Of a DNA stretch of 64,000 bases, positions 1 to 64,000 are shown in pieces (positions within the stretch are counted from its first letter, which is position 1; each line of letters opens with the position of its first letter). The stretch is from an uncultured Spirochaetota bacterium (GTDB taxonomy: Bacteria > Spirochaetota > Spirochaetia > SZUA-6 > Fen-1364), in contig CAWJSK010000012.1 of NCBI GenBank assembly GCA_963845535.1, positions 722,339 to 786,338 of the forward strand, read 5' to 3'. Under the pieces are notes generated by a model. The model ran no database searches, had not been told where the DNA came from, and worked only from the letters and a program-made list of their open reading frames with translations. The translations under genes and the position numbers were made by a program.

Positions 1-342
1 CGCGAACTGGTTTTCGAGCTTCTTGTACTGGGCAACGGTCAAGGACGGCTTCCGCCTTTCATTCTTACGTTCCTCTATCTTGTATCGTTATTATCGGCGC
101 GATATTCGCCATGAATGGGCCATGAATATCTCATAATTTTCTGTTATACGCGACATTGCGTGCAGAGCCGTTGCGAGTCAAGCCCTGTACTCGGACCTCT
201 TGAGCTCCGGGGCACGTGTGAAAAGCCTTCGCAGAAAAGCGGCGGCGTGAAAATATTGCACAGCGGAAAACCCGCACGTACGCGTTTTTGCCGAGAACTG
301 CCCTGAATTTGGTCTCGAAGTGGTCGATTTCTATCCCAACCC

Positions 343-358
343 TGGCACGGTCCTTGCA
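343..358 (+). promoter_or_regulatory. sigma54 (RpoN) -24/-12 promoter for the gene starting at 392
   Basis: TGGCAC-ggtcc-TTGCA (343-348 / 354-358) is an exact match to TGGCAC-N5-TTGCA with GG-N10-GC spacing. AGGAGG 381-386 and ATG 392 lie just downstream. A sigma54 activator gene sits at 2363-3679. Confidence 0.8.
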
Positions 359-391
359 TTACTTGCTAGCAACAAATGCAAGGAGGCCACT

Positions 392-944
392 ATGGCTAAG
401 AAACTTATCATGGTCCTTATGGCGCTCTCACTGGCAACCGCGGCTTTTGCCAACGGCCAGAACGAGCAGGGCCCGGGCGGGGCATTCCATGGCGACAAGG
501 TCACCCTCAAGGGCACCGTGTCCCTTCAGAGCTTCCCGCAGACAATCCTCAAGGTGGGAGACAAGGAATACCTGTTGATGGTTCCACCCTATCTGGTCGA
601 ACAGTCCGGAGTGAAGGAAGGGGCACAGGTAACAGTGCAGGGCTACCAGATGAACTACCTCCCGCGGTACGGATCGTCGGCGAACGACAAGAACCTGACC
701 GGCCTTTTCGTCACCCATGGCCACGGTTGGGGGAAAAGACTATGACTTGTCCAACTACGGCCCAGGGTACGGCCCCCGCGGGTATGGCCCGGGTTACGGG
801 ATGATGGGCGGCTACGGACAGGGCTATGGCCCTGGCTACGGAATGATGGGCGGCTACGGACCCGGCGGTGGTTATGGCCGAGGCTACGGGATGATGGGCG
901 GTTATGGGGCGGGCTATGGCCCCGGCGCATGGTGCTGGGATTGA
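392..944 (+). pseudogene. Secreted small protein with a Gly/Tyr/Met-rich repeat tail; reading frame changes near 715-725 (frameshift, assembly error or recoding)
   Basis: RBS AGGAGG plus ATG 392, then signal peptide MAKKLIMVLMALSLATAAFA. ORF 320..745 stops at 745. Overlapping ORF 717..944 has no RBS or signal peptide and continues the same strand pattern (KVGDKEYLL earlier, TVGGKDYDL after the shift). A terminator follows at 978-1003. Confidence 0.6.
780..911 (+). repeat. Three in-frame tandem repeats of about 42-48 nt encoding GYG(P/R)GYGMMGGYGx
   Basis: Translation of 717..944 reads GYGPGYGMMGGYGQ / GYGPGYGMMGGYGPGG / GYGRGYGMMGGYGA, with partial units on both sides. Confidence 0.85.
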
Positions 945-977
945 TTCCCCGCTCCTCGCCCAAAGCGATTCTCTTCA

Positions 978-1003
978 GGGCCAGCGCGTGCTGGCCCTTT
1001 TTT
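978..1003 (+). terminator. Rho-independent terminator
   Basis: Stem-loop GGGCCAGC-gcgt-GCTGGCCC (978-997) followed by TTTTTT (998-1003). Confidence 0.8.
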
Positions 1004-1028
1004 GTTCAGGGAGATATCCTTGTCGCGA

Positions 1029-2366
1029 ATGAATGCATCCTCTCGTGAAACGAGATTCCTCGTTGCAGCATTCCTGGCGCTCTTCGTGGGCCTGGGCATT
1101 CTCTCCGTCTTTTTATTGACCGGGGAATCCGGCAAGGCCCAGATACTCGTGGAATACGAGGCTGACCGAATTGCGTCGACTTTGGCGGACTCCTATCGCG
1201 CGGATGGCTCGCTTGACCAGGACAAACTCGATCCGAGGATCAGGGGGTTCGGATTATATGATCCCAACGGCGACTCCCTGGCTCGCGTCGGAGACGCCCC
1301 CGCTTCGTTCGACCTGGGAGACCCGCGTCCTGGGTTCAGCTACAACTCTGCACAGGAGCTTCTCACGCTCCAGCGAATCTTCGGCATGGGCCCCGGGATG
1401 ATGGGGCCGGATCCAGAGCAAGGCCCGGAGGCCCCCATGATGGGCAGCGGCATGATGGGCCGCATGATGGGCGGCTCTCACGGGCCGTGGTCGTCAGGGC
1501 AATCGCGGCTGTTCGGGCAACCGCCCCACGGAATGCTTCACGGGCCGGCCGGGGCGCTTTTCCTCACCATGGACATCTCCGCGTACTATCGTTCCCAGCT
1601 CCTTTACAAAACCGCGGCCGTGGCGGCGCCGCTTTTGGTTGCCGGAATTGCCTCGCTGTTCTTCTTCCTCTTGTTCAGCAATCTCCGTCAAAGACGCCGA
1701 ACACAGGAACAGGAGACCCTGGCCAGGCTGGGGGAGAGCGCGCGGACCCTCGCCCATGAGATCAGAAACCCCCTCAGTGCCATTCGGATCCAGTCCGGAC
1801 TCCTGCGCAGGAAGATGCCCGGCGAAGCTTCCGCCCAGCTTGACGCAATCGATGAGGAAGTGGAAAGGCTTTCGCTTCTGTCTCGCCGGGTGGGTGACTT
1901 CCTGAAGAACCCTCGAGGCGACCCTCAGAGGATCTTCCTGCATGAGTTCCTGGCGGAGTTGGCGGAGAAGTTGCCCATGCCCGTGGCATATTCCGCGGGA
2001 GCCGGGGTCCAGGAGTTGACGGTGAGCTTTGACCGCGACCTTCTGCGCTCCGCCGTGGAAAATCTGGTTCGTAACGCGCAGGAGAGCTACCCGGATGAGG
2101 ACGGCGGCCGCGACGTGGAGCTTGCGCTCCTGCGGGAAAAGGCATCGACCGTCATTGCGATACGGGACCGCGGGAAAGGAATCCCTCCTGAGCTGCGGGA
2201 GAAAGTGTTCGACCCGTTTTTCACCGACAAGGTGCATGGCTCGGGCGTCGGGCTGTCCCTTTCACGCAGGCTTATCGAAGCTGCCGGCGGCACCCTCACT
2301 CTCGTTGCCCGAAACGGGGGCGGCACCGAAGCCCGCATAACCTTCCCGGCGCGGATTGCAGCATGA
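1029..2366 (+). CDS. Membrane sensor histidine kinase (ZraS/AtoS-like) with a Met/Gly-rich periplasmic loop
   Basis: N-terminal TM helix, periplasmic region and second TM helix. H-box LAHEIRNPLSAI; ATPase boxes DRGKGIP and GSGVGLSLSRRLIEAAGG. The first ATG is 1029; the ORF-track start 1002 is a TTG inside the terminator T-run. Confidence 0.85.
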   Translation: MNASSRETRFLVAAFLALFVGLGILSVFLLTGESGKAQILVEYEADRIASTLADSYRADGSLDQDKLDPRIRGFGLYDPNGDSLARVGDAPASFDLGDPRPGFSYNSAQELLTLQRIFGMGPGMMGPDPEQGPEAPMMGSGMMGRMMGGSHGPWSSGQSRLFGQPPHGMLHGPAGALFLTMDISAYYRSQLLYKTAAVAAPLLVAGIASLFFFLLFSNLRQRRRTQEQETLARLGESARTLAHEIRNPLSAIRIQSGLLRRKMPGEASAQLDAIDEEVERLSLLSRRVGDFLKNPRGDPQRIFLHEFLAELAEKLPMPVAYSAGAGVQELTVSFDRDLLRSAVENLVRNAQESYPDEDGGRDVELALLREKASTVIAIRDRGKGIPPELREKVFDPFFTDKVHGSGVGLSLSRRLIEAAGGTLTLVARNGGGTEARITFPARIAA

Positions 2367-3679
2367 GAGTCCTCATCGCGGATGATGAAAAGAACATCCG
2401 GGATTCGATTGCGGCCTTCATCGCCTCAGAAGGCTTGGAGACAGCCGTTGCCGCTGACGGCGCGGAAGCCAGGGCGCTGCTTGAAAATGAGGCATTCGAT
2501 TGTCTGATCCTCGACCTGCGAATGCCGAAAATGGACGGCCTCGCGGTCCTGGCGTGGCTGCAGGAAGCCGGGCCGCGGATGCCGGTGATCGTCATTTCCG
2601 CCTACGGGGACGTGCGGGACGCAGTCCAAGCCATGAAGCTCGGCGCAAAAGACTACCTGGTCAAGCCGTTCGACCCTGAGGAGCTGGTCCTGCGGGTGCG
2701 TCGCGCGCTGTCGGAGAACGCCCTCGCCGGGCAGGCTGAGGCAGGGCGGCGCGCAATGGCCGCGGGAAGCTGGATCGGCGAGGACGAAAAGATGAAAGCC
2801 GTCCGCTCCCTCGCGGAGAAGGTGGCGCCCACCTCCTCCACCGTGCTGATCACGGGAGAAAGCGGCACCGGAAAGGAAGTGGTGGCCCGCCTGCTGCACG
2901 CGCTCTCCGCCAACCCTGACGGACCGTTTGTCGCCATCAACGTCGGCGGCGTGCCGGAGGCCCTGCTGGAATCGGAGCTGTTCGGCCACGAAAAAGGGGC
3001 GTTCACCGGGGCCACTGAGCGCAAACGCGGCATGTTCGAGCTTGCCTCATCAGGGACGCTTTTTCTCGATGAGATCGGCGACATGCCCATGCACCTGCAG
3101 GTCAAGCTTCTGCGCGTGCTGCAGGAGAGGAAAGTCCAGCACCTGGGCAGCACGCAGGCAATCCCCATCAACGCGCGGATCATCGCCGCGACGAACAGGG
3201 AGCTGGAGAAGCAGCTCTCCGAGGGCACCTTCCGCGAGGACCTGTACTACCGCCTCAACGTGATCCGCATCGACGTACCGCCCCTGCGGGAAAGGCGCGG
3301 TGACATCCCGGCCCTTGCGGGTTTCTTTGTGGAGAAGCTCAACCGCCAGGTGGGGCGCAAAATGCGCGGGTTCGAGCCGGAAGCGCTGGCCCGCCTCTCA
3401 GCGTACAGTTTCCCGGGGAATGTGCGCGAGCTGGAGAACGCAGTCGAACGGGCGTACATCCTGAGCTCGGGAGAGCTCATCAGCGCGCGGGACCTGGGCG
3501 CGCCGTTCTCCCGCGCCGAGCGCGTTCCAAAAACCGGCAAGCTGCGGGACCAGGAGAGGGAGCTCATCGAAAAGACCCTTGCCCGCCACGGCGGGAACCG
3601 CACTCACGCCGCGCAGGAGCTGGGAATCAGCCGCAGGACCCTCATCAACAAGATCAAGGAAGCCGGCCTGGAGGGCTGA
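2363..3679 (+). CDS. Sigma54-dependent response regulator (NtrC/ZraR family)
   Basis: REC domain (RVLIADDE, LILDLRMPKMDG). AAA+ domain with GESGTGKE Walker A and the ESELFGHEKGAFTGA sigma54-contact loop. C-terminal Fis-type HTH AAQELGISRRTLINKIK. The start overlaps the kinase stop. Confidence 0.92.
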   Translation: MRVLIADDEKNIRDSIAAFIASEGLETAVAADGAEARALLENEAFDCLILDLRMPKMDGLAVLAWLQEAGPRMPVIVISAYGDVRDAVQAMKLGAKDYLVKPFDPEELVLRVRRALSENALAGQAEAGRRAMAAGSWIGEDEKMKAVRSLAEKVAPTSSTVLITGESGTGKEVVARLLHALSANPDGPFVAINVGGVPEALLESELFGHEKGAFTGATERKRGMFELASSGTLFLDEIGDMPMHLQVKLLRVLQERKVQHLGSTQAIPINARIIAATNRELEKQLSEGTFREDLYYRLNVIRIDVPPLRERRGDIPALAGFFVEKLNRQVGRKMRGFEPEALARLSAYSFPGNVRELENAVERAYILSSGELISARDLGAPFSRAERVPKTGKLRDQERELIEKTLARHGGNRTHAAQELGISRRTLINKIKEAGLEG

Positions 3680-3744
3680 GGCTCGCACGCCGCATTGGAG
3701 TGGAAGGCCGCGTCGCCCACGGCGCAGGTTCCTCCTCCGTGGCG

Positions 3745-4164
3745 TCAGCCCTCGCGGATGGTGATCTTCGTCTCTATAGGTCCCGCGTTCCGCACGGTGG
3801 CCGCAACAGAGCAATACTTGGTCTGGCTCAGCTCCACCGCCCGCTCCACGGCTTCACGGTCAATCCCCTTGCCCGTCACGATGTACTCGATTTCAAACCG
3901 TGTAAGGGATCGGGGGTGCTCCTCCGCCTGGTCGCCATGGGTCTTCACCTCGAATGCGGTGACCTGTTGGCGTTTCTTTTCCAGGATGGAGATCACGTCC
4001 ATTGCCGTGCAGCCCGCCAGTCCCACCAGGACCAGCTCCAGGGGCCGAAACCCGTCGTTATCACCGCCCACCTTGGGGCTGGCGCCCAAGGGAAGGGAGA
4101 AATTGCTCGTGAGCCCTGTGCCGGTAAAGCTCATCCCTTTCTTCCACACCACAGACGCATCCAT
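3745..4164 (-). CDS. osmC: OsmC/Ohr family peroxiredoxin-like protein
   Basis: GFRPLELVLVGLAGCTAMDV and KYCSVAATV supply the two conserved Cys. ATG at 4164 overlaps the upstream stop (TGATG). Confidence 0.8.
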   Translation of the reverse strand: MDASVVWKKGMSFTGTGLTSNFSLPLGASPKVGGDNDGFRPLELVLVGLAGCTAMDVISILEKKRQQVTAFEVKTHGDQAEEHPRSLTRFEIEYIVTGKGIDREAVERAVELSQTKYCSVAATVRNAGPIETKITIREG

Positions 4165-4730
4165 CACGGAGCCTCCGTTTCCTCGTTGAGGTAATCCCCC
4201 ACTGTCCCCCCGGTGATCGAGACGAGCTGGTCGAAGGTCATCGGGACTCCCGAACAATCCGTTCCCGCGGCGGGGTAGATCATCTTGTACTGCGACAGAC
4301 CTGAGTCGATGAAAATGCGGATTGCGCCGTCAATCCCGAATGGGCAGACGCCGCCGGGCCCGAAGCCGGTTGCGGCAAGGGCTTCGTCCGCGCTCGCCAT
4401 CCGGGACTTGACCCCCGTGACTGCCTTGAGCTTTGCGGAGGAAAGACGGCGGTCTCCGGGAGCTATGACCATGAAGACCTTGCCGTTCTTGCCCATGAAC
4501 AGGAGGGATTTTGCGATCTGCCCCACCGACACGCCGAGCTGCTGCGCCGCAAGAACTGAGGTGGCGGTGCTGCCTGCCTCGAACTCAGTCGCTCGCAACC
4601 CGTGCGCGTCGAGCACGGCGCGAACCTTGTCTGGAATCATGATTGAGTCTACGAGAGACACCCCCGGATCGTCAACATCCGGCATCTCACCAAAGTCCGG
4701 CATCTGATTTGACTGAATGCCGGTGAACAC
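4164..4730 (-). CDS. YbaK/EbsC-type aminoacyl-tRNA deacylase domain protein
   Basis: QIAKSLLFMGKNGKVFMVIAPGDRRLSSAKL and GGVCPFG motifs. Start uncertain: GTG 4730 or ATG 4640. Confidence 0.7.
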   Translation of the reverse strand: MFTGIQSNQMPDFGEMPDVDDPGVSLVDSIMIPDKVRAVLDAHGLRATEFEAGSTATSVLAAQQLGVSVGQIAKSLLFMGKNGKVFMVIAPGDRRLSSAKLKAVTGVKSRMASADEALAATGFGPGGVCPFGIDGAIRIFIDSGLSQYKMIYPAAGTDCSGVPMTFDQLVSITGGTVGDYLNEETEAP

Positions 4731-4775
4731 ATACCTTTGTCAGTCGAGGGCAGCAACAACAAGAAAGGACCCAGC

Positions 4776-5498
4776 ATGGCAAGCCTGATCGAGCCCACGT
4801 GCGACAAGAAAGTGACGAAGGAAGAACTCTTGAAGAAGATGAAAGGCAAGCCTGACTTCATCCTTGAGGATCACTACTGCAAAGGAGTGGGCGCCTACTG
4901 CCTGGACGATGACCTGTGCGTGCAGATGGTGGCAAGCGCCAAGCTTCCGACGCGCTTCGGCACCTTCACGCTGTACGGGTTCTTCGACAGTCGGGATGAG
5001 AAGGAGCACACGGCTATCGTGCAAGGCGACGTATCCGGAAAAGAGCGGGTGCCGCTTCGCGTGCATTCCGAGTGCCATACCGGCGACGTGTGGGGATCCC
5101 TGCGCTGCGACTGCCGCGACCAGCTTGAAGCCGCAACGAAGTTCATCTCACGCCAGCCCTTCGGCGCGGTGATCTACCTCAAGCAGGAAGGCCGCGGCAT
5201 CGGCCTTCTGAACAAGATCAAGGCCTATCAGCTCCAGGACCTCGGGCTGGACACCGTGGAGGCCAACCAGTTCCTGAACATGCCCGTGGATGCGCGCGAC
5301 TACAAAGTTGCCGCCAGGATCATCCAGCTCCTGAAGATCCGATCCGTCTCGCTTCTCACGAACAACCCTGACAAGATCGAGCAGCTCAAGGCGGAGGGGA
5401 TAGACGTGGCGGACAGGATCCCCATCGTGATCCCTTCCAACAGCTATGATGAGGACTACCTGGACGTGAAGAAACGCAAGATGGGACACCTAATCTGA
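4776..5498 (+). CDS. ribA: GTP cyclohydrolase II
   Basis: RVHSECHTGDVWGSLRCDCRDQL and YLKQEGRGIGLLNKIKAYQLQDLGLDTVEAN. First ATG at 4776 with AAAGGA upstream. Confidence 0.9.
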   Translation: MASLIEPTCDKKVTKEELLKKMKGKPDFILEDHYCKGVGAYCLDDDLCVQMVASAKLPTRFGTFTLYGFFDSRDEKEHTAIVQGDVSGKERVPLRVHSECHTGDVWGSLRCDCRDQLEAATKFISRQPFGAVIYLKQEGRGIGLLNKIKAYQLQDLGLDTVEANQFLNMPVDARDYKVAARIIQLLKIRSVSLLTNNPDKIEQLKAEGIDVADRIPIVIPSNSYDEDYLDVKKRKMGHLI

Positions 5499-6731
5499 AG
5501 GCTGAAGCTCCCCTGCCGCCTTTGCAATCCTCTCCATGGCTTCTTCGGTGAGCTCCCGCGTGTTGAAGGCGCTCATGCGGACGTAGCCTTCTCCGCACCT
5601 CCCGAAGCCGCTTCCCGGCGTGATCACCACCGCGGCTTTTGCGAGCAGCCTGTCGAAGAAGCTCCACGAATCTCCGCCTACCATTGCCCAGACGTACGGG
5701 GAGTTTTCCCCTCCAATGCAGGGAAACCCGAGCGCGTCCATCTTCTGGCGGATGAGACGGGCGTTGCCGAGGTAATAGTCCGAGAGGCCGCGCGTCTCCT
5801 TCTTGCCCTCCGGGGTGAAGACAGCCGCGGCGGCGCGCTGCACGGGATAGGAGACCCCGTTGAGCTTGGTGGACTGGCGGCGTGACCACATGGCGTGGAG
5901 GGAGTGCTCCTTCCCGTCCGAATCCCAGGCCATGCACGTTTTGGGCACCACCGTGTAGGCGCAACGCGTCCCGGTAAAGCCGGCGGTCTTGGAGAAGCTT
6001 CGAAACTCGATTGCGCACTCCCGAGCGCCAGGGATTTCATAGATGGAATGCGGGATGGATTCGTCCCGAATGAAGGAGACATACGCTGCGTCGTACAGGA
6101 TGAGAGCCTTCGCCGCCCGGGCGTAGTCCACCCACGCGGCAAGCCGCGCGCGGTCAATGGTCGCCCCGGTGGGGTTATTGGGGAAGCACAGGTAGATCAA
6201 GTCCACGCGGGACTTGGGCGGATCAGGGATGAACCCGTTGTCTTCCGTGCAGTCGAGGTAGATCAGCCCGGAATACCTGCCGTCCCGGTAGGCTCCCGTG
6301 CGGCCTGCCATGACGTTGGTGTCCACGTAAACCGGGTATACCGGGTCAGGGATGGCAATCCTGATGTCGCCGGCAAAAAGCTCCTGGATATTGGCCGTGT
6401 CGGACTTGGCCCCGTCACTGATCGCTATCTCATCAGCGCTGATGTCCGCGCCGCGCGCCTTGAAGTCGTTCTCCGCGATTGCCGCACGCAGAAAATCGAA
6501 CCCGAGGTCGGGCGGATAACCGCGAAAAGTCTGTGCGCTTCCCAGCTCCTCCACCGCCTGGCGGAATGCCTTCACGATGGCGGGCGTCAGAGGAAGCGTC
6601 ACGTCGCCGACCCCCAGGCTTATCACCTTCGCGTCCGCCCGCTGCTCCTTGAACGCCGCGACCCGCCGGGAGATCTCGCTGAAAAGATACGATGAGGACA
6701 GCTTCGGGTAGTTGGGGTTGATCCGGATCAT
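5490..6731 (-). CDS. dapL: LL-diaminopimelate aminotransferase
   Basis: N-terminus MIRINPNYPKLSSSYLFSEI; PLP-lysine context SFSKTAGFTGTRCAY; 413 aa. Confidence 0.88.
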   Translation of the reverse strand: MIRINPNYPKLSSSYLFSEISRRVAAFKEQRADAKVISLGVGDVTLPLTPAIVKAFRQAVEELGSAQTFRGYPPDLGFDFLRAAIAENDFKARGADISADEIAISDGAKSDTANIQELFAGDIRIAIPDPVYPVYVDTNVMAGRTGAYRDGRYSGLIYLDCTEDNGFIPDPPKSRVDLIYLCFPNNPTGATIDRARLAAWVDYARAAKALILYDAAYVSFIRDESIPHSIYEIPGARECAIEFRSFSKTAGFTGTRCAYTVVPKTCMAWDSDGKEHSLHAMWSRRQSTKLNGVSYPVQRAAAAVFTPEGKKETRGLSDYYLGNARLIRQKMDALGFPCIGGENSPYVWAMVGGDSWSFFDRLLAKAAVVITPGSGFGRCGEGYVRMSAFNTRELTEEAMERIAKAAGELQPSD

Positions 6732-6817
6732 GCAACCTTATACCCGCCGCGTTCCCGCGGTGTCAAGGAAAGGATGGCGGGTTGAGGGCAGGGCGAGTTT
6801 TGTGTACCTTATATACC

Positions 6818-7342
6818 ATGGAAAAACTCCGCTACCCAATAGGGAAGTTCAGCTTCGATGCCGACATCACCCCTGAAAAAAGATCAGCGTGGATACGGGA
6901 TATCGAGAACCTTCCCCGGGAGCTGCGCCGCGCTTTGTCCGGCCTGTCCCCTTCCCAGCTCGACACCCCCTACCGCGACGGCGGGTGGACCGTTCGGCAG
7001 CTTGCGCACCACATTGCCGACAGCCATATGAACGCCTTCATCCGCTGGAAGCTCGCTTTGACGGAGTCCAGCCCCACCATCAAGCCATACGACCAGGATG
7101 AGTGGGTGACCACCGCGGACGTGACAAGCGCGGACGTCGAGCCGTCCCTTGCCCTCCTGGAAGGGCTTCATGCCCGGTGGGTCCGCCTCGTTGCCTCCCT
7201 TTCGCCTTCGGACTTCGCGCGGGCCTTCAACCACCCCGAAAGCGGGATGCAGACGCTGGACCGCCAGCTTCAGCTCTACGCCTGGCACTGCCGTCATCAC
7301 GTTGCGCACATCGTTTCCCTGAGAGAAAGAAAGGACTGGTAA
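6818..7342 (+). CDS. DinB/YfiT family metal-dependent protein
   Basis: VRQLAHHIADSHMNAF and YAWHCRHHVAHI form the His triad pattern of the DinB fold. Confidence 0.75.
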   Translation: MEKLRYPIGKFSFDADITPEKRSAWIRDIENLPRELRRALSGLSPSQLDTPYRDGGWTVRQLAHHIADSHMNAFIRWKLALTESSPTIKPYDQDEWVTTADVTSADVEPSLALLEGLHARWVRLVASLSPSDFARAFNHPESGMQTLDRQLQLYAWHCRHHVAHIVSLRERKDW

Positions 7343-7354
7343 CTTCACATCCAT

Positions 7355-8266
7355 ATGAAATCACCCAAACAAGTCGGACTTGAAAACGAGATCCGCTCCC
7401 GCCTGAGCGGCGTCCCAAGAGCGGCCGCGGACATCCTCCTGGATGACCAGGAGGTCCAGCATCTTCAGGAATATGCGAACGTCGTCTCCATAAAAAGGCT
7501 GGGATACAACGACCACGGACCGGTGCACATGCGCACCGTCGTGCTCAACGCCCTCGTCATGGCGGAGCTGATGCACGGCGCGGGCATCCCTCTCAGCCTG
7601 GAGTCGGATGACGCGGGCACCTACGAGGACAGCCTTGTGGCCCTCCTCCTGGCGGGCATGCTGCATGACGTCGGCATGTCCATTGGCCGCGCCGATCATG
7701 AGCACGACGGAGTGTGGATTTCCCTCCCCATCATGGACAGGGTCCTTGCCCGGCTCTATGGGGATGACGTGGGGCGCCGCGTCGTGGTGCGCTCCCTGGC
7801 GGTGGAGTGCATTGTGGGCCATATGGCCACCCAGCGGGTCCACTCCCTGGAGGCGGGCCTGATCCTCATTGCTGACGGATGTGACATGGAGAAAGGCCGC
7901 GCCCGAATTCCCATGATGATCGCAACCGAATCTCGAGTGGGTGACATCCACAAGTACTCGGCTTCCGCCATCGAGAACGTCAGCATTGAGCGGGGGGCCG
8001 AGCGGCCCATCCGCATCACCGTGGAAATGAAAGCCACCGTGGGCTTCTTCCAGGTGGAGGAAGTGCTCCTGCACAAGATCGACTGGAGCCCGGCAAAACC
8101 GTTCATCGAGCTGTACGCGGGAATCATCGGAAAGAAGCTCAAGTGCTACCTGGGGTGCGCTGGGGCGGGCGCCGGAGGCCATGCGGGTGCAGGCGCCGGG
8201 GCCCATGCCGCAAAAGCTGGGAACGGCGCGCCTCAAAACGCTAGGCGCGCGGCAGGGAGATCGTGA
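7355..8266 (+). CDS. HD-domain phosphohydrolase
   Basis: GPVHMRTV and LLAGMLHDVGMS (HD motif). The Gly/Ala-rich C-terminal tail overlaps the convergent gene. Confidence 0.7.
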   Translation: MKSPKQVGLENEIRSRLSGVPRAAADILLDDQEVQHLQEYANVVSIKRLGYNDHGPVHMRTVVLNALVMAELMHGAGIPLSLESDDAGTYEDSLVALLLAGMLHDVGMSIGRADHEHDGVWISLPIMDRVLARLYGDDVGRRVVVRSLAVECIVGHMATQRVHSLEAGLILIADGCDMEKGRARIPMMIATESRVGDIHKYSASAIENVSIERGAERPIRITVEMKATVGFFQVEEVLLHKIDWSPAKPFIELYAGIIGKKLKCYLGCAGAGAGGHAGAGAGAHAAKAGNGAPQNARRAAGRS

Positions 8267-9302
8267 TCACGGTCCCGCCGCCGGGCCGCGCGTGCGCCTC
8301 CACCTGCCCGCCGCTCTGATGGACAATCCCGAAGACGGTTGCAAGCTCGAGGCCTGCGCCCACGACACCCGCGCGGCTCGCGAAATACGGCTCGAACGCG
8401 CGTGAGCACGCAGCGGGGCTCATCCCGCACCCCGTGTCGCTGACTGACAGCACCACCCTCTCGGCCGACGTGCTCGCCTCCACGTCGAGAGAACCGCCCG
8501 AAGGCATGGCTTCCCGGGCGTTCAGAGCCATTGCAAGGATCGCCTCTTCCAGATGCGCGGGATCAGCAGAGACGTACGCCGCGCTCGGGTCCAGCCGCAG
8601 CGCGACTCTTGTACCGCGGCCCATGAGGTCCTGAAGCCGGCCCCGCATCCCCTCCACCAGAGCGTTCAGGTCGACGCGTTTCATGACCCGCTGCCGGCGC
8701 CCGCTGAAGGTCAGCAGCTTATAGACGATCCGCGCGGCCCGCTCCGCCGCCTGATCGATTTCCCGCACGGCATGCCGGTCATCCGCGGCGAGCTGCCGCG
8801 ACTCCAGCAACTGCGCGTTCCCGATGATCGCGGTGAGCAGGTTGTTGAAGTCGTGGGCAACCCCGCCGGCCAGACGGGCCACTGCCTCCTGCGTCCGAGA
8901 TCGCTCCGCCAGCTCCGTCAGCTCTGCTTGCTCCGTGAGCCGCGTCGGCCGCGCGGCCGCCCGGTCCACGGATTCCCGAAGCGGGCTGACGGTGAGCTGA
9001 ACCGTTTGCGGTGCCTCCCACTCCGCGCGCGCCAGGCTCGCGTGAGAGTCGAACAGGACGCCGTCGAAACATCGCAGGCGCACTTCGAAGGCCTGGGGCC
9101 AGCCCTCGCGGGCGGCCTGGGCGCGCCAGGCCATCTCGAGCCGTGAATCACTCCCGTCGGGCTGGCGGGCGGGAAGGATCTGGTTCAGGAGAGCGCCGGC
9201 AGACGGATCAGCGCTTCGAAAGAGCGCGGCAGCCGCAGGGTTGAACCTCACCGATCCCTGCGGACCGATAAGAACAATCGGCTGGAGCGCTGATTCGAAC
9301 AT
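8241..9302 (-). CDS. Cytoplasmic PAS-domain histidine kinase
   Basis: H-box VAHDFNNLLTAIIGNAQLL; ATPase boxes DTGCGMS and GAGLELATVFGIVHQSGG. No TM segment. First ATG is M30 of ORF 8241..9389. Confidence 0.85.
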   Translation of the reverse strand: MFESALQPIVLIGPQGSVRFNPAAAALFRSADPSAGALLNQILPARQPDGSDSRLEMAWRAQAAREGWPQAFEVRLRCFDGVLFDSHASLARAEWEAPQTVQLTVSPLRESVDRAAARPTRLTEQAELTELAERSRTQEAVARLAGGVAHDFNNLLTAIIGNAQLLESRQLAADDRHAVREIDQAAERAARIVYKLLTFSGRRQRVMKRVDLNALVEGMRGRLQDLMGRGTRVALRLDPSAAYVSADPAHLEEAILAMALNAREAMPSGGSLDVEASTSAERVVLSVSDTGCGMSPAACSRAFEPYFASRAGVVGAGLELATVFGIVHQSGGQVEAHARPGGGTVITISLPRA

Positions 9303-9452
9303 CGATCGATATTTCGCGCGCGGGCCTCTCCGTGCGCGTCCTGATGCGTCCGCATGACGAGCACTCCCCACCCGGTGCCCCAACCTCACCTGACCAGCTC
9401 CAGCTTCTTCACTTTGCCATCGCCGTTACTGTTCCCGCTGTGGCCGTTGCCG

Positions 9453-11593
9453 CTAGTTGCCATTGCCGTTCGCCCCGTGGCCGTTGCCGTTCCCTTCTAT
9501 CTGGACTTTCACGATGTGGGGCGTCGGCGCGCCGGGAAGGGCGACCCCGTTGTCACCGTCGGCCTTGATCTTGAATTGCGCGGTCATGCGCTGCAGCTCC
9601 TGCGCCATGCTGGAAAGCTGCTCGGTGGAGGAGGACATCTCTTCCGCTGATGATGCCGCCGACTGTGTCAGCTCGTTCACGCTCTCGACGGCCTTGGACA
9701 CCTGCTTCGAGTTCGCGCTCTGCTGTTCGGTGGCGGCTGAGATGCTCTGGCTCATCTCGCTGACGTTCTCCAGCGCCTTGGCCAGCTCCTTGATGGCGCC
9801 AACCTGCTGCTGCATGCTGTCGGTGAGCTCGGCAATCATGTCCTTCACCTTTTGAGAAGCGCCGCGGATCTGCTCCATGGCGCCCTGGGAGCCGTTGGCA
9901 ATCTCCACGCCCCTGGTCACGTTCTTTACGCTTTCCCTGATGAGCCCTTCTATCTCCTTGGTTGAAGAAGAGGACCGGTCCGCCAGCTTGCTCACCTCGT
10001 CTGCAACCACCGCGAACCCGCGACCGTGCTCCCCTGCCCTCGCCGCCTCGATGGAAGCGTTCAACGCCAGGAGGTTCGTCTGGTCGGCGATATCGGAGAT
10101 GACGTTTATGATCCCGCCGATCTTCTCGGAGCTTTCGGCGATCAGCGTGATCCCCCGCACCACTTCCGTGACGGCCCGCGCCCCTTCCTGTGCATTCTCC
10201 ACGGACTTCGCCGCAAGCCCCGAGATCTCGGTGAGACTGTGTGAGATGTCGTCAATGGACTTCTGCACCTGCGCCATGGAGCTTGCTCCCTGCTCCACCG
10301 CCGCCGCCTGCGACTGTGCGTTCTCACTGACCTGGTCAACGGAGGCGGACAGCTCTTCCACGGAAGCTGATGTCTCCTCGAGCGTCGAGGCCTGGCTCTG
10401 CGCCCCTTCGGCAAGGGACATGGAGCTGGCGGAGATCTCCTCGCTGGAGGCTGCCACTTGCTCTGCGCTTTCCTGGATGGTGGCAACCATGCCTCTCAGT
10501 CTCACCGACATGGAGTTGAGCGCATCGGCGAGCTTCCCCACTTCGTCGCGCTGATGGATGGGGAGCTGTTGAGTGAAATCCCCCCCGGCTACAAGCTGCG
10601 CGAACTCGACCCCGCGGCGTATGGGGATTCGTGATGCCGCGCGAAAACAGCAGGAAGACAAGGAAAGCGAGAATGACCGCCGCCAAACCCGACGAGCATG
10701 ACGAGGTTTCGCACCTCGTAGATCGTTCCGAGGTACTCGGCGTCCGGAAGCGTAAAGCCGACGCTCCATCCCGTGGAAGCCACGGGCGCGTACCCTGCGG
10801 TCTTCGCCACTCCCTGGAACACGTAGTGATCGACCCCGGCTTCTCCGTTGACCATCTTGGCGGCAAAGCCTTCCGAGCCTTTCTGTTCGAGCAGGTTCAT
10901 CTTGAGGATATTCTCCGCGTTCGGATGCGCGATGATGATGCCGGAACGGTCAACCACATAGGCATACCCGGTCTTTCCGATCGTCTCCTTGACGATCATG
11001 TCGTTCAGGAAGCCGATGTCCACGATCAACGTGGCCACGCCGACGACCCGATCCCCATCCTTCACGGGCATGGCCACGGGAGACACAGGTTTGCCGGAAA
11101 CCTTGCTTTGTACCACCATTCCAATGCTGGGTTTTCCTGCCAGCCCGTCTTTCACGTACTGCCTCTCGCGCAGATCGAGCCCGACGTCGCTGTTGTCGGA
11201 GCTGGTGATGACCAATCCGCTCGAGCCGACGAGGGTGACCCTTTCATAGGCCCCGCCCAACTGCGGGTTGTCGTGGAACGTCGAAAGCTTGCGAAAAGCC
11301 GCCGCGAGCTCCTTCTGTGACTTTGCCGCGCCTTTGTCTGCTTCTGCCGCGGCCGCCGCCACGATGGTCGGGTCAGTTGCAAGGCTCAGGGCAATGCGGC
11401 TTTCCTCGGCGAAGACCCTGTCGACCACCTGGGCGGTATCCTTGGCCCGTGCTCCAAGCTGTTCACGTTCGATTGCCGTGAGCCCTGTCGTGGAACGGGC
11501 GACGCTGAAGAACGCCACGATCAGCAGAGGGATGATCATGATGATCGTTCCGACCGTAATGAGCTTGGCCCCGATTCGAATGTTCTTTAGCAT
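9453..11593 (-). pseudogene. Methyl-accepting chemotaxis protein (dCache sensor + HAMP + MCP signalling domain), interrupted by two frame changes around TM2
   Basis: ORF 10589..11611 encodes TM1 plus the Cache domain. TM2 ([16 protein letters not shown]) is readable only in the third frame (ORF 10336..10866). HAMP and the signalling domain ([28 protein letters not shown]) are in ORF 9453..10769. RBS AGGAGG precedes ATG 11593. Confidence 0.85.
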
Positions 11594-11635
11594 CTGTTGC
11601 CTCCTAGCCACGCCTGCTCGCGGCTAAGGACAGAA

Positions 11636-11651
11636 TGCAAGTGGCAGGCCA
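11636..11651 (-). promoter_or_regulatory. Sigma54 -24/-12 promoter upstream of the chemoreceptor gene
   Basis: The minus strand reads TGGCCT-gccac-TTGCA with the invariant GG and GC at GG-N10-GC spacing, about 43 nt upstream of ATG 11593. The activator gene lies immediately upstream. Confidence 0.65.
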
Positions 11652-11810
11652 AACAGGGGTTCAGCCAACAAGAATTATCAGAACTCCTAATTGTTTTTTC
11701 ACAAAGAGAATAGAGCGTGCACTTCAAAGAGGCGCGGCGCTGTTGCTTTGGAAGCCAACGCTGTTCGGTGTTGTAGAACTATGACACCGTTGCAAAAAGA
11801 CTACGCTTTT

Positions 11811-13214
11811 TCAATCCGGGGTTTCCCTGCTCAGGCCGTGCTTTTTCAGCTTTTCGTAAAGGTTCGGCCTGGGAATTTCGGATATCCGAGCCGCCTGTGA
11901 GATGTTTCCGCCCGCCTGCGCCAGAAGAGCTTTCAAATATTCGCGCTCGAAATCGTCCTTGGCGGCTGCAAACGGCTTGACCAGGCTGTCCGCCAGGGGG
12001 CCAGGGCTGGCGGGAAGGTCCCGCAGGTTGGCCGGCAGGTCCTTCGGGAGTAGCTCGGTCCCCTCGGTGACGGCCACGGCGCGCTCCACCACGTTCTCGA
12101 GCTCTCGGATGTTGCCGTCCCATCTGTAGCGAAGGAACGCGTTCATAACCTCAGAAGAAATCCCTTTCACGTCCTTCTGGAACTCCAGCGCGTAACGGCG
12201 AAGGAAGTGATACGCCAGGAGCGACACGTCTTCCGTGCGTTCTCGAAGCGGCGGCACGTGGACCGTGATGACGTTGATACGATAGTACAGGTCTTTGCGG
12301 AATCTGCCTTCCTGGACTTCCTGCTCCAATTCCCGGTTGGTGGATGCAATGACGCGCACGTCGTTCGCGATGTCCTCCGTGCCGCCCAGGCGCTGGAAAC
12401 TGTGCTCCTGCAGGACGCGGAGCAGCTTCACCTGCAGCTCCCCGGACATCTCGCTGATCTCATCGAGGAAGATCGTGCCGCCGTCCGCGGCTTCGAAATA
12501 GCCGATCTTGCGGCTGTCAGCGCCCGTGAACGCGCCGCGCTCGTAGCCGAACAGCTCGCTTTCAAGCAGGTTCACCGGGATCACCCCGCAGTTGATGCCG
12601 ACGAACCTTTTCCCGGCCCTCGGGCTCTTCTCGTGGATGGACCTGGCCAGGAGCTCCTTGCCCGTCCCGCTTTCCCCCTGCAGCAGCACGGTGCTTCGAA
12701 GCGGCGCCACCTTCTCCACGAGCTGGAAGATGTCGAGCATCTTCTTGCTCCTGGCAATGATGGCCCCGCCGCCGCCCGAAAGGGCAAGGGACTCCCGCAG
12801 CGCGTTGTATTCACGCTTGAGCCTGCGGTACTCGAGGATCCTCTTGATGATCAACCCGAAAGCTTCGAGCTGCAGGGGCTTCAGCATGTACTCCTCAGCC
12901 CCGAGCTTCATTGCCTCCACGGCGGTCTTCACCGCGCCGTAGGCCGTCAGGATGATGACGGATGCGCTCTCATCGATCTTCCTGATCTCCTGCAGCACGC
13001 TGAGCCCGTCCATCTCCGGCATCTTCAGGTCGAGCACGATCAGGTCGTAGCTTGTTTTCTGCGCGAGCGTTATGGCCGTTGACCCGCGGGTTGTGGCGTC
13101 GACGGCGCACCCCATGCGCTGGAGAAACATCGAAAGCACGTCGAGGATGGCTTTCTCATCATCGACGATGAGGACCCGGCAGACAAGCTCGGCTGCAGCG
13201 GGAGTGCCGCTCAT
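11811..13214 (-). CDS. Sigma54-dependent response regulator (NtrC family)
   Basis: REC domain (RVLIVDDEK, LIVLDLKMPEMDG). AAA+ domain (GESGTGKE, ESELFGYERGAFTGA). C-terminal HTH (AARISEIPRPNLYEKLKK). The true start is M214 of the 680-aa ORF. Confidence 0.9.
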   Translation of the reverse strand: MSGTPAAAELVCRVLIVDDEKAILDVLSMFLQRMGCAVDATTRGSTAITLAQKTSYDLIVLDLKMPEMDGLSVLQEIRKIDESASVIILTAYGAVKTAVEAMKLGAEEYMLKPLQLEAFGLIIKRILEYRRLKREYNALRESLALSGGGGAIIARSKKMLDIFQLVEKVAPLRSTVLLQGESGTGKELLARSIHEKSPRAGKRFVGINCGVIPVNLLESELFGYERGAFTGADSRKIGYFEAADGGTIFLDEISEMSGELQVKLLRVLQEHSFQRLGGTEDIANDVRVIASTNRELEQEVQEGRFRKDLYYRINVITVHVPPLRERTEDVSLLAYHFLRRYALEFQKDVKGISSEVMNAFLRYRWDGNIRELENVVERAVAVTEGTELLPKDLPANLRDLPASPGPLADSLVKPFAAAKDDFEREYLKALLAQAGGNISQAARISEIPRPNLYEKLKKHGLSRETPD

Positions 13215-13304
13215 TTCTTCCACAGTAATCCATCCTCGGCGCGCGCGCAAGAACTGCGCGGCGCCTTGCAATTCCCGCGCTGAATGGGCATCCTGGGCGG
13301 ACAC

Positions 13305-14201
13305 ATGACAGCCCTCGCGCCAACTACCGGGAACCAGAGAGGCAAGGCGCTTCTCGCCCTGACCGCGTGCGCGCTCCTCTGGAGCACCGGGGGCCTCCTC
13401 ATCAAAATCGTTGACTGGAACCCGTTCGCCATCGCCGGGACGCGCAGCCTGATTGGCGGCCTCCTCATCCTTGCCGTGATCCGGCGGCCCCGGTTCACGT
13501 GGTCTTTCGCGCAGGTCGCCGGCGCCGTCACGTACGCCGGCTGCATGGTGTGCTTTGTGGCCGCCAACAAGCTGACCACCGCGGCAAACGCCATCCTGCT
13601 CCAATACACCGCCCCTCTGTACGCCGCGATCCTTGGCTGGGTTTTCCTCCGGGAGAAGGCCACCGCCATAGACTGGGCCACCATCGTCGTGGTGCTGGGC
13701 GGAATGGTGCTGTTCTTCCTGGACAAGCTCGGGGCCGGGGGAATGGCAGGCAACCTGCTTGCCATCGTGAGCGGCGTGTTCTTCGCAGGGACCATGGTGG
13801 CGCTTCGCAAGCAGAAGGACGGCTCTCCGCTCGAGTCGCTCCTGCTGAGCCACGCCATCACGTTCGTCATCGCCATCCCCTTCCTTTGGGGGCCGGCCCC
13901 GAGCCTCCCCTCCGCGGCAGGGCTCGCCCTGCTCGGAGTGGTCCAGATCGGAATCCCTTCATTTCTTCTCATCTACGGAGTCAGGCGCGTGACGGCCCTT
14001 CAGACGATCCTGACCTCCGTGCTCGAGCCGATCTTCAATCCGATCTGGGTGTTCCTGTTCCTTGGAGAGAGGCCCGGACCTCGCGCGCTCCTGGGCGGCG
14101 CCATCATCCTGGTTGCCGTGACGGCGCGCTCGGTGGTCAGCCTTCGATTGGCGGTCCGGCCGGCTGGTGTCGGCTCACAAGCAGAACACCGGCAAGGATG
14201 A
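13305..14201 (+). CDS. EamA/DMT family transporter
   Basis: About ten hydrophobic helices in two EamA-like halves (LLWSTGGLLIK, LLQYTAPLYAAILG). Confidence 0.8.
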   Translation: MTALAPTTGNQRGKALLALTACALLWSTGGLLIKIVDWNPFAIAGTRSLIGGLLILAVIRRPRFTWSFAQVAGAVTYAGCMVCFVAANKLTTAANAILLQYTAPLYAAILGWVFLREKATAIDWATIVVVLGGMVLFFLDKLGAGGMAGNLLAIVSGVFFAGTMVALRKQKDGSPLESLLLSHAITFVIAIPFLWGPAPSLPSAAGLALLGVVQIGIPSFLLIYGVRRVTALQTILTSVLEPIFNPIWVFLFLGERPGPRALLGGAIILVAVTARSVVSLRLAVRPAGVGSQAEHRQG

Positions 14202-15071
14202 TCACCCCTCCCACCACCTGGATCCACACGATGCTCTCCCCCAGCAGCGCCACGCCGCCCAGCACCCCGACCACGGGGATGAGGTTCACGTACGGGCTGA
14301 CGGAGATGGGTCCTAGCCTTGAGAGCGCGTACACGTAGAGGAAGTTGGAGAGGGCTGAACAGAAGACAGCAAGGTACGCAAGGCTGAACCAGGCCGCCGC
14401 GGTGATGGTGACCCACTGCCCGCGTTCCAGGAGACAGAAAGGAATCAGGAAGATGGTCCCGAACAGGGACTGGTAGGCCGTGATGGCGATGTCGGACAGC
14501 CGCGTGTGCAGGTTCTTGCTCAGGATGATATAGGCCACCCATGCGGCACACGCGCCGAACATGAACAGGTCCCCCGCGGGAGAGAAAGCTCCGGCGTTTC
14601 CGGCCCCGGACGGCCCACCACGAACGCCACGCCTACCACGGAAAGGGCAATCCCGGCAACGACCATCCACGAGACGCGCGTGCGAAAGAAGATGGCTTCC
14701 GCGGCCACGGTGACCACCGGGATGACCGCGATGATGAGCGAAGCGTGGGAAGCAGAGGTGAGCTTGATCCCGCGGGACTCGAAGAAGAAATAGATTGTCA
14801 CGCCGCACAGCCCGCTCGCCAGGAGCGGCAGGATGTCTTTGCGGCGCAGGCGCGCGCTCGGGTCGAACTTTCGAAGAAAAACGTTGAGTATGACCGTGGC
14901 CGCGAGGAATCGGATAGTGACCATGGTCATGGGCGGGACGCCCGCGTTGAGGATGGTCTTGGAGGCCACGAACGAGAGGCCCCAGAAGATCACGGTCCCC
15001 CAGACTGCGAGCAGGGCGGGAGCGCGAGAGGGTGCTTGGATGGCGGCATGTGTGCGCATGGTTTTGTGCAA
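14137..15071 (-). pseudogene. EamA/DMT family transporter with one frame change near 14605-14622
   Basis: ORF 14520..15071 (N-terminal half, VIFWGLSFVASK) and ORF 14137..14808 (C-terminal half) join at VVGVAFVV / GPSGAGNAGAFSPAGDLFMFGAC across cggcccaccac. Confidence 0.75.
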
Positions 15072-15128
15072 CGCTACCAGAATGGATAAATCACCGCAAC
15101 ACTTCGAAGGGTAGGACCGTCATGAAGT

Positions 15129-16115
15129 CTACTGCTTACAAAGGGCGGTTGGAGCGTTTTTGTCGATAAACTCTTTATGTGCAGCGGGCAACGGAAAAAG
15201 GGCTTCCGGCTTATTGAGATCCAAGACCAACGTCCCGGCGCAGCATTTACGATTCTCGCGCCCCTCAGAATATAAATCGACCAAATGTTTCGGTTCAGTC
15301 CTCGGTATCATCTTCGCGCAATGTTCTGAAAGCTGAGTACATACGATGCGGAAGTTTTTCAGATTCTTGTGCAGTTCTTTGAATATGATTGGCAATGGAT
15401 GCTTCGCTCTACCCCTAGCAACGGAGAAGACAATAGTCGAAGGGCTCACGGCAGCGCAAAGCTTTCGAACAAACGATTCTATTGGTGTTCCCGTTCCACC
15501 GCCATGATGAGGGAAAACCAGCAAAGGGGCACTGGCGTCGGCACCGTCAGCGAGCAAGTCGTCGAGCCCAATCTCATCCAAATCGCCGGGCAAAAGAGCC
15601 AAAGGCTTTCCGTCCAGCAGAAGACGTACTACGACACTCAGAGAGTTGCTTCGTATTTTGCGCTTGAAGCGTTCCTTGCCGTTTACTCCCTTTCCAACGA
15701 GGTATTTGCTAGGCCCAAGGATCTGAACTTGAACGGAGCCCTGATTGTACTTACCAAAGTCGTCGCGTGCGATAGATGTTTCGAGAACTATTCTGCCTTT
15801 GAGAGATTCCTGATTAAGAACAAATAGCAGATCATCCCAAACCTCAGTTCCTTTGGAGGCATCGCCGTTGAGGCAAACTCGGGCTATATCAACAGTTTTT
15901 GCGGCCAATAGGGCCACAAGCCCTCCGATGTGATCTTTGTCCGCATGCGAAAGAAGTAATACATCTATTTGTTTGATTTCTTGGGTTTCGAGGAATTCTA
16001 ACAAGGCGCTTCCGGCTCCCGAATCGATTACTACAACACCCCCTGAGTCGCTCAGCACCGCGCTGTTACCGTGGCCGACGTCAAGTACCGCTAGACTCGG
16101 CCTTTTGTAATGCAT
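15129..16115 (-). CDS. Stand-alone ComEC/Rec2-type metallo-beta-lactamase fold hydrolase (candidate nuclease effector)
   Basis: LAVLDVGHGNSAVL, LLLSHADKDHIGG (15930-15947), NSLSVVVRL, LLPGDLDE, LVFPHHGGG and AKHPLP, in ComEC MBL-domain order. ATG 16115 lies 1 nt after the upstream TAA. Confidence 0.75.
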   Translation of the reverse strand: MHYKRPSLAVLDVGHGNSAVLSDSGGVVVIDSGAGSALLEFLETQEIKQIDVLLLSHADKDHIGGLVALLAAKTVDIARVCLNGDASKGTEVWDDLLFVLNQESLKGRIVLETSIARDDFGKYNQGSVQVQILGPSKYLVGKGVNGKERFKRKIRSNSLSVVVRLLLDGKPLALLPGDLDEIGLDDLLADGADASAPLLVFPHHGGGTGTPIESFVRKLCAAVSPSTIVFSVARGRAKHPLPIIFKELHKNLKNFRIVCTQLSEHCAKMIPRTEPKHLVDLYSEGRENRKCCAGTLVLDLNKPEALFPLPAAHKEFIDKNAPTALCKQ

Positions 16116-16116
16116 A

Positions 16117-16779
16117 TTACTGAACTTCCCATTCACATACATAGAGCTCGTCTGCACTATCCGCGCCAATGTTCACTTGCGCGTAGAAACGCATATCAGT
16201 TTCTATTTTGCCTGATAGCAATGGCGGCAAATCCGCAAAATAGATTCGGATCTTTTGATCGGCATTCCACCCCGGCACCACGATGTAGAAGTACTCCCCT
16301 GATTCATCCACTTGGGTTATGCGCACAAGAGTTCTCCAAGGCTTTCGACTCGGGTTGTATTTGCCCGCACTTTCTTTGAGACAACGTTCAAAACCTCTGA
16401 CAATAGTATCTGGATTGTATGTCGATGGTCTCAATAGTATTGGGATGAATCGACGCTTGCTTCGAAGGAGCGTTATGTCAGCATCATCGTAAGTTGTGCA
16501 AAGTAAAGCGGGAAAGCGCCCGATATTTGATAAGGCAACAAGTTGGTCACCATCAAAGGGCGAATAGCTCCTTATTCGCAGGTGATAATCGCAAATAATC
16601 GCATCAGCTTTCGCATGGATTTCCTTTAGAGATGATTCGAGATTCCGCAAGGGGCCAAGCTCGAATACCGGTGCTAGTCCCATATCTTCAATAGAGTAGC
16701 CATAGCTTTCCCGGGATTCTTTCTCGTCGTCTACAATAGCTACGCGCTCGATTTTTCGCCCTTCAATAGTCAGCGCCAT
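16117..16779 (-). CDS. Receiver (REC) domain protein with an unassigned ~80-aa C-terminal domain
   Basis: VAIVDDEK (acidic pair D17/D18), AIICDYHL (D64, codon 16588-16590), LLCTTY (T95/T96), and FIPILLRP where Arg replaces the usual Lys. The C-terminal beta-rich segment WRTLVRITQVDESGEYFYIVVPGW has no motif I recognise. Confidence 0.7.
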   Translation of the reverse strand: MALTIEGRKIERVAIVDDEKESRESYGYSIEDMGLAPVFELGPLRNLESSLKEIHAKADAIICDYHLRIRSYSPFDGDQLVALSNIGRFPALLCTTYDDADITLLRSKRRFIPILLRPSTYNPDTIVRGFERCLKESAGKYNPSRKPWRTLVRITQVDESGEYFYIVVPGWNADQKIRIYFADLPPLLSGKIETDMRFYAQVNIGADSADELYVCEWEVQ

Positions 16780-16781
16780 TT

Positions 16782-18845
16782 CTATTTCCCCAATACAGGC
16801 AATCTGATTATCATTTCCGCGCCTCCCAATAAGCTGTGCTCAACTGCGTCGACCTCCCCGCCAAGATCGGAAACACTGTCTCTTACTATCGCCAAGCCCA
16901 AGCCCGTTCCATTCCTTCTGGTCGTTTCACCTGGCAGCCAAATATCCCGCTTCGAGATGCCAATTATGCCCGGACCGTTGTCTTGCACGTTCAGCGAGAA
17001 CAAGCCACTTTCTACGCTGGTCTGAATATGAATAATGCGTCTCCCAACGGTAGATTCCTCGAGAGCAGCCAAGGAATTGTTCAAGAGATTGGTAACAATG
17101 GACTCGATTGCAGCTTCACTTCCTCGCAAATAGGGAGAACCTTCGCAGTAGGTTGCTAATACTTCAACATCGCGGCCTTCTGTGAAAGGCTTGAAAGTCT
17201 CCAGCACGCCGCGGATAACTTGATTCAGTTCGACTCGCGTAAGTCTACGTTTTTCGTGATCGAGCAACTTCGAAGTAACCGCACTAAGAACCGAAAGCCT
17301 CTCTGTAGCCCTGACGATCGTTTGGACTGGCCTTTCTAGCTGTTGTGAATAGGCGACGCCCAGTGCAGCACGGGCTCTCCGCTCAATCGCATCAACTGCT
17401 ATGGTGATTGCTTTTAGGGGGTTCCCTTTCGATTCGTGTGCAAAAGTCGCTGCGGTTATTCCTGCGGTGCTAAGAGTCCGGTAGAGTTGGATTTCTCGTC
17501 GGAGTTTGTCTTTGTCTGATTCTTGAGCGCGCTCATACGCTTCTGCGGCTTTCTTGATTTGCTCGCGGGCCGGCTCATGAGCCCTTTCAATTGCTTCAAA
17601 TAGCTTCTTCTTAGTTGGCTTTTCCGCCTCCAAGGCGACCGATCTTTCTTTTGCCCGCCGCGCTTGAGCGACGTCAAGGCGTCTACGCGCCATCCACTCA
17701 CATGTATCTTGCGCAAACCGTCGTAATTCCCGAAAACTCTCGGTTTCGATAAAACCAGACCGATCAGTCTTTTGAAGGAGGACGGCGCTTCTGTCAAAAG
17801 CGACGACGCGCCCAATCACAGTATTTGTGCTAGGTCGTTCCTCAGGGCTACGTACACGAGCGAGGTTGAGCTCAAGCCAATCATTTCCTGGATCTCCGTA
17901 TGGCGAAACCCGCAACTCGTTTTGATATAGATGGACCCCTCCGAAAACATCAAGCCACCGTCGGACCTCGCCAATTGTTGAACTCCGAGTTGAGAAAGTC
18001 GTACTGTCAAGTATAAAAACCCAGAGATCGAATTTTGCGGAAGGGCAACGATAATGCTGATTGCTTCCTTGGGTCAATTCATCGTGAGTAGTTACAAAAA
18101 TCTGCTTCCCTTTCCAATCAACAATGGAAGCATTTGCTCGACCATTTTTATCCACAGTCGCGATAAGATGATATTCAGCATCATCAAAATAGCGTTGCTG
18201 AACAAGTTTCTCAAATTCGGCAAACTCAGGCGCAATTAGGACAGGCCTAAATCCCTCTGGGCTATCGCCAAAGGGATCTGCGAGAAGGATTAGCTCCCGC
18301 GCTAGTCTTCTAACGTCAGACCGAGTGATCTCCGTTGTCAGATCTTCTAGATAGATCGTCGTTCCGTGGGAATCATTTTCTTTTCGTTGAGAGGACTCAA
18401 TTGTTAGATTTACTTCCTCTACTATCTCCGCCCGTTCAAAATCCTTCCAGTCAATAAGCAGGTTATGCTCTTGCCTCGAATCTTCTTTTGGCCTGGTCGT
18501 CAGCAACGCTCGACTCCCAAGACGTAAGGCAGCAAGTCGTCCCAGCCCCTTGCTTCCGGATGGAGTTCTGCCCAAAATGGTTCGTTCAGCCACTAGCTTC
18601 CCGGAACGCCCCAACACAAGCCAGCCAGTGATGATTTCGTCAACACCCATTCCACTTCCATCATCGCTTACAGTAATAGTTCCGCCAGCTCTCTCGGTAT
18701 TCGTCAGGAGTATAGTGCAAGAGTGTGCGTCGGCGTCGTAAGCATTCTTTGCAAGCTCCAGAATTCCTCTATCCGGATGAGGGTTTAACTCCTCCCCAAG
18801 GCGACGCAAAATGTCTGGAGCAAATCGGAACTGTGCTTTGATCAT
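16782..18845 (-). CDS. Dual-GHKL protein: N-terminal MORC/Hsp90-like ATPase fused to a C-terminal histidine-kinase core
   Basis: N-terminal Bergerat boxes: ELAKNAYDA, VSDDGSGMG, GSKGLGRLA. A coiled-coil-like K/E/R-rich stretch spans about aa 390-455. H-box TFAHESKGNPL (His470 codon 17436-17438); N-box NLLNNSLAAL; G1 VQDNGPGI; G2 GTGLGLAIV. Confidence 0.8.
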   Translation of the reverse strand: MIKAQFRFAPDILRRLGEELNPHPDRGILELAKNAYDADAHSCTILLTNTERAGGTITVSDDGSGMGVDEIITGWLVLGRSGKLVAERTILGRTPSGSKGLGRLAALRLGSRALLTTRPKEDSRQEHNLLIDWKDFERAEIVEEVNLTIESSQRKENDSHGTTIYLEDLTTEITRSDVRRLARELILLADPFGDSPEGFRPVLIAPEFAEFEKLVQQRYFDDAEYHLIATVDKNGRANASIVDWKGKQIFVTTHDELTQGSNQHYRCPSAKFDLWVFILDSTTFSTRSSTIGEVRRWLDVFGGVHLYQNELRVSPYGDPGNDWLELNLARVRSPEERPSTNTVIGRVVAFDRSAVLLQKTDRSGFIETESFRELRRFAQDTCEWMARRRLDVAQARRAKERSVALEAEKPTKKKLFEAIERAHEPAREQIKKAAEAYERAQESDKDKLRREIQLYRTLSTAGITAATFAHESKGNPLKAITIAVDAIERRARAALGVAYSQQLERPVQTIVRATERLSVLSAVTSKLLDHEKRRLTRVELNQVIRGVLETFKPFTEGRDVEVLATYCEGSPYLRGSEAAIESIVTNLLNNSLAALEESTVGRRIIHIQTSVESGLFSLNVQDNGPGIIGISKRDIWLPGETTRRNGTGLGLAIVRDSVSDLGGEVDAVEHSLLGGAEMIIRLPVLGK

Positions 18846-18846
18846 G

Positions 18847-20136
18847 CTACTTATCCCACCAAGGGGTCTCCCTTATTGCCGCAACCGTAAGGTGCCGGCA
18901 TCTAATACGTGAATTGAGCCAATCGCTAGTCCTCGATCTTTTCATTCTTTGAATCAATTGACGACACGTCTTCACCTGCCCATTACGAGGACTGCACACA
19001 ATCAAGTGATTCTCGACCGCGACGGGTCGCGCTCCCGTAATTAGTGTACATATCGCCCTGTGACCATCTTCAGGTCTAGACGTTCGGCGGATTACGACAA
19101 ATGGCGGCTCGAAAAGGCGTCCTTTAAAACGCCGCCTCTCTCTGATTCGTTTGACTTGACTCCAACTAGGAACCGATCGTGCATGGAGGTACGCCACCAC
19201 AAAACCTCTTTGTGGATGGCGATGGGGAACGACCGATCCGACGTGCACGTCGAACAAATCGCCGACAAGGATTTGCCCTTTGTTTGGCCTGCCAAACCAA
19301 AGCTGGTTTTGAGATTTCTTTGGAAATGGCTTCTTTTTCGTATCAAGGATGAATACGTCAATATCAGCCCAAGGATCAAAAAGCCCACAAGATCGGACAC
19401 TTCCTACAGAACTATTTTCGGAAACCATATCTCGCCATCTCTCGAAGCGGCTTCCAGAGCGCAGCACGTCCGGCAGGATTGCTGTAATTCGTGTTCCGGC
19501 AGATGAATTAATAAGACTCGCCTCAAGGAAGACTGCTGCCGCCGTTAGCTTGCCAGCCGCCCAATTGCATCCTTTGGGCGCTTTTACGAAGCCATAAGGT
19601 GGATTCATAATGACCCAAGAGGCTCTTACGAACAGATCAGTGGCAGTAAGCCCGTTATCGACTCGGATGAGAGGAAATAGCAAATTCAGTTCTGAGATCT
19701 CGCACCTTACGGAATCTCCCGTTCGTTGTCGCGCCATCATGAGTAGCCTTGCCTTGGCCGCTCTCACAAACTCTTTATTGGTGTCGCACCCCGTTAAATG
19801 AGAACCCCAAAAATCAAGGGTAGCAACGAGACTGGGAAGGACGGGCAGACGCTGAGCGGCAGCTAGCAACAGGTCGCCGGCGCCGCAGGTAGGATCAAAG
19901 AATACAGGCATCAGGGTTGAACTGTCGAAATGTGGAACAGCTCGCCTTGCGAGAGTTCTTCCAGTAAAAAATGCGCCAATCCTGCGACGCGTTTTGAGAC
20001 TCAGAACACCTGCGAGTTGGCGACCAGGCTCCCCGTCAAGTGCAAGGGCAACGCTCTTTGTCCAATCATTTCCTTCGATTGCGGGCTGAGTCGCCATACT
20101 TTCTAGCTGTTCAACATAGGGCCGAAAAGCTTTCAT
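18847..20136 (-). CDS. Gamma-class N6-adenine DNA methyltransferase with a TaqI-like C-terminal target-recognition domain
   Basis: GAFFTG (motif X-like), FFDPTCGAGDLL (motif I, 19873-19896), IMNPPYG (motif IV, NPPY at 19594-19605). RBS AAGGTGG lies upstream of ATG 20136. Confidence 0.85.
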   Translation of the reverse strand: MKAFRPYVEQLESMATQPAIEGNDWTKSVALALDGEPGRQLAGVLSLKTRRRIGAFFTGRTLARRAVPHFDSSTLMPVFFDPTCGAGDLLLAAAQRLPVLPSLVATLDFWGSHLTGCDTNKEFVRAAKARLLMMARQRTGDSVRCEISELNLLFPLIRVDNGLTATDLFVRASWVIMNPPYGFVKAPKGCNWAAGKLTAAAVFLEASLINSSAGTRITAILPDVLRSGSRFERWRDMVSENSSVGSVRSCGLFDPWADIDVFILDTKKKPFPKKSQNQLWFGRPNKGQILVGDLFDVHVGSVVPHRHPQRGFVVAYLHARSVPSWSQVKRIRERRRFKGRLFEPPFVVIRRTSRPEDGHRAICTLITGARPVAVENHLIVCSPRNGQVKTCRQLIQRMKRSRTSDWLNSRIRCRHLTVAAIRETPWWDK

Positions 20137-20350
20137 TTTTCCACCTTGGGATGATAACAGAAACCCGCCGTGAAATGAAATGCCAATTCCAGCACTCCCC
20201 TGTCGGACATACTCGCAGCCTTCTGAGATTTGTTACAGAGAGTCACGCCAGGGCAAAAACCCGGGCACGTAATCGTTTACAATTGCGGATGACATTTATT
20301 AATATAGTGACACGTCACGTAACCATTTGTTAGGGAGCTTGTCAACCAAA

Positions 20351-21169
20351 ATGAGTGTAATCCGCGGCACAACCATCCTTCTCACGGGCGCCACGGGCGG
20401 GATTGGCCTGGCCTGCGCGCGCGCCCTTGCAAGCTCGGGCGCCAGGCTGCTCCTTCATGGGCGGGACACGGGGAAACTCCGCTCCGCGGCGGAAGAGGCA
20501 GCCAGGCTTGGCGCAAGCGTGGATACGTTCGTCGCTGACCTGTCCTCCCTGAAGGAAACCGCGACCCTGGCCCGTGAGGCGGCGCGGGCGGGCCCGCTTG
20601 ACGTCCTCATCAACAACGCCGGCGTCGGTTTCGGGCGGGACGGCAACAGGCGGGAGCTGAGCAGGGACGGGCACGAGCTGCGTTTCGCGGTGAACTACCT
20701 GGCCCCGTTTCTCCTCACGGAGGAGCTGCTGGCCCGGGGCATGCCGAAGCTCGCGGTAATCAACGTGGCTTCCGCCGGCCAGGAGGCCCTGGATTTCGAC
20801 GACCTCCTGAGTGAGCGCGGTTACAGCGGCGTACGGGCATACTGTCGGAGCAAGCTCGCCCTGATCATGATGAGCTTCGACCTGGCCGCGCTCCATCCGA
20901 CGCTCCAGGTCCAGGCGCTGCACCCCGGGACCTACCTCGACACGGGCATGGTGCGTGAAGCGGGTATCACGCCGCTGGGGCCGGTCAGCCAGGGCGTGGA
21001 GTCCATCCTCGCCGTCCTGACGACGGCTCTCACCGGCGGAGCATCAGGGGGCTACTTCGACCGGGCCAGGCCCGCGCGCGCACTCGCGCAGGCGTACAAC
21101 ATAGCAGCCCGGCAGAGGTTGAGGGAGGCAAGTCTGAAGCTCATCAACCCCTGGCGCTCCGAGCTCTAA
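20351..21169 (+). CDS. Short-chain dehydrogenase/reductase (SDR)
   Basis: TGATGGIG cofactor motif and the catalytic YCRSK. Confidence 0.85.
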   Translation: MSVIRGTTILLTGATGGIGLACARALASSGARLLLHGRDTGKLRSAAEEAARLGASVDTFVADLSSLKETATLAREAARAGPLDVLINNAGVGFGRDGNRRELSRDGHELRFAVNYLAPFLLTEELLARGMPKLAVINVASAGQEALDFDDLLSERGYSGVRAYCRSKLALIMMSFDLAALHPTLQVQALHPGTYLDTGMVREAGITPLGPVSQGVESILAVLTTALTGGASGGYFDRARPARALAQAYNIAARQRLREASLKLINPWRSEL

Positions 21170-21504
21170 AAGCTCACCATCAAGCCGACCCCATAAAGGC
21201 AGTCGGGCCCGGCGGAGCAGTCCTGAAAGAGGACCCCGACGTGAGCGGGCAAATCTTTGCTTATGGAACGAGTCGAAAGCAGAGGGAGATACCCTGAGGT
21301 AAAACCCTCAGACGAAAGGATCGGAGGGGAGACCAGGCTGGCGTGACTGCCTAGAACGCCTGCTCCGGGGCTTCCGCTCGAAAGCTCGATCGGACTGCCC
21401 TTCGTGTCGTCCCGTTGGTCAGTCACACGAGGATTGGCCCAGAGCGGAATGCAGGATGCGAGCAGCACGATACAGAGCAAAGGGAGAAGGTATTTGCTAC
21501 CCAT
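21166..21504 (-). CDS. Small putative lipoprotein
   Basis: Signal peptide with lipobox MGSKYLLPLLCIVLLAS-C. No recognisable domain. Confidence 0.5.
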   Translation of the reverse strand: MGSKYLLPLLCIVLLASCIPLWANPRVTDQRDDTKGSPIELSSGSPGAGVLGSHASLVSPPILSSEGFTSGYLPLLSTRSISKDLPAHVGVLFQDCSAGPDCLYGVGLMVSF

Positions 21505-21562
21505 ACTCTTCCACCTCCGTATGTTGCTACGGCAAATTTAAACAAAAACCGGGCAGCCGTCT

Positions 21563-22090
21563 CTATTCCAGCTTGAGCTTGCGAAGCTTGGGCGTTATGA
21601 CCACCCGGCAGTATCCGGCGCTCGTGTGGGTGTTGTAGTAGTTCTGATGATAGTCTTCGGCTTTCCAGAAAGTTTCCAGCGGACGTATCTCCGTCACAAT
21701 GGGATCATGCCAGTTCTTTTGCTCTTTCTTCCGGGAGGCTTCCGCGACGCTCTTTTGCTTCTCTCCCATAGTGACGATGATGGAACGGTACTGGGTCCCC
21801 ACGTCCGCCCCCTGCCGGTTCGGCGTCGTGGGGTCATGGGCGTGCCAGAACACATCGAGCAGCTCCTCGTAGCTGATGAGCTGCGGGTCGAACTCGACGC
21901 GCACCACTTCCGCGTGGCCGGTCTCTCCCGTGCAAACCTGCTCATAGGTCGGCTCGGGGGCGGAGCCTCCGGCATATCCCGAGGTCACCGACACCACGCC
22001 TTCGATCCGCTGGAGCACCGCCTCCAGGCACCAGAAACAGCCGCCGCCGAACGTTGCCGTTTCATGACGGCTGGGCTGACCTCCATCCAT
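21563..22090 (-). CDS. msrA: Peptide methionine (S)-S-oxide reductase
   Basis: Active-site GGGCFWCLEAV, then HAEVVRVEFDP and HDPTTPNRQG. Confidence 0.92.
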   Translation of the reverse strand: MDGGQPSRHETATFGGGCFWCLEAVLQRIEGVVSVTSGYAGGSAPEPTYEQVCTGETGHAEVVRVEFDPQLISYEELLDVFWHAHDPTTPNRQGADVGTQYRSIIVTMGEKQKSVAEASRKKEQKNWHDPIVTEIRPLETFWKAEDYHQNYYNTHTSAGYCRVVITPKLRKLKLE

Positions 22091-22155
22091 CTCGGCCTCC
22101 CAGGGGAGAATCTACATAGGAAAGAGTTGGTCGGACAGCAGGCGGTGGCGCGGGC

Positions 22156-23880
22156 TCAGCGCGCGGCTTCCGCGAACAGGTAGCGCTTTACCTTGCGCGT
22201 GGAGGTCTTGGGCAGCTCCACCGCGGATAGCTCGAAGCTCTGCGGGATCTTGTAGCGGGCCGCGCCCGCGGTGCATTTCTGAATCTCCGCGCGCACGATC
22301 CCGCGCAGCTCCTCATCACTCAGGCTCTTCCCGGGCCGCAGGGACGCCAGCACTTCGGGGTCGGGGTAGATGATGGCATGGGGATACTCGCCGCCCTCGG
22401 CGTCCAGCTTCCCAACCACCACGACCTCGGAGAGCAGCGGGCTTGCCTGGAGAAGGTTCTCGATCTCCTCGGGGTAGATGTTCTTCCCGCCCTTGGTGAC
22501 GATGATGTTCTTCAATCGTCCCGTGATGTACAGGTAGCCGTCCTCATCGAGCTTGCCGATGTCGCCGGTGTGAAGCCAGCCCTCCGCGTCTATGACCTCA
22601 GCCGTCTTCTCGGGCATTCCGTAGTATCCGAGCATCACGTTGGAGCCGCGCGCAAGGATCTCTCCGTTGCCGTTGTGGTCCGGACCGTCGATGCGCACCT
22701 CGACGTTGGACAGGGGCAGCCCCACGGATCCGGGCTTGTTGTGCGCAGGGCAGGTGTTGGAGATCACCGGCGAGGTCTCGGTGAGGCCGTACCCCTGGAA
22801 CGTCACGAGGCCCAGGGCATCCATCCCGTCGATAACGTCCTTGGCAATCGGCCCGCCGCCGGAGACGAAGAAGCGCAGCTTCGAGACTCCCAGCTCACGG
22901 GCCACCGATGCGAAGAGCAGCTTCCCCAGCCTGACATGCAGCACCTTGAAGAAGAACGAGCTCACGGCGAACAGGAGGCGGAACAGGACCCGTACGAGCG
23001 CCCCCTTTGCTTTCACGTTTGCCAGGATCCCTTTGTAGATCTTTTCCACCAGGAGGGGCATGGCAGGCACGCAGGTGGCACCGGTGTCCTTCATGATCCC
23101 GATGAGCACGTTCGTCTTCATGGAGGGGACGCTGGTGATCCTTCCGTAACTGAGAAGAGGAGTAAACACACCAAGGCTCGTGGGATAGGTGTGGTGGAAG
23201 GGCAGGACGATGATCCAGTTGTCTCCCGGTCCCAGCGGCGTGGTCATCTGCACGCCGTCTCCGTTCTCCACGAGGTTCCTGTGGGAAAGCATCACGCCCT
23301 TGGGGGTGCCCGTGGTGCCGGACGTGAAGATGAGGGCGGCAAGATCATCCGGAGCCACCTCGGCGCGGGCGTACGCGCTGTCTCCGGCTGACATCAGTCT
23401 CCTGCCGTTCTGCGCCAGGGATGCAAACGTCTCGGGTGCGCCGGGCACGTCATCGAAGAAGACGAGGCGCTTCACTGCGTCCCCCGCGGCGTTCCGCACC
23501 TTCTCCTGGTATTCGGCCGACGTGAAGATGATCCGTGCTTCACTTGCCCGGATGATGGAAGCCAGCTCCTCGGTCTTCAACAATATGTCATAGGGAACGA
23601 TCACCGCGCCGACGGCGGTCACGGCAAGGTACGTGATGACCCATTCGCTTCTGTTCTCCGAGATGAGGCCCACCTTGTCGGCCTTACTGACCCCTGATGC
23701 AAGCAGCGCGGTTGCCAGGGCGCGGATGTGCTCCTGCAGCTCCCCATAGGTAATGGTCCAGTATCCGGTCTCCCGCTTCATTGTCAGCGCGGGGACGCCC
23801 AGCATGGATTCACTGAAGCGCTCGATCATCTCCCGGATCGAGTGGACGTTGCGGGATTCCGCCACCTTGTTGACCTGCAT
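22156..23880 (-). CDS. Long-chain fatty acid-CoA ligase (AMP-dependent synthetase)
   Basis: AMP-binding motif TSGTTGTPKGVMLSHRN, then GYGLTE, GWLHTGDIG and GKNIYPEEIE; 574 aa. Confidence 0.88.
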   Translation of the reverse strand: MQVNKVAESRNVHSIREMIERFSESMLGVPALTMKRETGYWTITYGELQEHIRALATALLASGVSKADKVGLISENRSEWVITYLAVTAVGAVIVPYDILLKTEELASIIRASEARIIFTSAEYQEKVRNAAGDAVKRLVFFDDVPGAPETFASLAQNGRRLMSAGDSAYARAEVAPDDLAALIFTSGTTGTPKGVMLSHRNLVENGDGVQMTTPLGPGDNWIIVLPFHHTYPTSLGVFTPLLSYGRITSVPSMKTNVLIGIMKDTGATCVPAMPLLVEKIYKGILANVKAKGALVRVLFRLLFAVSSFFFKVLHVRLGKLLFASVARELGVSKLRFFVSGGGPIAKDVIDGMDALGLVTFQGYGLTETSPVISNTCPAHNKPGSVGLPLSNVEVRIDGPDHNGNGEILARGSNVMLGYYGMPEKTAEVIDAEGWLHTGDIGKLDEDGYLYITGRLKNIIVTKGGKNIYPEEIENLLQASPLLSEVVVVGKLDAEGGEYPHAIIYPDPEVLASLRPGKSLSDEELRGIVRAEIQKCTAGAARYKIPQSFELSAVELPKTSTRKVKRYLFAEAAR

Positions 23881-23889
23881 GGCCGACTC

Positions 23890-24402
23890 CTACCTCACCA
23901 CGAGCTTTCCGAAGACCGCCGCCGCCTGCACAACGAGCGCCGGGGCGCCGTCCTTGTACGAGGGGGAGGTATACACGGTGTCCCCGAAGGAGACCGAGCG
24001 GCCGTCAGGCCCCTCCACCGTGCCGAACGCAGCGGACATGTCGATGCGCACCGGCAGCGCCGGGTCGATCTTCAGGACTCCGCTCCCGAAGACGACATTC
24101 ACGTGGGTGCGCAGGTCCCCCGCGCCCAGCCTCACGTCGGTAAGGTCCACGTCCCCGCTTCCGAAGATGATGTTGTAGTCCCTGTCCCACCCTGCCGTGT
24201 ATCTCTGGTGGGATTCGAGAAAGGGCTGGGGACGGTTCATGAACGGCCCGCCCACCAGGACACGGATCCCCACGTACACGAACAGGACGGCAACGATGAG
24301 CCGAACTACCGGGACATGGAAAGGGACGAAACGCCGCAGGATGAACCACACCCCGACGGCAATGAGGAGGACCCCCCAGAAGATCCCATCGATCAGAGGC
24401 AT
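23890..24402 (-). CDS. LiaF-like membrane protein
   Basis: Two N-terminal TM helices. The C-terminal repeats IIFGSGDVDL / VVFGSGVLKI / AAFGTVEGP resemble the LiaF C-terminal domain. Confidence 0.55.
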   Translation of the reverse strand: MPLIDGIFWGVLLIAVGVWFILRRFVPFHVPVVRLIVAVLFVYVGIRVLVGGPFMNRPQPFLESHQRYTAGWDRDYNIIFGSGDVDLTDVRLGAGDLRTHVNVVFGSGVLKIDPALPVRIDMSAAFGTVEGPDGRSVSFGDTVYTSPSYKDGAPALVVQAAAVFGKLVVR

Positions 24403-24500
24403 AGGCGTTTCTCCTTGGACTCACCCATTTAAAAACGGCCTGATGGTGGTGTCAAGCATTGGGGCGCAGGGAACGGGTACCGGGGCTGCGTAGCGAAGCG

Positions 24501-25865
24501 CTACTCCTTCAGTCGGCGGATTTCCGCATTGATCCTGTCCCGCATCCATTCCTGCTCCCGCCCGGACAAGGATTCTCCGAACCTCACCGTACGCGCTCCG
24601 AGGTCCATGAGGAGGTACGAGCGGGATCTGTACTCCCGTTCATACCCGGAGCGTCGGTAGTATGATCGGCCCTCCTGTACAGTGCACTGTCCAACGTCGT
24701 CAAGCCGGAGTTTCGTCTCACGGCGAAAGAAGAGGAACTTCCGCGCGTAGGTGAGCCCGTCCGCCTCGATGGTGATACCCACCTTGCCGAAGAAGGTGAA
24801 AAGGGACCGGGAAACGATGAGGGCTCCCACGATCCAGAAGGGCAGCGAGAAAAGTCGAAAGCCCAGAGGCGCCCCGGCGCTCGTCGCGGTATACGTCCAG
24901 AACGCCACCATACCAAGCCAGAATATCCCAAACCCTCCGAAGGCTGACCGCCTGCTCCCGCGTTCGGGGATCTCGAGGTGCAACCGCTCATCCCGCTCAT
25001 CCAGGCTGATCCGGGAACCGTGCGGCAAAGGCTGCGGCAGCTTCTGGGCGTCAGCCGCGGCAACCTTTTCGCCTCGAAGGAGCGCCGCGGCGGCAGGGAC
25101 GGGAAGCGTGCGACGCGCCTCATCAGGTTCGAGCCAGTTCCCGAGCACGCGCGCAAGACCAGGAGAAGAGATCTCCGCCACGGAGCGGACGTCAATCTTC
25201 ATGTCGCGCGTGGGAAGGTCCGCGGGGTTCCTGTGCGTAAGAAGGAAGAGGAGCGTGGCCGCCGCCGCGTAGAGGTCGGAGCGTACGGTTGCGCGGCCAG
25301 TGAACTGTTCCAGCGGAGTGTAGCCCGGAGTGCCGATGATCGTTGAGCTTGCCACCCCGGAAACGCGGATGGCATCCTGGACGCCGCCGAAGTCCAGCAG
25401 GAAGACTTCCCCGTCATCGCGCTGAATGATGTTTCGCGGATTGATGTCCCGGTGGATCACCGGGGGACGCACGGAATGGATGTAATCCACGACGGAAAGC
25501 AGTCGGACGCCAAGGTCGCAAATCTCTTTTTCCGTTGCGCGCCAGCCCGCCTCCACTTTTTCCTGGAGGCATTTCCCCTCCACGAACTCCCGCACAAGGA
25601 CAAACCGCGCCGTGCCCTCCAGCTCCGCGCGGAAGAAGTCCTTGTAGGCGGGGATGCGCTCGTGATGGAGCGCCTTGAGCACCGCCGCCTCCCTCTCGAA
25701 AAGCTCGACGGCTTTCCAGTCCGAAAGCAGGTCGAGATGGAGGAGCTTGGCCACGGCCGAGGAGCCGTCCTTTGTGTCCCTGACAAGGTAGGTGATGCCC
25801 GCGCCGCCTCTGCCCAGCTCGCGCTCGATCCTGTACCTGTCCGCCAGCAAGTCCCCGACCCTCAT
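24501..25865 (-). CDS. Ser/Thr protein kinase with a C-terminal two-TM domain
   Basis: Hanks motifs GRGGAGITYLV, AVAK, HRDINPRNII, DFG and GTPGYTPLE. First ATG at 25865; the ORF-track start 25883 is a TTG. Confidence 0.88.
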   Translation of the reverse strand: MRVGDLLADRYRIERELGRGGAGITYLVRDTKDGSSAVAKLLHLDLLSDWKAVELFEREAAVLKALHHERIPAYKDFFRAELEGTARFVLVREFVEGKCLQEKVEAGWRATEKEICDLGVRLLSVVDYIHSVRPPVIHRDINPRNIIQRDDGEVFLLDFGGVQDAIRVSGVASSTIIGTPGYTPLEQFTGRATVRSDLYAAAATLLFLLTHRNPADLPTRDMKIDVRSVAEISSPGLARVLGNWLEPDEARRTLPVPAAAALLRGEKVAAADAQKLPQPLPHGSRISLDERDERLHLEIPERGSRRSAFGGFGIFWLGMVAFWTYTATSAGAPLGFRLFSLPFWIVGALIVSRSLFTFFGKVGITIEADGLTYARKFLFFRRETKLRLDDVGQCTVQEGRSYYRRSGYEREYRSRSYLLMDLGARTVRFGESLSGREQEWMRDRINAEIRRLKE

Positions 25866-25953
25866 GGCTTGCCATGGTAGCAAAGAAGTTCTTTCGGGTC
25901 AAAGAAACGTCGACGGGATATGCCGAGTATATAAGAGGGGGGAAGGAGACGAA

Positions 25954-26181
25954 ATGGCTCGACACAAGAGGATGAGACTGGCAACGTGGCTCGTATCCCA
26001 CAACCTCATGACGCTTGACCAGGCGCACGAGGTCATGCGGGAGCAGAAAGAGCAGACCGGCCACATCCGCGAACGCTTTGGCAGAATTGCAGTCAAAAAG
26101 GGCTTTATCTCGGAGGAAGCCCTTACGCGCGCATATCTCGAAAAAGAAAGAGAAGAAGCCCTGCTCAGACCCGTCATGTAG
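25954..26181 (+). CDS. Small stand-alone T2SSE_N/MshEN-like protein (75 aa)
   Basis: GGAAGGAG RBS 25941-25948 plus ATG 25954. Two half-motifs, RLATWLVSHNLMTLDQAHEVMREQ and RFGRIAVKKGFISEEALTRAYLEKE, resemble the RLGxxLLxxGLIxxxxLxxAL repeat. Confidence 0.55.
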   Translation: MARHKRMRLATWLVSHNLMTLDQAHEVMREQKEQTGHIRERFGRIAVKKGFISEEALTRAYLEKEREEALLRPVM

Positions 26182-26188
26182 GCTGGTC

Positions 26189-26842
26189 TCAGATCCTCGA
26201 TTTTACCCAGGGATAGGCTTCTTCGAAGCTGGAGAACCGCAGATCCGCGAGCCGAGCGTTGTCCCGGGAGGCGAGCTCTGACACGAAAGCAACCGCCACG
26301 CCCGCCCGGCGGGCCGCCTCTATTCCGGCAGGAGAGTCTTCAAACACAAGCGCCTCAGGCGCCTGCGCTTTCAGCTCGTGGAGCGCCTTGAGGAAGCCCT
26401 CGGGGTCCGGCTTGCCGCGGGAACAGTCCTCATCCGTCAGGATAAGGTCCACGTTGTCGGCGCGCAGGCCGGCATTGTCCATCATCACCTCGATCTCGGC
26501 CTTCGTTGATCCGCTGACAATGGCCTGGGGCACCGGGAGGGAGAGCATCCTGTCGAAGCCCCGCGCCACGCGCAGTTTCCTCCCCTTGAGAAACTCGATT
26601 TTCTTTTGCACGAACGTCCGCCAGACTTCCGAAAGCGGCGTGTGGAAGCCGCGGTTCACGGAGAGCCATTCGAACACGCCGCTCCAGGAGAAGCCGTAGA
26701 GCAAGTCCAGCTCGGCCTGACTGAGCTCGATGGAGTAGTCCCGGCGGAGAAGGTCGGAGAACAGCGCGTCGTTGATGCGCTCGCTTTCGACGATGGTGTC
26801 GTCGAAGTCGTAGATGATGGCGCGGATCCTGTCGGGCTCCAT
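26189..26842 (-). CDS. HAD superfamily hydrolase
   Basis: DxDxT motif IIYDFDDTIV; SGS; GKPDPEGF; FEDSPAGIEAARRAG. Confidence 0.85.
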   Translation of the reverse strand: MEPDRIRAIIYDFDDTIVESERINDALFSDLLRRDYSIELSQAELDLLYGFSWSGVFEWLSVNRGFHTPLSEVWRTFVQKKIEFLKGRKLRVARGFDRMLSLPVPQAIVSGSTKAEIEVMMDNAGLRADNVDLILTDEDCSRGKPDPEGFLKALHELKAQAPEALVFEDSPAGIEAARRAGVAVAFVSELASRDNARLADLRFSSFEEAYPWVKSRI

Positions 26843-26923
26843 GGCGCGGCAGTATAAATCGCCTCGAAATACTGGGAAAGCCCCCACGGGAGTGGTACAT
26901 TTCAGGCAAAAGGATCAATCGCC

Positions 26924-27643
26924 ATGCGCCTGAAGAATTATAATGAGGATCTCGTCCTCGAAACGGTGAAGGTGGTGCTGAAGGACAGGGCGGACGTGCG
27001 TCCCAGCCGCTCCTTCATTTTGGACGTGGCTGCGTACGTGCTCAACAGGACGCCCCCCAAGTACATCACGAGCGAGCGAGGTTTCACCCACGAGGTCCTG
27101 CAGGCCGCGGGCGGGGATGGGACGGAGGAGCAGCGCCTCGTGAACGTGATCGAGCTGATCACGCATATCAATCAGGCCATCGAGGTGGTTGCGCGGCGGC
27201 GGCGCAACGGGGCCTCGGTGGGCCAGAAGAGACCTCCCCGCTCGTCAGCCTCGGAGGACGGCGCCCGGCAGCTTCTCTACTACTACAACATGCCCCACAT
27301 CTTCGGACGGATCGTGGATGCACAGGATGGAAAGCCCGTGATCTCGGCGCAAGCCACCCTCTGGATCAATGACCAGGTGTCGCCGCCCGCTGAAAGCGGC
27401 TGGCGCAATCCCTATCTGACCAACGAACAGACGAGCGGCTACTTCAGCTTCTGGCCGCGCGTGGAGACCGGTGACTCCGACAGCGTGCGGATGCAGGTGA
27501 CAATCGGCTTCGAGCACGAAAGGTATGAGCCCTTGACGTTCCGGAAAAGCTTGAAAGTGCCGGGGGAGTTCTTCCTGTACGACTACATCCGCGGCGACAA
27601 ACTCCTCGACGTCGGGACCCTCGCCATGCAGCCGGCCGGATAG
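26924..27643 (+). CDS. ComFB-domain protein with a C-terminal carboxypeptidase-regulatory-like beta domain
   Basis: KNYNEDLVLETV and ILDVAAYVLNRTPPKYITSERG match the ComFB pattern. The C-terminal GRIVDAQDGKPVISAQATLWIN resembles CarboxypepD_reg. Confidence 0.65.
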   Translation: MRLKNYNEDLVLETVKVVLKDRADVRPSRSFILDVAAYVLNRTPPKYITSERGFTHEVLQAAGGDGTEEQRLVNVIELITHINQAIEVVARRRRNGASVGQKRPPRSSASEDGARQLLYYYNMPHIFGRIVDAQDGKPVISAQATLWINDQVSPPAESGWRNPYLTNEQTSGYFSFWPRVETGDSDSVRMQVTIGFEHERYEPLTFRKSLKVPGEFFLYDYIRGDKLLDVGTLAMQPAG

Positions 27644-27780
27644 GGCGGTGCGTTGCGCGGCCGCACGACAACCCGCCATACGTCAGCGCGAAGTTCTACG
27701 GACGTGACTCTCGAATTTGCCTTCCCCGGGAGGTGATGCTATTATGAACCCATGGGTGAAAGTCAGATGGAGGGCACACT

Positions 27781-28062
27781 ATGGGACCAAGGAAGATCAC
27801 CTCTGATGCTCTGAAGCGTGTGTTCACCGATCTGCGCACCGGCGACGAGAAGGCAATCGGCACCTGGTTGTTCAAGGGATACAGGCTCCAGGTGAGCCGC
27901 TACCAGTCCTCGGGAACGGAGCGCTCTGCTCTCCTTTACCGCAAGAGAAGGGACCAGGGCCTGTGCGTGAGATGCGGCGCACGAGTCACGCGGAAGAACC
28001 CCCTGACGGGAATGTTGTACAGGTTGTGCGACGCCCACAGGAAAGAGATAGATAGAAAGTAA
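27781..28062 (+). CDS. Small hypothetical protein with a Cys/His zinc-ribbon-like motif
   Basis: 93-aa ORF containing CVRCG...LCDAH. No other evidence. Confidence 0.4.
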   Translation: MGPRKITSDALKRVFTDLRTGDEKAIGTWLFKGYRLQVSRYQSSGTERSALLYRKRRDQGLCVRCGARVTRKNPLTGMLYRLCDAHRKEIDRK

Positions 28063-28068
28063 GGCGGC

Positions 28069-29022
28069 TTACAGCCCGGGTTCCGTGGGGACCGGCATCT
28101 GAATGGCCGCCGTGGGCTGACGGGGCGCGGAAGGCTGGGTGGCCGCACCGGACGCCGAAGGCTGGCTGGGCGCCGCGGCGGAGGGAGGCGGCGGAACGGG
28201 CATCTGCTGGAACTGCTGCGGAGAGCCGCCCTGGTCCGGCAGTTCAAGAGGCGGCCCAGGCTCCGTGGGCTCGGCCTGCGGATCAGGGAACCGGTTGAGA
28301 AGATAATCGTAGCGTTCCCGCATCTGCCTGCTTTTCTCGAATGTGTTTACGTTGTACCTCACCGGATTCGTGATGATCGTTACAAGACGGCGCAGCTCGT
28401 CCAGGGAAAGGCTCGCCACGCTTGTGCCATAGTAATGGTAGGAAGCGGCGCCAATCCCATAGATCCCTTTCCCCCACTCGATGCAGTTCAGGTACAGCTC
28501 GAGGATCCGGTTTTTCGGCATGAAAAGATCCATCTCGATTGCAATGAGCGCCTCGCTGTACTTGCGCAGGTATGTCTTGCGGGGGGTGAGGAAAAGGTTC
28601 CGAGCGAGCTGCTGGGGAATGGTGCTCCCGCCGTACAGCGGGTAGCCGATCGACTTGTCGATGAGGTAGGCGTCCCTGATGGCTCCCAGGTCGATCCCAA
28701 TGTGGTTGTAGAAGTGGTAGTCCTCCAGCCTGATCACCATTCTCCTGGCCACGAGCGGGATGTGATACAACGGAACGAAGTGGACTTGCTGGGCTTTCTG
28801 GTGGGCGGTCACCCCCCTCCAGACCATGAGAGCGGTGACCTGGGGGTTGAGGCGGAGAAGCGCCATGCTTGCCAGGAGAACGAGGAAAAAAAGAACGACA
28901 TGCGCAATGACAAAGCCGGCGACGAGGAACCGGGCAAGCTTTCCCGCTATCCGGGAAGGCTTCACGACGTCCCTCAGCAAGGCCATCCGAAGCGCAAAGG
29001 TCTCGGTAATGCGGGCGTTCAT
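28069..29022 (-). CDS. mtgA: Monofunctional peptidoglycan glycosyltransferase (GT51)
   Basis: RLEDYHFYNHIGID and GGSTIPQQLARNLFL; N-terminal TM anchor; Pro/Ala/Gln-rich C-terminal tail. Confidence 0.85.
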   Translation of the reverse strand: MNARITETFALRMALLRDVVKPSRIAGKLARFLVAGFVIAHVVLFFLVLLASMALLRLNPQVTALMVWRGVTAHQKAQQVHFVPLYHIPLVARRMVIRLEDYHFYNHIGIDLGAIRDAYLIDKSIGYPLYGGSTIPQQLARNLFLTPRKTYLRKYSEALIAIEMDLFMPKNRILELYLNCIEWGKGIYGIGAASYHYYGTSVASLSLDELRRLVTIITNPVRYNVNTFEKSRQMRERYDYLLNRFPDPQAEPTEPGPPLELPDQGGSPQQFQQMPVPPPPSAAAPSQPSASGAATQPSAPRQPTAAIQMPVPTEPGL

Positions 29023-29098
29023 ATGAAATGCTCGATCAAAACGTTACGGGAGCACGGCGTGAAAGTCAAGACTCGCGCACATGTGATAGTCTGGCGGC

Positions 29099-30057
29099 GT
29101 GGGATTGGCTAAAACGGCATCGATTGGCGAGGCGCGCCAGCGCCTTCCGCGCGAGTTCCTCGAAAACCTCCAGCAGACGTTCCCTCAGGCCGTGTCACAA
29201 GCGATCATCCGTGGGATGTGCGCCCGGCGCCCCACGACATTCCGCGTGAACACGCTCCAGGCGGACCCGCGTGAGATCGTCGGGTTCCTGCGGGAAACCG
29301 GGGTGAAGTTCCGCGCGGTGCCCTGGAGCCGCCACGCGTTCATCCTCTCCGAGCTGCGGGAGCGGGACGTCGAACAATGGGACTGGTATCGCGAGGGGCG
29401 CCTGTATCTTCAGAGCCTCTCGAGCATGGTCCCCGCCATCGCCCTGGCGCCGCGCCCGGGAGAGCGCGTGCTGGACCTTGCCGCCGCCCCGGGCGGCAAG
29501 ACAACACAGATGGCCGCGCTGATGGAAAACAGCGGCTCCATCCTGGCGGTCGAGCCCGACGAAGTACGACTGAGCCGACTTTCCTACAACGTGGCGCTCC
29601 AGGGATGCCGCAACGTGGAGGTGAGGAAAGCCCGGGGGAAAGAATCGGAGGCGAGATGCCGGGCGCATTCGACCGGGTCCTTCTCGACGTCCCCTGCTCT
29701 GGAGAGGGCAGGTTCATTGTCGGCGCTCCCGGCACCTCACGGGCTTGGTCGCGGAAGCTGATTGCTGATCGCGCCCGGCTTCAGCGCAAGCTCTTCGAAA
29801 GCGGGTTTCACGCGGTCCGGCCGGGAGGGGTCCTCGTATACTCTACGTGCACTCTCAATCTCGAAGAGAACGAAAAGGTCATCCATTGGGCGCTGGAAAG
29901 CTTTGCGCTGGAGACCGAAAAGCTTCCGCTCTCCATCCCCGGATCATGGTCGGGCATCTCCCGGGGGTTGCATCCGGGAGTCTCGAACGCGCTTCGGCTT
30001 TTTCCCGACGCAGAGAAGGAGGGCTTCTTCATCTGTCGGCTGCGTCGGGTCGAGTAA
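29099..30057 (+). pseudogene. RsmB/RsmF (NOL1/NOP2/Sun) family rRNA m5C methyltransferase with a frame change at 29630-29640
   Basis: ORF 29099..29761 carries LDLAAAPGGKT. ORF 29377..30057 carries FDRVLLDVPCSGEG and YSTCT. They join across gcccgggggaaag (a G5 run). Confidence 0.8.
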
Positions 30058-30120
30058 TCCGCGTTAGCGCGGTAGTCCGTTAGCCCGGTAATCCGTGCTA
30101 ACACGGTAATCCGCGCGGCA
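30054..30120. repeat. Four degenerate direct copies of GTA(A/G)TCC at 16-18 nt spacing, with small hairpins, between convergent genes
   Basis: GTAATCC at 30054, GTAGTCC at 30072, GTAATCC at 30088 and GTAATCC at 30106. Embedded hairpins cgcg-ttag-cgcg and ccgtg-ctaa-cacgg. Confidence 0.6.
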
Positions 30121-31261
30121 GCGGGCCGAACCACTGGTAGAGGTAGCACTGCATGTTGCCGTTGTACAGCTTGCGGTTCTTGGAGAATGGCGTGCCGAAA
30201 AGCCTCGGGAAATCCGTGCTCGCGGTGAGGATAAAGAAGGACCACGTCTCAAGCTTCCGGTACAGGTCACCCATTTCCCGCGAAAGCGCGTCCACGTCCC
30301 GCCGCTCACCCAGGCGTTCACCGTATGGCGGGTTGGAGACGATGCAGCCGTAGCCTTGCTCCGCCTGGAACGCGCCAAGCGGCGCGCACCGAAAGCGCAC
30401 GCTGTCTGAGACTCCCGCCTTCGCGGCATTCCTGGTGGCGGCCTCCACCATTGCGGGGTCCTTGTCCGAGGCCGCGACGGTGACCCCCGCCTCACGGCGC
30501 TCTGAGTCGCGCGACTCCTGACGGGCATCCTGCCAGATGCGGGCGGGCAGCGCGGGCCATTCCTCCGCGGCAAAGCGGCGCCTGATTCCCGGCGCCGCGC
30601 CGCGGGCAATCAGCGCGGCCTCTATGGCGATGGTGCCTGAGCCGCACAGCGGATCGGCAAACGGCCGCGAGGCGTCCCAGCGGGATAGCAGCACCAGGGC
30701 GGCCGCCAGGTTCTCCCGCAGCGGCGCGGCGCCGGTCTCCGTCCTGTAGCCGCGCTTGTGCAGCCCCGGGCCGCTCGTGTCCAGGCAGACCGTGGCGCGG
30801 TCCCGCAGCAGGGAGACCTCGACGGTGTACAGCGGCCCGCTCTCCTCCGCGCGCTGACCGCCCTGATGTCCCCGCGCGCCCAGGAGCGCGTCCACGATGG
30901 CTTTCTTGGAGACGGATTGGAGGGTGGGCACGGAGGCAAGCCGCGAACGGGTGGACCGCGCCTTGACCACGACGGCGGCCGTGCGCGGGACCAGCTCGCT
31001 CCAGGGGGCCTGGCGGACCCCTTCGTAGAGGTCATCGAAATCCGTGGCGGGGAAGTCCGCCATCCGCAGCCACACCCGGTCCGCGGTCCGCAGCCTGATG
31101 TTGCACCGCGCCATGTCCGCCGGCGTCCCCTCGAAGAGCACGCGCCTGTCCATCGTGCTCGTGACGGATATTCCCAGCGCGAGCAGCTCGTCCCGGACCA
31201 CGGCCTCCAGCCCGAACGTCGCCGCGGCCTCCAGGAGGAGGCTCCCGCCGCTTGTTTTCAT
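30098..31261 (-). CDS. THUMP-domain class I SAM-dependent RNA methyltransferase (RlmL/K N-terminal-like)
   Basis: DPLCGSGTIAIEAAL (SAM motif I) and VSNPPYGERLG (motif IV), with an N-terminal THUMP-like region. Confidence 0.8.
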   Translation of the reverse strand: MKTSGGSLLLEAAATFGLEAVVRDELLALGISVTSTMDRRVLFEGTPADMARCNIRLRTADRVWLRMADFPATDFDDLYEGVRQAPWSELVPRTAAVVVKARSTRSRLASVPTLQSVSKKAIVDALLGARGHQGGQRAEESGPLYTVEVSLLRDRATVCLDTSGPGLHKRGYRTETGAAPLRENLAAALVLLSRWDASRPFADPLCGSGTIAIEAALIARGAAPGIRRRFAAEEWPALPARIWQDARQESRDSERREAGVTVAASDKDPAMVEAATRNAAKAGVSDSVRFRCAPLGAFQAEQGYGCIVSNPPYGERLGERRDVDALSREMGDLYRKLETWSFFILTASTDFPRLFGTPFSKNRKLYNGNMQCYLYQWFGPLPRGLPC

Positions 31262-31300
31262 GATCTCCCCTTCCTGCTAATAATACATAGGAGGCTGGGT

Positions 31301-32095
31301 ATGAAAAGTCTTTCATCACTGGTCGTCATCTCTCTCGCGCTGGCGTTGGCCGTGGCGCCGGTGGCCTCCGCGGAACAGCCGGAGATTGTCGTTTCGGCGG
31401 CAGCCAGCCTCACGGACGTCCTCACAAGTCTCTCGTCCCCGGCGGAGCAATTCATCGGGGCGAAGCTCCTTTTCAATTTCGGGGCCTCCGGAGCGCTTCG
31501 ACGCCAGATCGAGGAGGGAGCGCCCGTGGATGTGTTCTTTTCCGCCTCCTCGGAGGACGTCGACAAGCTCCTTGCCAAAAGCCTCCTGGTTGCCGGCACG
31601 CGCAAAGACCTCCTCTCCAACAGGGTCGTCCTGATCGGGGGCCCGCACGCCTCGCCCCTGCGCGCGGCGGAAACGGAGACGGCCGTGAGCGCCCTGAAAG
31701 CGCTCCTTTCCGGCGCAAGCCTCGTGGCCGTGGGCAATCCGGACACCGTGCCGGCCGGCCGTTACGCGGTGCGCGCCTTGACGACGTACGGCCTCTACCC
31801 GATCGTGAAGTCGAAGCTGGTCCTCGGCGGGAACGTCCGTGAAGTGCTCCAGTACGTGCAGAATGGATCAGCGCCCCTGGGGATCGTTTTCCTGACGGAT
31901 GCTCTCACCGTATCACCGGGCAGCATACAACGGCTGTTCGAGTTCCCTGATGACGCCGTCGGGATTCCCATCCTCTATCCGGTGGCGGTGGTGAGCGCCT
32001 CGAAGCACAAGGATAAGGCCGAAAAACTGATCGAGTTCTTCCAGGGGGACGCGGCGCGGAACGTATTTCGAAGCGCGGGGTTCATCCTGAGATGA
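31301..32095 (+). CDS. modA: Molybdate ABC transporter substrate-binding protein
   Basis: TAGGAGG RBS plus ATG 31301; signal peptide MKSLSSLVVISLALALAVAPVASA; SAAASLTDV, FNFGASGAL and NPDTVPAGRYA. Confidence 0.88.
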   Translation: MKSLSSLVVISLALALAVAPVASAEQPEIVVSAAASLTDVLTSLSSPAEQFIGAKLLFNFGASGALRRQIEEGAPVDVFFSASSEDVDKLLAKSLLVAGTRKDLLSNRVVLIGGPHASPLRAAETETAVSALKALLSGASLVAVGNPDTVPAGRYAVRALTTYGLYPIVKSKLVLGGNVREVLQYVQNGSAPLGIVFLTDALTVSPGSIQRLFEFPDDAVGIPILYPVAVVSASKHKDKAEKLIEFFQGDAARNVFRSAGFILR

Positions 32096-32793
32096 ACCTC
32101 CTTTTCCCCATCCTGCTTTCCCTTCGCGTTGCCGTGGTCGCCACCGCGTTCACGTTGGTGATTGGGCTGGGCCTGGCAAAGCTCTTTGCCTCCCGCGCCG
32201 TGCGCCTCCGGCGGGTCTGGGAGTCCCTCATCCTTTTGCCCATGGTGTTTCCTCCCACCATTACCGGCTATCTCCTCCTTGTTCTCTTCGGGAAAAGGAG
32301 CCCCGTCGGCGCCCTCCTGGCCCAGCTCGGGCTTTCCGTTGTCTTCACCTGGGCGGCCGCCGTGATTGCCTCCTTCGTCGTGTCCCTTCCCCTGATGTTC
32401 CAGAACTGCAAGGCCGCCCTGCGCAGCGTGGACACGCAGCTGGAAAACGCGGCGCGCACCCTCGGGCTCAGGGAAGGCAGAGTTTTCCTTCGCGTCACGC
32501 TTCCCCTGGCAACGCCGGGGATCCTGAGCGGAACGGCGCTGTCCTTTGCCAGGGCCCTCGGGGAGTTCGGCGCAACGCTCATGATTGCCGGCAACATACC
32601 CGGCAGGACGCAGACCATCCCGCTGGCCCTCTATTCCGCGGTGGAAAGCGGACGGCAGGCGGAAGCGAACATACTCCTTGCCGTTACGGTTGCGCTCTCC
32701 TTCGCCGTCGTGATCGTGGTGAGCTTCTATGAGAGGCTCGGGGCCGGCGAACGCGCGGGACGGACCGGGGGAAGGGTTCCGCCACGACGCTGA
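32092..32793 (+). CDS. modB: Molybdate ABC transporter permease
   Basis: EAA-type loop ENAARTLGLREGRVFLRVTLPLATPGI and five TM helices. The start overlaps the modA stop. Confidence 0.88.
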   Translation: MNLLFPILLSLRVAVVATAFTLVIGLGLAKLFASRAVRLRRVWESLILLPMVFPPTITGYLLLVLFGKRSPVGALLAQLGLSVVFTWAAAVIASFVVSLPLMFQNCKAALRSVDTQLENAARTLGLREGRVFLRVTLPLATPGILSGTALSFARALGEFGATLMIAGNIPGRTQTIPLALYSAVESGRQAEANILLAVTVALSFAVVIVVSFYERLGAGERAGRTGGRVPPRR

Positions 32794-32840
32794 TCAACTT
32801 CGAGAAGGAGCTTGCCCTCTTCACGCTCAAGGCTGCGTTC

Positions 32841-33413
32841 ATGCTGGAAAAAAACATGACCGCAATCCTGTGGGGCGAATCCGGGGCTGGCAAGACGACG
32901 GTGCTCAACTGCATTGCAGGGCTCCTGGACCCTGATCGAGGTGAGATCCTCGTGGAAGGCAAGACGGTGTTTTCATCCACGCGCGGGATCAGCCTTCCTC
33001 CGCGTGAGCGGAACGTGGGTTTCGTCTTCCAGAGCTATGCGCTCTTTCCCCACCTCAGCGCGGAGGAGAACGTGGCCCTGGCAATGCCGCGCGCCAAGAG
33101 GCGCGACGCGGTGGAGTACCTGGAGAGGTTCCATATCGAGCGCATGAGGAAATCGAAGCCGCCGTACCTCTCGGGAGGGGAGCGCCAGAGGCTGGCCCTG
33201 GCCAGGGCGCTCGCAACGAAACCCCGCCTGCTCCTCCTCGATGAGCCTTTCAGCGCGCTGGACACGCGGACGCGGGAAGAGACTCATCGGGAGTTTCTTG
33301 CCCTTCGGGATGAGCTTTCCATGAGCGTCATCCTCGTGACGCATGACCGAAGCGAAGCCAGGCTCCTGGGCCACAGGATCTACGAGCTTCGTGACGGCGA
33401 GGTCTTGGAATAG
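32841..33413 (+). CDS. modC: ABC transporter ATP-binding protein (ModC-like, no TOBE domain)
   Basis: Walker A GESGAGKTT, signature LSGGERQRLALARAL, Walker B LLLLDEPFSALD. The first ATG leaves only 11 aa before Walker A, so the true start may be CTG 32790 or ATC 32793. Confidence 0.8.
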   Translation: MLEKNMTAILWGESGAGKTTVLNCIAGLLDPDRGEILVEGKTVFSSTRGISLPPRERNVGFVFQSYALFPHLSAEENVALAMPRAKRRDAVEYLERFHIERMRKSKPPYLSGGERQRLALARALATKPRLLLLDEPFSALDTRTREETHREFLALRDELSMSVILVTHDRSEARLLGHRIYELRDGEVLE

Positions 33414-33423
33414 GACGGGAAGC

Positions 33424-34173
33424 ATGGCGGACCTCGAAGCGTTCGTGAAAAAGCTCTTCCTCCCCGGCGCTGTCTACACATTTGTGGGAGCCGGCGGAAA
33501 ATCCACGGCAATGCGCCGAGTCGCGCGCATCCTCGCCCGGAGCGGGTTGCGCCCGCGCATGACAACGACCACCCGCGTGGGGATCGAGGAGTTCTCGGGC
33601 TTCCCCGTTTTCTTTGCGCCGGCCGCGCGGGATCTCAGGGAGGCATGCGGCGGTCGTGAGCCCGTCCGGCTCATCGTTTCCTCCGCGCTCGCCGGGCAGG
33701 GGAAATACGCGGGGGTCGACCCCGCCCTTTTCGACGGGATGGAGGTCGGCGACGACTCGGTTCTCCTCGTGGAAGGGGACGGGTCGCGCCGCAAGCCTCT
33801 GAAGGTACCCACGAGCCGGGAGCCCGTCATTCCCGCCTGCACCGCGCTTGTCTTCGCTCTCATGGGGGCATCCGGTTTTGGCGAGCCCATCGACGAGGAG
33901 CACTGCTATAACCACCAGGCGGTTTCCGGCATCGTGCCACCGGGCACACGGAGCTTCGACGCGGCCTCCCTGGCAGCCATTGCAGCCCATCCTGCCGGAT
34001 GTCGCAAAGGAGTCGTGCGCGGGATGGGATTTCACGTAGTCATGAACCAGGGAGACCTGCCGGCCAAACGACCCATCGGGGCCGAGGCTTTGGGTATCCT
34101 CAAAGCCCAGGGGATCGATGGCAGCCTGGTTTCCTTGCAGCAGGAGGTCGTGTACGAAACCCCCGGCCTCTGA
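33424..34173 (+). CDS. yqeC: Selenium-dependent hydroxylase accessory protein YqeC family
   Basis: VYTFVGAGGKSTAMRRVA (P-loop-like) then RMTTTTRVG, the pattern typical of YqeC. Confidence 0.75.
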   Translation: MADLEAFVKKLFLPGAVYTFVGAGGKSTAMRRVARILARSGLRPRMTTTTRVGIEEFSGFPVFFAPAARDLREACGGREPVRLIVSSALAGQGKYAGVDPALFDGMEVGDDSVLLVEGDGSRRKPLKVPTSREPVIPACTALVFALMGASGFGEPIDEEHCYNHQAVSGIVPPGTRSFDAASLAAIAAHPAGCRKGVVRGMGFHVVMNQGDLPAKRPIGAEALGILKAQGIDGSLVSLQQEVVYETPGL

Positions 34174-34174
34174 G

Positions 34175-35059
34175 ATGCTGCTCGCGCTCGTCAAGGGCGG
34201 AGGAGACCTGGCCACGGGGGTCGCCCTTTCCCTGCACCGGGCGGGATTCGGCGTCGTGATGACCGAGATTGCCCAGCCGACTGCCATTCGGCTGACGGTG
34301 TCATTCGCCCAAGCCGTCTACGAGGGCGGCCACACCGTCGAAGGCGTGCGGGCCGTGCGGACGGATGCGGAGGGATGGCGGGCCGTGGTGGAGGCAGGCG
34401 CCGTTGCCGTTCTCGTGGACCCGCGGGCAGCCATCCTGTCGCGCGTGTCCACGCACCTCGTCGTGGACGCAATCATGGCAAAGCGGAACACGGGCACGGG
34501 TCGCGCGGAGCGCAGCGTGGTGATCGGCCTGGGCCCGGGGTTCACCGCCGGCGCGGACGCGGGAGCGGACGTGGACGCCGTGATCGAGACCGCGCGCGGG
34601 CACGAGCTGGGACGCGTCATCCGCGCGGGGGTTGCGCGGGAAGACAGCGGCGTGCCCGGGGAGATCGGGGGCCGCGGCGCCGAACGCGTGCTGCGCGCCC
34701 CCGCGGACGGGAACGTGATCCACGTGAAGGAGATCGGGGCCATCGTCAGGAAAGGGGAGCCGGTGGCGCGCGTGGGTGACCTGACGGTGACGGCGCCGTT
34801 CGACGGGTGCCTGCGGGGCCTCATCCACCATGGGCTTGCCGTGCGCCGGGGGATGAAAATCGGGGACGTTGACCCGCGCGGGGAAGCGCAATATGCATCC
34901 ACCGTGTCGGACAAAGCCCGGGCCCTCGGGCGGGCCGTGCTGGAGGCGGCTCTCCTCCTTGGCCGGGAAAGGGGCCTTTTCCAGCTCGAGCCTCGCGCTT
35001 CGGGCGGCGCGCTCAGGAGACCGTCACAACGTCCCCCGGACCGAGAAACTTCTCCGTGA
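34175..35059 (+). CDS. yqeB: Selenium-dependent molybdenum hydroxylase system protein YqeB family
   Basis: MLLALVKGGGDLATGVALSLHRAGFGVVMTEIAQPTAIRLTVSFAQAVYEG. ATG 34175 sits 1 nt after the yqeC stop (TGAGATG). Confidence 0.75.
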   Translation: MLLALVKGGGDLATGVALSLHRAGFGVVMTEIAQPTAIRLTVSFAQAVYEGGHTVEGVRAVRTDAEGWRAVVEAGAVAVLVDPRAAILSRVSTHLVVDAIMAKRNTGTGRAERSVVIGLGPGFTAGADAGADVDAVIETARGHELGRVIRAGVAREDSGVPGEIGGRGAERVLRAPADGNVIHVKEIGAIVRKGEPVARVGDLTVTAPFDGCLRGLIHHGLAVRRGMKIGDVDPRGEAQYASTVSDKARALGRAVLEAALLLGRERGLFQLEPRASGGALRRPSQRPPDRETSP

Positions 35060-35654
35060 TCTCGTACATGTTGGAGACACGGCCTGCGCGGAGCTTGTCC
35101 AGCAGGTGAAAGTAGTCCAGGCAGGTGCCGCAGACCAGGACTTCCACGCCGCGTGACTCGATCTTTCGAAGAAGCTCGATCGTCTCCTCCTGCTCGGCTG
35201 CCAGACGCACGCCCGAGTTCATCAGAACGAGAGCGCGCGGCGGCCTGTCCAGCTCGCCAATGGTGTGAAGGAGCCCGCGCACCAGGAGCCTTCCCAGCGC
35301 TTCGTCCCCGCGTCCGATCTGATCCGAGGAAAGGAAGATTGTCTTCCCCGCAAACTGGCGGTCGGGAGCCGCGGCGGGCGGCTCTTCATCACAAGAAGGA
35401 TTGGCGCCGCCGCCGCGGGCTTTCTCACGCATGGCGTCAGTTACCAGGGCCGAGATTGCATGAACCCTGCCGCGGCTGGCCGTCACCGGTTCGGCGGCGC
35501 CGGTGAACTTCAGGAATCGTATGACATTCTGCCGGGCCGCCTCGTTGTCCACAACGACCTCGATCTCATCCAGACCGGCTTCCACCATCGCCTTTCTGCA
35601 GAGGATCACCGGCTGGGGGCACGCCAGCCCCTTCGCGTCGATCGATCTCTTCAT
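35013..35654 (-). CDS. yedF: YedF-type selenium metabolism protein (TusA/SirA-like + DsrE-like domains)
   Basis: IDAKGLACPQPVILCRKAM (CPxP motif). Strong GGAGGA RBS before ATG 35654. Confidence 0.8.
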   Translation of the reverse strand: MKRSIDAKGLACPQPVILCRKAMVEAGLDEIEVVVDNEAARQNVIRFLKFTGAAEPVTASRGRVHAISALVTDAMREKARGGGANPSCDEEPPAAAPDRQFAGKTIFLSSDQIGRGDEALGRLLVRGLLHTIGELDRPPRALVLMNSGVRLAAEQEETIELLRKIESRGVEVLVCGTCLDYFHLLDKLRAGRVSNMYEITEKFLGPGDVVTVS

Positions 35655-35886
35655 ATTTCCTCCGTCCTTCCCGCATGACAACGCGATACAGCACGGCCGG
35701 CAGACCCAGCGCTTCCCACCACGGAGGCTTCTCCCGCTTCTCAGCGCCTGCGAGAAGCGAGAAGCCGCAGCCGGTCTTCACTACGGGCGGCGTCGGCACG
35801 AGGGTCACCGCAACGCCCTGGCGTTTCAACGTCTGCTCGGCGCTCAAAGTCTGGTGAATCCCCGGCAGAACGACAAGAAGCTCCAC
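35566..35886 (-). CDS. DUF3343-like small protein (putative Se/S carrier)
   Basis: LVVLPGIHQTLSAEQTLKRQGVAVTLVPTPPVVKTGCGFSLL. GTG 35886 follows the selD stop. The 3' end overlaps the yedF start by about 90 nt, so the end is uncertain. Confidence 0.5.
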   Translation of the reverse strand: MELLVVLPGIHQTLSAEQTLKRQGVAVTLVPTPPVVKTGCGFSLLAGAEKREKPPWWEALGLPAVLYRVVMREGRRKYEEIDRREGAGVPPAGDPLQKGDGGSRSG

Positions 35887-35893
35887 GCTGCTT

Positions 35894-36919
35894 TCAGGCA
35901 AGCTCCACCATCCCCTTGCCGGGAACGGTCTCACCGATGATGGCCGCCAAAACGCCGGCAGCCCGAAGCTCTGCAAGCGCGGCGTCAGCGTCCGCTGAAT
36001 CCACCGCGGCAAGGAGGCCACCGGAGGTCTGCGGATCGAAGAGTACATTCAACAGGTCATCGTCCATCCCGGCTGCTGTGACGACAAACGGCATGCGGAA
36101 GCTCCTGTTTCGGTACGTGCCCTCCGGCACCAGGCCCATGGCCGCGTATTGCCTCACTGACGGGAGGAGCGGCACCGAGGCGGCGGAGACGCGTACGTTG
36201 CACGATGAACCGGCCGCCATCTCGCATGCGTGGCCAAGGAGCCCGAAGCCCGTCACGTCGGTGCAGGCTCGAACGGCATGGCGGGAAAAGATATCGCATG
36301 CGACGCGGTTCAGCGCGCTCATGCCATCGATTGCGGCGCCAAGAGCCTGCGGGGAAGCGAGCCCGGCCTTTTCGGCGGTCGTGATGAGCCCGGTCCCGAT
36401 CGATTTCGTAAGGATGAGCCGCTCCGCGTCTCGGATCGAATTGTTCAGCCACACGCGCTCGGGATGAACAATCCCGGTGACTGCGTACCCGAGCTTCAGC
36501 TCCTTGTCGTCTACGCTGTGCCCGCCCACCAGCGGGCAGCCCGCCTCTTCCAGCGCCGTCAGCCCGCCCTCCATCATCTTCTGGAGGATCGAGACGTCAA
36601 GATTCTCCACGGGGAAGCCTACAATGCACGCGGCCGTGGTGGGCCGTCCGCCCATGGCGTACACGTCCGACAGCGCGTTGGCGGCGGCAATCCGGCCGAA
36701 CTGGAACGCGTCATCCACGATGGGCGGGAAGAAGTCCACCGTGTGGATCAGCGCCTGCGTCTCGTTGATCCTGAGCACGCCGGCGTCCTCGCTGTGACGG
36801 AAGTCGGCAATCAGGTCGGGGTAGGAGGGTTGGCTCAGTCCGCACAGCGCCTTGTCGAGGAGCCCCGGACCGAGCTTCGCGCCGCAGCCGGCGAAACGGG
36901 AGAGGGAAGTCAGCTTCAT
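35894..36919 (-). CDS. selD: Selenide, water dikinase (Cys-type)
   Basis: N-terminal [11 protein letters not shown] (catalytic Cys/Lys loop) with AIR-synthase-like fold motifs; 341 aa. Confidence 0.9.
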
Positions 36920-38064
36920 GATTCAGCTCCGATCCGGCGCAGCGCTTCGAGAGTCTGGTCGACGTCGGCTTGCGTGGTGAACGGTCCGGGAGAGAGGCGG
37001 ACCGTGCCGCCCGTCCGGAGCGTCCCGATGGCCGCGTGCGCGGCAGGCGCGCAGTGAAGCCCATGCCGGCAGGCAATGCCCAGCTCATCGAGCTTCCGTG
37101 CCAGCTCATCGAGCGGAATGCGCGCATGTGTCAGGGAAAGAATGGAGAGCCTCTCCTCGGTCTCCTGCGGACCGTGAACGCGGAAACCGGGCATTTCCGC
37201 AAGGCCGCGCCGCAGGCATTCCGCCGCCTGTTTTCTCCTGGCTGCCAGGGCGGCCACTCCAGTCTCCCGAATGTAGCGCACCGCGGCAAGCAGGCCGGCG
37301 ATTGCCGGAAGGTTCTGCGTGCCGCTCTCATAGCGGTCCGGGAGAAACGACGGCTGCTCCGCGGACTCCGAGTCGCTTCCCGTGCCGCCGTAGATGAGCG
37401 GCTCGGGCGCGGCGCGGGGGCCCAGGAACAGCAGCCCCAATCCGGCGGGGCCGAGAAGGCCCTTATGCGCGGAGACGCAAAAAAAATCGAACGGGAAGGA
37501 GCCGAGGTCAACGGGGACTTCCCCGGCGCTTTGCGCCGCATCTATTGCGACCAGCGTGTCGGGAGACATGTGCAGGGCGTCCCGCGCCATCTGCGCAAAA
37601 GGGAAGGTCGCGCCCGTCACGTTGCTGGCGGAAGTGAAGACGAGGAGATCCGGTCTCTCCCTGAGCGCCTCCCGGAACGAGCCGTTGTCCTTGAAAATGC
37701 GAGCGCGCAGCCCGAGCTCCTTGTGCAGGGCGCGCAGGGGCCGCATGACGGCGTTGTGCTCCATCGCGGAGAGCGCAACGAGGGCGCCCGGGCGCAGGGT
37801 CCCGCGGAGGACGAGGTTCAAAGATGCGGTGGTTCCCGGGGTGAAGATCAGCCGGGCCGGGTCCGCGAAACAGAACAGCTCGGCGGCCGCGCTACGCGCC
37901 TCGAAGACCAGCCTGTCGGCGGAAACCGCCCCCGCGTGTGTCCCCCGGCCGGGGCTCCCCAACGGCTCCGTGAGGGACCGCGCAACCGCTTCGGCAACGC
38001 CCGGGGCCTTGGGCCAGCTGGTTGCCGCGTTGTCCATGTAAACGAACGGAGCCCGGTCCGCCAT
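36916..38064 (-). CDS. Class V aminotransferase: cysteine desulfurase / selenocysteine lyase-like
   Basis: [25 protein letters not shown] (PLP Lys) and [10 protein letters not shown] (active-site Cys loop). Start is M53 of the ORF. The stop overlaps the selD start. Confidence 0.85.
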
Positions 38065-38181
38065 GAGAGAAATAATACCAGATCGTACACCTGCCGTCCC
38101 CCCGCGCAGGGAGACCCTCCGCACCGCGCGCCGGCATCTCGCGCAGCGACCCCTTGCGTCGCCCCCTGCATCGCCCTTTGC

Positions 38182-38211
38182 TTGACCCTCCCTCTCCCCT
38201 GTCAGTATCAT
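38182..38211 (+). promoter_or_regulatory. Sigma70-type promoter candidate for leuS (possibly a leaderless transcript)
   Basis: TTGACC (38182-38187), an 18-nt spacer, then TATCAT (38206-38211). ATG 38219 is 7 nt after the -10 element and no SD is visible. Confidence 0.4.
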
Positions 38212-38218
38212 CCCGTGC

Positions 38219-40639
38219 ATGACTGGCTATCCGTTCAGCGACATCGAAAAGAAGTGGCAGGCGTATTGGGCAAAGAACAAGACCTTCCGGGCCAGGGAAG
38301 ACCCGAAAGTGCCCCGTGAGAAGAGGAAGTACATCCTCGACATGTTCCCCTATCCGTCCGCCGCGGGCCTCCACGTGGGCCACCCCGAAGGCTACATCGC
38401 CACGGACATCTACTGCCGCTACCTGCGCATGAACGGCTTCAATGTGCTGCATCCCATGGGCTTCGACTCTTTCGGACTGCCCGCGGAAAACTACGCCATC
38501 AAGACCGGCACGCACCCCCGCATGTCCACGGAGCAGAACATCGCCCGCTTCACCTCCCAGATCAAATCCCTGGGCTTCTCCTATGACTGGGACAGGGTGA
38601 TCTCCACGTGCGAGCCGGAGTATTACCGGTGGACCCAGTGGATTTTCCTGAAGATGTGGGAGAAGGGACTGGCGTACGAGGCGGAGGTGCCCATCAACTG
38701 GTGTCCTTCCTGTCTGACGGGGCTGGCCAATGAGGAAGTGAAGGACGGATTGTGCGACCGATGCGGCACCCCGGTCACCCGGCGCAACCTGCGCCAGTGG
38801 ATCATGAAGATCACCGCCTACGCGGAAAGGCTGCTCGCTGACCTGGACAAGCTCCAGTGGTCCGAGTCCTTGAAGCTGATGCAGAGGAACTGGATTGGCC
38901 GCAGTGAAGGCGCCAATGTCCGCTTCGCCCTGGCCGCCGGAGGCGGGGAAATCGAGGTCTACACGACACGTCCGGACACGCTTTTTGGCGCAACCTACAT
39001 GGTGCTGGCACCAGAGCATCCCCTGGTGGCCCGGATCACCACGCCCGCTCAGAAGACGTCCGTGCAGGACTACATATCCGCTGCCGCCATGAAGTCAGAC
39101 CTGGAGCGCACCGAACTGGCCAAGGAGAAGACCGGCGTCTTCACCGGAGCTTACGCCATCAACCCCATGAACGGAAACAAGATCCCCGTGTGGATCTCGG
39201 ACTATATCCTGATCTCCTACGGGACCGGGGCCATCATGGCGGTGCCCGGGCATGATGAACGTGACTTCGAGTTTGCGAAGAAGTTCCGTCTCCCCATTGT
39301 CCAAGTGGTTTCCCGTGACGGCTCCACCTATCCCCTGGAAACCGCGGAGCCAATGGAAGGGATTGCCGTCAACTCGGGGGAGTTCAATGGGATTTCCACC
39401 GCGGAGTTCGAGAAGAAGATCATTGAGTGGCTGCAAAAGAAAGGGATAGGCAGCAGCGCGGTGAACTACAAGCTGCGGGACTGGATATTCTCCCGCCAGA
39501 GGTACTGGGGGGAACCCATCCCCCTCATCCACTGCCCCAAGGACGGCACCGTGGCAGTCCCGTATGACCAGCTTCCCCTGAAGCTCCCCGAGGTGGCAAC
39601 CTACAAGCCCACCGGAACGGGGGAAAGCCCGCTGGCGGCAATGACGGACTGGGTGAACACCACGTGCCCGAAGTGCGGCGGCCCTGCCAAGAGGGAAACG
39701 AACACGATGCCCCAGTGGGCAGGGTCCTGCTGGTATTACATGCGCTACCTGGACCCGCACAACGACAAGGAGTTCGCCTCCCGGGAGAAGCTCGAATACT
39801 GGATGCCCGTGGACCTGTACGTGGGCGGCGCGGAGCATGCCGTGCTTCACCTCCTGTACTCCCGGTTCTGGCACAAGTTCCTGTTCGACATCGGCGCCGT
39901 GGGCTCGGATGAGCCGTTCATGCGCCTCATCAACCAGGGCATGATCCTGGGAGAAGGCGGCGTGAAGATGTCCAAGAGCCTTGGGAACGTCATCAATCCG
40001 GATGACATCATCACGAGCTTCGGCGCTGACACCATGCGCGTCTACGAGATGTTCATGGGCCCGCTGGAAGTGTCCAAGCCCTGGTCCACGCGCGGAATTG
40101 CCGGGGTGAAGCGCTTCCTGGAAAAGATATGGCGCGCCGCGGAGCTTCCCCTGAATGATGAGGAGCCCTCGGAGTCCCTCCTGCGGCTGCTCCACAAGAC
40201 AATCAAGAAGGTCAGCCAGGACACGGGAAAGCTGGAGTTCAATACCGCCATCGCCCAGATGATGATCTTCATGAATGAGGTTACCGGCCTTTCCGCCGTG
40301 CCCCGCACGCTGTGGCAACCTTTCATCCTCCTCCTGGCTCCGTACGCTCCGCACCTGGCGGAAGAGCTGTGGGAAAAGACCGGCGGGGCCGCGTCGGTTG
40401 GCGCCCAGGCCTGGCCTCGCTGGGATGAGGCGCTGACGGTTGAGGAAATGGTGGAGGTGGTTTTCCAGATCAACGGCAAGATCCGTGCAAAGGAGAGCCT
40501 CCCGGCCGGACTCGGAGAAGCCGAAACAAAGGAGAAAGCCCTGGGCAACGCGAGGATGAAGGAGCTCCTGGACGGGAAGGAGATCCGCAAGGTCATCGTT
40601 GTTCCCGGCAAGCTGGTAAACGTCGTTGCCTCCGTCTGA
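38219..40639 (+). CDS. leuS: Leucine--tRNA ligase
   Basis: 806 aa. HVGHPEGY (HIGH-type), KMSKSLGN (KMSKS) and the CP1 editing region. Confidence 0.97.
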
Positions 40640-41778
40640 GCTGGCGCGGCAGGCGTTTCGGCAGCGCCAGGCGCTGTTCTCCTCCTGGCTCGCTGAGTCG
40701 GGGATCTTTGCCTGCGTGCTGGACGATTTCGAGGGCTTGCGCGCAAGCTCCGTGCGTTGGCTCTGCGGCCACCCCATGGATGCAATCCTCTTCGTTTTTG
40801 CGGACGCGCGCACCGTCCTCGTCCCGTGGGACTTGAATCTGGCCCGAGAGATGTCCACCGTTGACGAGATCGTCCCCTACACGGACTTCAAGCGGTCCTT
40901 CCGTGAAGCGGTGATCACCGTGCTGAACGAGCGCGGCGGCGGATCCGGCGGACGCAAAGTGGAGTTCGGCGGCCATACCACGTTCCTTCGACACCGCGAG
41001 CTGCTCGAGGACCTCCCCGACCACGAAATCATCATCAGGCCGGACGGCGCGGACGCGCGCCTGGGCGCGCTTCGCGCAAGAAAAGACGCGGAGGAGCTGG
41101 CGGCGCTGGAGAAGGCGTCGCGGATAACGGATGAAGTTTCCGTACTGGCGGCGGACTACCTGCGCTCCGCTTCCAACCGCGGGGTCACCGAGCATGAGAT
41201 GGCGGAGCTCCTGGAACGCGAGGCCGTTGCGCGCGGTGCCGAGGGCATGGGGTTCGAGACGCTCGCAGCAGGGCCGGGCCGAAGCTGGGGCATCCACCCG
41301 TTCCCCGCCTCCACGCGGGGAGCCTTTCGGAGGAGACGGACTTTCCATCCTGGACTTCGGCGTCAAGGTGGATGGCTACACGAGCGATGTGACGATGACG
41401 TTTGCCCGCGGAAAGCTCACGGTAGAGCAGGAGCTCATGATCGAGCTCGTGGAGAAAGCGTACGCCGCGGCGCTCCAGGCGGCGCGGCCCAACGTCTCCC
41501 CCCGCGAGCCGGCCGTGAAGGCGGATGACGTTTTCCAGGCTGCGGGCTGGCGGATGCCACACGCTCTGGGCCACGGGATTGGATTGGATGCGCACGAACG
41601 GCCGCTTCTTCACGTGCAAGGAAGCGGCGCGGACTCGGAGCTCAGTCCCGGCATCGTTTTCACCATTGAGCCGGGCCTCTACCATCCCCGCCACGGGGGG
41701 GTCCGCTGGGAAAACGACGTCCTGATGACTGAAGCCGGACCGAAGGTCCTCACGAACGCCAGGATCATCCGGTTCTGA
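40626..41778 (+). pseudogene. M24 family Xaa-Pro aminopeptidase with a frame change near 41300-41325
   Basis: ORF 40626..41528 encodes the N-terminal domain through GIHPFPAS. ORF 41131..41778 encodes LDFGVKVDGYTSDVTMTF, HALGHGIGLDAHE, FTIEPGLY and VRWENDV. The join lies at ttccccgcctccacgcgggg. Confidence 0.8.
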
Positions 41779-41787
41779 AGACGCGGC

Positions 41788-42621
41788 CTATTCAAGCGGC
41801 CTTGTCACGGTTTCCCGCTCCCCGACGCAGATGCGGAACGCTCCGCCGCGCGTGGAGAAAAGCGCGTGCATTCCCACGCTGAGCGCCGGCAGTGTCATGC
41901 TCTCCACCGTGATGATCAGGTTGGTTGAAGCGAACGGGCTTTCCAGGAACCATTCGCCGGCGCCGGGGCTCAGGGTCACGTCCCGCGCCGGAAGCAGGTC
42001 TATGTCATAGGCGCTGAAGTCACCTTGGGCGAGCTTCTGCGCCACTGCGTCGAGGTCCAGGCTCCAGGGATCTGCATGCCTCCCGAAGCAGGAAGCGAGC
42101 CTCCCGGCGTTGACCAGAGAAGTGTCGAACCCGCGCTCGGCAAGCAGCTTGAAGACATATGCCAGGCATCCGTCACCCCACGAAAGTGTGATCTCGGAGT
42201 TGCCGCTGCCGTCAACGCAGTCCTCTGGGTAAAGCCCGCCCGCCGGCCGCAGGTATCCCGCGGCGCGCGCCGCGGTTGGATACGCCAGCACAGGTGTGTT
42301 GCCGGCTTTCCAGCATGACACCACGGGCGCCTGGCTTCTGTCCGTGACGGTCACCGTCCGCCAGGTTCCGCTTCCGTCCCGGAAGACCAGGCTGAAGCCG
42401 AGGTCAGCGAACGCGCGAGACCACTGCTCGGGCGGCTCGGGAAGCCTGACGCGAAGGTCGGTTCGAGGTCCGAACAACGCGCACGAAGCGGGAAAAACGA
42501 TTGACAGCAGGGCAGCAAAGCGCAGCGGTTTCACCACGCTGGGAATCAACGCCCGAAACTGCGCGCTGCTTGCAGGCCCGCCTCCAAGAGAGGCCGGCTG
42601 GTTGCTTGATTCCACCGGCAA
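41788..42621 (-). CDS. Hypothetical secreted or lipoprotein
   Basis: 277-aa ORF with a hydrophobic leader ending in FPAS-C. No recognisable domain. Confidence 0.5.
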   Translation of the reverse strand: MPVESSNQPASLGGGPASSAQFRALIPSVVKPLRFAALLSIVFPASCALFGPRTDLRVRLPEPPEQWSRAFADLGFSLVFRDGSGTWRTVTVTDRSQAPVVSCWKAGNTPVLAYPTAARAAGYLRPAGGLYPEDCVDGSGNSEITLSWGDGCLAYVFKLLAERGFDTSLVNAGRLASCFGRHADPWSLDLDAVAQKLAQGDFSAYDIDLLPARDVTLSPGAGEWFLESPFASTNLIITVESMTLPALSVGMHALFSTRGGAFRICVGERETVTRPLE

Positions 42622-42643
42622 AGCGAAGACGGTTCGCCAGCCC

Positions 42644-43174
42644 TCAGGAATGGGCGTGCGTTTGCGCCTTGTACAACCCTCGAATCTCGTTGAGGACGTG
42701 AAGGTATTCTGGTGAGCGGTAGTCAGGGTACGTCCACTCGAGCGGGCGAAAGCTTCCTTTGTGGAAGAGGAGCGTGATCTCCGCGTGGATCCCGCCCGAG
42801 AGAGGGATGCGGTGGGCGCTCTCTTTGGTTGTCACGAGGATGAACCTGCTGAGGCACAAGAGGCCAGGGTCGATGTTGACTTTCCGCCCCCCTGCCTCGC
42901 GGAACTGTTCCTCCACCCGATTGGTCTGGAGCTTGATCTCAGCAATCATTGAGGGATCCACGAGGCGGCGGAAGGAAACGAAAAAGCGCTGGATATCCGG
43001 TCCCATCTCGGCGTCATAGTAGTCGGTGTAGGAGAACGGCATGAGCTGGCTGCAAAAATCGCTGGGTCCCCACGTCCTGTCGAAGATGCCAAGGAGCTCC
43101 TGCTCCGTCTGCGGCCGCGAGATGAGGACGGCCATGACCAGCTTTTCCGGCAGGAATTGCGTTGCCTCACCCAT
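42644..43174 (-). CDS. DUF4416 family protein
   Basis: NIDPGLLCLSRFILVTTKESAHRIPLSGGIHAEITLLF and WTYPDYRSPEY. AGGAGGAGGG RBS before ATG 43174. Confidence 0.7.
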   Translation of the reverse strand: MGEATQFLPEKLVMAVLISRPQTEQELLGIFDRTWGPSDFCSQLMPFSYTDYYDAEMGPDIQRFFVSFRRLVDPSMIAEIKLQTNRVEEQFREAGGRKVNIDPGLLCLSRFILVTTKESAHRIPLSGGIHAEITLLFHKGSFRPLEWTYPDYRSPEYLHVLNEIRGLYKAQTHAHS

Positions 43175-43241
43175 TCCCGCCCTCCTCCTGTGGCAGCGGC
43201 TGCATTGCGTCACCTCTGACTTTACCTTATAATTGCGGAGA

Positions 43242-44676
43242 ATGGAAGGTTCAGCGGCATTCCTTCAGCAGCTCACTGATGCACTCTCCCGACGCGGCCA
43301 GTGGCTGGAGGGAACGCAGATTCCGCGCCTCCGGGAAGCCATCCAGAGCTACCAGACCCTTTTCGAAAGCATCATGGGGATGCTGATCAGGAAAGGTCTC
43401 CTTCGGGAAGATCCGTACAACTACGAACAGACCCAGACGGACATCGTTGTCCCCAGTGACGCCCCGCTGCCTGATTTCGAGAACGCTGATGAGACAAGTT
43501 ATCGCCTTGCCGCTTTTCGGCGTCAGCTCAAGTTCGTGTTGGAGTCCGTCTTCACGCTGGGCGAACTGAAGCTCGGGAGGCTGAAGAAGCTGGCCGCCCT
43601 CGTCAGCTACATCAATTGGGGGGAGCTTGCGGAGACGTCCGGCAGCCCTGTCACGCGCTCCTTTGCGCGCGCCTTCATGAAGATTCTCCTGGGACCGGAC
43701 GCAATGTCGGCGCAGATCCTCAAGGACCAGGAGATGCAGATCGAACGGGCTTTCCAGGATTGCCGCTCCATCATCGCCGACGTTGTGACGTACCACAGGG
43801 AATCCTGGAAAGCGGAGCTGCGCCGCGTCGCACTTCCCCATCTCTCGCTGGAACCGGGAGCGTCGGGAAAGAAGGATGAAACGGTACGTCTCATGCGAAA
43901 GATCTTCAGCAAGGAAATGGAGGGTCGGCCGTGGTATCCGGCGCTCGCGCAGGAGCTGTTCGCGGAGGAGACGGAAAGCGACGCAGAGTCCCGCAAGGCG
44001 CGATTGCTTGCCTCGCTTTCCATCCCGGAAGCGCAACCCGCCCAGAAGAGCGAGGTCCGGCGCGAAGGCAAGCCCATCCTGATGGAGGCCGTGAGAATCC
44101 TCTCCCGCCCGTATGAGGAACTGGTCACGGCAATCGAATCTCTTTCAGAGACGGAACGGCTTCTCCTGCCCCGCGAGGGCGGTTTCGGACAGACCCTGCG
44201 GCGCCTGTTCGGGATGGGAGCGCGGGCAAAGACGGATTCTCACACGTATGAGATCACATTCACGGAACCGGCTCGCCGGCACCACCAAGGCGGAGAAGCT
44301 GAGCTTCCCGCAGTTCGCGCAGGAAGCCCGCAAGAAGGCTACTCTTCTGGCCGCCATTTCCGCGGGGACCGGTCCTGCGTACAAGCGGCTGGAAGGGACG
44401 TCGGAGACCTCCCTTGCCGCGTTTCTGGACAAGCAACTGAACGAGCTTCTCCTGATCCACCGCCGTCTTGCCGGGTTCAATGCTCTTTTTCAGTCGAAGG
44501 CTGCAACGGCGGGAAAGCAAGGCGTACGGGGAATCAAGCTGGAGCTGCTCGCCATTCGCAACAGCCTCGTGAAAGCGAATCAGCGGCGGCATGAGTTCGG
44601 GACCAGGGCGGAAGCCGGGACGGAGAAGCAGCGAAACGGCGCGCGCGCGGAGACAACCCAGAAGTCGCCTGCCTGA
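43242..44676 (+). pseudogene. Conserved-looking hypothetical protein with a frame change near 44262-44285
   Basis: ORF 43233..44594 turns into Arg/Gly-rich nonsense after HTYEITFTEPA. ORF 44113..44676 resumes sensible sequence at TTKAEKLSFPQFAQEARKK. Confidence 0.55.
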
Positions 44677-44689
44677 TCCCGGATTATCG

Positions 44690-45304
44690 ATGAGTGACGG
44701 GTATTTCCGCCAGATTCTTGGTGTTCCTCCCCAGGCTGACAGGGCTCAGATCCGTCAGGCGTATCGGCGACTGGTCATGGAAAACCATCCCGACCGGTTC
44801 CCGCCGGAGAAAAAACCGCTTCAAGATCTGGCCATTATCACGCTGACGGAAGCTTACACGGCGCTCATGGGCGCTGCGGTGTCGCAAGGGCCAGCGCCGC
44901 CCGCGTCCGCATCGGGGGGACCGGCACCAGGACCGGCACCAGGACCCGCATCGGGTGCATCTGCGTCCGCGTTCGAGCACTCGGCCATCGCTGCTCATGG
45001 AGACCCTTCGTACGCCTATTACAAGCAGGGCTTCATCAACTTCTCGCTCGCCATCCACGGAATCGCCGAGATAAACCGAAAGATCGCCGCGGGGCGCGTG
45101 CCGCGCTTCACGCGGAGATATACGGCCAAAGAGGATATTGCGAGCAGCCTCGCGTTCCTCCGCGCCGCGCACGGGTATTTTTCCCGCGTGGTGGAAGAGC
45201 ACTCCCGAAGCGTCTGGAGCGCTGACGCGCGCGCCAAGCTCCGGAGGATCGAAAGGTTCACAAAACTCTACAGGCGGATCCTCGCCAACCTGAGCAGGCG
45301 CTGA
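44690..45304 (+). CDS. J-domain (DnaJ-like) protein
   Basis: YFRQILGVPPQADRAQIRQAYRRLVMENHPDRF (HPD motif), followed by a Pro/Ala/Gly-rich linker. Confidence 0.8.
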   Translation: MSDGYFRQILGVPPQADRAQIRQAYRRLVMENHPDRFPPEKKPLQDLAIITLTEAYTALMGAAVSQGPAPPASASGGPAPGPAPGPASGASASAFEHSAIAAHGDPSYAYYKQGFINFSLAIHGIAEINRKIAAGRVPRFTRRYTAKEDIASSLAFLRAAHGYFSRVVEEHSRSVWSADARAKLRRIERFTKLYRRILANLSRR

Positions 45305-45309
45305 CTGCG

Positions 45310-45335
45310 GCGCGGCTTCGACGCGCGGCTTCGAC
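45310..45335. repeat. Perfect 13-bp tandem duplication (GCGCGGCTTCGAC x2)
   Basis: Read directly at 45310-45322 and 45323-45335, in the intergenic gap between convergent genes. Confidence 0.9.
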
Positions 45336-45359
45336 GCGAGACTCCGCCGAGGGCTCCGG

Positions 45360-46187
45360 CTACCCTGCCCGGTAGGTCCCCAGCACGCGCAGGTCCTCCG
45401 TAACGCCTTTCAACTCTCCCATGCACGCGCCGAACACGGACGGGTCTGACGGCAGGTCCACATCGATATAGAACAGATACTGCCAAGGCTTGCCGAGGAT
45501 AGGACGGGACTCGAGTTTCTTCATGTTCAGTCCTTTTTCCGCCAGGACCTGGAGGGCGCGGAACAGCGCGCCGGGCTTGTCCGCAACGGAGAAGCAGAAC
45601 GACCCCTTGCCCTTCTCCCGCAGCTCGGATGCATTCGGCTCCTCCGTCTCCCGCGCAATCACGAAGAACCGCGTGTAGTTCTGGACGTTCGTTTCGAGGC
45701 CTTGCTTGAGGACGGCAAGACCGTAGACCTCGGCCGCCTCCGCGCTTGCTATGGCGGCATTTTCCAGGGACTTCTTCTCCGCAACAAAGCGAGCGGCGCC
45801 CGCCGTATCATAGAACGCCACGGGCTCCCAATCCGGGTGGCCCTCGAGGAACCTCCCGCATTGCGCAAGCCCCTGGGGATGGGAATATACGCGCTTGATG
45901 CTCGAAAGCGATGCCCCGGGAAGGGCGATCAGCTTGTGCTCGATTCGGATCTTCTGTTCCCCGATGATCCTGATGTCCGGATACTGCAGCAGAAGGTCAT
46001 AGTTCTGGTGGATGGAGCCGGTAAGCGAGTTTTCGATTGGCACCATCCCGAAACCCGCCCTGCCCTCCAGCACCGCCTCGAACACTGACGGGAACTCGGG
46101 GACGGGAAGGGGTTTCACCTCGCCCGCGAACCAATGGCGGATGGCCTTTTCTCCATACGCCCCGCGTTCACCCTGGTAGGCCACCAC
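45360..46187 (-). CDS. pheA: Prephenate dehydratase (PDT + ACT domains)
   Basis: VAYQGERGAYGE, IENSLTGSIHQNYDLL and LESRPILGKPWQYLFYID. The GTG start is uncertain and the frame stays open upstream. Confidence 0.85.
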   Translation of the reverse strand: MVAYQGERGAYGEKAIRHWFAGEVKPLPVPEFPSVFEAVLEGRAGFGMVPIENSLTGSIHQNYDLLLQYPDIRIIGEQKIRIEHKLIALPGASLSSIKRVYSHPQGLAQCGRFLEGHPDWEPVAFYDTAGAARFVAEKKSLENAAIASAEAAEVYGLAVLKQGLETNVQNYTRFFVIARETEEPNASELREKGKGSFCFSVADKPGALFRALQVLAEKGLNMKKLESRPILGKPWQYLFYIDVDLPSDPSVFGACMGELKGVTEDLRVLGTYRAG

Positions 46188-47359
46188 GGCGCCGTCGGTG
46201 CGCGCGGCCAGCCCAGCGGCGGGCCCGCCAGCCTTGCCTGGCTTGACGGCGCCCGGCCCACTTCCACCGCGCCGCGACCGTGCGCGCCACGGCTCGAAGC
46301 GGTCACCTTCCCGGCGGCAGTCGGTTCCGGCAACCGCGCCAGCTCCTTGCCGAGCACGGGAGCCATGGCCTCGATGTCCCTCATCAGCTTCTCGAACTGC
46401 TCGGGGTAAAGGGACTGGGGCCCATCGGACAGGGCTTTCTCCGGGTCAACGTGGACCTCAACCGTGATCCCGTCCGCGCCGGCGGCAATCGCGGCAAGCG
46501 CCATGGGCGGCACCTTGGCCCTGATCCCGGTCCCGTGGCTCGGGTCGACGATGATGGGAAGGTGGCTCAGCTTCTTCACGACGGGGATGGCGGAAAGGTC
46601 CAGCGTGTTGCGGGTGGAGGTCTCGAAGGTCCGGATGCCGCGCTCGCAGAGGATCACGTCGTCGGTGCCGGCGGCAAGGAGATATTCCGCGGACATGAGA
46701 AGGTCCTGGATGGTGGCGGCAAGCCCGCGCTTGAGCAGCACGGGCTTGCCCAGGCTGCCCACGCGCTTGAGCAGCTCGAAGTTCTGCATGTTACGCGCGC
46801 CGATCTGCAGCACGTCCACGTAGTCCCTCATCAGGTCCGCATGCTCCGGGGTGACGATCTCAGAAACGACCGACATCCCGTACGCCTCACCGGCCTCCTT
46901 GAGGTGCTTCAGTCCCTCCTCACCGAGACCCTGAAACGCGTAGGGGGAAGTGCGCGGCTTCCACGCGCCCCCACGGAAGAGCACGGCTCCGGATTCCCTG
47001 ACTGCTGCCGCGCATTCCATGGTCTGTTCGCGGCTTTCCACGGCGCACGGACCGGCAATGGCGATGATCCGAAGCCCGCCAATGCGCACAATCCCCGCGG
47101 GACCGCGGATGGAGATGACGGTGTCCTCTTTGCGGAACTCGCGGGAGGCAAGCTTGTAGGGCGAGCTGATGGGGATGACGCGGGCAACGCCCGGGAGCAG
47201 CTCAACCTCTCGGAGGTCCATCCCGGATGTTCCCACCGCGCCCAGGATGGTCTCCTCCTGACCCACGATCTCGCGGATGGTATATCCGCGGGCGGTCAGG
47301 AACTCCCTGATGTGATTCTTGTCCTGATCCCGGATTGTGCGCTCGAGTACAATGACCAT
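46115..47359 (-). CDS. 3-deoxy-7-phosphoheptulonate (DAHP) synthase, type I-beta, with an N-terminal regulatory domain
   Basis: IIAIAGPCAVES, KPRTSPYAFQGLG and IIVDPSHGTG. The last ~75 aa are low-complexity and overlap pheA by 73 nt, so the 3' end is uncertain. Confidence 0.85.
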   Translation of the reverse strand: MVIVLERTIRDQDKNHIREFLTARGYTIREIVGQEETILGAVGTSGMDLREVELLPGVARVIPISSPYKLASREFRKEDTVISIRGPAGIVRIGGLRIIAIAGPCAVESREQTMECAAAVRESGAVLFRGGAWKPRTSPYAFQGLGEEGLKHLKEAGEAYGMSVVSEIVTPEHADLMRDYVDVLQIGARNMQNFELLKRVGSLGKPVLLKRGLAATIQDLLMSAEYLLAAGTDDVILCERGIRTFETSTRNTLDLSAIPVVKKLSHLPIIVDPSHGTGIRAKVPPMALAAIAAGADGITVEVHVDPEKALSDGPQSLYPEQFEKLMRDIEAMAPVLGKELARLPEPTAAGKVTASSRGAHGRGAVEVGRAPSSQARLAGPPLGWPRAPTAPWWPTRVNAGRMEKRPSAIGSRAR

Positions 47360-47390
47360 TGCGGATGTTCCTTTGTGGTCCCCGCGCGCC

Positions 47391-48449
47391 TTACCCCGAG
47401 CGGGGCGCTCCGACGGTCACGCGGTTCCTGCCTTTCTCCTTGGATTGGTAGAGGGCCCGGTCAGCCTCACGGACGACCTCTGACGGGGCGTACTCCGTCT
47501 CCGGATCGAACTCCGTCACACCGACGGAGACGGTGACGTGCAGGGACGGCCCTCCGTTCGAGCTGGGAAAGGCGAAAGTCTCGATCTTTCTCCGTATCCT
47601 CTCGGCAACCACAACCGCGCCCTTGATGTCGACCGCCGGGAGGATGATGGCGAACTCCTCCCCTCCGTAGCGCGCCGGGAAATCCACCTGGCGGATGGAC
47701 CGCGCGAGCTGCCGCGCAATCTCGCGGATGATCCTGTCCCCCTGGAGATGTCCGTAGATGTCGTTGAAGTCCTTGAAGTGGTCTATGTCGAACATGAGGA
47801 GGCAGAAGGTTGACTTGTAGCGCCGCGCGCGCTCCAGCTCCTCGTCCAGCGTCTTCTCGAAGAAGTGATGGGAGAACAGTCCCGTCATGCGGTCCGTGGT
47901 GGCCTGGCGGAAGAGGCTCGCGTTCTCAATGGCAATGGAGGCGAAGCGGACAATGCGGGTGACGTACTGCAGGTCCGAAAGGCCGTAGGGGGAGCCCGTC
48001 CCGCTGCCGGGCAGGAGCAGGATGCCGATGGAGCCTTTGTCCGTGCGCAGGGGCACAATCATGTCGATCCCCATGGCCGCAAATCTCTCCACGACGACCT
48101 TGTCGGGGAAGCTCTCCCGGAAATAGGAGAAAGGGATCTGGCTGTACTCATCCTTGTCCAGGAACGCAAGAAGGGGGACCACGGACGGCAAATCGATGGA
48201 CAAGTCCTCCCGCTTCACCCCGCGATAGAAAATGACCTGGGGGGCGCTTTCCTCCATCTCACCAGGAAGAAGCACGGTGACGGTTTCCATCTGGAACTTG
48301 GACACGAAGCTCCAGACCACATTCTTGATGACGTTCTCGATGTCGAGCTGTGCAGTGATCTGAAAGGCGATCTCGATGATCTCCTTCAGGTCCTGATTCT
48401 CCCTGTCGAGCGGCACCTCGTGAAGCTCATCGACAAGTCCGCTTTCCAT
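47391..48449 (-). CDS. GAF-GGDEF diguanylate cyclase
   Basis: Active site RYGGEEFAIILP with an RQVD I-site 5 aa upstream. The N-terminal region is GAF-like. Start is M67 of the ORF. Confidence 0.88.
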   Translation of the reverse strand: MESGLVDELHEVPLDRENQDLKEIIEIAFQITAQLDIENVIKNVVWSFVSKFQMETVTVLLPGEMEESAPQVIFYRGVKREDLSIDLPSVVPLLAFLDKDEYSQIPFSYFRESFPDKVVVERFAAMGIDMIVPLRTDKGSIGILLLPGSGTGSPYGLSDLQYVTRIVRFASIAIENASLFRQATTDRMTGLFSHHFFEKTLDEELERARRYKSTFCLLMFDIDHFKDFNDIYGHLQGDRIIREIARQLARSIRQVDFPARYGGEEFAIILPAVDIKGAVVVAERIRRKIETFAFPSSNGGPSLHVTVSVGVTEFDPETEYAPSEVVREADRALYQSKEKGRNRVTVGAPRSG

Positions 48450-48555
48450 TGAATGGGCAGTATACCCCAGCCAGGGGTTCCTTGCCAAGTTTTCCCCGGG
48501 CGGGTGTTGGGCAGGTGTCAACGCGCCGGAATGGCGGATGCGCCCCTGGGTTGCC

Positions 48556-49908
48556 TCAGAAAGCCATGGGATAGAACACGAGGCCTGAGACGGGCTTGGG
48601 ATAGAAGTACGTCGACTTCCGCGGCATGCGCTCGTTGTTCTCCGCAATCGCCAGAACGTCCCCGAGGCTGGTGGAGTTCAGGACAAGGGCCACGTCCATG
48701 TCTCCGGCGTGGACCCTGGCGACGGCCTCATCCACGTCCTTGGTGTAGGCGATATTGGTGGCGAGATTGAGCTGCTCCTCGGTTATCCCGAGGATCTGAT
48801 CCAGGATCAGCGTATTGAGGATGTTCACGTCGAGCAGTTTCCACACGGAAGAGAAATCCAGCCGGACGAGCTCTTCGTACGCCTCCTCATCCCGCAGCGT
48901 GAGCAGATAATACCCGACCGTGTTCACGACGTACGCGCCGAACTTATGCTCCCCCGGCGCCACGTTTTTCAGGTCCCGCAGCCAGCGGCTTCGCACCTCC
49001 AGCTCGTTGTCCTCGCGAAAAGGGTACTTCTTCACGTGGAAGTGCTCCAGGATGGAAACGCCGAGCTGGTAGAGGTCCTCCACCTTGATCCCGTGCAGCA
49101 TGCGGTGGGTCGGGAGAATGGCAAGGTCCTCGTGCTCGGAGTTGACGAGGAACATCATGATGTATTCCCAGGGAGCATCCGGACCGGCATCCGGATGGCG
49201 CGCGCGCATTCGATCACGGACGGTGAGCATGGTCTGGTAGCGATGGTGGCCGTCCGCGATGTAGATCATCTGCCGGGCCATGGTGCGCTGAATGACATCA
49301 CAGCGCTCGGGGTCCGTCATGCGCCACATGCGATGGCGCACGCCAATAGGCTGCTCCAGGAAGTCCACGATGGGAGCATCCTTCGTCTGGTCGCAGATGA
49401 CGGTGTCGATGCTGGCGCCCTTGTCCCGATACAGGCCCACGATGTACTCGAACTGGGTGGCCGTGGTCTCCGTCAGCCTGATCCGGTCCTCCAGCGGCCC
49501 TTTGATCACCTTCTCATGGGGGAGGATCCGGCGCTCCTCATAATCGCGGAGCTTCACCAGGCCAATGAAGCCCCGGATCCGCCTCCTGCCCTCATCCGGG
49601 AGGTCGAACTCCTGGTCGTAGACCCAGAAGGAAGGGCGCACCGTGCGGCGCAAGGTTCCGTCCCCAAGCCACCGGGCAAGGAAGTCACGCGCGCGGGTGT
49701 AGCGGTTCTCCGCATCGTTGTCCCCCGGCTCGGTCTTGCCCAGGATGAGCCGCACCACGTTGTGCGGGTCCTGGCGGTAATACGCGTGCTGGAGGGCCGG
49801 GGAGATTACGTCGTAGGGTTGGGACAAGCACAGTCCGACGTCGGGGACAACAGTCGGATCATAATGGAGCGCTCGGAAAGGTCGTACATCGTTGATCGCG
49901 TCTGCCAT
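48556..49908 (-). CDS. DUF1015 family protein
   Basis: N-terminus VRPFRALHYDP and the size (450 aa) are typical of DUF1015. Confidence 0.7.
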   Translation of the reverse strand: MADAINDVRPFRALHYDPTVVPDVGLCLSQPYDVISPALQHAYYRQDPHNVVRLILGKTEPGDNDAENRYTRARDFLARWLGDGTLRRTVRPSFWVYDQEFDLPDEGRRRIRGFIGLVKLRDYEERRILPHEKVIKGPLEDRIRLTETTATQFEYIVGLYRDKGASIDTVICDQTKDAPIVDFLEQPIGVRHRMWRMTDPERCDVIQRTMARQMIYIADGHHRYQTMLTVRDRMRARHPDAGPDAPWEYIMMFLVNSEHEDLAILPTHRMLHGIKVEDLYQLGVSILEHFHVKKYPFREDNELEVRSRWLRDLKNVAPGEHKFGAYVVNTVGYYLLTLRDEEAYEELVRLDFSSVWKLLDVNILNTLILDQILGITEEQLNLATNIAYTKDVDEAVARVHAGDMDVALVLNSTSLGDVLAIAENNERMPRKSTYFYPKPVSGLVFYPMAF

Positions 49909-50033
49909 CTCACGGACGTTAGATCAGAAGCCGGCTCGGGTCAAGCGCGCCGCTGCCGCCGCGCCTTCCGCGCCAGCGTCGCCGCCGCGCCGCCCCCTGC
50001 GCACCCACCCGTGCCGCGCCGGCGTTGCCCGCC

Positions 50034-50591
50034 TTACCAGGCCGCGTTGAACGACCCCCAGGAGAGCCGCATGCCCACCACGGGCGAATAGGTTCCCAGC
50101 CGCGTCCCGATCCCGCTGTGCGGATCGATGTCGGCAAGGCCCTGCATGCCGGCATACGCGGAGAGCTGCATCCACGGCGTGACGGCAATTCCCAGCTCGA
50201 GGTTCGCTTCACCGAACAGCACGGCGAGCCCGGACTGCGTCCCCGCAAAAGTCGCTGAGACGCCTCCGAGACCCGTCCAGAGGTTGACTGCGAAGGTGAA
50301 CGGCCCCGCGCGGACCTCCTGGCCGATGATGGCGCCTCCGACTCCCCCGACAACGGACCCCGTCCCTTGCGGCGAATAGATGGCGTACCCAAACCCTCCG
50401 GTGCGCTGGCCGCCGCTGCTGACGCCGTACCCGAATCCCCCCACCTCGCTTGCGGAAAACGTCGAGTTGCTGAACCCCTCGACGTAGTGCTGGTCGCTCC
50501 ATGTCACGCCGCCCGCGCCCCTGGCAAAAGCGCCGCCAAGGGGAAGAGTCATGGCGGCGAGCGCGAAAATGACGATTCTTGCGTTGCTCAT
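50034..50591 (-). CDS. Small Gly-rich outer-membrane beta-barrel-like protein
   Basis: Signal peptide MSNARIVIFALAAMTLPLGGAFA, alternating Gly/aromatic strands and a C-terminal aromatic residue (NAAW). Confidence 0.55.
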   Translation of the reverse strand: MSNARIVIFALAAMTLPLGGAFARGAGGVTWSDQHYVEGFSNSTFSASEVGGFGYGVSSGGQRTGGFGYAIYSPQGTGSVVGGVGGAIIGQEVRAGPFTFAVNLWTGLGGVSATFAGTQSGLAVLFGEANLELGIAVTPWMQLSAYAGMQGLADIDPHSGIGTRLGTYSPVVGMRLSWGSFNAAW

Positions 50592-50695
50592 GACTATCCA
50601 ACCCCGCGGTTTTCCGCGGGCGTCACCATCGACGGCTCGGCGGCCCTTCTTGGTTTTCAACCGACGGCTTCAATCGGCGGCTTTAACCGGTGACT

Positions 50696-53170
50696 TCAGT
50701 CGAGAAGCGGATTGCCCTTGTGCGGGATCGGTGGGTTCGTATCAGGGGCCGGCACATCGATGGGAGGCTTCGCGGCGCCTGCGCCGGCCATGTCGGTGTC
50801 GATGAGAGACCTTCGGAGGTTCTCCTCGATCGTCTCGGCGCGGCTGGCATTGTATTCATCCACCTCGTCGAAGGTCTTCGGCTCCGTGCCGGCAAGGAAT
50901 ATCTCGTCAATCGTTTTCTTCGTGTACGCCGTGGGGAGGAGACCAGAGGTTGCGCTGACCTCCATGTCCACGAGCCCCGTCGGGGGCCGGTCGAACTGCC
51001 TGATCGGCAGGCCCTGATGGACCGCCTTCATGAACTTTGCCCAGGTCGGACCCGCGATGGCCGCGCCGGTAAGCTCCGTTCCCAGAGACCTGTTTCCCTC
51101 GTCGAAGCCGTACCACACGGCCGTGCACAGATAGGGGGAGAAACCGACTGTCCATGCGTCGGACCAGTTCTGCGTCGTTCCCGTCTTGCCGGCGTACGGC
51201 TGGCTCTTGCCGCTCCATATGTCCAGCAGGTTGCCCACGCCGCCAAGTGAGCCTTCCTTGATGACGCTCTGCAGCATGCTCGTCATGATGTACGCCGTCT
51301 GCGGGCTCATGATCTGCGCGGCGTCTCCTTTGCGCGCCTCCTGTTCCAGGACCTTCTTCGCCGGCTCGAGGATGACCTTGCCGTTCCTGTCCTCCACGTA
51401 GCGGATTGCCACGGGCACGACCTCGCGGCCCCCGTTGGCAAAGACGGAGTACGCCCGCGCCATCTGAAGCGGGGACACGCTGACAACGCCCAGCCCCAGG
51501 GGATAGTAACGCGGGAAAGTCTTCTCGATCTCCGCCGGATCAGTGATCCCCAGCATGCGGCTTGCCCGCTGGATGGCGGCGTCGAATCCAATCCCGTCCA
51601 GGATCTTCAGGGACGGCACATTCATGGACTCGGCAAGCGCGTCACGCATCAGGACGCGCCCGTGCCACTCCCCCTTGTAGTTCAGCGGCTCGTACAGCGT
51701 GCCGTCCGGGTTGGTGAATACAACGGGAGCGTCCAGGATCATTGTGGCCGGGGTGAACATGCGTGAATCGATGGCCGCGGAGTAATACAGCGGCTTGAAC
51801 GCGGAGCCGGGCTCCACGCGCGCTTGCGTTGCCCGGTTGAACTGGTCCACGCCGAAATCCTTGCCGCCCACCATGGCCATGATGTACCCGTTGCTCGGAT
51901 CGATGCTGATGAGGGCCCCCTGCACCTGCGTCCGGCGGGCCACGTTGAACGCGGCCGCATCCCCGGCGGCGACAATGCCCTGGGGGCGGTCCAGGGAGAA
52001 CATCGACGTGGCAAGCTCCACGACGGGATTGATGCTCGTTGCGTACTGGCGCTTCGCGCTCGCGGAGACGTTGCGGTCCCGGTTCAAAAGCTCGTCGATG
52101 TTGTAGGACAGACCCAGCATGTCCATCACCGGGAGAAGCGCCGCGCTCGCCTGGGCCGTGCGCTGCTTCGTCAGGTCGAGGTAGCGGTTGTTGACCGCTT
52201 CGATATCCTCCGCCATGCGCTCCTGCGCTACTTTCTGGTAGTCGAGATCGAGAGTTGTGTGAACAACGAGTCCGTCAGTGAGGATGTCGTAGGAGCCGCC
52301 GAGCATGTCCTCGAGCTGGCTTCGAATGTATTCGCTGAACCAGGGCGCCTTGTCCTCACGCTCATAGTAGGCGGTGGAATTGGGTCGGGTGTAATCGTAT
52401 TTCGACCAGTAGTCGCTGAAGGAGGAGTCCGCGTCCTGCTGCGTCACGTATCCCAGGCCCACCATCTGATCCAGCACGAGTCGCTGCAGCTTCTGCGCGC
52501 GCTGCGGGTTCTTGATGGGAGAATAGAGGCCGGGCTTGGCGAGCTGGATCACGAGCATCACGGACTCCGCCAGCGTGTCCTCCTGGACGGGATGCCGGAA
52601 GAAGAACTTGCTGGCGGCTTGCACGCCCTGCGTGTTGTGCCCGAAAGGCATCTCGTTGAGGTACATCTGGAGGATCTCCTGCTTGGTGTACCTGCGCTCC
52701 ATCTGGATTGCCCACCACAGCTCCACGAGCTTGCGCCGGATGGAAATGTCGGACCTGTTCGCGTATAGGCGTCCTGCCAGTTGCTGCGTCAGCGTGCTTG
52801 CCCCCGAGACGTAGCGCCCGGTCACGATGTTGAAAAGCGCGCGCGCCATGCCCCGGAGGCTGAAGCCGTGATGGGAAAAAAAATCGCGGTCTTCCCGCGT
52901 GAGGAGGGCGTCGATGAGGTAGCGCGGCACCTGGTCAAGGGTGACCAACTCCCGGTTCTGGTCTCCGAAGAACTCCGTGATCACCCTGTCATGGATGTCG
53001 AGGACCTTCGTGGGGAGAGCCATGGCGCGGTCAGCGAACATCTCTTTTTCGGAGATATTTCTCGTGGCGGCCAGGGCCAGCCCGAGAGCAGCCCCCAGGA
53101 GCAGCGCGGAAACACTGGCGGCGGTTAGCAGTCGCCGGAAAAGGGTACTCGCGGGGGGGACGCCAGGCAC
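50696..53170 (-). CDS. mrcA: Penicillin-binding protein 1A (bifunctional glycosyltransferase/transpeptidase)
   Basis: GT51 motifs EDRDFFSHHGF and GASTLTQQLA. Transpeptidase motifs SAFKP (SxxK) and KTGTT. 824 aa. Confidence 0.93.
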   Translation of the reverse strand: MPGVPPASTLFRRLLTAASVSALLLGAALGLALAATRNISEKEMFADRAMALPTKVLDIHDRVITEFFGDQNRELVTLDQVPRYLIDALLTREDRDFFSHHGFSLRGMARALFNIVTGRYVSGASTLTQQLAGRLYANRSDISIRRKLVELWWAIQMERRYTKQEILQMYLNEMPFGHNTQGVQAASKFFFRHPVQEDTLAESVMLVIQLAKPGLYSPIKNPQRAQKLQRLVLDQMVGLGYVTQQDADSSFSDYWSKYDYTRPNSTAYYEREDKAPWFSEYIRSQLEDMLGGSYDILTDGLVVHTTLDLDYQKVAQERMAEDIEAVNNRYLDLTKQRTAQASAALLPVMDMLGLSYNIDELLNRDRNVSASAKRQYATSINPVVELATSMFSLDRPQGIVAAGDAAAFNVARRTQVQGALISIDPSNGYIMAMVGGKDFGVDQFNRATQARVEPGSAFKPLYYSAAIDSRMFTPATMILDAPVVFTNPDGTLYEPLNYKGEWHGRVLMRDALAESMNVPSLKILDGIGFDAAIQRASRMLGITDPAEIEKTFPRYYPLGLGVVSVSPLQMARAYSVFANGGREVVPVAIRYVEDRNGKVILEPAKKVLEQEARKGDAAQIMSPQTAYIMTSMLQSVIKEGSLGGVGNLLDIWSGKSQPYAGKTGTTQNWSDAWTVGFSPYLCTAVWYGFDEGNRSLGTELTGAAIAGPTWAKFMKAVHQGLPIRQFDRPPTGLVDMEVSATSGLLPTAYTKKTIDEIFLAGTEPKTFDEVDEYNASRAETIEENLRRSLIDTDMAGAGAAKPPIDVPAPDTNPPIPHKGNPLLD

Positions 53171-53221
53171 AAGGAAAAGATACGTAACCGGAAACCCATG
53201 GTCAAAGCCAGGTGGGCAGCG

Positions 53222-54364
53222 TCACGCCAACGCCTTGATTCCCTTTTCATAGACCCGGTACGTCTTTACGCGGTCCAGCCCAAGTTTCTCCAGCGCGTTC
53301 CTGATCCTGAGGTTGTCCTCCAGGATATAATTTGCCTCCAGCCTCCGTATCTTCGGCGAGAGGGCTCGAAATATCTGGAGATAGAGAAGCACATCCAGGC
53401 CTTTGCCCTGGTAGCGCGGCAGAACGGCCAGGGCGAACAAACGGTAGTCCGGAAGCTTTTTGACCCCCGTGAGGAGCCTGAGAAACCCGAGGGGGAAGAG
53501 GCGACCATCCACTTTCTTCAGTATCATGTTGAGGTCGGGGAACCCGAGGGCGAAACCCACCGGCTTTCCTTCATCCAGCACGAACCAGACCGCATCAGGG
53601 TCCGCAATGGGACGCAGCTTTCGGAACATCTCCTGGAACTCGTCGCGCTCCAGAGGCACATAGCCCCAATTGTCCTTGAGGGCGACATTGGAGATATCCA
53701 TGATGGCATCAGCGTCACGGGCGAGGTTGCGCATGGAGATTCGCCGGACGGTCAGGTTGGGGTTGCGGGCGAGCAGCCTGTCGGCGAAGTCCCGAAACCT
53801 GCGCGGGATGTCGTAGCCTCGATCAGTGCTTGCCTCGTACGCAAGGAGATCCTTTGCTTTCGAGTAGCCGAGAGACATCATGAAATCGTTGTAATAGGGG
53901 GGATTGTAAGGCGCCATGAAAACCGGAGCGGCCTGGAAGCCCTCGGAGAGGAACCCCCAGCTTTCAGAGATGGGATGGATGGGCCCGCGCACCGTCTGCA
54001 TTCCCCGCCGGGAAAGCCAGGCAACGGCCGCCTCATCAAGCGCGGAGGCGATTGACAGGTCCTCCACGCATTCAAAGGCGCCGAAGAATCCGGTCCTGGC
54101 GCCGTAGAACGCGTTGAAGTTATTGTCGATGTAGACGAGGCTCCTTCCCAGGACGTCCCTGCCGTCCTCCGCCAGGACGAGCGTAAAATCGGAATGCGAA
54201 AGGATGGCGTTCTTTCGAGGAGTGTAGGCGCTCTTTTCATCCACCCACAAAGGCGGAGCCCAGAACGGATCCTCCCGGTACAAACGCCGGGGGAACGAAA
54301 CGAACCGCCTGAGGTCTGCTTTCGAAGCGACTTCGCGGATGCGCATGCGGGTTTTCAGCTTCAC
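53222..54364 (-). CDS. GNAT-like N-acetyltransferase family protein
   Basis: FVSFPRRLYREDPFWAPPLWVDE N-terminal pattern and a C-terminal acetyl-CoA-like motif LPRYQGKGLDVLLY. Confidence 0.65.
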   Translation of the reverse strand: MKLKTRMRIREVASKADLRRFVSFPRRLYREDPFWAPPLWVDEKSAYTPRKNAILSHSDFTLVLAEDGRDVLGRSLVYIDNNFNAFYGARTGFFGAFECVEDLSIASALDEAAVAWLSRRGMQTVRGPIHPISESWGFLSEGFQAAPVFMAPYNPPYYNDFMMSLGYSKAKDLLAYEASTDRGYDIPRRFRDFADRLLARNPNLTVRRISMRNLARDADAIMDISNVALKDNWGYVPLERDEFQEMFRKLRPIADPDAVWFVLDEGKPVGFALGFPDLNMILKKVDGRLFPLGFLRLLTGVKKLPDYRLFALAVLPRYQGKGLDVLLYLQIFRALSPKIRRLEANYILEDNLRIRNALEKLGLDRVKTYRVYEKGIKALA

Positions 54365-54446
54365 GCCATGATATGGCCTGAAGCCTCTTCCTGCAAGCGA
54401 GCGGATGCGGCGCGCGTCCCTGGATCAACGTACCCGATCTGAAGAC

Positions 54447-54728
54447 CTACCAGATCTCGAAAAGAAGGGGCTGGGCGCCGAGGCTGGAAACGAGCACGGG
54501 GTGTCGCGAGCGCGAGAGGCCCACACAGGCCCCCCGGTCCGCCACTACATCCCGGACGCATTCGCTGATCCAGGCAGTGCCTGACAGCACGTGCACGTGT
54601 CTGCGGGCGCGCGGTATGCGGAGCAGCTCTCCGGGCAAGAGCGCCAGTCGGAGCACGGGCCGCGCTTCTTTTGCGGCCACCCCTCTGGCGGCATTCTGAA
54701 AGATCATGCTGATATCGGCGCCGCTCAT
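54447..54728 (-). CDS. Small hypothetical protein (possibly DUF2917-like)
   Basis: 93-aa ORF overlapping the upstream Lrp gene stop by 4 nt, with a VHVLSGTAWISE pattern. Confidence 0.4.
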   Translation of the reverse strand: MSGADISMIFQNAARGVAAKEARPVLRLALLPGELLRIPRARRHVHVLSGTAWISECVRDVVADRGACVGLSRSRHPVLVSSLGAQPLLFEIW

Positions 54729-55204
54729 GATAAGCTCCCTTCTTCCATCTCTGCCCTTGCCGGCTCGACGTAATTTGTTTCCTTGTACGACGAAAGGACA
54801 ATGTTCGTTACTGACCTGATCGAATCCGACCTGCTCTTGATTGCCATGAGGAGCCGCTCAAGCTGCTTCGGCCCTTCCGCCCTGATCTTCAGGATGTAGC
54901 AGTCCTCTCCCGCCACATTGTGGCATTCCAGGATGTCGGGTTCCGCCGCGCACAGCTTCTGGATGGCCGCGTTGATGGTCTGGTTCGTCGCGTTCACTCG
55001 GACAAACGCGAGCATGGGCTTGCCCAGCATGTCGGCGTTCACGATGGCCACGTAGCGCTTGAGGATTCCCTTTTTCTCCAGCTTCTTGACGCGCTCATGC
55101 ACGGAGGAAGCGGTGAGGCCCACCTTGTCGGCAATCTCCGCGTTCGAGAGGCGCGCATTTTCCTGGAGGATACTGATGATCTTTTTGTCTGTTGCATCGA
55201 TCAT
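54725..55204 (-). CDS. Lrp/AsnC family transcriptional regulator
   Basis: HTH ARLSNAEIADKVGLTASSVHERVKKLEKKGIL plus a RAM-type C-terminal domain. Confidence 0.92.
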   Translation of the reverse strand: MIDATDKKIISILQENARLSNAEIADKVGLTASSVHERVKKLEKKGILKRYVAIVNADMLGKPMLAFVRVNATNQTINAAIQKLCAAEPDILECHNVAGEDCYILKIRAEGPKQLERLLMAIKSRSDSIRSVTNIVLSSYKETNYVEPARAEMEEGSLS

Positions 55205-55341
55205 GCATATATCATACTGCCAATTGAGTATTATGTCAAATGGTATTTGGCAAATATATCAATTTGCCAAATAATATTCGGAAGCATAGCCTGATACACG
55301 TCGCCTTGCGCTCACCCTGCGCTCTCAGCTACACTCCCTCC

Positions 55342-55890
55342 ATGAGAAAGCTCATCCAGCAGTATGCGAAGGACCTTACCTCAGGTCGCCTCGAATCGGG
55401 ATACGAGCACTCCTTTCGGGTCTACCATCTCACCCGTGAGATAGGAGAGGAAGCGAGCTATGATGACGACGTTCTGCACGCCGCATGCTTCCTCCACGAC
55501 ATCGAGATGTCGAAAGGCCACCCCCGCAGCTCCGCGGAAAAGGCGGAGGCAATCCTCCATGAGACGGGGTTCGTCCCCGACAAGATCCCGCTGGTGATCG
55601 ACGCAATCCTCAACCACATGCCGGATGGCTCCCCCTCCACAACGGAGGCCATGCTTCTCTTCGACGCCAACCTGCTGGATTCCATCGGCGCGGTGGGCTT
55701 TGCCCGCCTGGCCGCCGGCGCGGTGGTGTGGTACCACTACTCGACAATGAAGGAAGTCCTGGACTACATCACCCGCGAGCTTTCCTTCACGCAGAAACTC
55801 CACTTCGACACGAGCCGCAGGCTCGCGGAGGACAAGATCGCCTTCACAAAGAAGGCAATCGAACAGTTCGCCAAAGAGCTGCACCTGTAG
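55342..55890 (+). CDS. HD-domain protein
   Basis: HSFRVYHLT and AACFLHDIEM (HD motif). Confidence 0.75.
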   Translation: MRKLIQQYAKDLTSGRLESGYEHSFRVYHLTREIGEEASYDDDVLHAACFLHDIEMSKGHPRSSAEKAEAILHETGFVPDKIPLVIDAILNHMPDGSPSTTEAMLLFDANLLDSIGAVGFARLAAGAVVWYHYSTMKEVLDYITRELSFTQKLHFDTSRRLAEDKIAFTKKAIEQFAKELHL

Positions 55891-55899
55891 GCTGAAGCC

Positions 55900-57117
55900 A
55901 TGCCTCAGGGTACGGCGCGGCGGTTTCTCGCCGAAGGGCACCTGATCGACTCCGGGCTTCTCACCCGGATGCTCAACCTCATTGTCGACTCTGGCGCCGA
56001 CTACGAAGTCGTCACCTTCCACATGGGCAAAGTCCGCACGGACCCCTCCCGTCTCGAGCTCGAGGTGAAATGCGCCAGCGACGAGCAGCTCGCCTCTCTC
56101 ACCGGCCTCCTCGTCTCCCAGGGCTGTTACGAAAAATCCGTCGGGGAGGCGCTCCTGCGCCTGGCAGCAAAGGATTCGTGCGTCCCCGAGGACTTCTATG
56201 CCACCACCAACCGGCGGACACAGGTCTTCCGGGAAGGAGCCTGGCAGGACGTTACCGAGATGCGCATGGACGGGGTGATCGTTGCCGAAAGCCTTGGGCT
56301 GCGCTGCCGCTTGATCCGTGACGTGAAGGAAGGGGATCGGATCGTCTGCACCAGCCGTTCCGTTCGGGTTTTCCCCCTGTTTCGAGACGAAGAAAGCGAA
56401 GAGTTCGGTTTCATGACGAGCGACGTTTCCTCCGAGAGAAGCGTGGATGTCGCCGTCTCCAAGGTTGCGAAGGAGCTGGCCCGGCAAAGGCGGGACGGAG
56501 GAAAAGTCATCATCGTCGGAGGGCCGGTTGTCATCCACACCGGTGGCGGCCCCGCGCTGGCGTCCCTCATCAGCCAGGGCTACGTGTCGGGCCTCCTGGC
56601 CGGCAACGCGCTTGCCGTGCATGACGTCGAAAGCGCCCTGTTCGGAACGTCACTCGGAATCGACCTGACCACGGGAAAACCGGTTCATGAAGGGCACCGC
56701 AACCACATCAGGGCAATCAACGCCATTTTTCGTCATGGCTCCATCCGCGGCGCGGTGGAGGCGGGCGCCATCACCGAAGGCGTGATGTTTGCCTGCGTGA
56801 AGGCGGGCGTGCCCTTCTTCCTTGCCGGGTCACTCCGTGACGACGGCCCGCTGCCCGAGACGGAGATGGACATGCTGCGCGCCCAGCGGCAGTACATGGA
56901 CATGGCGCGGGGAGCGTCCCTCGTCATCATGCTCTCCAGCATGCTGCACTCCATAGCCACCGGAAACATGATCCCCGCGTGGGTCAAGACGATATGCGTT
57001 GACATCAACCCCGCGGTCGTGACAAAACTCTCAGACAGAGGCTCCGGCCAGACCATCGGGATCGTCACCGACGTCGGCCTTTTCCTCAGATCCCTCGCGG
57101 AAAAACTCCAGAGGTAA
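55900..57117 (+). CDS. TIGR00300 / LOR-SDH conserved-region family protein (ornithine cyclodeaminase-like)
   Basis: AEGHLIDSGLLTRMLNLIVDSGADYEVVTFHMGK N-terminal pattern; 405 aa. Confidence 0.65.
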   Translation: MPQGTARRFLAEGHLIDSGLLTRMLNLIVDSGADYEVVTFHMGKVRTDPSRLELEVKCASDEQLASLTGLLVSQGCYEKSVGEALLRLAAKDSCVPEDFYATTNRRTQVFREGAWQDVTEMRMDGVIVAESLGLRCRLIRDVKEGDRIVCTSRSVRVFPLFRDEESEEFGFMTSDVSSERSVDVAVSKVAKELARQRRDGGKVIIVGGPVVIHTGGGPALASLISQGYVSGLLAGNALAVHDVESALFGTSLGIDLTTGKPVHEGHRNHIRAINAIFRHGSIRGAVEAGAITEGVMFACVKAGVPFFLAGSLRDDGPLPETEMDMLRAQRQYMDMARGASLVIMLSSMLHSIATGNMIPAWVKTICVDINPAVVTKLSDRGSGQTIGIVTDVGLFLRSLAEKLQR

Positions 57118-57124
57118 GACGTCA

Positions 57125-58699
57125 ATGGACACACAGAGCGCGAACGCGCGCAATGCATCTCCTCCCGCCCGTGAACTGCATCCCCTGGAGGTGAAGGTTC
57201 TTCTGCACGCCGCGGAGGGCGCGGAGGTAACCCAGGCCAGCCTCATAGCGGAGCTCTCGTACAACATCGGGCAGGCCAACCAGGCGCTGAGCTGGCTGGC
57301 GGCAAAAGGGTTCGCGGCGGAGAAGTCCCGCGCCACCCGGGTGCTCTACGAGATCACGGACTTCGGCAGGGAATGCCTGGAAAAAGGCACCTATGAGGAG
57401 CGGATCATCAGGCTCCTTTCCGCGGAGGGGCCGCAGAGCCTCCCTGAGATCGCAAAGAAGCTCGGGCTGGACCCCAAGGACGTGGGTTCCGCTTTCGGCG
57501 GGCTGTCAAAGGAAAAAGTCCTCAGCATGGACGGGGAGAAGCGCGCCGCCGTTGCCCCGGGGTCTGGCGCCACCGGCTCCGTGGACGCCGTGCGCGCGCT
57601 CCTGGCCAAGGCTGCCCACGCCGGCGCGCTGGACGAACGGACGCTTTCCCCCCGGGAAAAGGAGCTCGCTTCTTCTCTTGCAAAAAAAAGAGGAAGCGCT
57701 ACCAGCCTCTTCCGCCTGGTGGAGCGGGAGGAAGTGTCCTACGTCATCACCCCCTCGGGCGCGGAGGCGCGCGTTCAGCTTCAGAAGGCGGGGACAACGG
57801 GAGAAGAGGTGGGTAACCTCACCCCCGACATGCTGAGGACGGAAGCCTGGAAGAACGCGCATTTTCGCCGCTACAACATCGACGTTCCCCCCACGCGGGT
57901 GCTGCCCGGCAGGAGCAACCCCTACTGCGTGTTCCTCGAGCGTCTCAAGGACAAGCTCTCCTCTCTTGGCTTCGAGGAGTTCGATGGTCCGCTCGTTGAA
58001 ACAGAGTTCTGGAACGGGGACGCGCTCTTCATGCCGCAGTTCCACTCCGCGCGGGACATCCACGACGTCTACTCCATGAAGGACCCCACGCACGCAAAGG
58101 AGATCGAGCAGCCCTGGCTGGACCAGGTGGCGGCAACGCATGAGAGCGGCTGGAAGACGGGCAGCAGGGGCTGGGGATACGGGTTTGACCGGGAGTTCAC
58201 CCGAAGGCTCATCCTCCGCAGCCAGGGAACGGTGCTGTCCGCCAAGACGCTTCCGCACGCGAAGGTGCCGGGGAAATACTTCGGCGTGGTTCGCTGCTTC
58301 CGATACGACAAGGTGGATGCCACTCACCTCGCGGACTTCTACCAGACCGAGGGGATCGTCCTGGGTGAAGAGGTCAACCTTCGCACGCTCCTGGGCCTCC
58401 TCAAGATGTTCGCGGAAGAGGTGGCCATGGCAAAGGAAGTGAAATACGTGCCCGGCTTCTTCCCGTTCACCGAGCCTTCCGTGGAGGTGCACATCAAGCA
58501 TCCCACGCTCGGCTGGTTCGAGCTGGGCGGGTCGGGGATCTTCCGGCCCGAGGTGACCGAGCCGCTGGGCGTGAAGGTCCCCGTGCTCGCATGGGGCCTG
58601 GGGATCGACAGGATGGCATTGACATCCATGGGGCTGCATGACATCCGGGACCTGTTCTCGAGCTCCATTGAGGACGTGCGCACCAGGAGGATGGGCTGA
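57125..58699 (+). CDS. pheS: Phenylalanine--tRNA ligase alpha subunit, archaeal/eukaryal type
   Basis: 524 aa with a long N-terminal winged-helix region. Class II core motifs FMPQFHSARD, VVRCFRYDKVDATHLADFYQTEG and GGSGIFRPEV. Confidence 0.93.
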   Translation: MDTQSANARNASPPARELHPLEVKVLLHAAEGAEVTQASLIAELSYNIGQANQALSWLAAKGFAAEKSRATRVLYEITDFGRECLEKGTYEERIIRLLSAEGPQSLPEIAKKLGLDPKDVGSAFGGLSKEKVLSMDGEKRAAVAPGSGATGSVDAVRALLAKAAHAGALDERTLSPREKELASSLAKKRGSATSLFRLVEREEVSYVITPSGAEARVQLQKAGTTGEEVGNLTPDMLRTEAWKNAHFRRYNIDVPPTRVLPGRSNPYCVFLERLKDKLSSLGFEEFDGPLVETEFWNGDALFMPQFHSARDIHDVYSMKDPTHAKEIEQPWLDQVAATHESGWKTGSRGWGYGFDREFTRRLILRSQGTVLSAKTLPHAKVPGKYFGVVRCFRYDKVDATHLADFYQTEGIVLGEEVNLRTLLGLLKMFAEEVAMAKEVKYVPGFFPFTEPSVEVHIKHPTLGWFELGGSGIFRPEVTEPLGVKVPVLAWGLGIDRMALTSMGLHDIRDLFSSSIEDVRTRRMG

Positions 58700-58703
58700 C
58701 ACC

Positions 58704-60404
58704 ATGCCGAAAATCGACGTCAACGAAAAGCTTTTCTTCCGCGCGCTCGGGAAAAGGTTCACCAAAGAGGAGCTTACGGAGCTTCTCACCGCGGCCAAGG
58801 CGGAGCTGGATGACTGGCCGGAGGGAGAGGGCGTCCTTCGCATCGAGCTGAATGACACGAACAGGCCGGACCTGTGGTCTACCATGGGCCTTGCGCGCCA
58901 GCTTTCCATCTATCGCGGCGGCAAGATTCCCGCGTATCCGTTCTTCTCCCGGGAAGGCAAGATCCAGAAGACGGATGACCGGAGCGTGGTTGTGGACGCC
59001 GGACTGAAAGAGATCAGGCCGTATATCGCGTCATTCGTGGCGGAGGGGCAGGAGGTCACGGACGCGCTCCTTCGGGAGATCATCCAGTCCCAGGAGAAGC
59101 TCTGCGGCAACTTCGGTCGGAAGCGGAAGACCATAGCCATGGGCGTCTCCCGCGCGGACCTCATCCACTGGCCGGTGCGCTACGACGCGGCTGATCCGGA
59201 TGCAACGAAGTTCGTCCCGCTGGACTTCCAGAAACCCCTCTCAATGCGGGAGATCCTTTCCCAGCACCCCAAGGGCCGGGAGTACGGCCCGCTTGTTGCG
59301 GGCTTCCCGAAGTTTCCGCTTCTCTCTGACGGCACGGGTGAGGTCCTCACGTTCCCGCCCGTCATCAACTCCGCCCTCATTGGCGGCGTGCGCATTGGAG
59401 ACAGCAGGCTATTCATCGACCTGACCGGTCCTGACCTGGACACCATCCTCATGGCGGCTTCGGTCACCGCGTGCGACTTCGCAGACATGGGCTTCACGGT
59501 CATGCCGGTGGCGGTCCAGTATCCATTCGACACCCCCTACGGCCGCACAATCGTCACTCCGTTCTATTTTCAAAAGGCCACCACGGTGGAGGTGGCGGAC
59601 GCTGAGAAGCGGCTCGGCCAGAAGTTCTCCCCGTTGGAAGCCGCGGGACACGTCAGGAAGATGGGCAACACGGTGAAAGTGGACGGCGCAAAGCTCATCG
59701 TCTCCCCGCCGGAGTACCGCAATGATTTTCTCCATCCCGTGGACGTGATAGAGGAGATCATGATCGGGCGCGGAATGGAGACCTTCGAGCCCGTCATGCC
59801 CCGGGACTTCACGGTGGGCCGGATTTCCGAGGCGGAATGGCACGCGCGCAGCGTGAGGGAAACGATGATCGGCCTCGGATACCAGGAGATGATCTACGGG
59901 TATCTGGGGGCGCGCAAGGATTTTGTCGAACGGATGGGCATTGACGGGCGGGACGTCATCGAGATCTCCAACCCCATGACGGAAAGCTACGACATTGTCC
60001 GAAACTCAATCCTCCCGAACCTCCTCACCTCGGAATCCGTTTCCGCGCACGCCGCCTACCCGCACCGCATCTTCGAGGTGGGCAAGGTCGTGGTGCGTGA
60101 CCCGAAAGAGAACTACGGGTCCCGCACGCACAACACGCTGGCATTCCTCGTGGCGGACCGGGAGACAGGCTTCAACGAAGTGGATGCGCACCTGCTGGCG
60201 CTCTTCTATTACATGTCCCTGGAGCCGCAGCTTTCACCCCTGGAGGACCCGCGTTTCATCCCCGGCAGGGCTGCGGAGATTCGCGTCAAGGGAAAAAAAG
60301 TCGGAATCATGGGGGAGCTTCATCCGCAGTGTCTCGAGAACTGGGGCATCCAGATGCCGTGCGCCGCGGTTGAGCTTTCCCTGGACCTCATGCGGGAGGA
60401 GTAG
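58704..60404 (+). CDS. pheT: Phenylalanine--tRNA ligase beta subunit, archaeal type
   Basis: MPKIDVNEKLFFRALGKRFTKEEL N-terminus; 566 aa, shorter than the ~800-aa bacterial type. ATG 58704 is 4 nt after the pheS stop. Confidence 0.9.
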   Translation: MPKIDVNEKLFFRALGKRFTKEELTELLTAAKAELDDWPEGEGVLRIELNDTNRPDLWSTMGLARQLSIYRGGKIPAYPFFSREGKIQKTDDRSVVVDAGLKEIRPYIASFVAEGQEVTDALLREIIQSQEKLCGNFGRKRKTIAMGVSRADLIHWPVRYDAADPDATKFVPLDFQKPLSMREILSQHPKGREYGPLVAGFPKFPLLSDGTGEVLTFPPVINSALIGGVRIGDSRLFIDLTGPDLDTILMAASVTACDFADMGFTVMPVAVQYPFDTPYGRTIVTPFYFQKATTVEVADAEKRLGQKFSPLEAAGHVRKMGNTVKVDGAKLIVSPPEYRNDFLHPVDVIEEIMIGRGMETFEPVMPRDFTVGRISEAEWHARSVRETMIGLGYQEMIYGYLGARKDFVERMGIDGRDVIEISNPMTESYDIVRNSILPNLLTSESVSAHAAYPHRIFEVGKVVVRDPKENYGSRTHNTLAFLVADRETGFNEVDAHLLALFYYMSLEPQLSPLEDPRFIPGRAAEIRVKGKKVGIMGELHPQCLENWGIQMPCAAVELSLDLMREE

Positions 60405-60407
60405 GCC

Positions 60408-60896
60408 ATGGACGTGAACGTCACCTCGGTTGCCGTCACATTCCCGGAAGGCGCCAACATCATCGTCGGCCAGTCTCACTTCATAAAGACCGCTGAAGAC
60501 ATCGCGGAGATCATGAGCTCTTCGGTGCCGGGAGCGAAATTCGGCCTGGCATTCTGCGAGGCTTCCGGTCCGTGCCTGATCAGGACTGAAGGCAATGATG
60601 AAACCCTCGTTGCGGAAGCGGTCCGCGCCGCGGAGGCGGTGGGCGCCGGCCACTCTTTTTTCCTGATCATCCGTGACTCGTATCCCATCAACGTCCTCAA
60701 CCAGATCAAGTCATGTCAGGAAGTGTGCCGCATCTTCTGCGCCACGGCGAACCCTCTCCAAGTGCTCGTGGGCGGCACCGGGCAGGGCAAGGGGATCATG
60801 GGCGTCGTGGACGGGTTTTCGCCGAAGGGCGTGGAGAAGGACAAAGACAGGATGGATCGAAGGTCCATGCTGCGAAAGTTCGGCTACAAGTTCTAG
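60408..60896 (+). CDS. Adenosine-specific kinase family (PF04008-like) protein
   Basis: IVGQSHFIKTAEDI, FGLAFCEASG, GAGHSFFLII, PINVLNQIK and FCATANPLQVLV. Confidence 0.7.
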   Translation: MDVNVTSVAVTFPEGANIIVGQSHFIKTAEDIAEIMSSSVPGAKFGLAFCEASGPCLIRTEGNDETLVAEAVRAAEAVGAGHSFFLIIRDSYPINVLNQIKSCQEVCRIFCATANPLQVLVGGTGQGKGIMGVVDGFSPKGVEKDKDRMDRRSMLRKFGYKF

Positions 60897-60906
60897 GAGG
60901 TTCGTC

Positions 60907-61719
60907 ATGAAGCGGTTCGCTCTTTTGGCAGGCCTGGCTGCAGCCCTGATGGGTTGCGCGAGCCAGCGTCCCATGGTCACCGTGCAGCCCACCGTGAGCG
61001 TCAGCAATTTCGAATCACTCTCGTTCTCCCCGCAACGAATCGAGTTCGACGCGACAGTCCTCATCCAGAACAACGCGCCGGTGGACCTCGATGTGCAGAA
61101 GGTGGACTGGGCCGCCGACATGTATGACCAGCAGTTGTTCACCGACTCTTTGACCGGATTCAATCAAACGAACGCCCACGGAAGCCGGACCATCTCCCTC
61201 CCGTTTCACATCGCCATGAAGGACGTGATGGCGCAGGCGCCAGACCTCCTGGCGGAAGGGCGGTTGAAGGTGACAATTCGCGGCCAGGTATTCACCGCCG
61301 CGCGTTACGGGCTGGAGCCCGTGCCCTTCACTCAGACACTGGAGATCCCGATCATCAAGCTGCCTGACGTGGCATACGTCGGGTCAGACGGTGAGCCTTT
61401 TTCAAATGCGTTCAGGCTCAACTTCAAGCTCACGAACACGAACGACTTCCCAATCACGCTGTTGTCCGTCAGGACTTTCCTTGCCATAAACGAAAAGAAA
61501 TACTCCCTGCTGCACACGCAAGGCTCCGTCGACATACCGCCGGGGCAGACGCTGCCCGTTGCGCTCCAGATGGAGAACTCTCCGGGAAAGACCTTGAGCA
61601 TGGCGCTCAATCTCGCTCAGCATCCGAACCCGAGCTTCTCCGTCAACGGAACCGCGACGTTCAAGACTCCCTATGGGTTCATCTACATCCCGTTGAGCCT
61701 CGAAGAAATCCTTCAGTGA
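60907..61719 (+). CDS. Lipoprotein with tandem LEA_2 (water-stress/NDR1-HIN1-like) domains
   Basis: Lipobox LAAALMG-C and two beta-sandwich-like halves (FDATVLIQNNAPVDL, FKLTNTNDFPITL). Confidence 0.6.
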   Translation: MKRFALLAGLAAALMGCASQRPMVTVQPTVSVSNFESLSFSPQRIEFDATVLIQNNAPVDLDVQKVDWAADMYDQQLFTDSLTGFNQTNAHGSRTISLPFHIAMKDVMAQAPDLLAEGRLKVTIRGQVFTAARYGLEPVPFTQTLEIPIIKLPDVAYVGSDGEPFSNAFRLNFKLTNTNDFPITLLSVRTFLAINEKKYSLLHTQGSVDIPPGQTLPVALQMENSPGKTLSMALNLAQHPNPSFSVNGTATFKTPYGFIYIPLSLEEILQ

Positions 61720-62576
61720 GACGAGTTATCGGGCATCCAGGCCTTGGCCCGATCCTTCAGGAGCTTGCTGAATGACATGCGCGGCACAGCCTGCGGAGGG
61801 CGGGCGGCAATCGTGATCTTCTGGCCTGTAGCAGGGTTGACGCCCACACGGGCTTTTCGAGGGGGCTGCTCCCGCAGAAACAGCCTTCCGAGTCTCCCCA
61901 GCCTGACTCTCTGCCCCAGGAGCATTCCCGCCTGCAGGAGCATGTGGTAGTCCTCGATGAGCTGCCGCGCCTGCCGCTTGCTCAAGGCGTTTTTCTCCGC
62001 CAGGTAGGCGATCATGGATTTCGTCGTCATGAGCTCCGGAAAACCCGTCCCCGGCGCCGCGACGGTCCGGTTGATCTTCACAAAGCCGCTGGTGAGATAG
62101 ATCGTGGCCTCGCGGATCCGCCTGGCCTGCTCATCCGGGGGAAGGCCGGGATCACAGGCCGCGATCTTCAGGAGCGCGGAAGTCCTTTTCAAGGGCCCCG
62201 CGGAAAACTCCGCTTCCCGGTCCACGGCAAGCCCCTGGGGGAAGTCCACGCGGTTCAGGAGAAGCACGTGAGGGACGTCCGTGCGCATCTCGACGCTCGC
62301 GTACTCCCCGCGCCTCCCTTCCGAGCCCGAAGGCTCAAGGCTGACCAGAGAGCCCGACCACGTAAGCAGGAGGACGCCGCGAGAGTCGCCCGCGGCAAGA
62401 GAGGCAAGCTCCTGCATGTCCAGGGCGCGGGCCTGATCCTCGAACATCCGCCTCTTCGAAAGCCACGCGGCTCCCATGCGCTGGAGGGACTCCTCGGTGT
62501 CGGGAAGACCCGAGCTTCGGACAAGCGCAACGAGGTGCTCGCGAATAGGCTTGCTGATACCTGCCACATCATCCAT
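61713..62576 (-). CDS. HU/IHF-fold DNA-binding domain fused to a ~190-aa unknown N-terminal domain
   Basis: The C-terminal MIAYLAEKNALSKRQARQLIEDYHMLLQAGMLLGQRVRLGRLGRLFLREQPPRKARVGVNPATGQKITIAARP matches the HU pattern. AGAGGAGG RBS before ATG 62576. Confidence 0.7.
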   Translation of the reverse strand: MDDVAGISKPIREHLVALVRSSGLPDTEESLQRMGAAWLSKRRMFEDQARALDMQELASLAAGDSRGVLLLTWSGSLVSLEPSGSEGRRGEYASVEMRTDVPHVLLLNRVDFPQGLAVDREAEFSAGPLKRTSALLKIAACDPGLPPDEQARRIREATIYLTSGFVKINRTVAAPGTGFPELMTTKSMIAYLAEKNALSKRQARQLIEDYHMLLQAGMLLGQRVRLGRLGRLFLREQPPRKARVGVNPATGQKITIAARPPQAVPRMSFSKLLKDRAKAWMPDNSSH

Positions 62577-62631
62577 AGAACGGCCTCCTCTTGAAAAACG
62601 TAGTGCTCCCCGGGCAAAATCACAACCTGAC

Positions 62632-63468
62632 ATGACGACACTTGAATTGAGCGCCATTCTGGCAGCGGCCTCAGTATGCGCGGGGTTTCTTGGCTCCCTC
62701 ACGGGCCTGGGGGGCGGAGTAGTCATCATCCCGCTCTTGACCCTGGGGCTCGGGATCGACATCCGTTACGCCATTGGCGCTTCGCTCGTCTCGGTCATCG
62801 CAACCTCATCGGGCGCCGCGGCCGCCTACGTCAGGGAAGGTTTCAGCAACATCAGGATCGGCATGTTCCTCGAGGTCGCCACGACGCTCGGCGCCCTGGG
62901 AGGGGCGGCAATCGCCCTGCGCGTGGCCCCGTCGGTCATCGCCGTGATCTTCGGCTGCGTCCTCTTGTACTCGGCATACCAGACTTTCCGCGCGCCTCCG
63001 GCCGACCATGAGAACGTCCCTGAAGACCGCCTGGCGACGCGCCTGGGAATGAACGGGACGTTCCCCACCCCTTCCGGAATCCGCTCGTACAACGTCCGAT
63101 CAGTCCCCGCGGGCTTCGGGCTCATGGCGGTGGCGGGAGTCCTCTCAGGGCTTCTCGGGATCGGCTCAGGCGCCTTGAAGGTCATAGCAATGGACCGTGT
63201 GATGAAAATCCCGTTCAAGGTCTCAACGACCACGAGCAACTTCATGATCGGGGTGACCGCGGCCGCAAGCGCGGGCGTCTACCTCAACCGCGGCTACATC
63301 GACCCCGGGCTCGCCATGCCCATCATGCTCGGCGTGCTCGGCGGCTCCGTGCTGGGCGCGCGCTTCCTGGCCGGGGCCCGCACACAGGTGCTTCGCATCG
63401 TCTTCGCGCTGACCATCGCCGCGCTTGGGGCGGAGATGATCTACAAGGGCGTGGGGGGCGGGCTTTAG
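62632..63468 (+). CDS. TauE/SafE family sulfite/anion exporter
   Basis: GFLGSLTGLGGGVVIIPLL with a repeated second half; about eight TM helices. Confidence 0.85.
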   Translation: MTTLELSAILAAASVCAGFLGSLTGLGGGVVIIPLLTLGLGIDIRYAIGASLVSVIATSSGAAAAYVREGFSNIRIGMFLEVATTLGALGGAAIALRVAPSVIAVIFGCVLLYSAYQTFRAPPADHENVPEDRLATRLGMNGTFPTPSGIRSYNVRSVPAGFGLMAVAGVLSGLLGIGSGALKVIAMDRVMKIPFKVSTTTSNFMIGVTAAASAGVYLNRGYIDPGLAMPIMLGVLGGSVLGARFLAGARTQVLRIVFALTIAALGAEMIYKGVGGGL

Positions 63469-63470
63469 GA

Positions 63471-63857
63471 ATGCGTGAAAAACCGACCTTGAGCGATCAT
63501 CGCGTGGAAAACATCATCGGCAACCTGCTCAGGATAGGCGTGATCGTCGCTGCCAGCATCGTCGCCGCGGGGGGAGCTTTTTACCTGTATCGGCGCGCCG
63601 GCGTCATCTCGAACTATGGATCGTTCCGGGGGGAGCCTGCTTTCCTCGAGCACATCGGGTCGGTTCTGGCTGCCGCAACGAGCCTGCGCGCCGACGCGGT
63701 GATCCAGCTCGGCCTCCTCGTCCTGATTGCCGTCCCCATCTTCCGGGTGGCTGTGTCGATCATCGCCTTCCTGCTGAAGCGCGACTGGCTCTACAGCGTG
63801 GTGACGGCAATCGTGCTGGCGGTCCTCCTGTTCGCTCTCCTGGGGGGCATGGTCTAA
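63471..63857 (+). CDS. DUF1634 membrane protein
   Basis: VENIIGNLLRIGVIVAASIVAAGG with four TM helices. This is the usual partner downstream of TauE. Confidence 0.7.
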   Translation: MREKPTLSDHRVENIIGNLLRIGVIVAASIVAAGGAFYLYRRAGVISNYGSFRGEPAFLEHIGSVLAAATSLRADAVIQLGLLVLIAVPIFRVAVSIIAFLLKRDWLYSVVTAIVLAVLLFALLGGMV

Positions 63858-63871
63858 GCATGCGGCAACGC

Positions 63872-64000
63872 TCAGCCTTCTTCCCGGCCGTCTTTCCTCC
63901 AGATCTCCGCCGCGCTCGCAAAATGGCTGCGGAGGAGACCGACGGCGCGTGACGGATCCTTTTGCAGGCAGGAGAGCACGTCCGCGTGCATCTCCGCCCA
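63872..64000 (-). CDS. 3' end of a gene running off the window (possibly the FCD/GntR-type C-terminal domain)
   Basis: The minus-strand frame from 64000 reads WAEMHADVLSCLQKDPSRAVGLLRSHFASAAEIWRKDGREEG and stops at TGA 63872-63874. Only 42 aa are visible. Confidence 0.35.
   Translation of the reverse strand, partial: WAEMHADVLSCLQKDPSRAVGLLRSHFASAAEIWRKDGREEG

Follow-up and report, generated by a model that had tools for sequence, protein, structure and literature searches.

A predicted ZraPSR-like sigma-54 signalling module with a small secreted protein in soil Spirochaetota

A 64-kb stretch of DNA from a soil spirochete (64,000 nucleotides, referred to here as the window) contains a three-gene circuit that consists of a gene for a small secreted protein, a gene for a membrane sensor kinase and a gene for an NtrC-type activator. 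In order, the parts are two dyads, a sigma-54 promoter, the small gene, an intrinsic terminator, the histidine kinase and the activator, and this arrangement is conserved across relatives. Presumably the kinase and the activator control the adjoining sigma-54 promoter of the small gene, to judge from the sequence. We read the whole as a self-contained ZraPSR-like signalling module of soil Spirochaetota and give this reading, including the mechanism and the metal signal proposed below, a probability of about 0.55. The original prediction had listed a sigma-54 promoter, an RBS, a signal peptide, a terminator, a histidine kinase and an NtrC-type activator, and all of these were found; its logic, in which a sigma-54 promoter drives a secreted protein next to a kinase and an activator, is strongly supported by conservation across about 40 loci. 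The features, with their positions in the window, are as follows.

217-233, + strand: distal enhancer-like dyad, TGTGAAAAGCCTTCGCA, 17 bp, centre at about -144 from the predicted start
246-262, + strand: proximal enhancer-like dyad, CGTGAAAATATTGCACA, 17 bp, centre at about -115 from the predicted start
343-358, + strand: sigma-54 promoter TGGCAC-N5-TTGCA, TGGCACGGTCCTTGCA, with GG at 344-345, GC at 356-357 and a predicted start at about 369
380-386, + strand: RBS AAGGAGG, read from the sequence, 5 nt before the ATG at 392
392-745, + strand: 5' part of the small gene (signal peptide and modelled OB-fold domain), 117 aa, ending in VTHGHGWGKRL and a stop
718, + strand: 1-nt insertion (T), specific to the window and disrupting the small gene, missing in contigs L001-L004
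719-944, + strand: 3' part of the small gene in a shifted frame (open reading frame 717-944), with the last strand of the modelled OB fold and a 65-aa Gly/Tyr/Met/Pro tail ending in WCWD
977-1006, + strand: intrinsic terminator with a 9-bp GC-rich stem, a 4-nt loop and a T-run; hairpin at 977-998, then TTTTTTGTT
1015-1022, + strand: conserved TATCCTTG box, 6 nt before the kinase ATG
1029-2366, + strand: membrane histidine kinase with TM1, a predicted PDC-like periplasmic domain, TM2, HisKA and HATPase_c (Pfam)
2363-3679, + strand: NtrC-family sigma-54 activator with REC, Sigma54_activat, AAA_lid_14 and HTH_8 (Pfam)

The promoter at 343-358 has its GG and GC doublets 10 bp apart in a TGGCAC-N5-TTGCW context and at a suitable distance from the gene. 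TGGCACGGTCCTTGCA is the sole match to TGGCAY-N5-TTGCW in the 64 kb; shuffled sequences gave a mean of 0.12 matches, and at least one in 11 of 100 shuffles. A sigma-54 promoter of the form GG-N10-GC is present in every one of the 32 relatives that share 34% identity or more and have readable DNA upstream. It lies 46-51 nt before the ATG in all of the close relatives and 83-109 nt before it in the distant ones; by our own estimate, the pattern used has a chance of about 1e-3 per locus. In the RBS region, CAAGGAGGCCA is invariant among the orthologues. The window does not contain rpoN within its 64 kb, and it encodes two activators with a GAFTGA motif, which implies that the organism has RpoN.

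The dyads at 217-233 and 246-262 form a pair within the range of about 80-150 bp upstream of the promoter that is expected of activator sites in the NtrC family, and they are candidate sites for the activator. The pattern YGYGAAA-N5-KCRCA, which was derived from these very sites and their orthologues, has two matches in the 64 kb, both of which are the dyads; the shuffles had a mean of 0.13 matches, with two or more in 0 of 100. Closer relatives keep both 17-bp dyads about 100-130 bp upstream and 29 bp apart, a spacing that never varies where both were scored, and the offsets from the promoter are -126/-97 in six loci and -105/-76 in L014. Several orthologues have TGCGAAAAATCTGCGCA as the proximal dyad, and the distal one shows symmetric substitutions in L010 (TGAG..CTCA), L009 (TGCGCAG..CTGCGCA) and L013 (CGGG..CCCG). 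The original prediction did not include these two sites.

Between the small gene and the kinase is an intrinsic terminator, a GC-rich hairpin (-19 kcal/mol, z = -3.1) followed by a U-run. A GCCAGCG..CGCTGGC hairpin with a T-run is present in most of the orthologous loci, the T-run being weak or absent in L013 and L015; the loops vary, and L005 has a compensatory change from G-C to A-U. Directly after the terminator, all of the loci have a TATCCT core, in most of them as TATCCTTG, with the exception of L009, where the region shown ends at the terminator. This box may serve the kinase-activator pair as a promoter or translation signal; a scan of positions 1-4200 gave no sigma-70 consensus.

The kinase and activator genes overlap by 4 nt, and the activator is translationally coupled to the kinase. 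The activator has the composition of the NtrC family, that is, a receiver domain, an AAA+ domain with GAFTGA and a C-terminal Fis-type HTH (Pfam E-values of 1e-33 for REC, 6e-71 for Sigma54_activat and 2e-16 for the HTH). Its GAFTGA motif (window position 2996), Walker motifs, REC and HTH_8 are intact, and its closest solved structure is the Aquifex NtrC-family protein 4l4u. It falls below every NCBIfam equivalog cut-off. Orthology with ZraR and ZraS was rejected because the activator scores 402 bits against a cut-off of 760 for the ZraR equivalog and the kinase scores 92 bits against 479 for ZraS; AtoC and AtoS score higher than ZraR and ZraS, yet below their own cut-offs.

The periplasmic domain of the kinase holds a disordered Met/Gly-rich insertion of 54 aa. 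An AF2 model that covers residues 1-225 and draws on only 3 sequences has a helix (3-59), four strands, a disordered region (120-173), a fifth strand and a second helix (184-224), with a pLDDT of 70-87 outside the loop. Its topology is PDC/Cache-like, with a long N-terminal helix and then an antiparallel sheet of five strands, enclosed by the two TM helices. Foldseek matches to this sensor are weak (E of 4.5e-3 or higher) and include the sensor domains of WalK, KinD, CzcS and DcuS. Every orthologue has a GPGMMG-type tract in its kinase sensor. Met accounts for 10 of the 53 kinase-loop residues and for 6 of the 65 in the tail of the small protein, and a GxGMMG motif is common to both. This match between sensor and tail had been missed earlier.

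How strict is the association of these genes? At 41% identity and above it is strict, and all relatives have the small gene together with the dyads, the kinase and the activator; the kinase is 3' of the small gene in every such locus with enough downstream DNA, and the activator is 3' of the kinase wherever the DNA is long enough. The adjacency is not universal, since in distant family members the sigma-54 promoter is kept but no activator lies within about 4.5 kb. The small-protein family forms 67 clusters at 50% identity, and all nine reference-genome matches are Spirochaetota MAGs; the host organisms, which come from peat and soil, are probably anaerobes. Most of the genes around the module have housekeeping functions and lie in conserved synteny (OsmC, YbaK-like, M23 peptidase, glycine cleavage), and no efflux pump or copper oxidase adjoins the module among the neighbours examined.

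The small protein is modelled as a signal peptide (MAKKLIMVLMALSLATAAFA|NGQ), an OB-fold barrel and a disordered tail. The AF2 model places a beta-barrel with one helix at residues 31-118 (pLDDT 86-93), with strands at 32-44, 51-55 and 58-62, a helix at 66-72 and strands at 79-87, 102-112 and 115-118; the predicted five-stranded closed barrel with a helix between strands 3 and 4 is the layout of an OB fold. The top Foldseek matches are all OB folds, none of them at E of 1e-3 or below. The GYGPGYGMMG tail is disordered in the model (pLDDT about 40); its 65 residues include 29 G, 12 Y, 6 M and 6 P, and the DNA that encodes it carries an imperfect 42-nt tandem repeat (783-926). No Pfam or NCBIfam family was found for the protein. 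Its only Pfam match is a sub-threshold one to DUF1905 (E 0.025), the BOF (YgiW/YdeI) and CusF profiles were not matched, and a profile search of PDB sequences gave no match; the family is undescribed and unannotated. Membership in the LTXXQ group (ZraP, CpxP and Spy) was rejected because there is no LTXXQ or Metal_resist match in Pfam at E up to 0.1, the BLASTP alignment with E. coli ZraP covers only the signal peptide and the model is an OB-fold barrel and not a helical protein, which bears out the earlier view that the protein is not a ZraP homologue. The tails of distant relatives vary widely, being Gly/Arg-rich with few Met, while the OB domain and the sigma-54 promoter are kept; at least one MMG or GMxG motif is left in nearly all of the tails.

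The window itself carries a broken copy of the small gene. A T inserted at 718 (ACCCA[T]GGCC) splits the folded domain (392-745) from the Gly/Tyr/Met tail. An intact protein of 183 aa (P0001), to which the 392-745 product is 99% identical, is encoded by each of four near-identical contigs, L001-L004, which come from ENA, NCBI and Logan assemblies. The Gly/Tyr/Met-rich protein of the original prediction thus stands as a signal-peptide gene and falls as a single reading frame, since the tract is in another frame (717-944). The frameshift had gone unnoticed there. Compared with the same four contigs, the window also has a surplus base at 362, downstream of the -12 element and ahead of the predicted start.

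We propose that a periplasmic signal would act on the Met/Gly-rich loop of the kinase, which would phosphorylate the activator; the activator would then oligomerise on the dyads at about -144 and -115 and remodel the sigma-54 closed complex. A burst of the small protein would follow, with export through the Sec pathway, and the terminator would leave the levels of kinase and activator largely independent of this burst. Once in the periplasm, the small protein may bind or buffer the same agent through its Met/Tyr-rich tail, and by analogy with the accessory proteins ZraP and CpxP it probably damps the kinase. From composition and analogy we infer that the protein functions in envelope or metal stress, and the signal would be a soft metal, an oxidant or envelope stress. 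As the agent, a soft metal ion (Cu(I) or Ag(I), for example) is most likely, and this is the weakest step of the proposal. An HMA-domain membrane protein that adjoins the orthologous locus L013 counts for a metal. Three observations count against it: clusters of His, Cys or Asp, such as many metal-binding tails have, are missing from this one; the sole strongly conserved His of the sensor, directly after the loop, is replaced in L014; and the neighbouring genes are mostly housekeeping ones, with no efflux pump or copper oxidase beside the module. Against the proposal as a whole stand the distant members with no adjoining activator and the broken small gene of the window. A more speculative idea, to which we give little weight, is a negative decoy-loop feedback in which the induced protein would imitate, in soluble form, the ligand loop of the sensor: the GYGPGYGMMG tail and the GxGMMG tract of the kinase would bind the same partner, so that the output would directly titrate the input. 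That partner could be a metal ion or the OB barrel itself, or tail and loop could co-assemble.

The enrichment of Met in both the sensor loop and the tail would also fit a kinase that senses oxidants, the induced Met/Tyr-rich tail being a sacrificial periplasmic sink. HprS is a kinase able to sense through Met oxidation. Periplasmic Met oxidation and repair are an established stress axis of E. coli (PMC9302797), and an OsmC-family gene is directly downstream and convergent in most of the orthologous loci. However, OsmC is read from the opposite strand, lacks a sigma-54 promoter and is not beside the cassette in L013 and L015; no Msr genes adjoin and the organisms are probably anaerobes, and we regard this explanation as distinctly doubtful. 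A generic envelope-stress or structural role is also unlikely, if a little less so. Here the kinase would sense a perturbation of the envelope and not a Met-bound chemical, and the small protein would act as a holdase in the periplasm or form a structural, elastic component, one whose tail matters for its disorder and not for ligand chemistry. The variation of the distant tails next to a constant OB domain and promoter would suit such a role, as would the chaperone-type accessory proteins ZraP, CpxP and Spy and the periplasmic OB-fold stress proteins of the YgiW/SipA type that are under two-component control (PMC5636140, PMC6370654). However, the MMG or GMxG motif left in nearly all of the tails recurs in all of the kinase sensor loops, which argues for a specific chemistry or interaction. 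Finally, another enhancer-binding protein might drive the promoter, for example the second activator encoded in the window (11811-13853), and the adjacent pair would then serve other targets; the distant members that keep the promoter with no adjoining activator would agree with this. The strict association at 41% identity and above, and a dyad motif that is present nowhere else in the window, make it very improbable.

A different kind of doubt comes from the frameshift, because the small gene might be a real pseudogene in the source organism, where the module would be inactive or decaying. The two insertions at 362 and 718 are both window-specific and lie within 360 nt of each other, 7 kb are without a further window-specific indel, and neither insertion is in a long homopolymer. 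However, four independent contigs of the same species-level population have the gene intact, and the kinase and activator are intact in the window. Another gene of the window, for a chemoreceptor, is split as well, and database relatives of this GC-rich, repetitive small gene are often broken, three of them being frameshifted or truncated; the split chemoreceptor and these three relatives favour an assembly error. An error of assembly at 718 is therefore more likely than real loss, and we consider a pseudogene somewhat unlikely.

To our knowledge, hardly any work has been done on sigma-54 circuits or on envelope and metal stress responses in free-living Spirochaetota. The ZraPSR-like module described here defines an unannotated, sigma-54-linked family of periplasmic proteins, and its cis-regulatory layout (promoter, two dyads, terminator and cognate two-component pair) is unusually clean and testable. 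The Met/Gly motif that sensor loop and effector tail have in common suggests a concrete hypothesis of how periplasmic accessory proteins could be paired with their kinases. A ZraP-like Gly/Met tail can sit on an unrelated fold, which points to the tail, and not the folded domain, as the common functional element of sigma-54-controlled periplasmic proteins. If the decoy loop were true, it would, together with family-wide sigma-54 dependence of the OB-plus-MMG-tail family in Spirochaetota, be a new principle for two-component accessory proteins.

Several known systems resemble parts of this module. CusF is a periplasmic OB-fold metallochaperone for Cu(I)/Ag(I) that handles soft metals through Met ligands and an aromatic residue. 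However, the window protein has no sequence match to it, the 50 top Foldseek matches shown do not include CusF, the corresponding His is not conserved in the window family, and the Met residues are in the tail and not in the barrel. CpxP-CpxAR and Spy involve periplasmic accessory or chaperone proteins that are induced by, and feed back on, a two-component system. The likeness would be in the logic: the chief output is a periplasmic protein under regulation, which probably also modulates the sensor that controls it; the differences are their sigma-70 promoters, OmpR-type regulators and helical LTXXQ proteins. The BOF proteins (YgiW beside QseBC, and SipA of Vibrio cholerae) are likewise small OB-fold proteins with signal peptides that are induced by two-component systems under stress (PMC5636140, PMC6370654). 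They are not known to carry a low-complexity tail or to be regulated by sigma-54 activators. The window protein has no Pfam family match, and thus none to the BOF family. In the copper-responsive copMRS operon of Synechocystis PCC 6803 the gene for a metal-binding protein, periplasmic or secreted, likewise comes first, ahead of the controlling two-component pair, but CopM belongs to another protein family, CopR is OmpR-type and not sigma-54-dependent, and the genes form one operon with no internal terminator (PMC4335983).

Reportedly, zraP was found to be sigma-54-dependent by Leonhartsberger in 2001. ZraPSR of E. coli and Salmonella is a zinc/lead-responsive envelope-stress system, functionally homologous to CpxPAR (PMC12314577 and references therein). 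The window genes differ from it in being co-directional and separated by a terminator, whereas ZraPSR is divergent; the predicted OB-fold barrel replaces the LTXXQ helical domain of ZraP, the tail is three times longer, repetitive and without His/Cys clusters, and the periplasmic domains of the two kinases are unrelated in sequence. The two systems are alike in that a sigma-54 promoter precedes the gene for a small Sec-exported periplasmic protein beside a two-component pair with an NtrC-type activator. The window activator and E. coli ZraR share 45% identity along the full length, both kinases pass directly from TM2 to HisKA (27% identity over that part), and E. coli ZraP likewise has at its end a Gly/Met/Tyr-rich tail, GAGMGMGYGGCGGGGHMGMGHW, with a terminal Trp.

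On the evidence of its sequence, the sigma-54 module is real, conserved and cleanly organised. The elements named in the original prediction (promoter, ribosome-binding site, signal peptide, terminator, kinase and activator) are real throughout. The features of the locus, in order along the forward strand, are as follows.

217-233 and 246-262: enhancer-like dyads, a motif found nowhere else in the 64 kb
343-358: sigma-54 promoter, TGGCACGGTCCTTGCA, exact -24/-12 consensus
380-386: ribosome-binding site AAGGAGG, with the ATG at 392
977-1006: terminator, a 9-bp GC-rich hairpin and T-run (-19 kcal/mol, z = -3.1)
1015-1022: TATCCTTG box, 6 nt 5' of the kinase ATG
1029-2366: histidine kinase (HisKA, HATPase_c)
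2363-3679: NtrC-type activator (REC, Sigma54_activat with GAFTGA, AAA_lid_14, HTH_8), with a 4-nt overlap with the kinase

With both strands of the 64 kb counted, the promoter is the sole TGGCAY-N5-TTGCW match, as compared with a mean of 0.12 in shuffled sequence. The sigma-54 element is kept in 32 of the 32 loci whose identity is 34% or more and whose upstream DNA is readable, and it is missing only in the four most distant loci (30-33% identity). By our own arithmetic from base frequencies, the pattern would occur by chance about 1e-3 times per 130-nt upstream region. The distance from the GG-N10-GC element to the ATG is 46-51 nt in all of the loci with at least 41% protein identity, and 83-109 nt in the distant relatives of ~139 aa, next to which neither a kinase nor an activator is encoded. 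Because the promoter is kept in these distant relatives without an adjacent activator, sigma-54 dependence looks like a family-wide trait of the small protein's relatives. A second sigma-54 activator (680 aa) is encoded at 11811-13853 on the minus strand, in which an N-terminal extension of ~225 aa precedes REC, AAA+ with GAFTGA and HTH_8. The 64-kb window gave no further match to the sigma-54 promoter consensus.

Two 17-bp dyads of the form TGYGAAA-N5-KCRCA are common to the orthologues and are located ~100-130 bp 5' of the promoter. In most orthologues they are 29 bp apart, at fixed promoter offsets of -126 and -97, and several substitutions keep the palindrome (TGAG..CTCA in L010, CGGG..CCCG in L013 and TGCGCAG..CTGCGCA in L009). 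Paired dyads are the layout expected for an NtrC-family activator, and we consider them to be its putative sites. An Rfam scan of 1-4300 with E values up to 1 gave no match, and hence no riboswitch or known leader. Further upstream, an intergenic block at 95-150, CATGAATGGGCCATGAATATCTCATAATTTTCTGTTAT, lies 5' of a divergent M23-peptidase gene (start near 42, minus strand). The block is kept at the DNA level in four other loci (L005, L009, L010 and L012), where the flanking intergenic DNA diverges, and it has no Rfam match; it might act as promoter or leader for the M23-peptidase gene.

The terminator hairpin is kept in all of the orthologous loci and its T-run in most of them, and one locus (L005) has a compensatory change from G-C to A-U. 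The TATCCTTG box directly follows the terminator in all of the loci, the exception being L009, where the region shown stops at the terminator. This box might serve in translation, or it might be the -10 element for a leaderless transcript of the kinase and activator genes; a scan for a sigma-70 consensus serving the kinase-activator pair found none.

We predict that the kinase would signal to the activator, which would act from the dyads on the sigma-54 promoter, and that the outcome would be a burst of exported small protein, from which the terminator would insulate the regulator genes. As a proposal, this chain is well supported by the anatomy of the locus and its conservation. By analogy only, the small protein might also feed back on the kinase.

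The secreted Gly/Tyr/Met-rich protein of the original prediction requires one correction. The signal peptide and the Gly/Tyr/Met tract are both present, but they are not in a single open reading frame in the window: the frame that starts at 392 ends at 745 (117 codons), and the tract is in a different frame (717-944). Near-identical contigs from three sources (L001-L004; ENA, NCBI and Logan) encode an intact protein of 183 aa, P0001, and relative to these the window has an extra T at 718 (ACCCA[T]GGCC). A second window-specific insertion of 1 nt, at 362, falls after the -12 element and before the predicted start of transcription, and it is likewise absent from L001-L004. Programmed frameshifting at 718 was rejected, since the near-identical contigs do not have the additional T and a shifted product would be without the last barrel strands. 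As to whether the base is real, we lean, at roughly three to one, towards an assembly error. Three observations bear on this question, of which the last two favour an error: the window frames (kinase, activator, YbaK-like, GTP cyclohydrolase II and aminotransferase) are intact wherever L001 and L002 bear indels of their own; a chemoreceptor at 9453-11611 on the minus strand is split into overlapping frames (dCache_1, 10589-11611, and HAMP/MCPsignal, 9453-10769), which is probably another indel of this assembly; and the small gene has three relatives in the database that are likewise frameshifted or truncated.

The small protein begins with a Sec signal peptide of the standard type, MAKKLIMVLMALSLATAAFA|NGQ, whose cleavage site is AxA. 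Searches of Pfam and NCBIfam gave no family above threshold, and a profile search matched no solved structure by sequence. Two sub-threshold hits were set aside, DUF1905 (Pfam, E 0.025) and the selenite/tellurite operon protein ExtJ (NCBIfam, E 0.0016, 18.8 bits as opposed to the required 52.5), the latter matching the signal peptide and first strand only. In an AlphaFold2 model built with 33 homologues, residues 31-118 (pLDDT 86-93) form a beta-barrel in which a helix joins strands 3 and 4, and residues 119-183 are disordered. The top Foldseek matches in the PDB are all OB folds (tRNA-synthetase anticodon domains, SSB, Rho, engineered OBodies and potempin A), and all are weak, with none at E 1e-3 or better. 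A CusF-like His/aromatic/Met site on the barrel was considered and dropped, as the His is absent from the window protein and several relatives. The tail has 65 residues (G 29, Y 12, M 6, P 6) and is made of imperfect 42-nt repeats; in relatives it finishes in an acidic/aromatic motif, such as WDWD or DDDQF.

A phmmer search, run exhaustively against 1.84 billion representatives, returned 67 clusters at E 1e-3 or better. The 23 clusters that were read have a uniform layout of signal peptide, OB domain and Gly-rich tail, and nearly all of their tails keep one or more MMG or GMxG motifs. Among these, a database protein (P0044, 271 aa) has the OB domain twice in tandem, each with its own low-complexity linker or tail. 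The tail alone, used as a query against the protein database, gave one irrelevant BA14K-family match, and its low complexity defeats a search for other tail-bearing families. We consider the small protein to represent an undescribed periplasmic family with a predicted OB fold and a Met/Gly tail.

In the reference-genome collection, all nine matches are to MAGs of Spirochaetota/Spirochaetia from soil and peat, and contigs of one MAG, MFD03726.bin.4.276, match the window at 98-99% identity. Where protein identity is 41% or more and there is enough flanking DNA, the small gene is always followed by the kinase, and the kinase in turn by the activator wherever the DNA sufficed. OsmC-family and YbaK-like (tRNA_edit) genes (3745-4730, minus strand) are convergent with the activator, a position that is kept in most orthologous loci. 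L007 and L009, both binned in MFD03726.bin.4.276, carry two cassettes with 72% protein identity and the same OsmC/YbaK-like synteny; a mis-binned contig of a sister species is more likely than a paralogue.

The metagenome scan used an alignment of the closer relatives, as that of the distant relatives was too divergent. The ~139-aa relatives in metagenomic loci L043-L061 (e.g., L044 4498-4917 and L059 4076-4495) have 34-52% identity and short tails ending in ...GGMMGRRW. They have no activator within ~4.5 kb and no kinase either, save a distant truncated homologue in L059. In that locus (4651-6626), an ArsR gene and an ACR3-like SBF transporter are directly 3' of the relative, followed by the truncated kinase, whose N-terminus is similar to that of the window kinase. 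An ArsC-like LMW phosphatase is 2.3 kb 3' of the relative in L058 (6114-6545), and upstream in L013 (19-2570 and 4243-4650) are an HMA-DsbD_2-cupredoxin membrane protein, an FtrD-like protein and a DUF302 protein. As a clue to function, these arsenic and metal neighbours are too few and too varied.

The kinase sensor region matched only two sequences, and so its model (residues 1-225) was built on three. Outside the loop, pLDDT is 70-87. In the model, TM1 continues as a long helix; next come four strands, a disordered insertion of 54 residues (120-173) and a fifth strand, and a last helix leads into TM2. This predicted topology is PDC-like, with weak Foldseek similarity to the sensor domains of WalK, KinD, CzcS and DcuS. 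The insertion reads GMGPGMMGPDPEQGPEAPMMGSGMMGRMMGG... and has 10 Met among 53 residues; all of the orthologues examined, the most distant included, have a GPGMMG-type tract at this point. The modelled disordered periplasmic segments of the sensor and of its presumed target therefore have a GxGMMG motif in common. This matched motif of sensor loop and effector tail is the feature of the module most worth testing.

Met thioethers and aromatic residues are typical periplasmic ligands of Cu(I) and Ag(I), as in CusF, CueO, PcoC and the Mets motifs of Ctr1. This chemistry, a His just after the sensor loop that is mostly conserved in orthologues, and the HMA-domain neighbour in one orthologous locus lead us to favour a soft metal ion, e.g., Cu(I) or Ag(I), as the putative signal for the kinase. 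Against this, the cassette has neither an efflux pump nor an oxidase linked to it, the tail of the small protein has neither His nor Cys, and the neighbours of the cassette are mostly housekeeping genes in conserved synteny. Two alternatives to a metal signal are live, namely that the kinase senses oxidants through Met oxidation, or that the system has a generic envelope-stress or holdase role.

The window was compared directly with the zraP-zraSR region of E. coli K-12. ZraR is 45% identical to the window activator over its full length, and ZraS is 27% identical to the window kinase from TM2 on, whereas the periplasmic domains have no similarity. Both window proteins score under the NCBIfam ZraS/ZraR equivalog cut-offs, which indicates that they are NtrC-family members and not ZraSR orthologues. 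That the small protein would not be a ZraP homologue, as originally predicted, is supported: its alignment with ZraP is confined to the signal peptide, and ZraP is a helical LTXXQ protein, in contrast to the modelled beta-barrel. ZraP does end in a short tail, GAGMGMGYGGCGGGGHMGMGHW, with a composition like that of the small-protein tail. The E. coli zraP gene is divergent from zraSR, whereas the window genes are co-directional with a terminator between them. Functional analogues include CpxP-CpxAR and Synechocystis copMRS, in which the gene for a metal-binding periplasmic protein precedes its own two-component pair (PMC4335983), as well as YgiW and SipA, which are OB-fold stress proteins controlled by two-component systems (PMC5636140, PMC6370654). 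The window system is ZraPSR-like in its predicted wiring and lies outside the ZraPSR family.

What the first reader, a model, noticed from the sequence alone, without database searches (positions are those of the whole stretch)
15129..20136. Low-GC four-gene operon (m6A MTase, GHKL-ATPase/histidine-kinase fusion, receiver protein, ComEC-type MBL): candidate phosphorelay-gated defence system
Seen in the sequence: four minus-strand ORFs sit 1-2 nt apart (TAG-c-ATG at 18843-18849, TAG-nn-ATG at 16777-16784, TAA-t-ATG at 16113-16119), so they are very likely one translationally coupled operon. Sampled lines are 38-58% GC inside versus 58-72% in the flanks.
Motif-level calls:
- 18847-20136 is a gamma-class N6-adenine MTase (FFDPTCGAGDLL, NPPY) with a TaqI-like target-recognition domain.
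- 16782-18845 has an N-terminal Bergerat ATPase (ELAKNAYDA / DDGSGMG / GSKGLGRLA) and a histidine-kinase core (FAHESKGNPL, NLLNNS, DNGPGI, GTGLGLAIV).
- 16117-16779 is a receiver domain (DD, D64, TT) plus an unknown tail.
- 15129-16115 is a ComEC-type MBL (DVGHGN, SHADKDHIGG, FPHHGG).
Inference: the MTase marks self DNA, the MBL is a nuclease effector, and His-to-Asp phosphotransfer licenses it after the GHKL module senses something.
Context: two-component logic is known in Detocs, and kinase-plus-MTase logic in Pgl/BREX type 2. GHKL/MORC ATPases are linked to R-M loci. I know of no described system with this gene set.
Basis: partly seen in the sequence, partly recalled or inferred. Interest (0 to 1): 0.92.

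Follow-up and report, generated by a model that had tools for sequence, protein, structure and literature searches.

The report
Ambrosia-like defence cassette with MBL nuclease
A 5.3-kb horizontally acquired four-gene cassette (DNA methylase, MORC-like ATPase fused to a histidine kinase, receiver protein with an OB-fold tail, ComEC-type metallo-hydrolase) is a widespread, undescribed relative of the recently validated anti-phage system Ambrosia, with a different effector and a different receiver output.

Summary
Four minus-strand ORFs lie 1-2 nt apart in the only low-GC block (about 0.50 against 0.62) of the window.

- **Mobile unit:** Conspecific contigs with 99-99.8% identical flanks lack the block. 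It is a 5,273-bp insertion (window 15083-20355) that replaces 116 bp between an SDR gene and an EamA gene.
- **Conservation:** The same four genes, in the same order, occur in 67 of 71 genome loci that have all four. These span more than 12 phyla and include plasmids. No fifth gene recurs. All catalytic residues are conserved.
- **Closest known system:** This is not an unprecedented gene set. The MTase is 37% identical to AbrA (E 7e-69) and the kinase 28% identical to AbrB (E 2e-32) of Ambrosia, a validated Pseudomonas defence system (bioRxiv 2025).
- **Differences from Ambrosia:**
  - Ambrosia's HNH nuclease is replaced by a ComEC-like MBL with a Cys-rich tail.
  - The receiver carries an OB-fold-like barrel instead of a helical/wHTH tail.
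  - There is no XRE gene.
- **Not matched:** No PADLOC or NCBIfam anti-phage model names the system, and no paper I could find describes it.

**Verdict:** a new variant of a known kind. Defence function and His470-to-Asp64 gating of the MBL are inferred, not shown.

The parts
15083..20355 (.). Whole acquired island (5,273 bp): upstream non-coding region, four genes and a 46-nt tail.
   Evidence: blastn of conspecific contigs against the window: L093, L094 and L095 align at 95.6-99.8% up to 20356 and resume at 15082, with 116-119 bp in place of the island. L092, L096 and L098 carry it. The sequences at both junctions were read directly. GC is about 0.50 against 0.62 in the flanks.
20137..20355 (-). 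AT-rich upstream non-coding region that came in with the cassette; presumed promoter/operator.
   Evidence: Read. It contains two TTACGTG copies 50 nt apart and an imperfect inverted repeat GTGAC-GT-GTCAC. The consensus promoter scan found nothing above chance.
18847..20136 (-). Gamma-class N6-adenine DNA methyltransferase, homologue of Ambrosia AbrA (429 aa).
   Evidence: 37% identity over 345 aa to AbrA, E 7e-69, including the C-terminal region. D81, G85 and N178-P179-P180 are conserved at 95% or more across 72 sequences. Weak PADLOC MTase_II and mad2 hits.
16782..18845 (-). Soluble GHKL(MORC-like)-histidine kinase fusion, homologue of Ambrosia AbrB (687 aa).
   Evidence: 28% identity over 366 aa to AbrB residues 34-398, E 2e-32. 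Pfam, NCBIfam and PDB hits. 130 positions are conserved at 95% or more across 79 sequences.
18360..18764 (-). N-terminal Bergerat ATPase head (residues 28-162; E30, N34, D37, D61-G63-G65, K99-G100-G102).
   Evidence: HATPase_c_3 5e-21. BbrUII/HgiDII restriction-enzyme N-terminus 1e-18. MORC2/3 and MutL in the PDB. Residues invariant. The equivalent Asn (N40A) is essential in AbrB.
16785..17513 (-). Histidine-kinase core: DHp helix with H470-E471 (codon H470 = 17436-17438), plus the catalytic ATP-binding domain (N586, N590, D622-G624-G626, G646-G648-G650).
   Evidence: The profile matches solved kinases over residues 433-685 (best 5e-16). AtoS and ZraS models 1e-22 and 2e-18. Residues invariant.
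16375..16779 (-). Receiver domain of the 220-aa response regulator (D17, D18, D64, T95; codon D64 = 16588-16590).
   Evidence: AlphaFold pLDDT 90.7. The leading Foldseek PDB hits are all receiver domains (TM about 0.7 normalised to the target). hhalign to AbrC gives probability 90.5% and aligns D64 with D60. The signature DDDT is conserved in 70 of 77 homologues and DDDS in six more.
16120..16365 (-). C-terminal five-stranded beta-barrel of the regulator (residues 139-220), OB-fold-like.
   Evidence: Domain model pLDDT 87. The best Foldseek hits are CspA, YB-1 cold-shock domain, S1, IF1 and RPA, with TM 0.55-0.64 but E only 0.03-0.1. The profile finds 1,270 clusters, 585 of them at E<=1e-10. 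Every hit of 208-242 aa among the best 150 has the domain at its C-terminus. R145, W148, R149 and N203 are conserved.
15129..16115 (-). ComEC-type metallo-beta-lactamase-fold phosphodiesterase, presumed nuclease effector (328 aa; alternative upstream start).
   Evidence: ComEC MBL domains are the best solved relatives. TIGR00361 ComEC 1e-11. PADLOC hits to the MBL components RTasMBL, LmuA, PDC-M48B and Avs1a. D12, H15, H57, D59, D61, H62, D178, D180, H203 and H204 are invariant.
15132..15353 (-). Family-specific Cys-rich C-terminal region of the MBL protein (C259, C266, C291, C292, H313, C326).
   Evidence: Invariant in 25 aligned sequences and conserved at 95% or more in 74. No PDB or Pfam match. 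A metal-binding role is inferred.

Best explanation
This is a self-contained, horizontally mobile four-gene anti-phage/anti-plasmid cassette. It belongs to the same class as Ambrosia: an R-M-derived methylase and nuclease placed under a two-component relay.

**Proposed mechanism**
1. The soluble kinase uses its MORC-like GHKL ATPase head, with the conserved middle domain, as the sensor. It probably clamps or reads DNA, and the AbrA-like N6-adenine methylase contributes to discrimination.
2. ATP-driven closure of the head is passed through the coiled coil to the DHp helix, and His470 autophosphorylates.
3. The phosphate moves to Asp64 of the small regulator.
4. The regulator's output is an OB-fold-like barrel, not a DNA-binding HTH. 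It therefore most likely acts after translation, binding single-stranded nucleic acid and/or the effector.
5. The ComEC-type MBL phosphodiesterase is thereby licensed to degrade invading (or, as abortive infection, any) nucleic acid.

**Shown here**
- Gene set, order and mobility.
- Homology to AbrA and AbrB.
- Intact catalytic residues.
- The folds.

**Inferred**
- Defence function.
- The sensed signal.
- The phosphotransfer.
- Nuclease activity and its target.
For: **Unit and mobility**
- Presence/absence polymorphism between 99-99.8% identical genomes, with exact boundaries.
- Cassette GC is lower than the flanks by 0.03 or more in 51 of 68 loci.
- The cassette occurs in more than 12 phyla, on a conjugative Burkholderia plasmid and in 5 viral contigs.
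- Flanking genes are unrelated between loci; the best recurring neighbour is in 5 of 80.

**Co-conservation**
- 67 of 71 loci with all four genes are colinear on one strand.
- REC (77 loci) and MBL (76 loci) follow HK wherever the contig reaches, apart from a weaker partial MBL match in L073.
- HK and MBL identities correlate at r = 0.89.

**Homology to a validated system**
- AbrA 37% identity, E 7e-69. AbrB 28% identity, E 2e-32. AbrC receiver probability 90.5% with D60 aligned to D64.
- In Ambrosia, the N40A (GHKL head), D60A and MTase mutants all lose defence.

**Intact chemistry**
- HK signature ENDGGKHNNDGG in 76 of 78 homologues. REC signature DDD(T/S)PRN in 73 of 77. MBL metal ligands and Cys cluster in 67 of 72.

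**Effector**
- ComEC MBL domains are the nearest solved relatives.
- Similar MBLs are components of DRT, Lamassu, Avs1 and 6A-MBL systems.

**Output domain**
- OB-like barrel rather than an HTH. It is found only in the REC-plus-barrel architecture.

**Neighbourhood and decay**
- Some loci adjoin type IIG or type II R-M genes or Hma genes.
- IS elements have disrupted the cassette in L060 and L091.
Against: - No experiment on this family exists.
- PADLOC v2 and NCBIfam (June 2026) have no model naming it.
- The kinase is only 28% identical to AbrB, and I had only the first 399 of AbrB's 747 residues.
- The OB assignment rests on weak Foldseek E-values (0.03-0.1).
- The canonical receiver Lys was not identified; no invariant Lys exists in the family.
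- In Ambrosia the evidence points to transcriptional induction rather than post-translational licensing.
- MBL enzymes also hydrolyse RNA, phosphocholine esters and cyclic nucleotides. CbpE and Apyc1 are weaker hits.
- Association with defence islands was seen only anecdotally and was not quantified.
Confidence: 0.55

Rival explanations
1. Ambrosia-type transcriptional control. The relay does not touch the nuclease directly. The phosphorylated REC-OB protein binds nucleic acid (for example the leader RNA or single-stranded promoter DNA) to induce or de-repress the operon on infection. The MBL then cleaves DNA that the co-induced methylase has modified, which is type IV logic.
For: - In Ambrosia, reporters replacing AbrA or AbrD are silent until infection, and AbrA methylation does not protect phage.
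- Cold-shock/S1-like OB folds typically bind RNA or ssDNA.
- The island carries its own 219-nt upstream region with repeated TTACGTG motifs.
- The HK-REC-MBL trio survives without an adjacent MTase in some loci.
Against: - There is no HTH or wHTH in the regulator and no XRE gene in or next to the cassette.
- The kinase and regulator sit inside the same tightly coupled operon as the genes they would induce.
- ComEC-type MBLs are not known to read methylation (established knowledge of the family).
Confidence: 0.2
2. Classical restriction-modification logic. The methylase continuously protects the chromosome. The GHKL head detects unmethylated sites. The relay merely couples detection to the MBL nuclease, so loss of the methylase would be lethal.
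For: - The GHKL head matches the N-terminus of the ATP-dependent type II restriction enzymes BbrUII/HgiDII, and PADLOC REase_II models.
- The MTase is the first gene of the operon and lies adjacent to HK in 67 of 71 loci that have all four genes.
- In the MTase-less Pseudanabaena plasmid, the MBL gene is split by IS982.
Against: - L008, L014, L055 and L057 keep HK, REC and MBL with every catalytic residue, and no methylase was recognised upstream. L023 and L053 carry unrelated methylases instead.
- In Ambrosia, phage grown on AbrA-expressing cells stayed sensitive.
Confidence: 0.15
3. Not a defence system. It is an accessory signalling module, for example controlling DNA uptake or processing (the NCBI record names a near-identical cluster member of the MBL protein 'ComEC/Rec2 family competence protein'), or epigenetic regulation by the methylase.
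For: - The NCBI annotation.
- The ComEC MBL is the closest solved relative.
- No anti-phage model matches.
Against: - The protein has only the MBL domain. It has no ComEC membrane channel and no N-terminal OB (328 aa, alignment limited to the MBL part).
- Strain-level presence/absence, low GC, distribution across phyla and unrelated flanks fit accessory mobile defence genes.
- Homology to Ambrosia components.
Confidence: 0.05
4. The MBL is not a DNA nuclease. It degrades RNA or a small phosphodiester (a signalling nucleotide), so the system acts by translation shutdown or signal control.
For: - The MBL superfamily includes RNases, the phosphocholine esterase CbpE (profile E 5.6e-8) and the cyclic-nucleotide hydrolase Apyc1 (3.7e-4).
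- The partner OB domain resembles RNA-binding cold-shock and S1 domains.
Against: - ComEC hits are 7 or more orders of magnitude better than any other class and cover both halves of the fold.
- There is no beta-CASP insertion typical of MBL RNases (no Pfam or NCBIfam hit above noise).
- No nucleotide cyclase or signal-generating gene is present in the cassette.
Confidence: 0.05

Closest known systems
Ambrosia (AbrR-AbrA-AbrB-AbrC-AbrD), Pseudomonas aeruginosa anti-phage system; bioRxiv 10.1101/2025.09.30.679545
   Same: - N6-adenine MTase of the same family (37% identity, E 7e-69).
- Kinase with the same HATPase_c_3 + HATPase_c architecture, homologous through the GHKL head and middle domain (28% identity, E 2e-32).
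- A small receiver protein with the phospho-acceptor Asp in the aligned position.
- A nuclease-type effector, all in one cluster.
   Different: - The effector is a ComEC-type MBL with a Cys-rich tail instead of an HNH.
- The receiver tail is an OB-like beta-barrel instead of a helical tail described as wHTH.
- There is no XRE (AbrR) gene.
- Distribution: more than 12 phyla here, against Gammaproteobacteria (76% Pseudomonadales, 537 instances) for Ambrosia.
- The kinase is outside the identity range seen within this family (45-70%).
HEF_HK / Response_reg_2 two-component-like pairs linked to R-M systems and paraMORC ATPases (Bellieny-Rabelo et al. 2021, PMC8011034)
   Same: - Soluble HATPase_c_3 + DHp + HATPase_c kinase next to a divergent receiver protein and a DNA methylase.
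- Full-length distant homologues (23-25% identity) with C5 methylases lie on Campylobacter, Acaryochloris and Enterobacter plasmids.
   Different: - That work is bioinformatic only. It reports mainly C5 methylases, HNH_2 and Vsr neighbours, and never mentions an MBL.
- No member of the present family hit PF19191 or PF19192. I had no positive control for those models.
Detocs (DtcA kinase, DtcB buffer receiver, DtcC receiver-PNP effector)
   Different: - No sequence relationship was detected; none of the four proteins matched a Detocs model in PADLOC.
- Detocs has no methylase, no GHKL/MORC head and no buffer receiver equivalent, and its effector domain is fused to the receiver.
ComEC/Rec2 competence protein (MBL domain)
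   Same: The MBL core is the closest solved relative, with an HxDxDH-type metal motif. ComEC also pairs an OB fold with this MBL (established knowledge).
   Different: Only the MBL domain is present. There is no membrane channel. The OB fold is on a separate, phospho-regulated protein. The Cys-rich C-terminal region is family-specific.
GHKL-type ATP-dependent type II restriction enzymes (BbrUII/HgiDII family) and paraMORC R-M ATPases (Iyer et al. 2008, PMC2292703)
   Same: The N-terminal Bergerat ATPase head (NF050001, 1e-18 over residues 28-185; PADLOC REase_II 8.5e-9) and the linkage to a DNA methylase.
   Different: Beyond the head, the protein continues into a histidine-kinase core rather than a nuclease. 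The 2008 paper mentions no kinase, receiver or MBL linkage.

Membership tests
Ambrosia | AbrA-type N6-adenine methyltransferase | tested here: met
   BLASTP 37% identity over 345 aa, E 7e-69.
Ambrosia | AbrB-type HATPase_c_3 + HATPase_c sensor kinase | tested here: met
   BLASTP 28% identity over 366 aa, E 2e-32 against AbrB residues 1-399. The C-terminal half of AbrB was not available.
Ambrosia | AbrC receiver with helical/wHTH output domain | tested here: not met
   Only the receiver part aligns (hhalign probability 90.5%, columns 13-102). The tail here is a beta-barrel.
Ambrosia | AbrD HNH endonuclease effector | tested here: not met
   The fourth gene is an MBL-fold protein. AbrD hits Pfam HNH and the window protein hits Lactamase_B.
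Ambrosia | AbrR HipB-like XRE regulator in the cluster | tested here: not met
   There is no ORF between the MTase start and the island boundary. No recurring flank gene was found in 80 loci, for ORFs of 70 aa or more.
HEF_HK/Response_reg_2 TCS-like (PF19191/PF19192) | Match to Pfam HEF_HK in the kinase and Response_reg_2 in the regulator | tested here: inconclusive
   0 of 20 kinases and 0 of 28 regulators hit these models even at E<=10. Plasmid homologues of the published type did not hit them either, so I have no positive control.
HEF_HK/Response_reg_2 TCS-like (PF19191/PF19192) | Architecture HATPase_c_3 + DHp + HATPase_c, soluble, adjacent RR-like gene, DNA methylase nearby | tested here: met
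Canonical two-component system | H-box His, N/G1/G2 boxes in the kinase; acidic pair, phospho-Asp and Thr/Ser in the receiver | tested here: met
   H470-E471, N586, N590, D622-G624-G626 and G646-G648-G650; D17, D18, D64 and T95 (Ser in six homologues). All conserved across 77-79 sequences.
Canonical two-component system | Conserved beta5 Lys of the receiver | tested here: inconclusive
   The family has no invariant Lys. R106 and R110 are nearly invariant near P113.
Canonical two-component system | Phosphotransfer from kinase to regulator | not testable with these tools
   Needs biochemistry.
Detocs | DtcA/DtcB/DtcC homologues | tested here: not met
   None of the four proteins matched a Detocs model in PADLOC at E<=0.1.
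MADS | mad1-mad8 gene set | tested here: not met
   Only weak MTase-level hits to mad2 (PADLOC 2e-7; NCBIfam 13 bits against a cutoff of 720).
Type II restriction-modification | Methyltransferase plus a recognised restriction endonuclease | tested here: not met
   An MTase is present. The only REase_II similarity is the GHKL head of the kinase (residues 8-176). No endonuclease domain was detected.
ComEC/Rec2 | OB (DUF4131) + membrane competence domain + MBL | tested here: not met
   Only the MBL part aligns (ComEC residues about 534-767). TIGR00361 scores 43.6 bits against a cutoff of 190.
MORC/paraMORC ATPases | GHKL domain of the HATPase_c_3 type | tested here: met
   PF13589 5e-21. MORC2, MORC3 and MutL hits over residues 19-122.
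MORC/paraMORC ATPases | S5-fold transducer domain after the GHKL domain | not tested
   Residues 190-400 are conserved and contain an invariant K359-T360-D361-R362 loop.

The most novel reading that the evidence does not exclude
The cassette is the prototype of a large, cross-phylum defence family in which a two-component phosphorelay acts after translation rather than on transcription. A MORC-like ATP-driven DNA clamp serves as the sensor domain of a histidine kinase. The kinase phosphorylates a REC-OB adaptor. The adaptor then loads or switches on a ComEC-like MBL nuclease on foreign nucleic acid. This amounts to a split, phospho-gated version of the OB-plus-MBL arrangement of ComEC. The methylase would supply the discrimination signal rather than simple self-protection.
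Probability: 0.3. Interest if true: 0.8.

Novelty: new variant of a known kind. Interest (0 to 1): 0.6.

Why it matters
If the cassette defends, the Ambrosia principle of R-M-type enzymes placed under a histidine kinase with a MORC-like head is not a Pseudomonas curiosity. It would be a modular class spread over at least a dozen phyla with exchangeable effectors (HNH here replaced by an MBL).

The MBL/REC-OB branch appears to be the larger one. It has 585-1,270 clusters at 50% identity, against 537 reported Ambrosia instances; the two counts are not in the same units.

Because the receiver lacks a DNA-binding HTH, this family offers a clean test of whether bacterial immune phosphorelays can license a nuclease directly. 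It would also show what a MORC-type ATPase senses, which bears on how eukaryotic MORCs recognise their targets.

The natural presence/absence pair of near-identical genomes defines the minimal 5.3-kb unit to clone.

Tried and rejected
- **PADLOC v2 and NCBIfam** on all four proteins gave no named system, only generic MTase, REase-head and MBL hits.
- **Pfam HEF_HK and Response_reg_2:** no hits for 20 kinases or 28 regulators. The plasmid homologues I tried as a positive control did not hit either. I therefore do not use this as evidence of exclusion.
- **Iyer et al. 2008 (paraMORC):** no mention of a kinase, receiver or MBL.
- **Literature searches** for the gene set returned only the Ambrosia preprint.
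- **A fifth conserved gene or XRE:** none found. The best flank cluster occurs in 5 of 80 loci.
- **Target-site duplications or terminal inverted repeats at the island ends:** none found.
- **Promoter and terminator consensus scans** were not above shuffled expectation.
- **tRNA genes as an integration site:** none in the window.
- **PF23023**, listed in precomputed annotations of MBL relatives, did not reproduce at E<=0.01.
- **MTase against the PDB by sequence:** nothing significant, so the 'TaqI-like TRD' claim stays unverified.
- **The split EamA gene next to the island** as a consequence of the insertion: rejected. The same split occurs in an empty-site contig, and the gene is intact in a contig that carries the island.

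Full report
**1.

Four minus-strand ORFs occupy 18847-20136, 16782-18845, 16117-16779 and 15129-16115. I read the junctions directly: TAG-c-ATG, TAG-aa-ATG and TAA-t-ATG. GC in 500-nt windows is 0.44-0.52 across 15000-20000 and 0.59-0.69 on either side. In 1-kb steps this is the only such block in the 64 kb.

The neighbours are ordinary chromosomal genes: a short-chain dehydrogenase (SDR), MsrA, an acyl-CoA-type ligase, EamA transporters and a sigma-54 activator. The window has no tRNA genes, and the nine annotated flanking ORFs between 10589 and 23880 include no integrase or transposase. Exact-sequence look-up places the window in a Spirochaetia MAG, on a 944-kb contig.

**2. What the four proteins are**

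*Gene 1, the methylase (429 aa).*
- It has motif X (GAFFTG), then motif I (FDPTCGAG), then NPPY, with the variable region C-terminal. That order is the gamma-class order for N6-adenine methylases.
- Library hits are weak.

*Gene 2, the kinase fusion (687 aa).*
- The N-terminal Bergerat ATPase is of the HATPase_c_3 type (5e-21). It also matches the head of BbrUII/HgiDII restriction enzymes (1e-18) and, in the PDB, MORC2, MORC3 and MutL.
- Residues 433-685 match solved histidine kinases including the DHp helix.

*Gene 3, the regulator (220 aa).*
- It is only marginal against Pfam Response_reg (E 0.085). Twenty-one of 28 relatives hit that model weakly.
- The AlphaFold model (pLDDT 90.7) is a receiver domain followed by a beta-barrel. 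The leading Foldseek hits are all receiver domains.
- Modelled alone (pLDDT 87), the barrel most resembles CspA, the YB-1 cold-shock domain, S1, IF1 and RPA OB folds. TM scores are 0.55-0.64 but E-values are only 0.03-0.1, so the OB assignment is suggestive and not proven.

*Gene 4, the MBL (328 aa).*
- ComEC MBL domains are the nearest solved relatives: 7.8e-11 for the single sequence and 3.9e-15 for the family profile, covering both halves of the fold.
- It carries a family-specific C-terminal region with invariant C259, C266, C291, C292, H313 and C326.

**3. The cassette is a conserved, self-contained unit**

- The kinase has more than 120 full-length relatives at 56-70% identity in the large protein collection.
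- A scan of one genome per species found 110 loci. I analysed the 80 that were kept.
- tblastn with the four window proteins shows MT-HK-REC-MBL colinear on one strand within 5.6 kb in 67 of the 71 loci that contain all four. REC and MBL follow the kinase wherever the contig reaches, apart from a weaker partial MBL match in L073.
- The hosts span Verrucomicrobiota, Latescibacterota, Planctomycetota, Acidobacteriota, Actinomycetota, Bacteroidota, Chloroflexota, Gemmatimonadota, Armatimonadota, Spirochaetota, Myxococcota and Alpha-, Beta- and Gammaproteobacteria.
- Clustering 2,506 flanking ORFs found no additional recurring gene. The best cluster, an ABC-F ATPase, is in 5 of 80 loci.
- Cassette GC is below flank GC by 0.03 or more in 51 of 68 loci.
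- Identities of the four proteins co-vary across loci; HK against MBL gives r = 0.89.
- Catalytic residues are almost universally kept:
  - Kinase: E30, N34, D61, G63, G65, K359, H470, N586, N590, D622, G624, G626 in 76 of 78 homologues.
  - Regulator: D17, D18, D64, T/S95, P113, R145, N203 in 73 of 77.
  - MBL: metal ligands plus Cys cluster in 67 of 72.
  - MTase: NPP(F/Y).
- The OB-like domain profile finds 1,270 clusters at 50% identity, 585 of them at E<=1e-10. Every hit of 208-242 aa among the best 150 has the domain at its C-terminus, consistent with the same REC-plus-barrel architecture.

**4. Direct evidence of mobility**

I looked up contigs that encode the identical MsrA protein.
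- Three of them (L093, L094, L095) have the SDR and EamA genes adjacent.
- Three others (L092, L096, L098) carry the cassette, as the window does.
- blastn places the break at window 20356 and 15082, with flanks 95.6-99.8% identical. About 116 bp of GC-rich intergenic DNA in the empty allele is replaced by 5,273 bp in the occupied one.

The island therefore consists of exactly a 219-nt AT-rich leader, the four genes and a 46-nt tail. It has no integrase, duplication or inverted repeats.

The complete cassette also sits on a conjugative Burkholderia megaplasmid. There PGAP calls the genes 'type I R-M subunit M', 'ATP-binding protein', 'response regulator' and 'MBL fold metallo-hydrolase'. It is present, complete, in five predicted viral contigs. 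IS insertions have broken it in L060 and in a Pseudanabaena plasmid.

**5. Comparison with what is known**

No PADLOC (2023) or NCBIfam (June 2026) anti-phage model names the system. Two papers are directly relevant.

*Bellieny-Rabelo et al. 2021 (PMC8011034).* They described, by genomics only, soluble HATPase_c_3 + DHp + HATPase_c kinases next to divergent receiver proteins and mostly C5 methylases. They related these to paraMORC ATPases. They do not mention an MBL.

*The 2025 preprint (10.1101/2025.09.30.679545).* It validates Ambrosia in P. aeruginosa. The system has an XRE regulator AbrR, an N6-methylase AbrA, a kinase/HATPase AbrB, a receiver AbrC (D60A abolishes defence) and an HNH AbrD. 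The genes are induced on infection, and AbrA methylation does not protect phage.

I took the protein sequences from that preprint's Table S1 and compared them with the window proteins:

| Window protein | Ambrosia protein | Result |
|---|---|---|
| MTase | AbrA | 37% identity over 345 aa, E 7e-69 |
| Kinase | AbrB (first 399 aa only) | 28% identity over 366 aa, E 2e-32 |
| Regulator family | AbrC | receiver part only, hhalign probability 90.5%, D64 aligned with D60 |
| MBL | AbrD (HNH) | different folds by Pfam (Lactamase_B against HNH) |

There is no XRE gene here. The cassette is therefore a relative of Ambrosia with a swapped effector and a swapped receiver output. It is not a member in the strict sense.

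More distant full-length kinase homologues (23-25% identity) occur with long receiver proteins and C5 methylases on Campylobacter, Acaryochloris and Enterobacter plasmids. They show that the class is modular.

**6. How it most likely works**

*Shown:* an intact MORC-like ATPase head, an intact kinase core, an intact receiver acidic pocket, intact MBL metal ligands, co-inheritance of the genes, and homology to a working defence system.

*Inferred:*
1. The ATPase head, which is essential in AbrB (the N40A mutant), senses DNA or an infection cue.
2. His470 phosphorylates Asp64.
3. The OB-like tail, which is not an HTH, couples the signal to the MBL or to nucleic acid.
4. The ComEC-like MBL degrades nucleic acid.

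The role of the methylase is unsettled.
- About six loci (L008, L014, L055, L057, plus L023 and L053 with unrelated methylases) keep a fully intact HK-REC-MBL trio without an AbrA-like gene.
- Together with the Ambrosia experiment, this argues against simple self-protection.
- The IS-split MBL in the MTase-less Pseudanabaena plasmid is a single observation pointing the other way.

I rate the overall reading (an Ambrosia-class defence cassette with a phospho-gated MBL effector) at 0.55. The remainder is spread over a transcriptional variant, classical R-M logic, a non-nuclease MBL and a non-defence role.

**7. Verdict**

The claim of an unprecedented gene set must be reduced to 'new variant of a known kind'.
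- The finding is still worthwhile for three reasons:
  - The family is large and spans many phyla.
  - The minimal unit is defined by a natural insertion polymorphism.
  - The REC-OB plus ComEC-like MBL pairing suggests a post-translational use of a two-component relay in immunity that has not been described.

Noticed in passing
window 14137-15071 (minus strand): The EamA transporter gene just downstream of the island is split into two overlapping frames (14520-15071 and 14137-14808). The same split is seen in an empty-site contig (L095), and the gene is intact (307 aa) in L093, L094 and L098. It is therefore an assembly error or an unrelated polymorphism, not a result of the insertion.
   Followed up: yes
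window 20264-20324: The leader that came in with the island has two copies of TTACGTG 50 nt apart (GGTTACGTGAC and GATTACGTGCC) and an imperfect inverted repeat GTGAC-GT-GTCAC. This is a possible operator. I did not check conservation in other loci.
   Followed up: no
window 15072-15128: Only about 57 nt separate the MBL stop from the EamA start, and both are on the same strand. In the empty allele EamA is transcribed divergently from the SDR gene. In the occupied allele it has lost most of that intergenic region and may be read through from the cassette.
   Followed up: partly
L060 12058-13122; L091 7606-8436; L031 7800-9900: Decay of the cassette by mobile elements. A 354-aa minus-strand ORF that looks like a transposase (not annotated by any library) lies between HK and REC, with frameshifts in MT and HK (L060). 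An IS982 sits inside the MBL gene of a Pseudanabaena plasmid that also lacks the MTase (L091). In L031 an insertion separates a truncated MTase from HK.
   Followed up: partly
L023 3446-10004; L053 7102-9467; L004 13950-16799: In some genomes the AbrA-like MTase is replaced by, or the cassette adjoins, other defence genes: Hma-like DUF1156 methylase plus SNF2 helicase directly upstream of HK (L023), a complete type II R-M pair (L053), and a type IIG enzyme downstream (L004).
   Followed up: partly
L082 (Campylobacter pCA639-1), L089 (Acaryochloris pREB1), L083 (Enterobacter mori plasmid): Distant full-length GHKL-kinase homologues are followed by 340-390-aa receiver proteins, with a C5 cytosine methylase adjacent in the Campylobacter and Acaryochloris plasmids. 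Forty-one Campylobacter plasmid records carry this. The long receiver tails have no Pfam match and may be the effectors.
   Followed up: partly
L092, L093 (ENA ERZ250395xx assemblies): Several genes in these conspecific contigs are split, both in the cassette (HK 503 aa, REC 191 aa) and elsewhere (the AMP-binding ligase). This points to indel errors in those assemblies. The truncated cluster members seen should not be read as pseudogenes.
   Followed up: partly
window 11811-13853: The mechanical ORF for the sigma-54 activator is 680 aa from a GTG. Gene callers in the related contigs give 467 aa, and the receiver domain starts at residue 227 of the long ORF. The long form is probably an over-extension typical of high-GC DNA.
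   Followed up: no

What the first reader, a model, noticed from the sequence alone, without database searches (positions are those of the whole stretch)
16117..16779. Receiver domain fused to an unrecognised beta-rich C-terminal domain, with Arg in place of the conserved beta5 Lys
Seen: the REC landmarks are present (DD17-18, D64 in AIICDYHL, TT95-96), but the position normally held by Lys-Pro reads LLRP. The last ~80 aa (WRTLVRITQVDESGEYFYIVVPGWNADQKIRIYFADLPP...YVCEWEV) match no output-domain motif I know: no HTH, GGDEF, CheB or LytTR signature.
Inference: this may be an adaptor that binds or activates the downstream MBL protein rather than DNA. It would be analogous to, but different from, the receiver-effector proteins of Detocs.
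Basis: partly seen in the sequence, partly recalled or inferred. Interest (0 to 1): 0.6.

Follow-up and report, generated by a model that had tools for sequence, protein, structure and literature searches.

The report
Receiver protein with OB-like nuclease-partner domain
This 220-residue protein is the phospho-receiver of a horizontally acquired methylase-kinase-receiver-nuclease cassette related to the Ambrosia anti-phage system, and its unrecognised tail is a small OB-like beta-barrel found only next to one type of metallo-beta-lactamase nuclease, so it probably switches that nuclease on rather than regulating transcription.

Summary
The protein has a true receiver fold. The acidic pocket (D17, D18, D64) and T95 are conserved in 97-100% of 240 relatives. 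Arg117 occupies the beta5 lysine position, but this is a family trait and not a point substitution: that position is K in 18%, R in 15% and non-basic in the rest.

The C-terminal ~80 residues match no Pfam, NCBIfam, PADLOC or PDB sequence. They are modelled as a five-strand barrel with OB/cold-shock topology. The structural matches are weak.

The gene is the third of a low-GC four-gene island: N6A methylase, MORC-like GHKL/histidine-kinase fusion, this receiver, and a ComEC-type MBL hydrolase. In all 77 assessable loci from more than 15 phyla, the receiver is directly followed by the MBL. The methylase and kinase are homologous to AbrA and AbrB of Ambrosia. In Ambrosia both the receiver tail (helical) and the nuclease (HNH) are different.

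Most likely mechanism, inferred: phosphorylation of D64 lets the OB-like domain license the MBL nuclease, by contacting the enzyme and/or supplying DNA binding. A transcription-factor role is not excluded. I class it as a new variant of a known kind.

The parts
15072..20326 (.). Low-GC island holding exactly four co-oriented minus-strand genes
   Evidence: GC is 0.48-0.53 inside and 0.61-0.65 in both flanks. No tRNA gene in the window and no flanking repeat above chance. REC-X occurs in only 3 of 61 related genomes and in none of 20 other genomes of the genus.
18847..20136 (-). N6-adenine-type DNA methyltransferase (429 aa), AbrA homologue
   Evidence: DPTCGAGD and NPPY motifs are visible in the translation. 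Weak Eco57I / MTase_II / MAD2 hits. 37% identity over 345 aa to Ambrosia AbrA, E = 7e-69.
16782..18845 (-). Fusion of an N-terminal MORC/paraMORC-like GHKL ATPase (HATPase_c_3, aa 28-162) with a C-terminal histidine-kinase core (H470 box, HATPase_c aa 577-684); AbrB homologue
   Evidence: Pfam and NCBIfam hits. H470, the N and G boxes, and the N-terminal Bergerat motifs are invariant in 6 orthologues. 28% identity over 366 aa to the available part of AbrB, E = 2e-32.
16369..16779 (-). REC-X receiver domain (aa 1-137): D17, D18, D64, T95 pocket; R117 at the beta5 lysine position
   Evidence: AlphaFold2 model and Foldseek hits to solved receivers. Conservation in 240 relatives.
16588..16590 (-). 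Codon of D64, the predicted phospho-acceptor
   Evidence: GAT read directly from the sequence. D in 239 of 240 relatives. The equivalent D60A mutation abolishes defence in Ambrosia AbrC (10.1101/2025.09.30.679545).
16429..16431 (-). Codon of R117, the position of the canonical beta5 Lys
   Evidence: AGA read directly from the sequence. The position is not conserved in the family.
16120..16368 (-). Conserved linker (aa 138-144) and C-terminal OB-like five-strand barrel (aa ~145-220); conserved in 99.6-100% of relatives: E136 (last turn of alpha5, just upstream of this part), R145, N203; >=90%: R149, W171, P185, A200, G205, A206
   Evidence: Models. Foldseek best hits are cold-shock/S1/OB proteins, not significant. 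Conservation. No family hit.
15129..16115 (-). ComEC-type metallo-beta-lactamase-fold hydrolase (328 aa from the ATG at 16115), the presumed nuclease effector
   Evidence: Lactamase_B E = 1e-11; best NCBIfam hits are ComEC/Rec2. The start lies 1 nt after the REC-X stop. H57-A-D59-x-D61-H62, D178, D180, H203-H204 and four Cys are >=95% conserved in 77 orthologues.

Best explanation
REC-X is the response-regulator subunit of a mobile four-gene, restriction-modification-like defence cassette: methylase, paraMORC-type histidine kinase, REC-X and a ComEC-type MBL hydrolase. The cassette is an MBL-nuclease variant of the recently described Ambrosia system. The kinase, whose 'sensor' is a second DNA-associated GHKL ATPase module, autophosphorylates on H470 and passes the phosphoryl group to D64 of REC-X. 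The receiver is atypical: it keeps the acidic pocket and Thr/Ser but has dispensed with the beta5 lysine. Its output is a small OB-like barrel that exists only in this family and only beside this MBL. Phosphorylation most likely releases or re-orients the barrel so that it licenses the MBL nuclease at the protein level. It could do this by docking on the enzyme and/or by holding the nucleic-acid substrate for it, as the OB fold of ComEC enhances the ComEC MBL nuclease. Shown here: the fold, residue conservation, synteny, homology to AbrA/AbrB, and horizontal acquisition. Inferred: phosphotransfer, contact with the MBL, nuclease activity on DNA, and the anti-phage role.
For: (1) Receiver fold with an intact pocket: D17 97.5%, D18 100%, D64 99.6%, T/S95 100% of 240 relatives.
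(2) The adjacent kinase has an invariant H-box and ATP-binding boxes. The genes abut: TAG-aa-ATG and TAA-t-ATG.
(3) In the 77 assessable loci, which come from more than 15 phyla, REC-X lies directly after the kinase gene in 76 and 1.3 kb after it in L068, where an IS3 element is inserted. It carries both domains in all 77 and is followed at once by an MBL orthologue in all 77.
(4) All 148 listed representatives of the family carry both domains; median length is 222 aa. The C-domain profile hits nothing else in 401 genomes of the phylum.
(5) The tail co-varies with the nuclease. The Ambrosia methylase and kinase are homologous (37% and 28% identity), but AbrC shares only the N-terminal ~100 residues of the receiver (21% identity) and has a different C-terminal half that looks helical from its sequence (my reading, not modelled), and the nuclease there is HNH. 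More distant paraMORC-kinases in Pseudomonadales are followed by receivers fused to large unrelated C-domains and lack both this barrel and the MBL.
(6) No HTH or other DNA-binding output is detectable. The tail is acidic (median pI 5.5). No shared operator-like k-mer occurs upstream of the operon in 71 loci.
(7) The MBL metal ligands are invariant, so the effector is an active hydrolase.
(8) Precedents: the ComEC OB fold binds DNA and enhances the ComEC MBL nuclease when on the same chain (PMC12455585). AbrC D60A abolishes Ambrosia defence.
(9) The island has low GC and is sporadic among relatives, and some copies sit among other defence genes such as SNF2, DUF1016 and DUF1156.
Against: No complex model, binding experiment or expression data exists, so contact between REC-X and the MBL rests only on synteny and co-variation, which any co-inherited operon would also show. 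The authors of Ambrosia favour transcriptional control by the receiver and saw infection-induced reporter expression. Structural matches of the tail to OB/cold-shock domains are not significant (best E 0.02-0.05; TM 0.5-0.7), and the isolated-domain model is only moderately confident (pLDDT 78). Profile comparison with ComEC OB domains found no relationship (probability 0.1%). No REC-X/MBL or barrel/MBL fusion was seen among the 120 best MBL relatives. Lack of the beta5 lysine could mean that phosphorylation chemistry or signalling differs from the canonical scheme. No defence activity has been measured for any member of this variant.
Confidence: 0.55

Rival explanations
1. REC-X is a transcription factor. 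Phosphorylated REC-X binds DNA through the barrel and induces the methylase and MBL genes on infection, as proposed for AbrC in Ambrosia.
For: The Ambrosia model, with reporters induced on infection, was read by its authors as transcriptional control by the two-component pair. OB/cold-shock folds can bind nucleic acid. Unlike Ambrosia, this cassette has no XRE/C-protein gene, so another regulator might be needed.
Against: No HTH, winged helix, LytTR or other known response-regulator DNA-binding domain is detectable. The secondary structure is almost all beta. The tail is acidic (pI 5.5). No conserved operator-like word occurs upstream of 71 operons despite invariant polar residues in the domain. 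The tail is swapped together with the nuclease between sister systems, which a regulator of its own promoter would not need. AbrC itself gives no Pfam HTH hit.
Confidence: 0.2
2. The barrel is a nucleic-acid sensor or anchor that acts without touching the MBL. For example, it binds ssDNA or RNA produced during infection and feeds back on the kinase, or the protein is mainly a phosphate sink or buffer.
For: OB topology. Invariant Arg/Asn/Trp residues (R145, R149, W171, N203) are of the kind found in nucleic-acid-binding clefts. Detocs provides a precedent for a buffering receiver (my own knowledge of Rousset et al. 2023).
Against: This does not explain why the domain is never found away from the MBL. 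The domain is acidic overall. It is the only receiver in the cassette, so there is no separate effector receiver to buffer.
Confidence: 0.15
3. This is an ordinary housekeeping two-component regulator unrelated to defence, and the neighbouring methylase and MBL are coincidental.
For: The window contains many other two-component genes.
Against: The four-gene order is conserved in unrelated flanks across more than 15 phyla. The island has foreign GC content. It is absent from congeners. The methylase and kinase are homologous to an experimentally validated defence system.
Confidence: 0.02

Closest known systems
Ambrosia anti-phage system of Pseudomonas aeruginosa (AbrR-AbrA-AbrB-AbrC-AbrD; bioRxiv 10.1101/2025.09.30.679545)
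   Same: The gene order is the same: N6A methylase, GHKL/histidine-kinase fusion, receiver protein, nuclease. The methylase is 37% identical to AbrA and the kinase 28% identical to AbrB. The receiver aspartate is essential in Ambrosia (D60A) and invariant here (D64).
   Different: AbrC shares only the N-terminal ~100 residues of the receiver (21% identity, E = 0.007). Its C-terminal half is unrelated in sequence and looks helical (read from its sequence), where REC-X has the OB-like barrel. The nuclease is a type IV-like HNH (AbrD) there and a ComEC-type MBL here. There is no XRE regulator (AbrR) gene here. Ambrosia is reported only in Gammaproteobacteria, whereas this variant spans more than 15 phyla.
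HEF_HK / Response_reg_2 two-component-like elements of restriction-modification loci (Bellieny-Rabelo et al. 2021, PMC8011034)
   Same: The kinase architecture is the same (HATPase_c_3 + His-box region + HATPase_c), with an adjacent receiver gene and a methylase/nuclease neighbourhood. I recovered such loci in Pseudomonadales with C5 methylase, Vsr or EcoRII neighbours.
   Different: The window proteins do not hit PF19191 or PF19192. Those receivers keep the beta5 Lys and are fused to large C-terminal domains of 200-450 aa; here the tail is an 80-residue barrel and the MBL is separate.
ComEC/Rec2 OB fold plus beta-lactamase-like nuclease domain (PMC5031224; PMC12455585)
   Same: The MBL's best family matches are ComEC/Rec2. 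ComEC also combines an OB fold with this type of MBL, and the OB fold enhances the nuclease.
   Different: There is no membrane channel here. The OB-like barrel is on a separate, receiver-controlled polypeptide. No profile similarity exists between the two OB domains, so this is an analogy and not homology.
Detocs (DtcA kinase, DtcB buffer receiver, DtcC receiver-effector)
   Same: A histidine kinase and a receiver are used to trigger a defence effector, rather than ordinary gene regulation (general logic, from my own knowledge).
   Different: There is no TPR sensor kinase, no second 'buffer' receiver and no receiver-PNP or other receiver-effector fusion. None of the four proteins hits a Detocs model in PADLOC. 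A methylase is present here and absent in Detocs.

Membership tests
Response-regulator receiver (CheY-like REC) superfamily | (beta-alpha)5 flavodoxin-like fold | tested here: met
   Model pLDDT 90.7. Foldseek gives 48 PDB hits with E <= 1e-3, and all of the 50 best listed are receiver domains or response regulators (TM on target 0.65-0.73 for the stand-alone receiver domains).
Response-regulator receiver (CheY-like REC) superfamily | Acidic pair after beta1, phospho-acceptor Asp after beta3, Thr/Ser after beta4 | tested here: met
   D17, D18, D64 and T95 are present and conserved in 97.5-100% of 240 relatives.
Response-regulator receiver (CheY-like REC) superfamily | Conserved Lys after beta5 | tested here: not met
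   R117 in this protein. In the family the position is K 18%, R 15% and non-basic otherwise; half of the members have no K/R in 116-120.
Response-regulator receiver (CheY-like REC) superfamily | Pfam PF00072 above the gathering score | tested here: not met
   13.5 bits against a cut-off of 30.2.
Response-regulator receiver (CheY-like REC) superfamily | Phosphotransfer from a cognate kinase | not testable with these tools
   The adjacent kinase has an invariant H470. Biochemistry is needed.
Ambrosia defence system | AbrA-type N6A methylase | tested here: met
   37% identity, E = 7e-69.
Ambrosia defence system | AbrB-type GHKL/histidine-kinase fusion | tested here: met
   28% identity over the 366 aa available, E = 2e-32.
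Ambrosia defence system | AbrC-type receiver protein | tested here: not met
   Only residues 12-101 align (21% identity, E = 0.007); the C-terminal halves are unrelated.
Ambrosia defence system | AbrD HNH endonuclease and AbrR XRE regulator | tested here: not met
   The fourth gene is an MBL. There is no further gene in the island, and 190 nt upstream lies a divergent SDR gene.
Ambrosia defence system | Protection against phages | not testable with these tools
   No experimental data exist for any MBL-variant member.
Detocs | TPR-sensor kinase DtcA, buffer receiver DtcB, receiver-effector fusion DtcC | tested here: not met
   No PADLOC Detocs hit for any of the four proteins. There is a single receiver gene and the effector is a separate protein.
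HEF_HK / Response_reg_2 elements | Matches to PF19191 and PF19192 | tested here: not met
   Neither family is listed at E <= 0.1. A distant Pseudomonadales relative does match PF19192.
OB fold / cold-shock-like domain | Five-strand barrel with order b1-b2-b3-helix-b4-b5 | tested here: met
   DSSP assignment on both models.
OB fold / cold-shock-like domain | Significant structural or sequence match to known OB/CSD proteins | tested here: inconclusive
   The best Foldseek hits are CSD/S1/uS17/eIF5A, with E 0.02-0.3 and TM 0.5-0.69. No Pfam CSD/S1 hit. hhalign against the ComEC OB gives probability 0.1%.
Known response-regulator DNA-binding outputs (OmpR/PhoB winged helix, NarL/GerE, LytTR, Fis-type HTH_8) | Detectable HTH or LytTR domain in the C-terminal part | tested here: not met
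   No such hit at E <= 0.1 in Pfam or NCBIfam. The tail has a single 4-residue helix.

The most novel reading that the evidence does not exclude
REC-X defines a response-regulator class whose output is a phospho-gated OB clamp. It switches a ComEC-type MBL DNase on at the protein level, making this cassette a restriction-like system whose nuclease is licensed by histidine-aspartate phosphotransfer from a DNA-sensing paraMORC kinase rather than by transcription. It does so with a receiver that works without the 'universal' beta5 lysine.
Probability: 0.4. Interest if true: 0.75.

Novelty: new variant of a known kind. Interest (0 to 1): 0.55.

Why it matters
Two-component signalling inside restriction-modification-like defence has been known only from one comparative-genomics paper (2021) and one tested system (Ambrosia, 2025). 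How the receiver acts in that system is unresolved; its authors assume transcription.

The family found here is larger and far more widely spread. It has 748 clusters at 50% identity, and 432 species-level genomes encode a relative of the kinase. It has no model in Pfam, NCBIfam or PADLOC. It pairs an invariant receiver pocket with an output domain that is not a DNA-binding HTH and that changes together with the nuclease.

This makes one question directly testable: does phosphotransfer gate a defence nuclease post-translationally? The assay needs only three small soluble proteins.

The family is also a natural set of receivers that keep Asp/Asp/Asp/Thr but lack the beta5 lysine. That is useful for understanding what the lysine is needed for.

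Tried and rejected
- **Family and sequence searches of REC-X:** Pfam, NCBIfam and PADLOC gave only a sub-threshold Response_reg hit. phmmer against PDB gave nothing meaningful.
- **C-domain profile against PDB:** the only hits were two engineered proteins (OR276/OR277, E = 3e-4, 44 residues), which I regard as spurious.
- **Foldseek with the whole model:** this returned only receiver hits, so the tail was modelled and searched separately.
- **Rosetta-stone search for MBL fusions:** the 120 best MBL relatives are all stand-alone proteins; most are about 300-355 aa and a few are shorter fragments.
- **Homology of the barrel to the ComEC OB fold:** rejected (hhalign probability 0.1%).
- **Search for a conserved operator upstream of the operon:** nothing above shuffled controls.
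- **Search for the barrel in other architectures:** none among 148 representatives or in 401 genomes of the phylum.
- **Detocs membership:** rejected.
- **Lysine compensation:** I considered that R117 is a conservative K-to-R change peculiar to this protein; family statistics reject this. I tested whether a basic residue at T+1 (position 96) replaces the lysine. There is a negative association (odds ratio 0.36, p = 8e-4, not corrected for phylogeny), but 81 of 240 sequences have neither, so this is at best partial.
- **Order-level search from a locus id:** the first attempt failed because a genome handle was needed.
- **Not possible here:** multimer modelling and inspection of model coordinates.
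Full report
**What is at the coordinates**

The finding's coordinates are right, but the gene reads on the minus strand. An ATG at 16779 runs to a TAA at 16119-16117 and gives 220 residues. The plus strand is closed by many stops.

The gene is the third of four tightly packed minus-strand genes:
- A 429-aa methyltransferase with DPTCGAGD and NPPY motifs (18847-20136).
- A 687-aa protein with an N-terminal HATPase_c_3 module and a C-terminal histidine-kinase core (16782-18845).
- REC-X, the subject of this finding.
- A 328-aa metallo-beta-lactamase-fold protein, starting at the ATG at 16115, one base after the REC-X stop (15129-16115).

These assignments rest. The four genes form a block of 48-53% GC in a 61-65% GC background. 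There is no tRNA gene in the window and no flanking repeat above chance.

**Is it a receiver?**

By sequence, barely: Pfam Response_reg gives 13.5 bits against a cut-off of 30.2. By structure, clearly. An AlphaFold2 model built on 28 homologues has pLDDT 90.7 and pTM 0.86. Its N-terminal 137 residues match about 50 solved receiver domains (E ~1e-4, TM on target 0.65-0.73).

I collected 240 non-redundant family members from three sources:
- 29 clusters from the word-indexed search.
- The 148 best of 748 cluster representatives from the exhaustive search.
- Genes read from 80 genomic loci.

Conservation of the pocket in these 240:

| Position | Conservation |
|---|---|
| D17 | 97.5% |
| D18 | 100% |
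| D64 | 99.6% |
| 95 | T or S in 100% |

So the phospho-acceptor pocket is under strong selection.

Position 117 sits directly after beta5 in the model, 22 residues after T95, as K109 follows T87 in CheY. It is K in 44 sequences, R in 36, S in 34, T in 26 and P in 19. In 122 of 240 sequences there is no basic residue anywhere in 116-120. The 'Arg for Lys' is therefore a symptom of a family that has given up the beta5 lysine.

R106 (92%) and P113 (98%) in the alpha4-beta5 loop are conserved instead. Basic residues at position 96 are weakly anticorrelated with basic residues at 117 (odds ratio 0.36, p = 8e-4, not phylogeny-corrected). T96 itself is not conserved.

**The C-terminal domain**

Pfam, NCBIfam, PADLOC and PDB sequences give nothing for the tail. 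Both the full-length model (pLDDT about 90-95 over most of this region) and a separate model of residues 136-220 (pLDDT 78) show five strands with one short helix between strands 3 and 4. That is the OB-fold order.

Foldseek's best matches are cold-shock domains, S1 domains, ribosomal uS17, eIF5A, exosome cap proteins and viral ssDNA-binding proteins. Their E-values are only 0.02-0.3 and TM-scores 0.5-0.69. I call it OB-like at the level of fold and make no homology claim.

The domain is well conserved. R145 is conserved in 100% of relatives and N203 in 99.6%, as is E136 at the end of alpha5. R149, W171, P185, A200, G205 and A206 are conserved at 90% or more. The domain is acidic overall (median pI 5.5).

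All 148 representative hits carry both domains, with a median length of 222 aa. A profile of the barrel alone finds no other copy in 401 genomes of the phylum.

**Context**

Six homologues looked up in metagenome assemblies all showed the same four genes in unrelated flanks. One sits beside SNF2, DUF1016 and DUF1156 defence-type genes.

A scan of one genome per prokaryotic species with a kinase alignment found 432 relatives. The best 80 (43-70% identity) come from many phyla: Verrucomicrobiota, Latescibacterota, Spirochaetota, Acidobacteriota, Bacteroidota, Chloroflexota, Actinomycetota, Cyanobacteria, Planctomycetota, Proteobacteria, Elusimicrobiota, Armatimonadota and others.

In the 77 loci where the contig continues past the kinase gene:
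- REC-X with both domains follows the kinase directly in 76. In L068 an IS3 insertion separates them by 1.3 kb.
- An MBL orthologue follows REC-X in all 77.
- The distance from the REC-X stop to the MBL start is -35 to +17 nt in 76.

The methylase is directly upstream in about 70 loci. The others:
- It is missing or replaced in six (L017, L023, L033, L063, L066, L081).
- It is inverted in one (L061).
- It is split by an IS in one (L040).

A few copies are decaying, with the MBL split in L024, L037, L064 and L078 and the IS3 insertion in L068. Loss of the methylase without loss of the nuclease module argues against a classical self-protection dependence.

The MBL keeps H57-A-D59-x-D61-H62, D178, D180, H203-H204 and four cysteines in at least 95% of 77 orthologues. 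Its best family matches are ComEC/Rec2.

Among 61 related genomes REC-X occurs in three, and in none of 20 other genomes of the genus. This is a mobile accessory module.

**Relation to known systems**

The preprint (10.1101/2025.09.30.679545) describes five genes: an XRE regulator, an N6A methylase (AbrA), a histidine kinase/HSP90-like ATPase (AbrB), a receiver protein (AbrC) and an HNH nuclease (AbrD). All five are required for defence, AbrC D60A is inactive, and pre-methylation by AbrA does not protect phages.

Comparison with the sequences in its Table S1:

| Window protein | Ambrosia protein | Result |
|---|---|---|
| Methylase | AbrA | 37% identity, E = 7e-69 |
| Kinase | AbrB | 28% identity over the 366 residues available, E = 2e-32 |
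| REC-X | AbrC | Only residues 12-101 align (21% identity, E = 0.007) |

AbrC's C-terminal half is unrelated and, read from its sequence, looks helical. AbrC gives no Pfam hit at all.

The window cassette is therefore a relative of Ambrosia in which the receiver tail and the nuclease have been exchanged together, and in which the XRE gene is absent.

A wider layer was described in 2021 as HEF_HK / Response_reg_2 elements linked to paraMORC ATPases and restriction-modification genes (PMC8011034). I recovered 16 such distant kinases in Pseudomonadales. Most of them are followed by weakly receiver-like proteins that are fused to unrelated C-terminal regions of roughly 200-450 aa. Many of these regions carry a PxCD-like motif. 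Their neighbours include C5 methylase, Vsr, EcoRII or N4/N6 methylases. None has the barrel or the MBL.

Detocs shares only the idea of a kinase-receiver pair in defence. None of its parts is present and PADLOC gives no Detocs hit. A full-text search found no paper describing the MBL variant.

**How it most likely works**

Shown:
- A receiver with an intact acceptor pocket.
- A catalytically intact kinase next door (H470, N/G boxes and N-terminal Bergerat motifs invariant).
- A hydrolase with intact metal ligands.
- An output domain that exists only in this pairing.

Inferred:
- The kinase's MORC-like module senses something about DNA or infection.
- H470 phosphorylates D64.
- The phosphorylated receiver changes how the barrel is presented.
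- The barrel then licenses the MBL nuclease.

The latter has a precedent in ComEC, where the OB fold binds DNA and enhances the same type of MBL nuclease in cis (PMC12455585). That is an analogy only, because profile comparison of the two OB domains is negative.

I put about 0.55 on protein-level coupling to the MBL.

The main rival, at about 0.2, is the transcriptional model proposed for AbrC. Four observations count against it:
- There is no HTH.
- The tail is acidic and almost all beta.
- No shared upstream motif occurs in 71 loci.
- The tail and the nuclease are swapped together between sister systems.

None of these is decisive.

A nucleic-acid sensor or buffer role without contact to the MBL gets about 0.15. 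A housekeeping role is effectively excluded.

**Verdict**

The system type is known, but this receiver family, its OB-like output and its exclusive pairing with a ComEC-type MBL are not described in the libraries and papers I could search. I class it as a new variant of a known kind. It is of moderate to good interest, mainly because it offers a clean test of whether phosphotransfer can gate a defence nuclease directly.

Noticed in passing
L017, L023, L033, L063, L066, L081 (upstream of the kinase gene): Six of 77 cassettes keep kinase, REC-X and MBL but have no cognate methylase upstream. L063 instead has an unrelated Eco57I-like methylase next to a 311-aa ORF that I did not run against any family library, on the other strand. 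L033 sits behind DUF1156 and SNF2 genes. The nuclease module is apparently tolerated without its methylase.
   Followed up: partly
L040:2822-4763; L068:7058-8250; L024, L037, L064, L078 (MBL gene): These are decaying copies. A transposase-like gene is inserted in the methylase gene (L040). An IS3-type element is inserted between the kinase and REC-X genes (L068). The MBL gene is split into two ORFs in four loci.
   Followed up: partly
L121:3319-7715 (genome G001, which also holds the MBL-type cassette L036/L091): One Pseudomonadales genome carries two different paraMORC-kinase systems: the MBL type, and a second with a 362-aa receiver fusion followed by a C5 cytosine methylase.
   Followed up: partly
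L121, L122, L124, L126, L129, L132, L134, L135, L136 (gene after the kinase): The receiver-fusion proteins of the distant kinases share a short motif (LTPSCDL, LSPACDI, ISPRCDL, AQPCDL, VRPECDC) in an otherwise unannotated C-terminal domain. It may be an uncharacterised effector domain.
   Followed up: no
window 9453-11611, minus strand: A dCache ORF (10589-11611) and a methyl-accepting signalling-domain ORF (9453-10769) overlap by about 180 nt in different frames. This looks like one chemoreceptor gene broken by a frameshift or an assembly error.
   Followed up: no
window 15129-15400 (MBL residues ~259-326): The MBL family has four nearly invariant cysteines plus a histidine (C259, C266, C292, H313, C326) in a C-terminal extension. 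This suggests an extra structural metal site not typical of ComEC MBL domains.
   Followed up: no
REC-X residues 96 and 117 (window 16492-16494 and 16429-16431): Across 240 relatives a basic residue at T+1 (position 96) is less frequent when position 117 is basic (odds ratio 0.36, p = 8e-4, uncorrected for phylogeny). This hints at alternative placements of the positive charge in the active site.
   Followed up: partly
AbrC sequence from Table S1 of 10.1101/2025.09.30.679545: AbrC is described as carrying a winged helix-turn-helix, but it gives no Pfam hit at E <= 0.01, for either Response_reg or any HTH.
   Followed up: partly
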